Assembly (NCBI GenBank): GCA_009103225.1
Contig: RHPI01002090.1
Location: forward strand, 644,414 to 708,413
Length of the DNA stretch: 64,000 nt
Source of the DNA: Chlorokybus atmophyticus
Taxonomy: Eukaryota; Plantae; Mesostigma and Chlorokybus algae
Reading direction: 5' to 3'
In this document: positions 1-64,000 of the stretch, piece by piece
Layout: each line of letters begins with the position of its first letter
How positions within the stretch are numbered: position 1 is the stretch's first letter
Position numbers and translations under genes: made by a program
Notes under the pieces: model-generated
What the model saw: the letters and a program-made list of their open reading frames with translations, nothing else
Database searches by the model: none
What the model was told of the DNA's origin: nothing

Positions 1-2473
1 GCGGAGGAAGGCGCAGGGGTGCTGGTCATCAAGAGCGTTGGGGTCGCTTTGAGTGGTAGGGAGGGTAAGGGTAGTGTGAGGTGCTCTGCTGTGTTGTTGA
101 CCATGGGCAAAGATGGCAGAGTGCAACTGTCTGCTGCCGATAAACGCTTTGTTTGTGAGCTTGCGGCAAAGCACCCAAGTGACGCACGAGCTGTTGGCTG
201 TAGAGGTTGAGAAGGAGTTGAATAAGGCATGCTCTCGCCCAACCATCACCAAGATTCTTGCCAAGAAAGATGCTTGGCTCAAGGTGGCGAGCACTGGCCT
301 GCAGGCCACAAAAGTACGCAACCGCAATGCCAAGTTTGCCCAGGTGGAAACGGCCTTGTTCAAGTGGTTCGAGCAGGCAAGCATTTACGTGTTGACTTGC
401 TTGCTTTGCTGCTATCAGATGTCTGCAACACGTCACTCTTGTGCAATAGCTCGTAGCATTGCACATGCATTGCACAACTTTACACTTGTGCACTGCACCA
501 CAATTTGTACTATTGACAACTCCACACTTGTACACGCAATCAATAGCATTGATCACAACATTAAACAACTGTACACCTGTATACATACACATGCAGCAAC
601 TTACAGCATTGCTCACAACTATCAACAACTTCACACTCATGCACATGTACATACAGCAGCGGTGCCAATGCTGTTAATCTGTAGCTGTTGCATGCGGCAG
701 CTGCGTGCTAAGGGAGCTCACTCTTCACGGACGCCATGCTGACTGAGAAGGCCAAGAAGTTGCGTGACACTTTTGCCATTGTGGCAGAAGACTTCAAGGT
801 GTTTATTGGTTGGCTATACAGTGTGTTTATGTGCTGATTGCTTCAACTCACACGTGCCAATCTGTCAGCAATGGCCCATTTAGTGACGACATGGTGCATA
901 TGCAAGTTTGGCATTAAGTGTTACAAGCTGCATGGCGAGGCAGCAGCTGCAGACTAGGCCGGCATCGCGCACACAATCACCAACCTTGCTCCAGCCCTGG
1001 AGAAGCTGGGCATCACAGATTGGGAGTTGGTGAACAACTTTGACGAGTGCGCACTGTTTATTCGAGCTGCACCCAACCGAACTCTGTCATGCAACAAGGT
1101 TAGAGGGAGGAAACTTAATAAAGAGCGTGTCACCCTTGGCCTGGCTTGCAATGCAGCTGGAACACACAAATTGAAACCCATTCTCATCAACGTCTGCACG
1201 CCTAAGGTGCTTTGGCAAGAGCTGGTCTCCTGCGTCATTTGTGCGTTGGTATTTAAACACCTCTGCTTGGATGAAAACTGCTATCTTTCGCGATTGGATC
1301 GCCGACGTCAAAAGGTCCATGCGTGCTGCCGGCAAGACCATTGTTATGCTCATGGACAATGCGAGTAGCCATGCGATACCAGGGGCTGAGGAGTTTACCA
1401 CCCATGGCTTTAAGCGCCTGCGTCTTTTCAATGTGACAGTTATCTTTCTGCCTGCAAATACAACATCAGTCATTCAGCCTTTAGATCAAGGCATCATTGC
1501 GTCATTCAAGGTGCGCTACAAGAAGGAGTTGGTGGAGTGGTTGCTTCAGCAGATTGATGCTGCACCTGAGGGTGCTAATGTTGAGAAGATTGTGCCAGAT
1601 GTCAAGCAAGCGTTGTTGTGGGCAGCTTCCATCTGGAAAGATCTTGACGAGTCCATCATCCGCAACTGCTGACGGTGATGCAATATTTTGCCTCCTGCAT
1701 GGCAAGCTGATCTGCGCAATGTTAATGTGCGCAACGGACGTCCGCTCACGGCAACAGTCATGGAGGAGTTGTCGTCATTGATCAGCAAGCTATACCTGGG
1801 GGACAACGAAGTGTCGGCAGAGCAGTATGTGTTCAACACTTAAGTTGATCGAGGAGCTATGTAATGTGGAGGCAGTCTACACAGATGAGGAGCTTGTTAA
1901 ATATGCCATGGGCATCCAAGAGGGGCAACAAGGTGATGTTATGGACATTCAGGATGCAGACTATCGATGAACTGCCCCCTCCACCATGCTCATTGGTTGA
2001 TGCTCGCGATGGTTGTCGCAAGCTTGAATTGTTTATTGCCGACAACCCCACCAACTTTAACGAGAAGGATGTCGAATACATGCAAGGGGGTAGTCACAAG
2101 GTTGAAGAAGATAGTTATATGTAACCTTACTAGGCAGCAGCAAGTAGACATCCGCTCGTTCTTGCGTCGCGATGCATAGTGTGAAGTTGTGCACCAGTAC
2201 TTGCATATGTACGTGCATGTCTCTTTGTTGTTGAGCTAGTAGCTGATGAAGCTTGCAAACATGCTGCCATTCATTGCATGCAATGTCTTTGCAAGTGTGT
2301 GCCACCATATTAACTCACACATGCATGAAATGCAGCAATGACTGCCCCTTACACGATATAAGACCATTGCATCACATGCGCCCAAGCGTTGTTCTTGTAT
2401 CGTCACAAGAAAATTGCGTTACAAGAATTAGATTGCATAGGACAAGTGTGGTTCTTATAAGGAGACTACACTG
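1..2473 (+). mobile_element. pogo/Tigger DNA transposon (right TIR at ~2451-2473 followed by TA; left end outside window)
   Basis: gttcttataaggagactacactg|TA is the reverse complement of TA|CAGTGTAGTCTCCTTATAAGAAC, a typical CAGT-starting pogo TIR with TA target, lying downstream of the DDE transposase relic. Confidence 0.7.
103..2179 (+). pseudogene. Degenerate pogo/Tigger-family (CENP-B HTH + DDE_1) transposase with spliceosomal introns
   Basis: Pieces read MGKDGRVQLSAADKRFVCELAAKHP / CSRPTITKILAKKDAWL...VETALFKWFEQ|LRAKG, NFDECALF, KERVTLGLACNAAGTHKLKP, IVMLMDNASSH, FLPANTTSVIQPLDQGIIASFKVRY. Frameshifts near 180, 725 and 1190-1240 plus internal stops (gactag ~955, tga ~1670). The 3' limit is approximate. 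Confidence 0.9.
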
Positions 2474-2884
2474 TACCGTCTACCTCTGTGCCTACCCATG
2501 TCCTGGCGGCTGCACCGCCGTGCTGACTGAATAGAGCGCAGTATATTATGCCTGGTATCCCCCCTGTCCCTGTCCTGTCGTGAAAACTCAATTTTGTGAA
2601 TAGCTGGTAGACGGCTCTCAAGCTTTCAGACATTGCAGCCACCACTTCAATTAACTCTGGTAAACTCATATTCAGTAAACATGAGAGTAACTCTAACCAT
2701 TTGGCCTGATGCCACAGCCATCAATGTTCCATATCCAACCAATAGTTTATTGCGCATCAGCTTGTAAGTCATTCTCAACTCACGAGATTTACTCAATTTG
2801 CATGCCTGCGATATGTATCTTATACTTAGGAAGGAATGGGTTTGTCACAATACGGTATTTAAGGAAGCTATGAGCAGATGACAT

Positions 2885-2885
<1 letters not shown>

Positions 2886-2927
<42 letters not shown>
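2886..2927. repeat. (CT)21 microsatellite
   Basis: Directly visible. Confidence 0.95.
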
Positions 2928-2932
<5 letters not shown>

Positions 2933-4328
2933 GCAAGTAGTGCTTGGTTGCATGCAACCACTTACCAATGCAAGGGAGCGGCCATGCGATGCGACTGCCC
3001 AGCTCCACTTCCTTTAACTTCCACCAATCACCAAGCTTGATCGGGAGCTTCGCACTCGCCTGCAACACTTCATCAAGCCACACGGCCACTTCTCCTCCAA
3101 TATGTGCCAACGGTTTCAGCAAACAAGGAACTCGAGTGCTTGAAGCATACAACTCAGCTCAGCTCGCAGATGGAGAAACGAGCAACCTCAAGCAAGCGTA
3201 CCTTTAGCAAGCTTGTGATTGTGAACGCTTGCGCTCAGTGCGTCCGTACAACGGCGTGCGATAGCCACGGGTTTTTGTCCGGTCTTAAGCCACAGATGTA
3301 CTTTCTCAGCATGCTCACGCTGCGCACCGTGAGCTTTTGCCGCCACCTGTAATAAGGAGAGGTATTGCTAACGCCTATTCTCAATACTTGTAGTCACTCA
3401 CAGAGTGAGTACAAGTGACGCAACAGTGATTGCAAGTAGCACAAGCGGTTTGTTACACCTACATCAAGTAGCTCCTCGTCCAAACTGTCGGATGGGCTAT
3501 GTGGCTGATGCATTGCACCATCACATGCTGGCCTCGGTGAGCCGGTGCCAGCAGCTCTCATTGAGTCCTTAGCGACTGCCCGCCTTTTGGATGGGCGCAC
3601 TTTTTCAGCTGCAGGAGGCTCCGGATCCTATATGAGCCACATGTAACCGTCAACCNTCGCACAGTAGGCTACTATGCGAAAGTTAAGGACATAGCGAAAC
3701 ATTTGTAGACATATGTATAAACATCTGTTAAGCGCCTCACATCGATGTGAGTTTGCATGGATTAATTACATGGATCGAACGGATAAAGCAACCATTAAAC
3801 CTGCGACTACTTCCATCGTTAACGTATGAAAGACTTTTATAATGTCCACACATTCACGCTGCACGGTGAGCACATTCGACCATACATTACGTGTGCATCC
3901 TCCTGCTATTTAATTATTATTTAGACTATTGGATGGCGTGTCGGCAATGCAAATCTTATAATAAGCTTAACATACGTAGCCAGTTGTTTACCCCCCGCTG
4001 TTTAAGATAAATGGATGTAATGAATGCAATCTTTGAGTAAGCGCCGCATATTCGGCTGGATGTTAACCCCTCATGACTGCAAGTGATTAAGGAATTGCAT
4101 GCAATGTTAACTTGTGGCAACCAAACATACTCAGCCCAATGTATACTTAGTTAAAGCTAGTAATTGAAGTAGTATTTGCATCAGACAGAAATGATGGGGA
4201 GATTATGTGCGCTTTAAAAAATCAACATGTACCTTAAAGTTATTTATAGATTGTGTGCGTTGCACCAGTTAACACATTCAAGGGTCGATGTGTACAACTA
4301 GTTAAAGCTAGCCATTAAAGTCGTGTTG

Positions 4329-4570
4329 GTAGTAAGAAGAAACTATATGTATACTTTGTACGCATTGGACTCGGTTAGATTGCTTTACGTTTGCAGGTTA
4401 TGGATAAAGAATACGCATGTAAACTAGTCCTTGAAGTAGTGTTTAGAGTGTAGTAAGAAGAAACTATATGTATACTTTGTACGCATTGGACTCGGTTAGA
4501 TTGCTTTACGCTAGCAGGTTATGGATAAAGAATACGCATGTAAACTAGTCCTTGAAGTAGTGTTTAGAGT
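4329..4570. repeat. Two near-identical tandem copies of a 121-bp unit
   Basis: gtagtaagaagaaactatatg...gtagtgtttagagt starts at 4329 and again at 4450. Degenerate tagttaaagctag motifs occur upstream (~4149, ~4299). Confidence 0.9.
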
Positions 4571-5032
4571 GTGTTAGAGTGTGTCAACAAGAAGTGAGAG
4601 GGAGACTTTGTGCGCTTCCCTGAAGTCGACAAGAATTGACATGGAGACTGTGTGCGTCAACGGTCAACATGCAAAACAGTCTGGAGAAGTGCGGCCAGCT
4701 TTCGCTGCGGCCTGTGAGGATCGAACTCACGACCTTCAGATTACTCACCCAAGCTCTGCTTGGCGCAGATCGAGTTATGAGACTGACGCGCTACCTACTG
4801 CGCTAAGGCCGCTCTCCGATGCACTGAACGGCAATTGCAACTATAATATACTATGCAAGGCTTCAAGTACATTGCACTCAACTTTAGGGTGTGCACTCTG
4901 AGTCAGTGTCGCACACTGCTTCTTGCCAATGCACACCAGCGGACGGGCATCGCTCTTTGGATATGTCCAAAAGCTGCTGCCTGCCACGGTGGCGTTTCAG
5001 TTTCCACGTCAGCTGCTTGTCACATTCTACGT

Positions 5033-5074
5033 GGCGGCGGCGGCGGCGGCGGTGGTGGTGGTGGTGGTGGCGGT
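5033..5074. repeat. (GGC)n/(GGT)n trinucleotide tract upstream of the carrier gene
   Basis: Directly visible. Similar GCC/GGC tracts precede CDC5, NAMPT, RPB5, FtsHi and PDX1. Confidence 0.85.
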
Positions 5075-5248
5075 GTTGGAAGGACCAAATGGGTAGGTCC
5101 GTCCTGCTTGTACCTTCTGCTGGCGAATCAAGACTAACATGTTAACAAATTCTGGCATGCTGCAGATTTGGTTCCTCCCGATTTCGGCCTCATCCCTTAG
5201 GCGCTGCGTGTAGTTAGGTCAGGGCCGGTGGTGTGATCCTGGTCCTAA

Positions 5249-6938
5249 ATGGTGAACAAGGACCTGGTCGAGGCGTGCTCTGGGGCAGTAGGTGGCCTTT
5301 GCTCCACAGCTTTGCTCTACCCGTTGGACGTTTGCAAAACGAAATTTCAGGTACAGGTGTTGGGACTGCTTTCGTGGTTCACACTCTGCATGCTGCTTTT
5401 TGGAGGAATTGCGATTGTGATTAGACAGCAGAAAGCCTCACGCAGAATGTTTGTTGAGTTGACCAACCAAGTGCAGTAGCAAAACGGCTGCCACAACTTC
5501 TGGCATGGCTCAAGGAGACGTAGCACAGCTTGCGGGTTGTGTGTGTAGGAGTGATTGGCGATCACTGCGTTGCAATGCATGCCACTTCGCAGTTGCTTTG
5601 CATTGTCAAGGACCTGAGGTGTCGTACCGCTATACTGTACTCTCAACCACTATCGTCATTTAAGCATAATTTGATCTGCTCTCTGCACCTTAACACAAGC
5701 AAATACTGTTGACACCATGTCAACAGTATTTGTTAAGCGATTGCCACATACGAAAGAATGTGCCGTTCAACTTGATGCTTTGCGTGTTGTGTTTATGCTG
5801 CATACAACGAGCACAACTGGCCAAACTGCAGTCACTGCTCAACGCAAAGTGTCTGTTAGCCAGTCAGTCGGTGCCAATCTTGCTTTAACCCACATGCCCA
5901 GGCGGACGTCAAGTCGAGTAAAGGCGGGCAAAAGCGCTACAAGGGGTTGGTAGATGCAGCGCAACAGACACTGGGAGAGCAGGGCGTTGTTGGCCTGTAC
6001 GCCGGGCTTGGCGTGAAGTCATTGCATGCTGTGATACAACAGTTTATCTATTTCTATTCGTATTCTTATTTGAAGCGGCGGTACACGGCTGTGGTGGCCA
6101 AGATTAGTACAGCTGCCAACTTGGCCATTGCTGCTGCAGCCGGCATATGTACAGTGTTAGTGACACAACCGCTGGACACCGTCACTGCAAAACTACAGGT
6201 ATGAAAGCTCACTTCAACACGCGCAGAGCGTCATGGCTGTCTTTGTTAACCAACATGTCGCATCCTGCCTGCAGACACACAGTGGGGCGAAGCATGAACA
6301 GAAAGGGTTGGTTGAGTCGATGCAGAAGCTGGGCCTTGCAAAGTTGTATGATGGGCTTGGTGCGTCGCTGCTGTTGACATGTAACCCTGCAATTCAGGTA
6401 CAGCGCTTCAGGTTGTGTTGTTGCTTGTACACACTGCGGCATGTAACTGACAAGGACAGTGACGCTGGTTGTGGCACAGTGACACTGATTGTGCTCTGTG
6501 CTGCAGTACACTGCGTTTGATCAGATTGTGAGGTGGTACCTGGCAAGGCTGGCGAAGCAAAGGTCAGCTGCAGGCGTGCAAGCGAGCAAGCCTCCCACGT
6601 TATCCGCCTTTGCAGCTTTCGTCATTGGAGCATTGTCCAAAACTATTGCAACCATTGCGACGTACCCAGCCATCCGCACGAAGATTATGTTGCAAGCGAA
6701 CAGCAAGGCGACCGGCGAGCGCACGGCCCTACAAGTCATCAGCCAAGTCTGGAGATATGAGGGTCTGCTGGGCTTCTTCAAAGGCATGAATGGCCAGATC
6801 CTTAAAACCGTGCTGACTGCTGCAGTGATGCTTATGATCAAAGAGAAGGTTTCGCAGCTCACAACAGGCGCTGTTGGGCTGTTGGAGGGCCTTGCCCATT
6901 CAAAACCTCACTTGAAGCTAGTCAAAGCATACGAGTAG
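5249..6938 (+). CDS. PNC1: Peroxisomal adenine nucleotide carrier (mitochondrial carrier family), multi-exon
   Basis: Spliced product: EACSGAVGGLCSTALLYPLDVCKTKFQ|ADVK...LYAGLGVKSLHAVIQQFIYFYSYSYLKR...ANLAIAAAAGICTVLVTQPLDT...YDGLGASLLLTCNPAIQ|YTAFDQ...LSAFAAFVIGALSKTIATIATYPAIRTK...EGLLGFFKGMNGQILKTVL. Carrier PxD/E motifs and plant PNC-type wording. Confidence 0.9.
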
Positions 6939-7666
6939 TGATTGTTTCTGCCCTTTCAGACAGCACGGTTGACTTGTTGGTAGCCTGAGCTGGGTTGAAT
7001 GTTTCCGCGTCGCTCCCAGTGTGCAGTTGCAGCACTGGCCTAAGAGTTCTTTGGGCTGCGCATGACTGACGCGCATACCCGTTCTGTGGTGCTGTGTGCA
7101 TGATGTCCAGATAATTATGTACAGTGGTACACTGGTGTATAACATCACATTACAGGCATAACAAGCCAAGTGTTGTGTACGCATATGTTGAGGATCACAT
7201 GCGCATGCCCGTCTTGCATTCTATGTACACTGCTATCTACAACTGTACACGGGTATGGTACATGGTGCATGTTTGCGAGACGATGCGGAGGGCAAGCTGT
7301 TTGGTACGTCAGGTGCAGTACACGCGCACCACTTGCACAGAATCTGACAAAATCGTCGACGATTGCACCTTGTTTGTCTACTGCATGCGCTTGTATACAT
7401 ACAGTGAGCGGCATGGGGTGTTGAGTTCGTTTTGGGCAGGCGATTGTAACAATACCCAAAGTCTGTAAGGCCACAACTGACAAGCCCAACTTGATTGTCA
7501 GTGTCACCCTGAATGTCGCATGGCACGCCATGAAGAGCGCGCGCCGAATGCAGCACCCCCGTCGCGAAGCCTACTTGAGCTTGCTAGCGACAGACTGACT
7601 TGTGAATTGCGGGTGAGCGTTCTGCCGCTGGCGGCGGCGGGCGGGCCGGGTGGCGGGCAGAGGGTT

Positions 7667-12598
<4,932 letters not shown>

Positions 12599-13799
12599 GC
12601 TGGATGTGTTGTTGATTTGCTGTGACTGCTTGCACCTTACACAGTTAACGTGTGCACTGCAAAGCCGATGTGGTTGTTTTGTTTAACACTACAGGATGAG
12701 CATGCTGTGTAAGGAGTGCCATTGACAACAAAGTAGTACCAGTATTCAAGCAAACCAGCTCATGCATTGGTGCAAGCATTGATGCACAGGCATTCTTGAC
12801 GGTAGCTTCAATATGCATGACATGTAAGTCTGGCAGCATTCAGCAATGAGGCAAGGCAACAGCGTGGGTTTAACATCGGCTAGGATATTGTAAAAGAGAG
12901 TCCCGCAGTAGTAGCACACACAAGCACACATCATATCATGACGCGCACACCACGCAGAGCAAGCAGCTAGGATGTCTTCCCTAACACAACAGTTGCAAGG
13001 CACTAGAATTGCAGCCAGCAACACCAGAAGCCAACCTCATCGGTGCAATTGGTATGCAACTACACCAGTAGTTGAGTGGGAGTTTGTTATATGCCAAAAC
13101 CGAGCATCAGCCAGCTCCAACTCAGAATGGCCTGATCAGTACTTGCAACACCCTGCCACCATCAGTGAGGGTCGGCAAATTCAGAGGAACCCATCCACCC
13201 ATACCGAGTGCTTGATGGTTAGCCAGGCAATAGATGCGAACAGCATTATTGCTGATTTTAACAGAATGTGTGCACAAAGCACCCGAATTGTAGAATGCTG
13301 TTTTCCCACCTGTCGCGATGTGACAGAGGAGGGAAGGGCCTTTTTTAAGACCTCGCAGTGCACATGATTCGTTGAAACCGACAATAAGGACAGCGTTGAG
13401 CATGCAAGCTCACAAGACACGCCTGGTCCATCAGCACACAACCATGTGGGGCCTGTGTGTCGATGGACAAGGTGTCTTAAATCCAAGACACCAATGTATG
13501 ACAAGCGAGGCAGGTTGGTCGGTGATCTGATGAGTGACAAGGCAACAGCGCTTACGCATCATGCTGTGGCCAATACTGTGCCACAACGACACTCGACTCT
13601 ACGCATTGTTAGGGCGCTGACATTGGCTGCAGCTGAACTGCCAAGGCGTATATGAGCATAGCCAAACTCAAGCCACACCATTCAAGCAGTCAGCATTGCT
13701 CGCGCACCAGTCCTTGTTTGCCAATGCCAACAACTGCACACACATGGTGTACACACGTCAGCTTGCAGCGCTAATATGGCTGTCAACATACTAAGTACT

Positions 13800-17169
<3,370 letters not shown>

Positions 17170-17440
17170 TTAACTCAGCCCAATGCTACAAGAGAACGGC
17201 GTCCACCAGAAGCAGGCGGCAAAATCAGCAAACCAAGCAACTTGACCAACTGCGCGTACGTGCGCCTCCAGAACGCTGACGCTGTGTGTCAGCCTTGCAA
17301 GACAATATGTATATGCACAGTTCTAGCTGTACAACAAATCTGAGCCTCCATGAACCAGCAGCACACCCGCACCGCCACCGCCGCCGCCGCCGCCGCCGCC
17401 ACCTCCACCGCCAACCCCCACAGCTCCGCCTCCGCGCAGT

Positions 17441-17448
17441 TAGGGTTT
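17441..17448 (-). promoter_or_regulatory. Telo-box AAACCCTA between divergent CDC5 and IQCC-like
   Basis: tagggttt at 17441-17448. Confidence 0.5.
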
Positions 17449-17558
17449 GCGCCCTGGCAGGGAGGTTTAGGGCTTAGAATGTGCTGCAACCGCACAAGGC
17501 GCACAAGTTCAAAGTGATGCAAACGTCCAAGTTTGCACACGGCCGTAGACTCCATGTC

Positions 17559-18775
17559 ATGGAGGCGGAAGCGGCGGCGACGGCGGTTGCGGCTGCGGTC
17601 CGCGTTCAGGCAAGGTGATGTGCGATGAAGGAAGGCGGGTGTATTTTAGCTGCTGCATTACATCAGCTTTGTTTGTTGTTGGTGTCGTGCATGAAACATG
17701 ATGCTGGTTTGCATGGGGAAGTGCACCATGCACATGAACGCTTGCCGTGACCTGCTTGGATGAAGCCTTACTCAGATTGCGCTGTATGACAAACTGTGCA
17801 CGTATGTAGTTGAGGTAAACCTGATGGCAGGCACTTGTCGTTGAACTGACGTCCAACAACAGCTGTTACATGCTGCCAAGGCCGCAGTCACCACTGCCAG
17901 TGAACTCAAAGTTCAACTCCGGCAGAAAATGCTTTTCTGTATGCAGGCTGCATACCGTGGCTTCCGCGTGCGCCAGTTGCTGATCCAGGCTGTGCGCGAT
18001 GAATACGAGCGGGTGTTTTTGTACGTTGAAAGCGAGAATGCTGCAGGGCCGCAGAAGGCCAGCGCATTGCTAGTGAGATGGCCACTCCCGCACATGCTCT
18101 GTGCACCTGCGTTTGCGTTGCGCTCTCAGGTGTCTCCTGCGAGGTAGGCCGAGCTCATTGTGTGCGCATATGTGTGCCTGTGACTTGCGTGCATGCGTGC
18201 ATATGTGGTGAACCAATGCAGGTAGCTTGTGTGCTTGTGCTAACTGCCAGCACGTTTTGTGTTGCTCAACACCATCCACTGAGCAGTCAGCAACCACTTG
18301 CCGGAGAAGCAGCCACGTCCAGCGGTTGCGCTGCGTCTGACAGTCATGCACACCTGAATTATCACCATGCCGGCTCCGGTGCACGCCAACCAGGTAAACA
18401 ACTTGGATGTGCATGCAACGTTGTGTGGTGCAATGTGCGTACTTGGCAGTAACAACAGCTTGCAAATCACTCTTCAGGTACAGAGCAACTAAGTGAAGCG
18501 CAGCGTCGTGTGTATGAAGAAGAGCTGAGATGGACTGAACAGGCATTGCGTTCTCGAAAGCAGGTTTGCTCTTAGGTTGCATTGTGGCGGTGGTGCATCC
18601 GCATTGATGTCATGCCGCATGTGTAAGTTCTTCTCCATAAGCAGCATACGGTTTGTACAAGCTGGCATCGAATACAGTTCATGCGGCAACTTTTGACTTA
18701 ATTTTCTCACAGCATCTACGTCTGCTGCGCCGCCTGCAACCTGCTTCAAGTGCTCCTACAGCCCCAGAAACATAA
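17559..18775 (+). CDS. IQ-motif protein resembling IQCC, multi-exon
   Basis: Splicing at a GC donor (17610) gives AAVRVQ|AAYRGFRVRQLL (IQxxxRGxxxR), then RDEYERVFLYVE...VRWP. A late exon reads YEEELRWTEQALRSRKQ|HLRLLRRLQ, recalling the IQCC ELxWLQQAIxSRKxYL motif (from memory). Confidence 0.6.
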
Positions 18776-19817
18776 CAGCCGGAGTTTGTAGTCCACCTCA
18801 ATGTGTACATAACAGTTTCGAATGGTCTCAAAGTGTCTTCATGCAGTACTGTTGTTTTATCCCTTTCTGGTATACCAATGCAATGGTAGCTGGAGGTGGA
18901 TGAGGTGTTTGCAGCCAAATGTGTGCATGCGAGCGTGCTCACACAGGTCGTAACGCTCAAAGAAGGCAGTAACAGACAGACAGTCTTGACGAACCCCTTC
19001 AAGTTACACAGCATCTTCGTTAGGAGCTGCATTCGGGATGCAGAAGGATGTGCGTGCGTGCGTGCGTGCAACACTCATGTGGCCATCAGGCTGGCCCCCG
19101 CGCACCGCACTGACCGAGGCAGTCACCTCAGCCATTGTGTCCACGTGGCCGCTGCTCCAGGAACACTGCCAACCAACCGGTGCAGGGTGGCGTGCCAGCC
19201 GAGACAGCAAAACGTCGGCCATCGCCCCGGTTGTGACTTGACACCGACCGCGTGTCACCCGGCAGGTCATCGGACATCGTGACCCTCAGCAGGCCTCCCT
19301 GTCACAGCCCCCAGTCCGCAGTCACTAACATTGTCACCAACTCCTAAAAGGCACCGCATCCGCTGGTGACCTGCGCCCACTTACCATCTCGCACACGATA
19401 ATACCTCAACTCAACTGCGCTGCACTGAATGCTGCTTTGGGAGCCACGGCAAACAAAAAAGCAAGGGAGATGTGCTGCCAGCTGGCAGTGTCCAAACTTG
19501 ACAACCTGCTGCGTGTAAAGCTTGGATGTGACGGCTAACACGCGGCGGCGGCGGCGAGCGGGCGCTCGTGCAGCATCTCGGCAACTTTTGCACGACCGGT
19601 ATGGATGATGTGACTGTTACCGAAAGAGGAGGAGCAGGCCATTGTGTTAAAAGTGACAGCGTTGGTTGAGCTGTCTTTGAGCCGCCTGACAGCTGTGCTT
19701 CAACCGCAACGTTGGAATAAGCAAGCACAAACAACATCTACGTGGTTAAGTGTTGAAGTGTATACCCCGTTTGAGCAGTCTTCTTGCCGCTTGTGTCCAC
19801 ACCCCACCGCCGCCGCA

Positions 19818-22531
19818 ATGGAAGGTGTCCTGCCGATGGGCGTGCTCGCCGACTCTTACAAGGCGGCGCACTTCACCATGTACCCTGCAGCCACCAAAAT
19901 GGTGGCTTATGGCGAATTCAGACATGTGAGTGTAGTGGACCTTGCTACCACTTTACAGTCGTCTTTGGCAGTGCTGCCTTGCATGCTTGCTGTGACGTGA
20001 CTGAGTTTCTTGCATTGCAACAGGGGTTCAACAAAGACAACAAGGACACGCGCATGCTGTTCTACGGGATCAGGTACCTGGTGGAAAAGTATTTGCACAG
20101 AAAGTGGACGGAGAAGGATGTGGACGACGCTGCTCTCTTCTTCTCCACACACAACGCCCCCTCTTCCAAGCCTTTCCCGTTTCCCAAGGAACTATTCATG
20201 AAGTAAGCTGATTTACAGACTCTCATACACATGCAACCATGCCTCGTAGCCTTTACCTCAGATGCAGGGAAGACAATGCAAGCCTGCATTTGAGTGTATC
20301 TTTGTCAGGATTGTCACGGAAAATGATGGCTACTTTCCCGTGAAGCTGGAGGCGCTACCGGAAGGCACCGCGATCAACTCGCATGTGCCAGTGTACCAGA
20401 TCACCGCAGAGGGGGAGTACACACCGCTGTGCACGTTCTTTGAGACCCTGCTCACCATGGTGTGGTACCCCACCACTGTCGCAACCCTGTCCCGTCGTGC
20501 CAGGTATTGTGTGAGTAAGTGTAGTGTGTCATGTTTATGCCATGTGGAGTGTGCAATGCTGGTGGTTCAGATGATGTGTGTCACAGGGACACGATTGAGG
20601 CGGCCTTTGAGCGCAGTGTGGTTGGCGGCAAGAATAATAACCCGCTGCTGCGGAGTCGGCTGCACGACTTTGGCATGCGTGGATGCACTTGCTTGGAACA
20701 GGTAGTTGACCACGAAGTGTGCTGTGTTGACATGGCTCAATCACTACTTGTGTCATCCATACGCTTTGACCACGGCAGGCGGTGCTGGGTGGGTGCGCTA
20801 ATCTGATCAACTTCGAGGGCACAGACACGATGCCGGCGGGATATTACGCCCAGTTTGTGCTAAATGAGGGCAAGCCTGTCTGCGCCAGCATCCCGGCCAC
20901 CGAACACTCGGTAATGACTTCGTGGCCCACAGAGCAAGCTGCCATTGAAAACATGATCAAGTGAGTTCTTTCATCTGCTTGACGAGATGTAGGCTTGCCA
21001 GCTTTGTTGTTGATGAGTGATGTACAGCGCAACTTTCAAGTACACGTGATGGGGTAATGTGCCATCCTGCAGCCTACATGTTGTGACCGTCTGCTTGGTT
21101 GTTGCTGCGACAGGCACCATGGAGATGGTTTGTTTGCGTGCGTGATGGATTCATACGACTATGCGGCAGCTCTGTCCGAGGTGCTGCCCGCCGTGGCTTC
21201 CAAGAAAATTGAAAAGGGCGGTTTTTTTATTCTGCGTCCTGACTCCGGCGACCAGCGTGAGGCGGTTCTCATGGCTCTCCACGCTGCCGACAAGGTCTTT
21301 GGATCTGACATCAACGAAAAGGGCTACAAGGTACATATGCGCTTGCTTGAAGTCTGAGGCGCAAGGCCTGGGCAAGCAGAAAGTCAAGGAGGCATGCATC
21401 TATTATGCACAAATGTATCATGGTCGCTGGTAATGGTGTCTGTGCGTAGCGAAGTTTTTAAGCCTCACCTGATAGCTGCTGCTTCTGTCCGCGCAATACT
21501 GTTATCCGAGCGTTACCCAGGCCTCTTTCTTGCCTTGAACTCGCTCACCCAGCAGCGCCAGCGTTGCACACTACTCATGTTCTAGGCTGATGCTTCGTTG
21601 TTACTATCGTCTCAGGTGCCGCGGGGTTGTGGCGTGATCCAAGGTGACGCTGTTACGCCTGCCTCCCTGGTGGCCATCCTGGACGCCGCCATGGATGCTG
21701 GTTTCAGTGCGCAGGCCGTTGCATTTGGCATGGGTGGAGGACTCCTTCAAAAGGTAATGCATGCCACGATAATTGCATCCATTGTGTGTCTGGTCTTGTG
21801 CTGGTAGAGTATTGACTTGATAACAAATTCAGGTCAACCGAGATACCATGTCGTTTGCAACCAAGCTCAGCTACATCAGGTATGCCGATGGCACGGACAG
21901 GCAGATCATGAAAGCGCCCAAGACTGACGCCAGCAAGTTCTCCCTCCCTGGCATCCTCCAGGTAAACATTGCTTTATGACAACCTCAGCAGTCACTAACA
22001 ACGCCAGTGGTGACACTGTGCCATCGCTTGCTCCAACGCAGGTCAAGCGGGATGATGGCGTGCCAACAGTCTACCCCGTGCCACCGTCGGGAGAGACCTT
22101 CAGTGCGGAAGAGAACTTGCTGAAGGTCAGTGCCATGCTGCGCGCGCATGTGCCTCTTGCTTTATGCAAGTCACCTTGGACATGGTTGCGCCATGGTGGT
22201 GCACGACAAACTCTACAAGCTTTTGCTGGCGTTGCCACCCTGATGCATCAAGTGCCCTGGTACGCCAATTTCGCGTATTCATGTGTGCATGCTGTTGTGG
22301 CAGGTCGTGTATGATAAGCGTCCGGTTGGCGTGAAATGGGGGACATTTGATGAGCTGCGAGAGCGCGCAGCAAAGGAGTGGGCAGCGCTACCGCCAGCGG
22401 CGGACCCGCTGAGTCAGGACATGAAGGATGCCATCATCAAATGCCGTGCCCGCATTTATGCTCAGGACGCGCATGTGGATTTGAATGGGCACGTGAAGAC
22501 GCTCAGCCGGGTGTTGGCAGGGGCTAAGTGA
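19818..22531 (+). CDS. NAMPT: Nicotinamide phosphoribosyltransferase, multi-exon
   Basis: LADSYKAAH, YGEFR, GYFPVKLEALPEGT, ETLLTMVWYPTTVATLSRR, RLHDFGMRG, SIPATEHSVMTSW, VMDSYD, LRPDSGD, GVIQGD, AFGMGGGLLQKVNRDTMSFATK. Confidence 0.93.
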
Positions 22532-23420
22532 TACAATCCTGAATATGTATAGCGGAGTATTATTCTACGCCGTTATTAGGTTGTGCGTGTCTACTAGCAG
22601 TAGCGGAATAATGTGTGCCATTGCATTCAATGAAGTTTTTCCTTCATGTAATTTCAGTTGTAGTATGCAGTTGGGTTGATGCTCTGCTCATGCACACTGC
22701 CAACACTGGCGTGAATGTTAGTTCGTCTGTCGGGTGACTGTGCATGCAACAGTTCATGCGTGTTACTGCAGAGATGCACGAGCAGTGGTCTGACACACAT
22801 GTGTCAGACCAATGCATGCTTGTGTATATCTGTGCAGCACAGTACTGCGCATGTTGGACAGTGTATGGTCAAGTAGCACATGCAGTATCAACGGTTTGCG
22901 CGCAGCATGTGTGTGCCAGTGCGTGCTGAGGTTGGTGTGTACAAAGTATGCAATGAGATGTATGGTACAAGCACGAGAAATGCATGACAAGCAAGCACAG
23001 CAACCAAGAACAGCGTTTGTATTCACCACCGGGCTAAGCATACAATACTACTAGTTATCTACACTTACTACCGCCCGCAAACCCCGTTAGACATACGTGC
23101 ATGCGTAGTTCATCACCTAATTACCTGCTTACAGTGCCTGGATGGCATGAGGTGCATGAACTGTGTTCACCATTAAGGTTTAGAGTTTGTTATGATTGCA
23201 GTCGAGGGTGAGGATAGTATAAATTGAGTACAACCTTTAACAACACGAAGCATGACTGCCTGTGTGATTGAAGTTCGCCAAATTGATATATTGATGTCGT
23301 GTCACTCGTTCACATTGTGAGCTTCACACCGGCCCCTCCAATACCCTTTGGTTTTGCGAGGAGGGTACACTAAGTTGCGCTATGTGGCCCTTTCTCATAG
23401 AGACTTGCGCCCCCGCGCCN

Positions 23421-24309
23421 GCATGCAACATGCACAGCATACAACATACACACGCAATGGTTGAGCTTGTCTTGCGCAGTACCGCTAGAGAACTGACTTG
23501 AGAGTAGCCTTTACCGATAGGACGCTGGCTGCCTCGGCTCCAAGCCGTAACTTGGGTCTTACCAGAAAGACCAGCCCGGACTGTGCCAGTTCTAACTGCC
23601 TGCAGCCTATACAGTACTGCGTGTAGAGTAGCTTATCGTCAGTAGATATCATATTTGTGCGAATACAACCCCCCCTTACAAACAAAGCTTCCCCCTATAT
23701 TTTAGGGGGGGTGTTGAATTAAGGGGGGGGGGGGGGGGGGGNNNNNNNNNNNNNNNNNNNNNNNNNNNNNNNNNNNNNNNNNNNNNNNNNNNNNNNNNNN
23801 NNNNNNNNNNNNNNNNNNNNNNNNNNNNNNNNNNNNNNNNNNNNNNNNNNNNNNNNNNNNNNNNNNNNNNNNNNNNNNNNNNNNNNNNNNNNNNNNNNNN
23901 NNNNNNNNNNNNNNNNNNNNNNNNNNNNNNNNNNNNNNNNNNNNNNNNNNNNNNNNNNNNNNNNNNNNNNNNNNNNNNNNNNNNNNNNNNNNNNNNNNNN
24001 NNNNNNNNNNNNNNNNNNNNNNNNNNNNNNNNNNNNNNNNNNNNNNNNNNNNNNNNNNNNNNNNNNNNNNNNNNNNNNNNNNNNNNNNNNNNNNNNNNNN
24101 NNNNNNNNNNNNNNNNNNNNNNNNNNNNNNNNNNNNNNNNNNNNNNNNNNNNNNNNNNNNNNNNAATCATGCAAGGGGGGGGGGGGGTGTAATAGGGGGG
24201 GGTTGTATTCAACGAAATATGGTAAGCTACTCATAGTCCTCATAGACAAGCTAACTACATATAAATCATAAAAGCCATAAACCATACATACCATAATCAA
24301 TTTTCAACA
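23421..24309 (-). repeat. 3' LTR of the Copia element (contains MITE and assembly gap; outer ~17 bp lost at n 23420)
   Basis: Aligns by eye with 30638-30945. Minus-strand PPT gggag is followed by TGTTG at 24309. Confidence 0.8.
23649..24222. mobile_element. TA-flanked Tc1/mariner-pogo (Tc2-like) non-autonomous element inserted in the 3' LTR
   Basis: TA|tcatatttgtgcgaatacaaccccccc ... gggggggttgtattcaacgaaatatgg|TA form imperfect inverted ends. Removing it gives agtagaTAagctactc, matching actagaTAagctactc in the other LTR. The interior is mostly N. Confidence 0.8.
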
Positions 24310-24445
24310 CTCCCACGCAAGTAGCTTAGCTAGCTTCTTGCTCTAGGTCTTCAAGCCTTCGCTTCAACTTCAATGCCAAGTCCTTCACATCATGTTTTCC
24401 ACTTCGCAGTGGACAATGCTTTGGTCAGGAAGTCTGACAGCATGT

Positions 24446-24778
24446 GCTAAGTCCAAGGGGGGGCCAAGTGTCGTTGTCCTGTGTCGTTATCATCGTCGTC
24501 CTTGTGGTCGTGCATGCACCTAGCGCTGTGGGCCTCTGCATTTTGCAGGTAGTGCTTGAGTTGCCCTCAGTCTGCTTGCTACTGTACACGCCGACTTGCT
24601 GCTGCTGCTGCTGTTGCTGCTTGAGAGTCTAGTGTTGGGTTAGTAGTTGGGTTGAGTTAGCGTCAGTTGTGTTTTAGCTCTGCCATGGGCTCCATATAAT
24701 CGTGTGACTGCTTGCTGCTTGCTGCTTTGTGCCCTACTATCACCAATTGCGAGTTGCCTTGTGCAACCTTTGTGTCTT
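24446..24778. mobile_element. 333-bp insertion in the Copia RNase H region, 4-bp duplication ATGT, no TIR
   Basis: ATGT at 24442-45 and 24779-82. Excision restores the minus-strand frame RTNDMLSDFLTKAL. Confidence 0.65.
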
Positions 24779-26417
24779 ATGTCATTAGTTCTGCAATAAC
24801 TGAACTACAACACTCCTCTAGCCACTCTGTCTCTCACAAAGTGATGATGCACATCGATGTGCTTGCTTTTTGCTGAGAGGATTGGGTTCTTCGGCAACTT
24901 CACAGCTCCCTGATTGTCGCGGTTCAAGTTGAAGTTCAAGCTCTTTTTAGGGTGTCCTAGATCCGCCATCGGTTTCCCGAGCCGAAGTGACTCTTTTGCA
25001 GCTGAAGTAGATGCCATATACTCTGCTTTTGTAGTGCATGCAGCCACGTTAGGCTGTCACTTGCTGTTTAAGCTAATCACCCCACCAAGCTTGTACACTT
25101 AGCCAGTGGTTGACTTCCGTGTGTCAACATCACCAGCATAGTCTGCATCACAGTAGCCTTCCAGTTCCACACTGCCCTGGCCATTGTTGATGCCCATTGC
25201 TGCTGTTTTTAACAGCTAGCGCAACACTCCCTTTGCTGCCAACCAATACTGCATCGTCAGGGCTGACATGTAGCGTGCTAACTGTCCCACAGCATGTGCA
25301 ATAACTAGCCTTCATGCCACCAACAAGTAGAGAAGGCTGCCAACAAGCTAATAGTAGGGATACCGCTGCTTGTTCAACTCCTCATCATCAATACTGTTGC
25401 TGGCTCTGACCAACTGAGCTCCCACGCTCAGGGGTAGCTCGCTCTTTGCAACATCCAGACCAAACTTTGCCACCGACTACTTCACTATTGTTCTTGAGTA
25501 ATACAGATAACTCTTGAAGTCTCTATTCCTTGTGACAACCATACTGAGAAAGTATGTGATCTTGACCAAGTCCCCTGCCCTTAAATGCAGTCTTCAGCTG
25601 GGTCTTCACTCGCTGAACAGCTGACAATCCTGCTGCCGCGATCAGAATGTCATCCACGTATACCAACAACCACATCCTCTTGTTCTCGTGAATGAACAAG
25701 TTGGGATCACCCAGACTTGCAGTGAAGCCTTGTTTCTTTAGCTCTTTGCAGAGCTCACATGCCATATCGTTGGTGCTTACTTGAACCCGTACAATGCCTT
25801 GACCAGCCTGCATGTGGTACCAGGAGGTGCCTTCAAACCCTTTGATTGCTAAACGTAGATCACCTTAAGCTCACCACACTGGAAAAGATGTCTTGACTTA
25901 AATGTGATAAACTCCAGGTTGTCCATAGCAACAACTGCCACCATAGCTCTGAAAGTTGCCAACTTCCCAGCTGGAGCAAATACTTTATTGAAGTCAACTT
26001 TTGGCTGTTGCAAAAATCCCTTGACAATGAGCATGGCTTTGTATCTCTCGATGTTGCCTTGACCATCTTGCTTCACCTTGTACACCCGCTTGACAGAGAT
26101 GGGCTTCGTTCCTGCCAAAATCTTCCTGGGGGTGGAACCACCAGCTCTCACCTACCGTGAGCATGCAGCGACGCAATCTCTTCATCCATTGCTGTTAATG
26201 AACTTGCAAGAAATGACTGCGCATGACACCAATGACACCATGCTGATATCTCTCATGCCATGGATATGCTCGCTGGCTGCTTTCCACATATTGATATCGT
26301 TAGGAGCCTGCTTGTAAGACAGCTCCTCCAGGATCTTTGTTACAGCACCGTGCGTGCGTGACGTACATGCGACCTGTTCCTAATATAGTTGGCTGTTATG
26401 ACTGCTGCTGCCCACAA

Positions 26418-27935
26418 CGTCGCAAATCTTTCGGCATGACTGACTAGGGACTAAGGGACAGACCCCGCCTGACCCTAACGGACCCTAACGACTTGGGCCA
26501 TAAAGGGACTGAGTGGGTTGCCGATGCATATCAAGGACAAGTTAGTAACGGCCGGCCGCTTGTCGTACGCGATACTGGACTCTTGGTTGCCGGTCATGAC
26601 CTTCAAGCAACTTGAGATGACGGCCGACACTATTGTACAGGACACGCGGCGGCTACTTACTTTTAATAGCAATTAGGTGACCTCTCGTGCCCCCAATGGC
26701 GACGAATGATACCCATCAGTCCCCTTACACCGGCGGCCGGCCACCTACCGTACAAAGCCCGTGGCGGCGACACGTCTGAATTGGTAAGCAAGTCTCCGCT
26801 TAGTCCCAACTTAGGGACGAGCGATGGCGGCGAGTTGGGACAGTGACATAAAAGTCCAGAACAGTTGACTGGAACGCTTAATGGACTTAGCGATGGTAAT
26901 ATTGTACCATGGCACAATCGTACCAGTTGATAGTACAATAGCGCCATTGAAGCCGTTGAGCGTTTGCGCGTTTGAAACGCTGCTGCTGCCCAAGTAGCAA
27001 CGCTTCAAACGCACAACGGCTTCAAGCAAGTTGGGCAAGTGGGCGGCGGCGGCGGTGGCGGTGGCGGTGGCAGTGGCGGCAGCGGTGGCGGCGACGGCGG
27101 CGGCGGCGACCATGGCAAAGTACGTGAGACTGTTTGCATGTGTATATACGTGTAGATGCCGTTGTGTTGAGCGCAATAGCGCAGCCTCACCGCCATGCTT
27201 GCCGAGCCGATCAGGCCGACTAGGCTTGGCCAGGCCAGGGGGCGGCGGCGGCGGCAATGGCATAGTAGGTGAGTTTGTTTGTGTGTGTGTGTGTATGTAT
27301 AATGCCGTTGTGTTGCATAACAGCCTGACTTCTCTGCTTGCTAAGCAGGCGGAGGTGATGGAGCGGCGACAAGGCGGCGGCGACGGAGGAGGAGCGGCGG
27401 CGCAGGAGCGAAGGAGCGGAGGAGCGGCGACTTAGATTATGATTTAGTATAAGGGTAGTATAAGGGTAGTGGAGAAGTAGAAGTAGTAGTAGTAGCAGTT
27501 TACAGTATACCATAGCAAAATCATATAATGTATTATTAATGTCTTTTTATTTTTGAATTGCAATTTTGCTTGTCACATGCCGTCTCTAACAGTACCTAAA
27601 CTGTACTTAAGCTTGTTGGTACCTTAAAAAGTAACGTCATGTACCATAAGGTACTTTACAGGTACCTGATAGTTAGGTACCTTCGACGTATAGTCGCTTG
27701 TACCTAACTGTTGGGTATCGGTTGGTTAGGTCAAGTCTCCTTTGCTTACAGGTACCCATCAGTTAGGGTCAGTCCCTTTATGCAGACGGCCGCCGACTGA
27801 TGGTAACGGCCGTCATACTTAGGTCTTTGTATCGAGGTTACAGGTGGACTGAGCCACGACAGTGTAAATGAGTATCCTCAGGTGCACGGCCGTTGTCAAT
27901 ATTTAGTTGGCCGGCAGGGGAGACATTTTGCCACG
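26418..27935. mobile_element. 1518-bp non-coding short-TIR element inserted in the Copia integrase, AA/TT 2-bp duplication
   Basis: AA|CGTCGCAAAT...TTTTGCCACG|AA. Excision restores aaa ctg gag tac tgc ttg tgg gca gca (KLEYCLWAAAVITANY). Perfect 14-bp subterminal inverted pair at 26499-26512 / 27769-27782. Confidence 0.8.
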
Positions 27936-29556
27936 AAGCAGTACTCCAGTTTCACATCACTGATCATCGCTCTCACTCATCTTTCAGAGTTAAGTCCAGC
28001 CTCTATGCTGCGCCATTCAACTGCGGAGTGTATGGAGAAGTTGTATAATGAACAATGCCATGTGTAGACCAGAAGAACGCCAACGCCTTATGCAAAAAAT
28101 CTCCTCTTATGTCATTGTGCATTGTTTTCACACCGTGCCATGTTTGCATATTTATTTCAAGCAATACCTCGTTCACCACACAGATGTTATACCAGACTTC
28201 AACTTTACATGACACATAATGGACACCTTTACTAAGTTGTTAAGGAAAGTGACAGCGTACGCAGCTCCCCCCTTCGACTTCTCAGATAGTGAACCACAAA
28301 CACCTATGTGCACCAGCTTCTTCACGTGCTCGCTGACGTTCTGCCTTTGCATCTTAGAGAACACAAATGGCGTACAACACTCCCTTGGCTTCTTTGCCTT
28401 GCTGCTTGGTCACATTGATGCCTTTCATTAAATCTTTAGCAATCAGCCTTTTTAGGTTGTCATAGCCAGATGACCAAATCTTCTGTGCCAAAGCCGGTGC
28501 CGACGACGTAGCCACTAACGCAGCATCGTTTCTGCCTGCTCTATCTTGTAGAGACCTCCGGGCTATTCCCTTGCAATCAGGCATAAATTGCCATTAAATA
28601 GTAGCCAGCACGTGCCTCCTTTTTCAGATTGTTTGGCACCAGCCTTCACAGAGCCGTTTGAACAATAAGAGGCTTGCTTGCACATCATCGTACATGGACA
28701 ACTGTCTTCAACTCCACTCTTGTACACCTTCTCCAACCTTGCACTGAAGCACGGCACTGCATATACCCTTCACATACAGAGTATGTCAGAAGGCATCCAA
28801 CGTCCGTGGTGTCACGTGAGTCTTGTACTCGTGAAGTAGATCAGCATCAAAAGTCAGATGCTTAGTACAGCAAGAATCAAACACCTATTAAAGACAATGC
28901 CGGCTTGTGGATGCTGTGAAGGCAACCGCACCTCCACCACCACCTTTATGAGCGTGCCCTTCTCAGCCTTATCCTTCAGCTGCAAACAATCCCTCTTCAG
29001 ATGACCCTCCTACTTGCAAAGAAAACATTTGCCCTTGAAGGCCTTCTTCATCAACTTTCCCTTGCCACCATTGTTGCTACCACTATTGTAGTTGTTAAAT
29101 TTGCCTCGTTGCTGCTTGCATCTCCACTAGTCTTCCATGTCGCTAAGTAGGCACTTGCATCACCATCAGCATCATTGTTCTTGATCCTTGACTCTGTCTT
29201 CTGCAGCACAGGAAGAATCTCACTTAGTTTCAACTTTGTTGATGCACTCCTTCCTTCCAAAGGAGTCCAGCATGATCACCAAATTCATACTTTATATGCA
29301 GCCCAGACAGCACGTTCAGAGTCTGAACTTCAGATACAGATCATCCTCCGAGACAGTCTCTCCAATAGAGGTTAAATCATTCCTGAGCTGTTGTGCACGT
29401 CTTATATACTTTGTAACTGTCTTTGAACTTAGCTTTTTAAAACTGTTAAATGCTTGCTTTAGCTCAATGTAACGACCAACAGAGCGTGTGGCAAACAGAT
29501 TTGTTAAATGCTTCCCATGCTACTTTGGCATCAGAGCATGATTGCAGCATTGGCCT

Positions 29557-30208
29557 ATAGAACGGCTTGTGTGACGGTGCTCGTGCCTTGTCACCTGTGA
29601 GTGGGTCCAATCAACCCTCTCACTAAGGCATGATATTCACACCGGAACCTTGCCCCCTCTGCCAGGCACACACGCGCGCCCCGCCACTCGCGTACGCACT
29701 CGAAGCTACACATCAATTTGTGTAGCGCCTTGGATCGTTACACAAGCAAGCATACACTAGTGGACACACGCTAGCAACCCTTGCTAACCACCACCAGGCT
29801 GGCATACAAGAAACTAGGGAGCTAAAGGTTGTATTGCACATTGTAGAATGTTGCTTTTATACCTACCAGTCTGCACATGCTACTGTCTAGACAATTCCCG
29901 TGCTACAAAAAACTGGATGCTAACATGTTATTGCAGAACCTTGTAGTATACTTCTAGACCTTTCTTACGCACTAAAGATCTCCTGAGTAAGTGCTCATAT
30001 GGTGAAGTTATACTAATTGGCGCCAGGCCCTTCCATAAATCTGGTCGAGCCCTTCTCGCCTGGCCCTCCGTTTTCTGGCACCTTCCGGACTGGTCCTGGC
30101 CCCCCAGTCGATATCCGCGGCAGACTTATAACTCGCCGATATCTGCCACAAGTCATGAAAACGCGTGGCTCAATATATGGGCCAACAAAGGTCCTAAAAT
30201 TATGAAAC
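29557..30208. mobile_element. 652-bp insertion in Copia gag, 7-bp duplication TTGGCCT, no TIR
   Basis: TTGGCCT at 29550-56 and 30209-15. Excision restores gag frame VELxQSRPMLQSCSDAKVAWEA. Confidence 0.75.
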
Positions 30209-30607
30209 TTGGCCTCGACTGTTACAACTCAACATGCATGCACATCAAAGCCAAAGCACGCATACTCTTGTTCTTCCAAGAAGCAAACTCATTCCCAGGT
30301 GCTTCACTTAGCTTTGGGTCTATGTAGTCTCAAAATTCCTTGTAAATCACCTTCATCTTCATGTCGAAGCTCCAGCTGACGTAGTTGTCATCTCCAAGGG
30401 CTTTCATGGTATACTTCTCCTTCGCTGCATCCATTGTGGTTGCCATCGGATTCTCAAAGGCGCTCAACCTTCAACAAACTTTCAGCAGACCTCTTGCCGG
30501 TTTGCCTACCCTCTTAAAACAGCTCCACGAATACTTGCAATTTTGCAACAACTTAAAACATAGAGGACAATATGTCTTTTGAACTACACACAGCTTTAGC
30601 ATGGGTG

Positions 30608-30620
30608 TGGGCCCATAACC
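30608..30620 (-). promoter_or_regulatory. Copia primer-binding site GGTTATGGGCCCA (half-molecule tRNAi-Met type)
   Basis: Minus strand reads ...tcaaca|GGTTATGGGCCCA, the PBS type known from Drosophila copia and algal Copia elements. Confidence 0.85.
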
Positions 30621-30950
30621 TGTTGACTGGAGCTATTGCATGCAACCATGCATGTTATACAACATAATCACGCAATGGTTGAGCTTGTACTTTGCAGCAC
30701 CGCCAGAGAACTGACTCGAGAGTGGACTGTACTGATGGGACGCGGGCTGCGTCGGCTTTAGGCCCAAATTTGGGTCTTGCCAAAATGACGAGCCCAGACT
30801 ATGCCAAACCCAACTGCAGCCTATACACAACTGCAGTGTAGAGTGGCTCACTTAATGACACTAGATAAGCTACTCAGAGTTCAAATAGACAAGCTGGCTG
30901 CATACAAGGCATGAAAGTCATAAACCATACATACAAGATGATCTATCCCC
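30621..30950 (-). repeat. 5' LTR of the Copia element (outer end runs into a gap)
   Basis: Direct-repeat homolog of 23421-24309 minus the MITE. Ends ...TCAACA on the minus strand immediately before the PBS. Confidence 0.8.
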
Positions 30951-32335
30951 CNNNNNNNNNNTCCCCCCCCCCCCCCCCCCCCCCTTCCCCCATTGCAATT
31001 ACATTCAACATTCAATTAGCTGTTGAGTTGTAGTTCATGTGTACTTAAGTGCATATGAATAACATTTCGTTGACATTATTTACATGAGGATGTATTCGAC
31101 ATATCGATATTACAAAAGAAATTGTATCGCCTTTTGAAACCGACCAAAACCTTTAACACAACTTGTAGAGTTCCATTTATTACAGCCCACCATTTATATT
31201 GTGTCAACATACATCAGCTAAGAGTTGTTTTCAATTGGCGCCCGCAATAAGATTGCAGAAATAGAAGTGCCCCGAATACAAGCCATATGACAATTTACCC
31301 CCATCCAGAACGAAAAGGATACACTGAGAGGGGGGCGCGGTCGGGGCGGANNGGGGGAGGGGGGGACGGGTAAAAGCGATTCATTACGTTCAATGGTTCA
31401 AAGAAATTGTATGCCGATATACTTGTTTAGTGCAGCATCTGAACATGGTCGATTTACCAGGTAACTGTTGATCAGCTGGTATAATACACATACCATAGCT
31501 ACGGTGCAGGTGATTGCGTCCGCCACTTGCATGCATGCATGACGAACAGGGTGGGGCAGTTGTGGTGGTAGTGTAGATAGAGAAGTAGGTAGTGTGAGCG
31601 CGCTTTAGCCCGGTGGTCGTGTTAAAGGTGCATGTGTGTGAGGTGTGTAGCTTTTGGCTTGTGTACACGATGCATGCGACTGACACACCTATGCATGTAA
31701 TAGTATAGGGAGAACGATGTTACACACCTCTTGTACTCACTAGCACAGCTCAAGACATCTGGTCGCTAGGATGATCGCTAGGATGATTGCTGAGGAGGAC
31801 TTGATTACGATGTTGGTTCATGCAAAATAACTCATTTCATGGCATAACTTGCGGACTGCAAATGACCTTGGACCTTAATTTGCATTCAAGCGCAAGTATA
31901 GGAGAGGATAAGGTATGGGCATTGACATGTGCTCGGACAATGTTGTTATTGCTGCGGTGGTATTGTTTTAGACATCATGGGCAACACACTCTTACCTATT
32001 GCACACCCAATCCCTCAAGAATGAGCGCAGCGCATTAGCACAAACACACTTGTTGGACATGATCAATGTGTGCACAGCATTCATTGCATGTTTAGAATAG
32101 TTTTTTATAATTATGTACACGCTGTTCCATGCCCACCCACGAGCAGCGCAATGCACACCTACATGTACAACCACTTGCGAGAAATCAACAAACAAAACTG
32201 TGAAGTGATGTACCCATATAAGAACACTCACCTGTACCAACATATACACTGAGGGCTGGGATGCCGTATGTAGGTAATTTAGAGATATCTCGCATGACCA
32301 CAGTACTAACTACTTTGGAACTCCTGCCAGCATAC

Positions 32336-33584
32336 TTAGTTGAGGCCATATCCTAGAATGAAGAGGAAAAAGAAGAACACCAGGCTGCCCCAGATCAAGA
32401 GGTTCTTCTGCCCTGAAGTGAGGCTGTTTCCTCCCAACCCATACTTCTGGTTTTCTGCGAACCCAGCAAGCACAACCTGCAAAACATATAATCAAGCGTC
32501 TGTGCTGTTTCCTTTTTACACTCCCATGACATGTCACATGACCATCGCCTTCAGTAACTGCATTGCAAACAATACACATACCTCCTTGGAGTTGAAAAAC
32601 TGCTTCTCTGCTCCACAAGTGGGACACTGCCAGTCACCAGGGAGGTCTTTGAACTGCGTCCCTTTAGAAATCGGGTATGACGAATCACCTTGGGTGGGGT
32701 CATACTCGTACTGCGCACGGACGTGTCAACGACCACAACACTGTGTGGCATAATGAAGGCCAACAGCATTGCACTAGCGCGCATCTCAATACAGGCTATG
32801 GCGTCTTCAATGACTTTGACTGGAACTTACCCCACAACTCCTGCAGGCAAACTTGCCGCTCTCCCGGGTAGCGAGTGTTTCATTACGGGCCCTGGCGACA
32901 ACAACAAGGGTGCATGTCAGCGCCAATGGCTGAAATCTGAGGTACAAGGAGGCCAACCAAGAAGCAACACAAACATGCAAATGACAATGATGCTGATTGA
33001 AGAAAGCAGCTCGTAAACAAAGCAAGGTACATAGGGAAGAATGGTGTACAGGGAGAGGACACAGTCAGTCAGCGAGACTGCGAAATGGTTGTCAATGCGA
33101 GCATGTTTAATTGAGCGCATTGACGACCAAAATACATGCAGACGCCTTTAGCTGTGCACAACGTGTCTGCAGTACACGCGAGTGGTGCAGCTACGGGAGA
33201 TTCACAGGCAATACACTCAAGTCGTGCAGCTACGGGAAACAATGACAGGCAATGCACTCTGCAGCACAAGACATATGCAACTCACTTCTCCTCAATCTCC
33301 TTGCGGCGATCCAGGCGCGCCTTCTCCCTGCTTACAGCCTCGCTCTTCCCCACGGCAAAGTCCACATCGAGCGAGGAGGCGGCCCCACGGTCACCGCCGC
33401 TGCTGCTATCGCCCCCATCGGCGGCCGCCCTCACCACCGCCGGCCGAGAGCGACAGCGCAGTGCCGCTGCACCAGAGGAGGCGATCCGCCGCCTGGACGG
33501 CAGCCGCAGCACGGCCGATGATCCTCCCGGCTGCAGCAAGCACACCGAACCGCTCAGCGCCGTCGACGCCATCGCCGCCGGCAT
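32336..33584 (-). CDS. RBD1: Thylakoid rubredoxin (RBD1/RubA-like, PSII assembly), 4 exons
   Basis: A transit-peptide-like N-terminus, then KFACRSCG|YEYDPTQGDSSYPISKGTQFKDLPGDWQCPTCGAEKQFFNSKE|VVLAGFAENQKYGLGGNSLTSGQKNLLIWGSLVFFFFLFILGYGLN*. Two CxxCG motifs plus a C-terminal TM helix. Start is 33584 or 33572. Confidence 0.92.
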
Positions 33585-33704
33585 CCCCGAAGACGTCGCC
33601 GCTAACGCCACCGTCACAGGATAAACACGCATATACTCGCTGCCCAACTGTTGCGCCACGTCACCTGCTGAGAGGGGGCACACGCTGTGCGCTCTTGTGC
33701 GTTT

Positions 33705-33712
33705 TAGGGTTT
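33705..33712 (-). promoter_or_regulatory. Telo-box AAACCCTA between divergent RBD1 and RPB5
   Basis: tagggttt at 33705-33712, with a second ttagggtt at ~33723. Confidence 0.55.
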
Positions 33713-33772
33713 CTTGTGCCAATTAGGGTTGGGTTGGTGGTGGATGTGGTTGTGCATGTGGGCGGCGGCGGC

Positions 33773-34387
33773 ATGATGGACGAGAGGGCGACGCGGTTGT
33801 ACCGCGTGAGGAGAACGGTGTGGCAGATGCTGGCAGACAGGGGGTATCTGGTGTCGCCGGCGGAGCTGGAGCTGACGCGGGAGGTGTTCAGGGAGAGGTA
33901 CGGGGAGGAGCCCAAGCGGGATGAGCTCACCATCCTGGTGCCCCGCAAGGAGGACCCCTCTATGCAAGTCTTCGTGTTCTTCCCCGAAGACACCAAGGTG
34001 GGCGTGAAGACCATCAAGACCTATGCCGAGCGCATGAAGGCCGAGGGCGTTGGCCACGCCATCATGGTTGTCCAGAGCTCCCTCACCGCCTTCGCCAAGC
34101 AGTGCCTCGCTGAGATGGCCCCCAAGTACCGCATTGAGCAGTTCCAAGAGGCGGAACTCTTGGTCAACATCACCAAGCACGTCCTCGTCCCACAGCACAT
34201 CCTCCTCACACCCGAGGAGAAGCGCCAGCTGCTGGAACGCTACCGCGTCAAGGAGACGCAATTGCCACGCATCCAGCTGTCTGACCCCGTCGCTCGCTAC
34301 TACGGCATGACCAGGGGTCAGGTCGTGCGTATCATCCGCTCCTCTGAAACCGCTGGGAGATATGTCACCTATCGCCTTGTTGTATAG
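33773..34387 (+). CDS. RPB5: RNA polymerase subunit RPB5 (RPABC1), intronless
   Basis: MMDERATRLYRVRRTVWQMLADRGY...QVFVFFPEDTKVGVKTIK...EAELLVNITKHVLVPQH...LPRIQLSDPVARYYG...VVRIIRSSETAGRYVTYRLVV. Confidence 0.97.
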   Translation: MMDERATRLYRVRRTVWQMLADRGYLVSPAELELTREVFRERYGEEPKRDELTILVPRKEDPSMQVFVFFPEDTKVGVKTIKTYAERMKAEGVGHAIMVVQSSLTAFAKQCLAEMAPKYRIEQFQEAELLVNITKHVLVPQHILLTPEEKRQLLERYRVKETQLPRIQLSDPVARYYGMTRGQVVRIIRSSETAGRYVTYRLVV

Positions 34388-35810
34388 TTGGGAGGTGAAG
34401 GGTTTGTGAAGTTGCTTGGGGAGCGGGTGGGTTTTGTGCAGCATGCTCAGGTATGTGTGCATGGTTAGCTTTGCACTGGATCGTGCAGCCTTGTAGTTCC
34501 ATATCGTATGGCTTATGTAGTGTACAGTAGTTGTATACGTCGGCAACAATGACAGTTGCTGAATACTTTATATCCAGTAATCACAGCAATATGCGTGTGC
34601 AGCTGCATCAACTTGTTTGGCGTGAGTAGCTTTGCCTGCCGTGCTGGAGCATTGTGTTAGTCTTCAACACATGCTTACTTAGGTTGCACAACATCAGGGC
34701 ACAGTCAGCTTGACTGCGGCTCATACAGATGACACAATGTCAGCAGCCGCAGCAAGAAGTCACCCTGCCCTTAAAAGAATAAGCAATATAACCACTGTAT
34801 GTACACATGTACATCCATTGCTTGACAAGCATGTCTGAGCTGCAGTCACGATTGTTAAAGTCTGAAGAGACTCATAATGTTGTTGCATGCACTTGTGATG
34901 CTGCTAGGAGGGCCAGCGACAGTGCGGCATTTGAATTAGTGAAACTGACGGTGGGCTGCACATTTCTATCAGCACAATGTTGTGGACAGCGCAGAGTGTA
35001 CGCAGAGTAGTTGAGATGGCGCAGTGTAATGGAATTTGCTGGTTGATCTTGAAACATGTGTCCCCTCAGCGGCCACAGTCACGTACTTGGCGGTGGTGGA
35101 CTGTTGCGGTGCATAGGCTGGTTGGTTGTGGTGCAGGTGGGGAGCGTGTGAGCGCTGCTGTGCAGGTTGGTTGTTGCTAGCATGGAATCTGGGCCAATCC
35201 CTTGCCATTGCAAAATGCTTGCTTTCGCTGTGCCTTCCCTATTGCATTGCTGTGTGCCTTGTTTGCCGCATAGTGTGGTGTAGGCATTGCGTGAGTAACC
35301 ATTACATTTCTGCTTGCTGGGGTAGTATTAGCATCAACCATTTGCCTGCAAGCCATACCTTTGGGCGCGCATTGCAGAGTTGAGGTCTACTAGCTTCCGG
35401 TCGCACATGCATCCCTTCCCCCTTCCCTCTGCCCACACTCCTCCCCCGGTCTTTAGCTAGTGCACTTAGCTATAGCCTAGTGGGGCCCCCCACCCCATTG
35501 TTTTAGCCTGGCTTGTGCTGTATCATTCAATATTTTGGTGTGTTGTGCTTGCTTTACTGATCGGCCCTAATCCATCTGTTGTGTAATATGCATGCTGCCA
35601 TCTGCAGGTAGTGGCGATGCCCGGCTGCTCACCTGTTTGCTTGCTTGCCTGCCAATCCGTGCATTCACATTCAGACCCAGCCCCTCAACCTAGCTTAGCT
35701 AGCTGTGCTAAGTTGTGTTGTTGTTGCTATTGTCTAAGGTCTTGCTGCTATGCTGCCTGCTGGTTCATGATACTTTGTGGCCCCTCTATTCTACCCTATG
35801 CATATATCAG

Positions 35811-36008
35811 TGTTGTTGCATACGCATGCAAACAACCATTGGTTGTTGTCATGGCACGACGAGAGTGGCGGGGAGGGGGGCGGGCGTAGATCACAGCAAA
35901 ACACCGCGCATGTTGTTGCATACGCATGCTGACAGCCACTGGTTGTCGTCGTGGCACGACGAGAGAGTGGCCGGGAAGGGGGCGGGCGTAAAGCACAGCA
36001 CAACACCG
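35811..36008. repeat. Two tandem copies of a ~100-bp unit
   Basis: tgttgttgcatacgcatgc...ggcacgacgagag...ggggcgggcgta...acagca..acaccgc starts at 35811 and 35911. Confidence 0.8.
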
Positions 36009-38280
36009 CTCATACCACATCACGACTGCTTGCTGTATCCTGCTCCTCAAACTCGACTAGCCTGATTGTGGCAAACTTGTGCGCCTTTGATTGATAACTT
36101 CATACATTGATACTTGCTGCTGCTCCCACCTCCCACGCGCGTGGCCTCACCTTGGGGCGTCTGAGCGGGTTCGTGGCGCTGTATTGATAACGCGTGGCGT
36201 GCGCCCTGCAGCGGGCGCAAGGGATGGCGCTGCTGGAGCGAGGTGCGGCCGCCGTGGTGGCTGCCCCGGGCTGGGCGCCGTTACAAACGGTGCCACCAAC
36301 GGCGGAGGAGGACGCGGTGCTTGCTGGCTTTGCAGGCCCCGTGTAGGCATTGTTTGACCCTGTATTCTAATTACTTGTGTGTACTAGGCATGGACAGAAC
36401 CTGACCCTTCTTGTGTATTGAGTGCAATCAATATAAGAGTTACACCTCCCTCACCCATACACCCACCTTGGCATTGCACGGCACATGGGATCACTTAACA
36501 TAGTATGTAGTGATGGCCCCGGGGGTAATATGATCGTGCTTGCCTGCTTGCGTGACTTAGCCTTGATGTGGTGGCATGTGGGTGCTTGCAATGCATGTGT
36601 ACAGAATATTGTAGACGATATTGTGAATATGACCTATACATAATCCATATGCAACGACAAAAGCAAGCATGTGCATTTAAAGCAGTAACCTGCGCTATGT
36701 TTGCACTCTGAATCAATGACCATTGTATGTATTCACGACTGAAATACAACCCTGCATTGCATACTTGTACACATGGTGATGTTGAATGCAGAGGCGCAAA
36801 TTGCGGAATCGATGTAAAGCATGATTACAATGTCCATCGTTGCAACGATTGCGTGTGGCGGCAGCACAAGCTACTAAATAGTACTGACGAGTTCACAGAC
36901 GCAAGTTAGAGACCGTGAAAGCGTTTAAAAAAGCACTGGCGGCCAGATTGCTCATATTTTGCGAAGATAGTGTTGGTGTGCATGCAAAATGTTGTAAATC
37001 AATTTATGATAAACATATAAGCGCAACCCCGCAACCATTAGCCGTGTATGTGACTATTGCCAATTTGAAACAACCCAGTCATTTGGTAATCAGCTCGATT
37101 TATTTATGAGAAAATAGCAATATGTGTTGACAAAAGCAGTTGCTTTATGATTGGACTTAACTGCTAGCTAGGAATTAAGTTGCTAGAACTAACGGCGCAT
37201 TACAGATGCAGCGCGCGGAGACGCCCAAATCAATTGCAATTCATTCCGACAATCTGCATCATAGTTTCTTCAATACCGCAGTTTGCTAAGGATAAAGTGC
37301 GTCTTTCGACCCTTGGCAATAAGGCAATTGTTATATAGTGTGTAATCTAATTTGTTACATACGATTGTGTGAAGTCAACTCGAATACCTGAGCAACATGA
37401 TAAATGACGACATAAGTGTATTCGTTTCCTTTACGGCAATGTCGCTTAGTATTGTCTCATCAAGTCACAAAAATTGTGTCGCAAAGTACTATTATTATTA
37501 CAAATCAAGCCATCCACAAGCACTCAACTTATCAAAGATCATAAGCAATAAGAAAGAAGGCATCACATATACGCCTGACGGCAATATGATTGCCACATGC
37601 ATTGAAGCATGTAAACTATTGTGCATCACGTTTGCGTGAATGTTTAAGGTTTTCAAAACCATGCATTAAAGATGCAAATACAATCACACACAAAATCATT
37701 GCGACATAATATTGAAAGACATGCGTTACAATACTTTAAACATATACTTATACTTATTACATATAACATGGTAATCAAGTTGATGAAGCTTACATGAAGC
37801 ATATATAAGCACATATCACACCATGTGTGAAGTTGAACATTGTAACAATAGCAATGTTGCTTCATGCGTGCAATGCAAGACAGACTACACTCTTTACCTG
37901 ACAACATTTACAATTGTCTACATTCACGCACAACACCGACGGACGTACCTTACGGACTCGTGGTGTCGCTAGCTTGACCTCAAAGGTGACACCAACTTTG
38001 AACATTACCCCTAACACCACCATGCCTTACAGCCACTCTTTTCGCATGCACCGCCACTTTTCCCTTACTCACACTCTTCACGTTGATCTCAGCTATCTTG
38101 GCTATGTTGGCCATACGTTACCATGTAACCGCCCACACTACTCAAGGCACATGACGGCTGAAGGCGCAGCGTTGAACCAAGCCCGACTAGAAGGGATATG
38201 CATGGCACAATCCTTTACGGCCTTGCTGCTCCTCAACTGCAAAGCTAATGGCCGAAACCAATGCAATGGCCACCAATCAA

Positions 38281-41200
38281 CTACACGGTCTCCTCCATCA
38301 CCAATGATAGCCGCTGCAGCACCCCAGTCTGTTCTTGCAGATGTTCCTAACAACATAGAATGAGTAACAACGTGGCAGTCGAGTTAGACTATCTCAAGGA
38401 GGCTTTTAAGCAATTGCCTTCCATTACATACACCAACAGGCCATGCATGCTAGAACATACTTGTGCTAGTAGATAGCGCGCACGGGTTTGCTGTTCCAGC
38501 AGATGCCGCCATTGCAGTGCCAGGCCAAATTCAATAGTGTTGTGCTGTGCAAAGTGCGCTGCAATTGAACCAAAATCATGAGGTGTGCCAATTCGAGTGC
38601 CAGTGAACAACTGTGCTGGGAAATGGCCAACGAAATGGAAGCCTTCATTCTTCAATCCATAATCTTCTGGCTTGCCCACTAACACCGGTCTGCAACAGCA
38701 AGTAAACAAATTTACGTACCCAAAGAGAATGAAACCGAATCTTTGGTTGCGACGTCAATGAGAATAGTCAACACTGGATTGGTCGCTCATAGGACATCGC
38801 ACCTGGCACTGGGATCCAACAGCAACAGCTTGCTATTCAACATTGTGTTTGCCTGCTCCGCGGCAGCTGCATTTGCAAATACCACATAACCCTACACAAC
38901 ACTTCAGCAATGAATTTTAATGCAAGAATGTGTCCGTGAAGCCACAACCACACTTGGCAAATAGAGGCAGGCATCTGCTAGCATACTGTAAAAAGCCAAC
39001 AAAGGTGCTCACAACGCACCTGAGCACACGCAAACGCATCATGCCACAAGTCCGGAAGGAGAGCAGCATCTTCGACTCCTGTGCATGCTGCCGCAAAAGC
39101 CTCCCAGAGTTGATTGCTGTCAACGCCTTTGCACAGATTGCTAACCAACAGAACCCGGCTTGCTTGAGCATACTTAGGCAGCAGATGCGGCTGGGTTGCA
39201 ATACGCTTACGTGTCTGTTTGCATATGCGGTGGAACATCAGCTTCTGGTCTGTTGCATAGCGTCTTTACACGACAGTACCACTCACCGGCAGGGGCAACA
39301 GCTTGGACGCTTCTAGTGGCAACGAGATGTTGCCACTTGTGTCTTGGTGGTTTGTGGTTTGCTTGACTGCGCAAAACGCACAGATAAGCAAGCACAGACA
39401 AAAGGGTCACTGCAACCATGCACAATCCATCGCGCAGACAACAGCGCCCACAACAGTGGCTCTGAACCGACCTGAGACTTCATCGAGCTTGCTTGACACC
39501 CCTGGTTTCGATGACAGAACGGTGCCAGTGCTTTGACTCGTCTCCATGCCTGCTGTTCAAGAGCATGGCAGAAAACAGATGTTGCTCACAGGGCTTGTTG
39601 TGCTGAATGTGTCTAGGCACAGTACTGACCTGCAACTGATGGGACAGCCAGTGTCTCATTGGCGGCTTGACCCTCTGGTTTCCTTGAAAGCTTGGGTATC
39701 TTGGGCAGCTCCTTAGAAGGCACACCTACAGCTTTTCTCTTCTCCCCCTTGATCTTTTTCAAGGCCGGTAACCCCTTCAGCAAGCGTGCACTTGGCTTAA
39801 GCAAATGATTGGACGACCTGTGTGGCCTGCTGGGTTCATTTGCGGCTGTCAAAGCAGGTTGCTCAAAGGCTGCACTTGGCGCTTGCGCACTTGTGATCGA
39901 CATGTCCTGCTTGGTGTCGGAGTTGCCAAGGACTAGTGTTCTGACCTTGGCTATTGACGTTGACCGGGCCAACTTGACATCTAGAATGGGAGTTGAAACA
40001 GCTCTAGCAACTTGATTGTTTGACATAGTGACAGCACTTCCAGGAACACTAACAGAGGGACCTGATGAGGGTTCCGTTTTGGGGGCAAAACTCATATCTT
40101 TCACAACAGAAATTGATTGAGACGGAACCACAGCAGCTGATTTGAGACCAGAAGTTGTACGGGCCAGAGGCTCAGGCGACCCTGTGTTGGCAGCCAAAGG
40201 CTTAGCGGTGTCTTTAATAGTGACACTTGCTGGCTTGGTGCTTGCATGCGCATCTGCGTCCTGTTGACTGCTTTTGGAAACTGCAGTCTTGTTTCCACCT
40301 GCCACTCCATCTTCTGGAAGTCCCGGCTTTGGAGATTGGGTGTCCTTCATTCCTGAAGAGAGCTAATGATGCCTTGTGCATTGACACCAAGAAGTGGGTG
40401 CAGCCAACGAGTGCCTTGGCTGCGACAGCTGGCTGGTGCGGGTGCTCTGTCAACGCTAAGATCACATTGCCTTGCAGCTTACCTGTAAGACAAGACACAA
40501 TCTGACCTTAACGCCTGTGACTTTATGGTACCAATAAAAAGCTGCCCGCATCCTAGCTTGGGGAGATACTACTTAAGCTGAAGTTGTCGTATTTTGCCAC
40601 CCCAAAAGCACCAGCATGCAGTTAATAGGCGTATAGTCAATGCCAACTCACCTGACGCGGTTTGATGAACCTTGGCTTCCACTTGCGCACCACTCCCACA
40701 CTTCTTTTGCACCAGCTGAAGGAGATGCGGAGGGTTCACAACATGATCTGCTTGAGTGTTAGTAAAGTACACACAGTACGAGACGAGTTTGTTCAGGTGA
40801 CTGCAGGACTAACCTTTGTGGTCCCTGTACAAGCCATGAAGGCTCACCATCTGCTTGCGCTGCAACCATCACGTACATCGGCGTCAAGATGGTTGCCTGT
40901 TGCCAAGACTCACCAATGTAACACATGGTGCCCTTAAATCACATGTGCTTTGAGCAGTCCCTTCACCGTCCCGCCGACACATTCACCCCCCCTCACGTGC
41001 GCATGCACACACACGCCCNNNNNNNNNNNNNNNNNNNNNNNNNNNNNNNNNNNNNNNNNNNNNNNNNNNNNNNNNNNNNNNNNNNNNNNNNNNNNNNNNN
41101 NNNNNNNNNNNNNNNNNNNNNNNNNNNNNNNNNNNNNNNNNNNNNNNNNNNNNNNNNNNNNNNNNNNNNNNNNNNNNNNNNNNNNNNNNNNNNNNNNNNN

Positions 41201-42487
41201 NNNNNNNNNNNNNNNNNNNNNNNNNNNNNNNNNNNNCCTCCCTGGGGACAGTGTGACACTGAGTGCTACGGCAAGCATTGTCAACATGCTGGCTCTGTAT
41301 GTCATTTTCGATGCAGTCCTGCACTTTCCTCCGTTCACACAGTATGTGCACCAATTGGCCGGACGACTTGTGACTTAAGAACCAAGGTGTGAACGTACTG
41401 GACATTATACCATGCACAGCTGTGAACTCAGTACAGACTTACTTTGTCGTGCCATGCACATCGGAAAAAGTAGTCTACATAGTCGGTCATTTGCTTTCCA
41501 GGAGGCACAACTGGTATGTTGTCATGGCTCAGGTGCTCCCAAGTGCAAGCAACCAGAACCCTTTTGATAATAACCTCCATGGAGTTTACATCAACCTCTG
41601 CCTTATCATCGGCTGCAAGGAATATCTGCAAGACAACGTGACGACAATGTGACAACAATGACAGTCCAAGCGACTAAGGTGGGCCCACTTCAAGCACCCG
41701 CAACGCCTACTCCAAGCACTGTGCAAAACGAAGGAGACAGTTCATACACCACTGCAATGCTCATTGCTCGACTCTTTGCATGAGGGGATACCCATGCCGT
41801 CACTGGATACATGTTCACACGCAGGCTGACACGCATGCACCTCTTTTGCATGAGGTTTCCTGTCTGGGTGTGAAGAAAAGTACTGCTTGTCAATATCAGT
41901 TGGTCGGAAAAACCAGCGGCCCGTCATCATGCGCTGACCCTTATCGGTGCCTTTCAGCTCCTGCGGCAAGCATACCGTCTACATGCTGAAAGCAGAAGGC
42001 AGGAACTAGCCAGCCAACGAGTGCCATGCGCACGCGTTGAGGTGCACTTGATGCTAGTCACTGCGTTCCCTACACGGATTTACCAACGACGTACCTCCCA
42101 CATGCTCGTAATGCGCCAAACAAACGGTAACTTGCTGTCCGAAACCAGGTGCACACAGTCGAAAACTTTGATTTTCTGCTTGTTGCGAGAGCAAACAGTT
42201 CGTCAACTCATCAACCACAACGCGATGAGCGACAAGCAGAGCTGAATAGCCGCATGTGTTTAGACGCTGCATGCACGTCCTCTATGCAATTGACAGCTTA
42301 CCTGCTTGGGCCGTCCAGGCTTTGACCTAAGGCAAGCATGGTAGTACTGCCGATCGTCCGTCCTGTGCGCCTTCTTCCCCCAGATGATCTTGACAGCGTC
42401 CTCGCCGTCTGGCTCATCGTGGTCGTCCTCGTCATCCTCCTGCTGTGCGCTCCCTGTCCGCGATGTGGTCTTCCTGGCTTGCGCCAT
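38281..42487 (-). CDS. ASI1: ASI1/IBM2/SG1-like BAH + RRM protein, multi-exon (gap at 41018-41236)
   Basis: BAH: IIWGKK...RQYYHA, VFDCVHLVSDSKLPFVWRITSMWE, GRWFFRPTDI, KEIFLAA, DYFFRC. RRM: VLLVSNL...GYVVFANAAAAEQA...RPVLV. C-terminal AHFAQHNTIEFGLALQW resembles plant ASI1 SHCSQPNTIEYDMAMEW (recalled). Middle exons are only partly resolved. Confidence 0.8.
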
Positions 42488-42625
42488 CACCGCCGCCCTC
42501 CGCAGAACAGCGCTACCCCGCCAGCGCCATGCCTCGCGGTGGTGAAAACAGGCGGTGCAGAGAGAGTACTGTGTGAAAAATGATGTTACTAACATCGCCT
42601 CGTGGTATGCAACGCATTGAAGGTG

Positions 42626-42633
42626 AAACCCTA
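42626..42633 (+). promoter_or_regulatory. Telo-box AAACCCTA between divergent ASI1-like and FtsHi
   Basis: aaacccta at 42626-42633. Confidence 0.5.
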
Positions 42634-42766
42634 AGCTTGGGATAGGGGCACAAGCGGCAGTAACGGCGGCGACCACGGGGAGGACGGCGGCGGCGGCGGT
42701 GGCTTTGGCGGCGAGGTTGGTAGGGGTTTACGCAATCCCAATGGCAGGCAATTGTGAGCTTTAAGC

Positions 42767-46813
<4,047 letters not shown>

Positions 46814-47945
46814 CACAAATTAGTGTTCCTGCTTGCAAGTGATGTAATGCACGAGTGAAGTGCCACATGTGCGCAAATGGAAATGGAGGACCAGAGTGGT
46901 CTTCAGCTTGCTAAGCAAGCAAAACTATCGACACAGCACTTGGATGCAAACTACAATCACCTGATTCAACATCTCATAAGTTTGGCACTACGTTGGGCAG
47001 ACGTGAAGGCAGAGCATTGGAGTAGCAAGGCAAAGGGCGCTTCGCATCAGGCAGGACAGTGCAAGGCAGTGTGCTGAGCAACAGCAGCATTAACAAAGAT
47101 CAAGTGTCCAGCAAGAGCACCCTACGTGCACCAGTCACTTGTGTTTTGCCTTGGGTGCCTAGGCCCGGTCACATGGAGTGGTTCAGAGTGCAGTAACGGT
47201 GCCAATGATGGCAAGACTTGTTGTACTCAGTCTCACTACTCTGATGAGAGCAAGTCCACAATGGTCGCCAATTTGCATGCTGTCTGCGTGACCAAAAGCG
47301 CCAACAACTAACCAACGCCCATGTGGGCAGGTGATTACCAACTGCATATTGACTGCTGCATGTCTAACGGGGTAGAGGCAGTAGATTAGTGTGCTAGTAG
47401 TTGCCCGGTGGTTAACTATGTCATTTGTACGACACCTTGCATGTCTTGCTGCGTGCTGACTGGACTACACGTTGTGCATGCGCATGCATGTCCTGCATTT
47501 GATGTAAACCCGTACAGCAGGAAAGATGCGTACTGTGCAGGGTGTACAGCAAAACAAGCATCCACACTCACTTCATTGCAGACACCCTCTTCCAGGTGTA
47601 ACCAGTCATTAAAACCGCTGCTAAAACCGCTGATTAGACAACCTCAGATAAAGCGCTGAAAGGCAACCAAACTGTACAACAACTATGTACATGAACTATG
47701 TACGTTATGCTACTTATGTTACACGCGACTTAGTACCAGATACTAAGCTTAACACAGGCTGCACGTACAGTGCGATGGATATGTACAAAGCATGTGAAAT
47801 TACGCGGGGGGATCGGGATCAAAACCAGAACTGTCATATCCATGTGTGTTGCGCGGACAACCGTAACAGGTTGCAGCATGGAGCAAGAGACGCCGTTGCT
47901 CCTTCGGCTGGATGTACATTGAAATCTGCATGCAGCGCAGCATAG

Positions 47946-50032
47946 TCAGAAAGCTTTCGAAACAGGCACGCAGCAGTTGCAATCTGCAGCCAGCGTACCG
48001 AGCATAATGAGCTGGCCAGATCGCAGAGACACGGCAAGGCGGGGCCCCAGGAAATGAAGCGCAGCAGCTTCATCTCTGCCAGCACCGAGACCAAGCTGGA
48101 ATAGAGGCCGCCACATCCGCGCTTCGAACACCGTTACAGCTCCACCTGAGGTTGCTGCCACCTTGTAGCCGTCCGCATGAAGCGCTGTGACCTGAACCAT
48201 CCAACAACAAATCGACCGTCACCTCTACGCAAAACAAACACACGTGACCGCCTTATGGTAAGCTTCGTCACCTCGTCAAGGCCACAAGAACCAAACCACA
48301 GTCTTAAGTGTAAAGTACCTGCGCAGAGGTTCCTCCACTGCCTATGCGCCCTGTCCCGCACTTGAGCAGCGCTACGCGCACCTGTGAGTGCAAGTTGCTG
48401 AGCGTCTCGGATTAAGCATTAAGCAGCAGCAAGTCACAGACCACACATGGTAGCCCACATGAGTACCTGTGAGTTGGCATCCCATGCGAATGCCGCGTTG
48501 GGGTGGCCGTTGCCCGAATTGTTGTGCTTGTACGCAGCCAACACGACACCCAAGTCCTCAGCCTACATGCAACGAGTCAGTATCAGTCGCACTGTTGCGT
48601 GTGTATGTCAGTTGACTCGACTCACCTCCGCAACCTGCGCCAGAGGGCAATCGCAACTGCCAATGAAGTGCCGAATCTCCATATCAGCGTTGACATCGTA
48701 CATCTTTATCAGACCTCCACCAGTGCCGGCGGCCACGCATTGGCCACCTCGCGCACTGCATGCACACACAACGCCTCCGCGCCCAACCCACCAACTGCAC
48801 GACATGCAGTCTTGAGCCAATGCATACAAACACTAACACCCATCACCCAACTTACCACGAGACAACTCACCCGCCAGCGATGATGGCACCAGTGGCGGGA
48901 CACGCGACGGATAAGAAACCGTCACGCGTGCCAGCGGCAACCAGCGGAGGCCGGTCATGGCCGCGCGTGAGCATCGCCATCGCCTCAACGTGGCCGAGCG
49001 CGTTGCACCACGCCAAGTGCTTGCCGTCAGCCACGAGGGAGAACGCGCTCACGACACCCGTGCTCGTGCCGTAGGCCACGTACGCTCCATCTGCAATACG
49101 TGTCAGTCGTGTGAGTTTGTGACTGCGTGCATGCAAGGGTGAGTGTCCTTTCCACCTTCTGAGATGGCACCAGCTGTCGCGCAGATGTCGTTGAGGTGAA
49201 ATGCAGTCCAGCGGTGGCGACTGGTAGCGGCGTCTGCAATGTGACACCCGTTGCGCGCTGTCACGATAACCGCTCTGCGCCCACCATCTGTCAACCTCAT
49301 CGCAAGGGGTTTACCTGTGTGCGCACCACACAGTCAACCTTCCGTGACAGCTACAAATACAGAACACAGCAGTTACCAAAGAGGGAATTGGTAACACCTG
49401 CAATGCAACATCCCAACCTAGCAAGTGGTTTGTGGAGTCACTGAGCTGCGTGGTACAGTTGTTGATACTGTTGCTGTTGTGTGAGCAGCAGAGCCAAGCA
49501 CGGCCAGTCCGCCACGCCTTCGCTGCAGCGTATCTCGAAGGCGGGGGCAAAGCGTCGCTACCACTACTCATCTCGGCAGCAGAGACCATTCTGCAGGCCG
49601 CCAGGTGCCTCCCCCACAGCTTGTCCTGCCCGACCACCACATCTAGCCACTCCCTGTACGTGCGTGACCTTATCTTTTGTTGTGTTGCCTTGCATGATGC
49701 GAATGCTGTCGCAACACTACAGAGGCATGCACGCTTGGCAGTCATCCTGAACAGCAAGCACTCAACCAACTGCTGTCTGCCTGCTCCGCTGTAGCTGTCA
49801 TACCAGGCCGTGGCACAACTGCCTTCACACGCAGCAGTCACCCACTAACCCTGCTTCTACTACTCGCAGCAACAGCATGCATCTGCAAGACCGTCAGCAT
49901 CAACAAGAGCACCATGCTCCGAGCATGCCTGCAGACACATGCGGCTCTGGCGAGGTCCTCCGGGGGGAGGAAGCTGCCCAGGACGCCTTCCAGCATGTCG
50001 CGCCCCAGGCAGTCCACCGTCGCCTGCCCCAT
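47946..50032 (-). CDS. F-box / WD40-repeat protein, multi-exon
   Basis: F-box LGRDMLEGVLGSFLPPEDLARAACVCR|EWLDVVVGQDKLW, followed by propeller-type strands (YVAYGTSTGVVSAF, LVAAGTRDGFLSV, CVAAGTGGGLIKMYDV, VTALHADGYKVAATSGGAVTVFEAR). Confidence 0.75.
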
Positions 50033-50114
50033 GCCTCTCCCTGTGTGTCCCGCCGCCGTCTCCTCCTGTACCGGCAGAGCCAAAGTGACCCATCCCATTA
50101 CTTACGCGCACCTG

Positions 50115-50122
50115 CCACGTGG
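50115..50122. promoter_or_regulatory. Palindromic G-box CCACGTGG between divergent F-box and LptB-like genes
   Basis: Directly visible in the ~200-bp intergenic region. A TGGGCT site-II-like motif lies at ~50163. Confidence 0.4.
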
Positions 50123-50233
50123 ACGGACTGTACAGGATGGGACTGCATTCGGGAGTAAAGACTGGGCTCAGGACTGTGCTCCAAGGACCGCCTTGTGGTT
50201 GTTTGGCGATGTTTGGGACTTGTTGTGGTCGCC

Positions 50234-51703
50234 ATGGCGCTAGCGGCGGCGGCGGTGCCGTCTGTCTCGTCCTCCTCGTGGGCGCTGGAGGCGTCGTCTT
50301 CGGCGCCTGCCAATGAGAAGCACGGTGAGAGACCGTCGTGGCGAGTGGCGGTGGCGGCTGGGGAGGCTGTGGGGCTTCTGGGGCCCAATGGCGCGGGCAA
50401 GTCCACCCTCTTCAAGGTGAGGTAAGCCGGTTGAGTGGTGAAAGTAATGTTGATGCATGTCACGCATGGCACATTATATATATATAAGACGAGTGAAGCT
50501 GACTACCTCATGTGTATGAATCAACTCCTGAGCTAACTGATTCAGAGTTTGTGATTAATGGTAGTGACAAGCAACTCCTGCCTGAATTAGCTCAGGTGTT
50601 GCTGGATAATGCCAGTCAGGTGCTTCCTGACTGAAGCTTACAGGAAGATCGCTATATGAGTACAGCCCAAATGATGCTTCAGGAAGCAACTCTGACAATT
50701 CATCACGCTGCGCAGTCAAAAAGACACCCCTTTGCCGCACTTCCTTCTCCCTGGCTAAGCCGCTTTGTGATCGTGAGTCATGTTGTCTTGCAGGCGTTGG
50801 CAGGGGTGAGCCGCAGGATAGCGGTGGGCTCCGTGCTGGTTGGCGGAGTGGACGTGAGCAGCTTACCGCCTCATCTGCGAGCAAGAAAGGGCCTCCTGTA
50901 CCTGCCCCAAGACTCGTCTATCTTCCGCAACCTTTCGGTCGCGGTTAGCATGATGTCTCTCCCTTTCACAATTTATTGCAAGGAGGTTCTAGAGCACAGC
51001 CAACTGTCGGGGGGGGCTAGGTTGCTTGCTGATGCGAAAGGCTCGCGGCTTCTCTCTTGCAAGCTTCTGACCATTTTGTCCTGTGTCGTAGGACAATCTT
51101 AGACTTGTGCTGGAGCAGAGAGGAGGGCAGAGTGACGTGCAAAGGGAGGAACGCATTGCACAGCTTCTCAGGGAGTTTGACCTAACACACGTTGCACGAA
51201 CCAAGGCGATCAACCTGTCGGGTGGAGAGCGGAGGCGCACGGTACGCAGATAAGCAGATATCAGCATCTGCAGCACTGTGTGCACAATGTACATATTGTG
51301 ACTGTGATCAGGAACTTGCAAGGGCGCTGGCCGCAGGCGGTGTGGGTGTCGAGAGCGACATGCAAGTATCAGCGCGCGTGCTGCTTGTTGACGAACCGTT
51401 TGCTGGGGTAGGTTTACCTTTTTGCGCTTTCCTTTGATCTTAGACACAATTGCTTGCTTTGTTGGACAGGTGGACCCAATCGGCGTCGGAGAAATGCAGA
51501 GCATGCTTAGGAGGCTGTGCGAGGTGTACAATCTCGGGATTCTCATTACTGACCATTCTGTTGCAAGTACACTGGCGCTGTGTGATCGCGCATACTTGCT
51601 GCACAAAGGAGAGATTATGGCAGAAGGCACACCTGATGAGCTGTTGCAGAACGACTATGCCAGAACACACTACCTAGGCCCATCCTTCGTGGGAGCATCT
51701 TGA
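50234..51703 (+). CDS. lptB: LptB-like (LPS export system) ABC ATPase, 5 exons, Ala/Ser-rich N-terminal extension
   Basis: GLLGPNGAGKSTLFK|...YLPQDSSIFRNLSVA|DNL...NLSGGERRR..ELARALA...LLVDEPFAG|VDPIGV...GILITDH...CDRAYLLHKGEIMAEGTPDELL...YLGPSF. DEPFAGVDP and the YLG tail are LptB hallmarks. Confidence 0.82.
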
Positions 51704-51913
51704 TGAGTGGGCTTTTTGTTGCATGCCTTGCAGGCAACTGCAAGCAGTCATAGCAGCACAGCACCAGCTGAGCTTTATTCAAGTTTACTCTCGCAGCTGC
51801 AACTTGCATTCATAGCTATATGCAGTTACCAGCATTGCATCCTGTGTACGACATGGCGAATGAACACTTCCTACAAAGGCAATATGGCTAATGAGTACCG
51901 TGATGCAATGTAC

Positions 51914-54838
51914 CTAGTACACGCGCTCAACCGTTGACACTGGTGTCAAGAACACTACAATGATGGTAATGTTGTCCTCAGAGTCCCTCAAGCCAGCTTC
52001 TGCCGCAAGGCGCTTGCCAGCAAGATGCGGGTCTTTCACTGTGTCCTTCACATAGTTGACGGCTTCTTCATTGCTGACCACATCCCATAGGCCGTCACTG
52101 GCGAGAATTAAGAACTGCACAAGTAGGATGTTGGTAGGTTTTACTGAAAACTTGTGTTGCGCGGCAAAACGCACTGGGTCAACACAGGCTGACACTGTGC
52201 CACGTGCAAGCGTCCTACCTCATCTTGTGGGGTGAGCTTGTGCGTGGTCACTTCCGGCTCAGCTGTCACTGCTGGTTTCAAATCGTCATCCCCAATAGAG
52301 CGCGAAACCTAGCATCAGCAACGTGTAAGCTCTTCCACAACACAAAACTTCTTGTGTCCGTGTACATTGCTGCGTGTAATGGCAGAATTCCTATACCTGC
52401 AGAGCAGCTGCACCAACACGCCAAGTGTCTACTCTCCACTCAACAGTGCTCCCAGCTGAGACGACTCGTGCCTGCAAGCATGCGTTCATTACAAGGTGCA
52501 TAGACGCGGAGGTCATATGCAATGGGTGCTTTAGTGCATGACCACGTACCCGCTCCTGCTCATCTGCAACAGTATGGTCTCTAGTGAGCTGAACCGCCTT
52601 TCCGGCACGACTGACAACAGCTCGGCAATCACCGGCGTTTGCCAGTACAAGCTGGTCCTCCCACAGCAAGCCTGCAAGGGCTGTGCAGCCTGGGTGCCAT
52701 CTTTGGCCATTCTTCATCTGTGTTCGCCTGATTGCTGCTTCCGCGCAGAACGCAGCGTCCAGCTCCACAAATGCTCGGCTAAGCACTTCCTCAGGCCTGG
52801 TGAAGTTCAACAGGGTCACAACCTGGACACCACGTACACCGTAACAGGGTACCTCCATAGACTTAACTTTTACCTATAATTGCAAAGCAGAGCTGGTAGC
52901 CGTGCAGGCAAGGCATGTGAAGCATACTCTGCTGCTTCAAAACCTCTGTGACCATCAAAGATACCAAGCAAGGTGAGGCCACTGACGCCACCGATGCCGC
53001 GTGCGAGACAGTGCCTGTCCTCCATTTTTTCTCTTGCTCCACTTGAAGCAAATACACCCACCGCAATGACAGGCCTGTGTGCAACCTCGAGTTACAACAC
53101 AACCGCACCTAGCATATGCGCACGAGCATCACAATGTAGTCTGGACAGTATGTTAGGAGTAACAAATTGTCGACGGTCGAAGCATATACCTGTACAAAAT
53201 CACATCCTTGTTGCTCCACTGAGGCTTCTCCCCAATTGGACCAGCCTGCGCGTGCGACACAGCTCGGTCGGCCCATGAGGCTGCCTCTTCGTCCTGCTGT
53301 GGCGTGGCAGCGACATCATCCTCATGACGTTCTGATGTCAACTCTTCAGGCAAAGTGCGCAAGATGTCCTGCATTGCTTTGACAACGGCAGCTGCGGAGG
53401 GGCGAGCAGCAGGGTCTTGCTGCCAGCAAGCAGTTAGCAAGTCCTTAAACTGCTGGGGTACGTGTGGGTCGGTTGGTGGACGCAGACCGTGAGAGGCAAT
53501 GGCCTCCGCTAACGCCTGCTCAGTGTAGTCCATCTCCAGTACGGTGTGTATCTGCACTTGCGTGGTGAGGTCGGTGAACGGCAAGACCTGAGTGCATGTT
53601 TCATTTGCGGTGATGGCCCACGAGTACACATCCGAAGCAGGAGAGTGGGGATGCTTCTTGAGCACTTCTGGTGCAAGGTAGCGCATCGTGCCGACCATGT
53701 GGTCCTTCTGGAATCCACCAGTGGGTTTACCTCGGCCAACCCATACTCGAGCACCGGTCTCGGTGTAGCCGCCGGCTGCAAGTGTTGCAGACTCTTCTGC
53801 CAGCCCAAAGTCCGTTATAACAGCTGCGCCATCAGCGGACAACAGAACATTGGCCGGCTTCACATCGCGATGGACAACGCCCTGCAGTGCAACATCAGAC
53901 TTGTTCTAGCCCATTCAAAGGCGAGCCGCAGCCAGAAAGACTGTATGAAGTTATGACAAGCAGCACCAGTTTCAACGAGGCATACGTACACATTATTTCT
54001 GACCGCACAATGCAGGCACTTGCTCAGTGTGCTCAACACGACTGCTCCATGACTGCTATCATCATGAACGCTACTGGCAACTGTGGTGTTCCGAACATTA
54101 GCCATCTGCTAGAGTAAAGTGTGTCGTGGGTGCATTCAATGTACATTGATCTTGGATTTACATGACACTTAACACGTTGTATGTTCCAAGGACGCTCACA
54201 TTGAGTTGTGGGCATAATTGCAGAAACATAAATGCAGTGAGAACGCATTCGCAGGTCAACACTGCTAGCCTGCTGTTGTGAATCATGTTCGGCACCTTTT
54301 CGTGCAGGTAACAAAGACCTCGAGCAAGATCGGCAGCAAGGTGCAGAGCTCGAACAAACGACATGCGATGGGCTCCCGGTGCATGAAGGCGCGCATGCAA
54401 CGAGCCCCTTGGATGGAGCGGGAGCGCCAGGGCGTAGTCTGGGGGGTGAGCGCGGGCGGCAACCAAGGGGGCAATGTGAGGCGGTGACGGCCCTAGCAGC
54501 TCCAGCAGCCTGATCTCTTTGTGGAAGCGGGTCATGTCGTCAGCCGTGCGTAGAAATGGGCGCTTAATGGCGACGGGCTGGCCATCCCACGCGCCAGACC
54601 AGACCACACTCTCGGCCCCTCGGGCGAGCTCTCGGATAGCGCCGACGCCGATCTGCTGCTCGCTGGCCTGCTGGAAGGCGCCCTTGGGGACGTCCAACCG
54701 CACTCGCTCGCTGCGGCAGCAGCCCCTGACGCAAATGCTGATCTGCTGCTGGTCCCGCTTGTCCGGCGTCTCCTGCTTGCTGACGGCGGCGGGCGCAGGC
54801 GTTGAGGCCGGCGTAACAGCCTCCAGCGACGGTGCCAT
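51914..54838 (-). CDS. Protein kinase-PP2C phosphatase fusion, multi-exon
   Basis: Kinase: [50 protein letters not shown]2C: [53 protein letters not shown]. Confidence 0.93.
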
Positions 54839-55400
54839 GGCGGACGCCCTTGATGCCGCCGGCCTCGACCAGTGTACACCACTCGCCGCTACCACGAACA
54901 CCACGCTCAGCGCCTGCTCGCTCGGTCGCGGCGTGCCAGCGTGTCACGCACCAGGTTGGTCGGGCTGATCGAAATTGAAATGCTCACCCCGTTCATTGCA
55001 TTGCCATGCAATCATCATTGACACGCTGGCAGCGACGGACCCGTTGGGGTATTTTTTTCTTTTTTTTTCGTTCATTTGATGCTCACAGCAAGTAAGGGTA
55101 GGTCCATGCGTTGATTATTAGGCAGGCAGGCACTCAAGCAAGGTGTATGTTATTTTCCGTTTCTGGCCATTTGTGTCATACATCTGGGAACGAGTAGTAT
55201 TTGCCACTACGTTATGACCTTCCATGGTTGAATGATGGATTCTTAATGTTATGTTACACTAGCTGCGGAGGACTACGTGATGACGATTGTCCTCTTTTGC
55301 AAGTATAATATGCTTTGTTGTGAGCATCAGTATCATGTGTGCACATGTTCAACGTATTTGGTATTTTGCAGCTATGCTGGTTTGCAACATGTGCTCAAGC

Positions 55401-55438
55401 ACAATTGCACATGATGTGCACAATTGCACATGATGTGC
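55401..55438. repeat. 19-bp tandem duplication (acaattgcacatgatgtgc)x2
   Basis: Directly visible in an AT-rich intergenic block. Confidence 0.7.
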
Positions 55439-57507
55439 ATAAAATATCCACTTATCTTTCAACATGCCTTATAAATGGGGGCATATACACAATCACAAGT
55501 TTAATACATATATAACATCAGTCATAATGCCATCGCTATGTTTGCATATTGGCCTCGCGAGTTTATCTCATTCGATTGACATACACATTGTGAATGGTAT
55601 GCATACTTGCATGGGTATAGCTTTTAACATGCTTAATGCCATTAAGCATCATCTGCTCATGAATTGTAGGGCTCCGCCTACCGTACTCTCTCTCTTGCTA
55701 ATGATAGCTCAACGCGGGTCCAAAGATGTTGAAATTGTATTAATGATGTGAACTTTATTATGACAGTTGTGTAAAATTGCAAATGAAAAACAACAATCAC
55801 ATGCTGCATGACTATGATTTTTGAATGAATTAATACATTACCACGCATGACGCTAATAGTGTAATACTTACAATATGAGCTGATGTACACTTACACTTCA
55901 AGTTTATTTTCAACATGATGATGTATTAACAAATGTGTATGGTATAGTAAACAACTAAGTTTACAAATTACCTTAATCATGAGTTCTGTATTCAAACATC
56001 TTGGCGATAGACGAGTAGTGCTGAGTTGCTGTAGTGCTTACTTGAACATATTTAATTCAAGTATTTGCTGAATCATGTATTTAAACCAAGTATTCAAGCT
56101 AAGTGTGGACACGTGTGGAATCTATGCTAATTGCTTTACTAGTTGTATTTTTACGATCGCACATAGGTATTCACATACAGACCAACTAACAAATAGTGAA
56201 CAAGTATCGTTTCCCGCAGCATGCATATTTTGCAAGCAGTTTTTAGTGGAAAAATGAGGGAAAACAAGCGAGGCGGTCATGTGAGGATGGTTGTGATTTT
56301 ATCAACAAATCAAAATTGTCATTTGCACAACATTTTCAACATTTTCAACTCGTCAATCAAGCCAATTCTCACTTTGCGGTGCACTTAAAACCTCATATGT
56401 CCATAATCTAGCTTTTAGTCTTCATATCATCAAATGGGCACATGTAACAACATATGTTGTATATGTTACTTGCGTAAGCGTCATACAACATGTATATATG
56501 TATGTATGTTTATACAATGCCGTGTCATATGGCGATTGCGTTGTATTCAACTTAATGCACTTTATGTTCATGAGGGTCCGCATTCATGCTGAACGCTGCA
56601 TTGTTAATTATAAGACTTATCATGCTGCTCGTTATTAATAATAAACCCTTTTCGTCCTTACAGTTTGATCAAATGTCTTGACGTTTGCTATATGCATATG
56701 TTGCAAAAATTAAACAAAGTATGGATGGCCGTCCAAATGACAACTTCTAACATCGTATGCATCATTCAGCACGAGCATGCTATAACGGTTGCACATCCCT
56801 TCATCGACTTTATGATTAGACTTATCAACAATACAAAACAAAGGATGCAGACAATTTTTATTACAGCATCATGCACGCGGTTTGAGTAGGTGTGACCGAG
56901 TATAGAGATATTCCTGGAGCCACAAGAGCACCGTACACAAAGCGATCGTACGTGCTGCCGACAGGCATCCACGTGTGCGTGATGCAACGGCCGTGCCCCT
57001 GGGTTGAAACGCCAGGCCCATCCCCTCGGGCTTCTCTCCAGCGCCTACTCTCAGGGTCAAACAGCTGTCTTCCATTGACGCAAGTGGACTACCGTGGAAG
57101 GGGGAGGACCTGGTGACACAGCGTCCCGCGGCCGCTTTGCCGCGGCGCCACATCGACGAAGGGACGGGTTCGACTTACGCTGTTTGTCGCAGATTACGAC
57201 GTAGTCGTAACTTGTGAGCCGTCACCCAGCAAAAGTGCTCTATCCAACGGTGAGAACCGGGCCGTGGAGCACAGCGGCGTCTTCGAGTCACGTTGGCTGT
57301 CGCGCAGCCAAATACTGTTGTGACTGCACTTTCCCGGCAGCATCTCGAAACACGGAATAGTGTACGTCAGCTGTCCGCCGCCGCCGCCGCCGCCGCCGCT
57401 GCTTCCGCTGTCGCTGACGTCGGTACAGTTGGTGTCGTGGGCGTTGTCTTTGGTGTTCTTAGTGAGTGAGTTAGCAATCAGCTGGTGTGCGTGGTATTAT
57501 TCCAACG

Positions 57508-59360
57508 ATGAACGGCAACGGCGCGGCGGCGAACGGCGGAGCAATGCCTCCTTCGGGCAAGGGCAAGGCCACCCTGGCCGTGAAGGCCGGTCTGGCGCAG
57601 ATGCTCAAGGGCGGTGTCATTATGGACGTCATCAACGTGGAGCAGGCGCGTATTGCCGAGGAGGCGGGAGCAGTCGCAGGCAAGCGTGCAGTACAGTTCG
57701 TGTAAGATGCGCTCGGTCTTGCTTCCTCGGTGGCTGCTGTTGGTATATGCCGTTGCTGTGAGGCCGATTCGATGCGATTGCAATACTTGCAAGTTTATAG
57801 TCGAGCTTTAACTTCATTAACTGATCAAGGTCTTTGCTTACAGTTATGGCTCTTGAGAGGGTGCCAGCAGACATCCGGAAGGATGGAGGTGTGGCACGCA
57901 TGAGCGATCCAGGCATGATTAAGGAGATCAAGGCGGCTGTTACCATCCCCGTCATGGCTAAGGTGCAGTTGTAGGGACCTTCTCTCCACATCTACACCTT
58001 TCTGGCGTTGCTGGCTCCATGCAGTCTGTTTACGACATGAATCAGCCACAACCAAGTGCAAACAGCTTGTTCATTTCACGAGCACTTGAAGGTTACTTCA
58101 CCACGATATGCGTAGTGCAAGATACCATGCTCTGTCAAGCACGTACCAAAGGCGCTGCATGATTACTGTGTGCCTCAACTGTTCACAATTGCAATGCAAG
58201 ACCCTTGTTCAGCAATGCTCTATTCACACTATGCCGCACTCGTTAACTCCTTGTTTGGGTTCTCCTTAGTTGGGTTTATCGTTGTGTAGTGGTCAGCTGT
58301 CGGCAAGCAGCATAACTTGCTGAGCCCTTGTACTTGCAATCATGGTCAATATCTCGTTGTGCTGAGCGTTTCCATGTATGCTCAGCCTTCCAAAGTTGAC
58401 CAACATTTGTGCTGCATCCCTATTCCGCTAGACAGTTCAGTTTGTCCTGCGGTCATATGTTGCAGCAATATGACACAATAAACAATTGTGCCCTCTGTAC
58501 ACAAGTTCACCAACAACTGCTTACCTGCTTGGTTGATTGCACAGGCTCGCATCGGACACTTCGTGGAAGCCCAAGTTCTGGAGTCGCTAGGCATTGACTA
58601 CATTGATGAGAGCGAGGTGTTGACGCCCGCAGATGATGTTCACCACATCAATAAGCACGCCTTCAGCCTCCCATTCGTGTGTGGCTGTCGAGATATTGGC
58701 GAAGCACTGCGGCGCATTGGGGAGGGTGCTGCTATGATCCGCACAAAGGTATAGGAAATGCACGCGCAGTTGACATTTGGATTTGTACATGTGTCTCTGG
58801 TTTGCTGCAACACTGTGTAGACCACCCACTTGGTGTTCGGAGTAGTTGTGGTAACGAGGAGCATGCATGGCTGGAGTTGATGGTTTACTGTGACGCACTG
58901 CTGACTTGCTGTTTAACACGTGCAGGGCGAGGCTGGCACTGGCAACATTGTTGAGGCAGTGAGGCACGTTAGGGCGGTCCAGGGAGCTATTAGGCAGCTG
59001 CAGTGCATGGATGAAGATGAGCTGTACGTCTTTGCTAAGGAGCATCGCGCGCCGCTTGAACTGGTGAAGGAGACCAAGAGGCTGGGAAGGCTACCAGTTG
59101 TCAACTTCGCAGCTGGAGGTGTGGCCACTCCAGCAGACGCTGCGCTCATGATGCAGATGGGCTGTGATGGTGTCTTCGTTGGGTCGGGTATCTTCAAGAG
59201 TGGTGATCCTATGAAGCGCGCAAAAGCCATTGTGCAGGCCACCACGCACTTCAACGACCCCAAGGTCATTGCAGAGGTCAGCATCGATTTGGGTGAGCCC
59301 ATGGTTGGCATTGATCTTCAAGACATGTCCGTGCCAAGGTATGCTGCGCGATCAGAGTGA
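57508..59360 (+). CDS. PDX1: Pyridoxal 5'-phosphate synthase subunit PDX1, 4 exons
   Basis: [15 protein letters not shown]|[18 protein letters not shown]|[26 protein letters not shown]|[38 protein letters not shown]. Confidence 0.97.
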
Positions 59361-60020
59361 TACATACGTTTGTAGGTAGTGTTACCAGTGTACTAATCAG
59401 GCAGGTTAGATTTGGGGGGGGGGGGGGGGGGCNNNNNNNNNNNNNNNNNNNNNNNNNNNNNNNNNNNNNNNNNNNNNNNNNNNNNNNNNNNNNNNNNNNN
59501 NNNNNNNNNNNNNNNNNNNNNNNNNNNNNNNNNNNNNGGGGGATTATTTACTGGAGATTGAGCGGTTAGGTTGAACTCGGATGCCTTTGGGTGATGTTAG
59601 TGTGCGCAGGGTTTTGATCACTGACTGAATATTGTCATAGAGCCACTGTGTACACATAGCTGTGGTGGTTCTGGCAGTTTTGCATATGACTGTGTCTGCA
59701 AAGTCATTGATGAGGCTAGTCATGTGTGTGACGTGTAAGCTTGTCCCAGAATAGCTCTTTTGGATGTTAACATTCTCTGGCGTGCCCTGCACCTAAGCAG
59801 TGTCTTTTGTTATGCTGACTGGTGATGGTATGTGTTGTATGCAAAGGCGCATGCTGCAAGATGATATTCACATGTTGTCTATTGACAGTTACTCCGCATT
59901 GTTTATACGCATTGGAAATGCAAGTCCAGTTGATTGTAACTATGATGGATATGACGTCCAGCATTGACACATTGTTGACTTCACTGTGCTGGACAGTCTG
60001 CAACCGTCTGGCTAAGTGTT

Positions 60021-60445
60021 GTGCCTGGCAAGCAGCCCCAGCTGCATGACACAGCAGTTAATGTGAGATACTGCGTAAATTGTAGACTCGTGCCTGCCAA
60101 GCAGCCCAAGCTGCATGACACATCAGTTAGTTAACATGAGGTACTGCGTAAATTGTAGACTTGTTCCTAGCAGCAAAACCACTTAGTTGACAGTTACGAC
60201 ATGCATGCAAATCAGCTGCTGCTGCCAGTCAGTACAATGCAAGTGCGTAGGCGTGTTGTAGACTTGTTCATAGCAGCCAAACAAGTTAGCTGACAGTTTC
60301 GACATGTATGCAAATCAGCTGCTGCTGCCAGTCAGTACAATGCAAGTGCGTAGGCGTGTTGTAGACTTGTTCATAGCAGCAAAACAAGTTAGCTGACACT
60401 TTCGACATGCATGCAAATCATCTGCTACTGCCAGTCAGTGCAATG
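60021..60445. repeat. Compound tandem array: ~69-bp unit x2 then 103-bp unit x~3
   Basis: gtgcctg(g/c)caagcagccc at 60021 and 60090; ttgtagacttgttc at 60153, 60256 and 60359. Confidence 0.85.
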
Positions 60446-61478
60446 CAACTACATAGGTGTGGCGGAAACAAATACAAAGCTGGCAATCTGTACAAACAGA
60501 AACAGGTTATAATGGTGGCAAACGATGGCAACTGCAGCACAATGCATTCATTCACCACTGCGCAAGCCTACACTCAGGTAATGAAGAGAAACATGCAGAG
60601 AAACACGCGTTGTGCAAAGCTGCTTCTCATGCAACGGGAGACTGGTGAATGTGCTTGAAAGAATCTGTGCAGCCATTGTCAAGCAGCTTCGCTGTTGCAG
60701 ACAGCCCTATCCTGCACTGCCCAGCGGAAACTGTCTGGCATAGCAAGGACAGCGTTCAATCAATGGCAGCCTGCCATCCATCAGTGTCCCGCCAACCTGC
60801 GCCACGAAATACTCAGTGCAGTGCAGTTGTTGGTGTAGCATAATCAGCTCATTATGTTGATTGTCACCATGAGCAGTGGATGCAATCGTTGTGCAGGACT
60901 GATGGCATCACCTTCGCGTCAATGCACTGCTGTTTCTATTAAACGCCTACAGTGGGTGTGCAACCCTCACGCCAGTATTCGCAGAGCTTTGGAGACAGGC
61001 AATGAAGCCGCAAGCCGATGCAGCAGCCTGCAAGGCTGCCAACATGATGTGCGTGCTTGGGAATGCGCCATCTTGGTGCTCCAGCAAGCTTTTCGTTGAG
61101 GTGGGCATGCTGACACTGGGAGGAGTAGATGGTCAGTGCGTTGACATGCATGCAAACCTGTCTCGCCCACAAAAAGTGACATAGCAAACAATGTAGATTT
61201 GAGGGACCAACCTTGTGAGCTAATCGGATGAAGTTTAAACACATGCAGCCGCAACTGACGGTTTGACGGCTTGTACTCCAGGCGAGGGTAGCCGGTTACC
61301 AGCTGAACGAAGGAGCCACGCGTTCTAGCATGAGCTGCCTCAGCAAAGCCTGAGAAGGCTCTCACGCGGACTTTGTGCGACCAAGCCTGTGGCGCCAGCA
61401 TCTGCGCCCAAAGCACGAGGCAATGATGACAGGAGGTAGTTTATCCAGCAAGCAGACAGTCGTGTACCACAAGAGAAC

Positions 61479-63795
61479 CTAAGGGAATGGCGGTTCATTA
61501 ACGCTCCCATGTAATGGCGGTGTACTTGCCTGAGATCGCGGGGTAGGGCAAGTTCGGCAACGGCGTCGGCCCAAGGGCACTTGCGTCGAAGACTGAATCT
61601 GGAAAGCAGAGCGCAGCCCAACACAGCCATAATTCGTATGATAGCAGTCTCCTGTGGATGCATAATAGACCTGGCTGTTGGCGACTTGCAGCGCGGTCTG
61701 AAAGCCGCTCTGGTCGAAAGGAACCATCAGAGATCGCAATAGCTGCACCAGCGCGGTAGAACCAAGTTGTGAAGCCGCCGCATGCAACAAGCGGCCGAGT
61801 GCAACCGCATCTGCCTCAGCGCGATGGGCGGTCGGCATGGAGATGTTCAGCAGCGCGCATAGTGCGCCCAACCGGTAGCTCTCTGCATCGGGCCAAGCCT
61901 TGCGGGCAACGGGGCAGGAGTCCACAAACAGCCAGTCTGTTGGCAGCGCCATCGGCTTCGCTGCCAGGTTGCATGCAATCAGTTCGTTGCGTAGCATTCC
62001 AAGGTCGAATCGAAGGTTGTGCGCAACCAATAATGGAGTCGTCCCGGGCTCAACCCTCTCAGCCACCCATCTCTGTACACTCAACCACACCTGACAGCGA
62101 GCCATGTTCAGCCGCGCGCATAACGAGCAAAATCAAATTCTCTGCAAGGTTGCGCCAACCTGGTTGAAGTCTGGCTGCGCTTGAACCATCTCGTCGGTAA
62201 TGCCATGGACCTTCCAGTTTCTGATGGCTTTACCAGGATCAATCAGCCAACTCGTGCTGTCCGTGATATCCGCTGTGCTTGCCGCAGGGAGACTGAGTTT
62301 GCATATTCCAAACTCAACCACCCTGTGTGAACAGCAAGGCACATCATGGATCCAACATGGCATACCCCACCAAAGACAGGCATGCCATACCTGTCAAACT
62401 TGCTTCGACCTGTTGTTTCAGTGTCAAATGCGAAGATTGCCAACTGCTCTGCCTGGCTCGGGTTCAGCACGCCAGTTGCACTGGACGCGAGTGAAATGGA
62501 CTCGCTAAAGTACATGCGTTTGCTGCTTTGTGCATCCTTTACGTAACTGCCTGTACTAATACTGCCACTAGATGAAGGGCTATCGTTGCCCAGGCCAGTG
62601 TCGGCATCGGGATCAACAGGGTACATGGGCAACATGTCCTGGCGCAAGAGGGCTTTGAATTCGTTGAAGCCAACCTTCTCCACAGCCTTTGCTAGCAATG
62701 CATTGACAGAGTTGACATCTGCCACGCCAAGCTCTCCAAGTGGCAAACTGAGTTGCACGCATAATGCCGACAGCTTGAAATCTCCATTACCAGGCCAGAC
62801 CTGCATGCACAGAAGTCATCTGAATCTCTCCCATCAACTGTACACAAGCAGCACAAGCGCAACTGGCGTCACTTCAAGTGGCAAGGGCTGTGCGTGCATT
62901 TCCCACAACACTCAACTGTAAGCGAGGTGAGTCAATAAACAATAGTTGCATGCAAGCGGTCATAGGAAAGCAGCACGCTGCCTGTGTGACCTGCAAGCCA
63001 GTGCATACATGATCACTACCTTGTAAGACAGATTGCGGGAGCACGCGAATCGCCAGCTATCCGGGGGAGATTTTGCCCCGCAACGCTCTATCATCCGGCG
63101 AAGGATGGGCACATGAAAGGTGTGCGCAGTGTGAGCAACAATCAAAGGCGTAGAGCCAGCCTCCACTCTGGCTTGGACCCATGCTACAACCTGCTCCCAA
63201 ACCTGCCACATAAGATGGTTTGTTTGCAAACGTGCGCCATGTCGGTATCTTCCATGTTTGCAACAGCATGCACGCAAACCAGCAAGCAAGGTGACCAGGA
63301 GGAGCTGATCTAGAAAGCAGATTTGGTGTGCTAGCATTGTTAGAACACGCAAGCAGCCTTGCGCATACGTGCAACGAGACCAGCTGCCATGCATGTCCAG
63401 CTACAATCATGTCGCATTGAGCAAAGCACCGCTTCTTGCAGTCATGCAGACTGTTTGGGCTGAGCACCAACCTTGTCGAAGGCGGGTTGACCACGCAACA
63501 TATCGGCGGTGATGCCGTGGAACTCCACGTTCTGCGGCTGGTCCTCCGGCTGGCCTCCAACAAACCAGTGGCGCTGGTCGCCCTCGCCAGGCTTGCCAGC
63601 CCTCCTGAGGGAAATCTTCAGCACGCGGTCCTCCTCGGGATCCACCCCCGTCGTCTCCACCTTCAGCACGAACAAGCTCAAGCGAGGAGTGCTGCTGTTG
63701 CTGTTGCTGCTTGATGCTGGTGACGAGGGGGAGGAAGCCTCACCTCTCCTCCCCTCCCCTCCCGCCCTTGACCTCGCCGCCCCCGCCGGTGCCAT
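61479..63795 (-). CDS. Tandem DEDDh (DnaQ/DPD1-like) 3'-5' exonuclease with C-terminal Cys/His motif; both ends uncertain
   Basis: Domain 1: FVLKVETTG..HGIT..AHTAHTFHV..ELGVADV (degenerate). Domain 2: FAFDTETTG..HGIT..AHNLRFD..WLFVDS..AHRAEAD (intact). Then VYYASTGDCYH...C..L...RRRCRTC. Confidence 0.85.
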
Positions 63796-64000
63796 CCCTA
63801 CTGCAGCGCAAAGCAGCAAGCCAGGCTTCCAAGCTGACAGATTCAGCTGTGGCAGCTTACTTCAAGTGGTTTGCTGCGGTTGTGGATGGCGCCGGCGACG
63901 GCGGAGGCGGCGGAGACTACGGGAGAGGGCGGCAGGGAGCGCAGGGAGAGCGACTGGTCAGGTGCCGTGCCGCCTCTGCCTCCTTCGGGCGTTGACGTGG

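Follow-up and report, generated by a model that had tools for sequence, protein, structure and literature searches.

A diverged nuclear gene for a putative LptB orthologue of cyanobacterial type in the streptophyte alga Chlorokybus atmophyticus

LptB is the soluble ABC ATPase of LptB2FG, the complex that extracts lipopolysaccharide. A representative of known structure is that of Escherichia coli (LptB2FG(C); PDB 4P33, 6MBN, 6MHU and others), and the group closest to the gene described here is that of cyanobacteria, in which lptB has an LptA/C-like gene on one side and an LptF/G gene on the other. At two such cyanobacterial loci (L003, positions 7458-9972, and L001, positions 7395-11138), a gene for a 170-aa LptA/LptC-like protein lies upstream of lptB and a single LptF/G-family permease gene lies downstream, which makes for a compact lpt cluster unlike the E. 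coli arrangement.

Plants retain genes for lipid A biosynthesis. They also keep LptD-like proteins in the outer envelope of the plastid, namely TGD4 and LPTD1. To our knowledge, the sole characterised ABC motor for lipids in the envelope is the Mla-type TGD1-3 system. Its ATPase subunit TGD3 (ABCI13) resembles the protein described below in being a nuclear-encoded, bacterial-type soluble ABC ATPase, and it powers the Mla-like TGD1-2-3 plastid lipid importer, which moves lipids between the envelope membranes in concert with an outer-envelope protein of LptD-like type. TGD3 belongs, however, to a different ABC family, the MlaF type, and MlaF scores for the Chlorokybus protein lie far under those for LptB. 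An inventory of the ABC proteins of Mesostigma recognises 14 ABCI groups, names none of LptB type and never mentions lipopolysaccharide, and no paper discussing a eukaryotic LptB was found in our search of the literature.

The window, by which we mean the whole 64-kb stretch of DNA analysed here, is a nuclear scaffold of an early-diverging streptophyte alga, and the model of its LptB-like gene is already public. The gene has five exons, lies on the forward strand at positions 50234-51703 and codes for a stand-alone ABC ATPase of 270 amino acids. Exon 1 (50234-50416; 61 aa) carries a 16-residue, uncharged, A/S-rich leader, then a first strand and an A-loop region that are both degenerate (Asn27, His30), and the Walker A motif GPNGAGKS. 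Exon 2 (50794-50943; 50 aa) contains the Q-loop LPQDSSIFRNLSV with Phe105 and Arg106, the equivalents of E. coli F90 and R91, and exon 3 (51092-51241; 50 aa) the helical subdomain and the ABC signature LSGGERRR. In exon 4 (51312-51407; 32 aa), an insert specific to the lineage, GGVGVESDMQVSA, precedes the Walker B motif LLVDEPFAG, to which the catalytic Glu189 belongs. Exon 5 (51470-51703; 77 aa, coding to 51700, followed by TGA) provides the D-loop VDP, the H-switch ITDH and a C-terminal tail of LptB type ending in YLGPSF.

The four GT-AG introns announced in the original prediction were all confirmed, and each of them is in phase 0: intron 1 (50417-50793, 377 nt, GC 0.46), intron 2 (50944-51091, 148 nt), intron 3 (51242-51311, 70 nt, at RRRT|ELAR) and intron 4 (51408-51469, 62 nt, at PFAG|VDP). 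The exons have a GC content of 0.60 (GC3 0.66), against 0.40-0.51 for the introns. A search with exon 5 as query in a library of 1.84 billion proteins returned a protein of 270 residues (P0001), which exact look-up identified as Chrsp26S04193 of the EukProt/JGI Chlorokybus atmophyticus set, and the exon translations tile this protein consecutively (residues 1-61, 62-111, 112-161, 162-193 and 194-270). The Chlorokybus gene is thus already in the databases as an identical JGI model.

The nuclear location that had been claimed for the gene is borne out by its spliceosomal introns and by its eukaryotic flanks, with an F-box gene on one side and PP2C and kinase sequences downstream. The first exon of the F-box gene (49838-50098, reverse strand; Pfam F-box, 1.5e-4) stands head-to-head with the LptB-like gene, and 135 bp separate its start codon from the LptB-like ATG in a divergent arrangement; the two genes (49838-50234) probably have a bidirectional promoter in common. 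On the other side, kinase exons (54904-53153) followed by PP2C exons (52858-51914), both on the reverse strand and perhaps parts of one kinase-PP2C fusion gene, form a unit (51914-54904) that is placed tail-to-tail with the LptB-like gene and ends about 210 bp from its stop codon. Other eukaryotic genes within the 64-kb window code for Rpb5, CDC5/Cef1, a DEAD-box helicase and an exonuclease. The Rpb5 gene (33182-34387, forward strand) appears as a single long ORF with the Rpb5 domains at residues 201-400; its first ~200 codons are rich in Pro, Ser and Arg and are probably non-coding. The window also contains a near-perfect GA/TC dinucleotide microsatellite of about 1.15 kb (10170-11320), whose translations in several frames are (RE)n and (LS)n; the 10-12 kb bin that holds it has a GC skew of -0.49 and an AT skew of -0.59, with one ambiguous base at the edge of the microsatellite. 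Runs of N, representing assembly gaps, occur at about 23760-24170 and 41020-41230 and appear as runs of X in ORF translations, the first of them being flanked by proline-rich/C-rich sequence.

Several comparisons place the predicted protein in the LptB family. P0001 aligns over its full length with NCBIfam TIGR04406 (LptB) at 242.2 bits, marginally over the curated equivalog cutoff of 240 bits, with UrtE (122 bits) and LivG (106 bits) as the runner-up families; two of the orthologues score higher on the same model (300 bits for P0005 of Spirogloea, 272 bits for P0006). When exons were searched singly, exons 2, 3 and 5 each ranked TIGR04406 first (7e-10, 2e-10 and 1e-20), the second-best family for exon 5 being at 2e-8. 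In sequence matches to the PDB, exons 2 and 3 hit LptB chains only and the top 15 matches of exon 5 were all LptB; in E. coli numbering these exons end contiguously, exon 2 reaching residue 95, exon 3 covering 97-145 and exon 5 168-239 of 241. An AlphaFold2 model computed from an alignment of 39 sequences has a mean pLDDT of 87.7, and the 23 best PDB matches of this predicted fold are all LptB, with TM-scores up to 0.91 (target-normalised). The assignment to LptB rather than to LivF/LivG or a generic ABCI protein, as originally proposed, is therefore supported by HMM scores as well as by sequence and fold matches in the PDB. LivF/LivG, UrtE and MlaF identities were rejected, their scores being less than half that of LptB; the tree described below comprises LptB sequences only, so that it is the HMM scores that set the protein apart from LivF/G and UrtE. 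The protein has at the same time the features of the plant ABCI class: a single nucleotide-binding domain of bacterial type in a protein of 270 aa, no transmembrane domain, and a nuclear, intron-containing gene.

The motifs point in the same direction. GPNGAGKS starts at residue 50, PQDSSIFR at 99, LSGGERRR at 153, DEPFAGVDP at 188 (across intron 4), ITDH at 219 and YLG at 261. Across 39 aligned LptB sequences 54 columns are invariant, including Lys56, Gln100, Phe105, SGGERRR, DEPFAG and His222, and the whole catalytic set of the Chlorokybus protein (K56, Q100, LSGGERRR 153-160, D188/E189, VDP 194-196 and H222) falls in such columns. Phe105 is found in 39 of the 39 sequences and Arg106 in a column at least 90% conserved; both align to E. 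coli F90 and R91, in agreement with what had been claimed for this pair. The C-terminal extension of LptB type is kept as well, with Y261, L262 and G263 invariant. By score, fold, motifs and phylogeny, we thus regard the predicted protein as an LptB orthologue. Its likeness to E. coli LptB extends to 45% identity, a TM-score of 0.87-0.91 (target-normalised) for the model, and conservation of the F90/R91 groove pair, the catalytic Glu and the H-switch; it differs from the E. coli protein by an Asn in place of Tyr13, a His in place of an invariant Arg and an 11-residue insert before Walker B.

Orthologues were sought with P0001 as query, with a profile of its relatives and by database look-ups, and the best 120 matches were listed. 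They were found in Mesostigma, Klebsormidium, the four zygnematophytes Mesotaenium, Spirogloea, Netrium and Closterium, species of Sphagnum, Ceratodon and the lycophyte Diphasiastrum; beyond streptophytes, the match lists are almost entirely cyanobacterial. Two of the orthologues already bear automatic LptB annotations: Klebsormidium nitens GAQ88722.1 is named 'lipopolysaccharide export system ATP-binding protein' and a Sphagnum jensenii UniRef entry is named LptB. No sequence from seed plants, ferns, chlorophytes or red algae occurs among the best 120 matches, and the lack of an orthologue from seed plants, ferns and chlorophytes in this set suggests that much of the green lineage can do without the function. 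The Sphagnum orthologue is uninterrupted on an assembled contig of 1508 bp (L082, Logan SRR12193049), which is probably a transcript and would point indirectly to expression of the gene in the moss. Two public models look wrong: Spirogloea muscicola P0005 (580 aa) has a D123/CDC123 domain (PF07065) fused to LptB, and in Closterium P0009 (340 aa) introns have been read through.

With slightly more belief than doubt, we favour the reading that the gene is a nuclear LptB orthologue of cyanobacterial type, that its family still acts as an LptB-type motor and that the Chlorokybus copy has diverged. The divergence is most visible at the N-terminus. The original prediction held all catalytic and diagnostic motifs to be intact; every motif that it listed is indeed present, but the aromatic residue of the A-loop, an invariant Arg and a conserved Lys are replaced. 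In an ungapped alignment of the N-terminal residues, Asn27 occupies the column of E. coli Tyr13, where the adenine-stacking aromatic is Tyr or Phe, His30 takes the place of an Arg that all 38 other LptB sequences of the alignment share, and Pro25 that of a conserved Lys (K-x-Y-G-x-R region). Detectable LptB homology, by HMM as by tblastn, begins at residue 38 (window position 50345), and in the AlphaFold2 model residues 1-12 are predicted to be disordered, followed by a predicted strand at 16-22 with a pLDDT of about 70; the insert of exon 4 is modelled at about 69. Of the 87 columns with a conservation of at least 90% among the other sequences, 14 are altered in the Chlorokybus protein and 0-10 in its relatives, and the altered columns of Chlorokybus include N223 and E226 beside the H-switch in addition to the A-loop Tyr and the invariant Arg.

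Branch lengths were taken from a maximum-likelihood tree of 53 sequences (IQ-TREE, LG+C20). The Chlorokybus terminal branch measures 2.36 against a median of 0.25, and leaving out the N-terminus and the insert reduces it to 1.27, the median then being 0.20; it is the longest of the nine streptophyte sequences, even on core columns, at about six times the median. Chlorokybus shares with the other streptophyte sequences its clade, the extended indel, common intron positions and the state of a stand-alone nuclear ABC ATPase, whereas its relatives retain the canonical N-terminal strand, the A-loop Tyr or Phe and the Arg, several of them have basic leaders of 50-100 residues, and their evolution is several-fold slower. 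Such strong divergence would reflect either relaxed constraint or a changed role, both of which deserve to be taken seriously for Chlorokybus itself. Since the A-loop is degenerate, the insert lengthened and the leader minimal and uncharged, ATP affinity and location may differ from those of the relatives.

These same observations feed the most serious alternative, in which the partner or the substrate has been lost in Chlorokybus, constraint has relaxed and the reading frame, still open, is vestigial and serves no export of LPS type. The length of the branch even on core columns, the 14 altered columns, the reduced leader and the apparent absence of the gene from many green lineages (in the best 120 matches) are all what a decaying relic would leave. 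Against this, five exons with canonical splice sites join into an unbroken reading frame; Walker A, Q-loop, signature, Walker B with its Glu, D-loop, H-switch and the Phe/Arg groove are all kept; the AlphaFold2 model is a confident one; and both the exon GC and the GC3 are well over the intron values. We consider a relic rather unlikely, while giving it more weight than any other competitor of the favoured reading.

The leader bears on where the protein works. It consists of the 16 residues MALAAAAVPSVSSSSW, which are rich in Ala and Ser and in which Arg, Lys, Asp and Glu are all absent, the first basic residue of the protein being K29, already inside the domain. The leaders of the orthologues are of another kind: 59 aa with seven Arg and Lys in Mesostigma, 52 aa with eight in Sphagnum and 104 aa with 11 in Netrium. 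If a transit peptide is taken as an N-terminal extension of at least about 25 residues that is hydroxylated, net basic and poor in acidic residues, these three leaders have that character and the Chlorokybus leader does not; with no basic residue, it is unlike the usual presequences of plastid or mitochondrial proteins. Of the A/S-rich N-terminal extension originally described, the composition stands, but the extension amounts to just 16 uncharged residues, and its description as transit-peptide-like did not hold up, the leader being shorter than those of the orthologues and devoid of their basic residues. On these compositions a transit peptide is plausible for the family and a weak proposal for the Chlorokybus gene, because its short uncharged leader contrasts with basic leaders of 52-104 residues in the relatives. 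A missed upstream exon, which would have carried the canonical strand and a longer transit peptide, was considered and rejected: when nine orthologues were compared by tblastn with the complete window, nothing was found before 50345, no in-frame ATG was found 5' of 50234, and there is no space for extra 5' LptB exons because the divergent F-box gene starts 135 bp away.

A leader that is not plastid-like leaves room for a second alternative, that of an ATPase repurposed to drive another membrane partner, or to work in the mitochondrion or the cytosol, so that no LPS-like lipid is moved. TGD4 and LPTD1 act in glycerolipid import with the Mla-like TGD1-3 system and not with an Lpt motor, and the lipid A enzymes of plants are reportedly mitochondrial (Li et al. 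2011, PNAS), which we count in favour of such a change of use. The contact residue itself speaks for the opposite: Phe105, which in bacteria touches the coupling helices of LptF/G, is the same in every sequence aligned and Arg106 nearly so, and the invariance of this groove argues that a coupling-helix partner persists in the family. The tail specific to LptB is retained too, and the long basic leaders of the relatives fit import into plastids. We hold repurposing to be improbable, and less credible than a relic.

The descent of the gene was followed in the same tree, in which the nine streptophyte sequences form one clade (support 100/99) nested within cyanobacteria (96/90), with a sequence from an uncultured cyanobacterium as sister (95/78). 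The sister group recovered is thus cyanobacterial and not proteobacterial, and when each bacterial species was represented by one genome in a scan, the seven best matches all came from cyanobacteria. Two sequences, from Methylacidiphilales and Deltaproteobacteria MAGs, that fall inside cyanobacteria in the tree were taken as mis-binned cyanobacterial contigs and not as another donor. A nested indel between ARALA and LLDEP agrees with this: bacteria other than cyanobacteria have 9 residues there, cyanobacteria have 12, streptophytes 14-15 and Chlorokybus 20. Intron positions are held in common as well: those at RRRT|ELAR (intron 3) and PFAG|VDP (intron 4) by Chlorokybus and Klebsormidium, and one at YLTQ|E by Klebsormidium and Ceratodon; the position of intron 1 is absent from Klebsormidium and Ceratodon in this comparison. 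A hidden GT..AG mini-intron of 33 nt in exon 4, whose removal would bring the insert to E. coli length, was rejected because an insert at the same site is present in every streptophyte orthologue as well as in all cyanobacteria, and because the other introns measure 62-377 nt.

Bacterial contamination or recent horizontal transfer, for which an identity of 49-54% to many bacterial LptBs and a raw-score rank among cyanobacterial sequences might be invoked, is hardly credible, because the gene has four spliceosomal introns, lies among eukaryotic genes of a nuclear scaffold (64 kb), forms a clade with eight other sequences from streptophytes, has introns at Klebsormidium positions and shows the streptophyte-specific extension of the indel; the original prediction had likewise argued from the introns against bacterial contamination. 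Judging from the phylogeny and these gene features, the gene is an ancient endosymbiotic transfer from the ancestor of plastids, predating the diversification of streptophytes and inherited vertically since, with spliceosomal introns gained on the way. The parent group in the tree, cyanobacterial LptB (Nostoc, Synechocystis sp. PCC 7509, Scytonema), resembles the Chlorokybus protein by about 49-50% identity, by its motifs and C-terminal tail and by the cyanobacteria-specific insert of three residues after ARALA; in contrast to it, the Chlorokybus gene is nuclear, has four introns and lies outside an lptA/C-lptB-lptF/G cluster, and its product has the 16-residue leader, the degenerate A-loop and the 20-residue insert.

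If the family still is an LptB-type motor, as we favour, its mode of action can be outlined by analogy with the bacterial complex. A dimer would clamp ATP by means of Walker A, the signature motif, the Walker B Glu and the H-switch, and the conserved Phe/Arg groove would pass the movement on to a membrane partner of LptF/G type, by way of its coupling helices, at the stromal face of the inner envelope of the plastid. An amphipathic glycolipid would in this way be pushed toward the outer envelope, the site of the LptD relatives TGD4 and LPTD1. No LptF/G, LptA/C or LptD genes occur within the 64-kb window. An organellar Lpt machine, as suggested in the original prediction, may exist in Chlorokybus. 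A broader version of this scheme, which we regard as unlikely, is that a working extractor of LptB2FG type may persist in plastids across streptophyte algae, mosses and lycophytes and, with LptC/A-like bridges and outer-envelope LptD relatives, export a lipid A-like or other glycolipid to the outer envelope. Were it true, it would represent a surviving piece of the outer-membrane biogenesis of cyanobacteria that seed plants have lost, like the peptidoglycan wall of the plastid.

An LptB orthologue of clear cyanobacterial descent persists in lineages ranging from Mesostigma and Chlorokybus to the mosses and one lycophyte, and is unseen in seed plants among the best 120 matches. This distribution suggests that, in green lineages that diverged early, some of the cyanobacterial machinery for LPS export survived endosymbiosis. 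The interest lies in this phyletic pattern and in the idea of a relic Lpt motor in the plastids of early-diverging plants, and not in the degenerate copy of Chlorokybus; as this copy is the least canonical member of the family, the orthologues of Klebsormidium, Mesostigma and mosses are better entry points. The fate of the cyanobacterial outer-membrane machinery in plastids thereby becomes a testable question, and a practical one, mosses being amenable to gene targeting.
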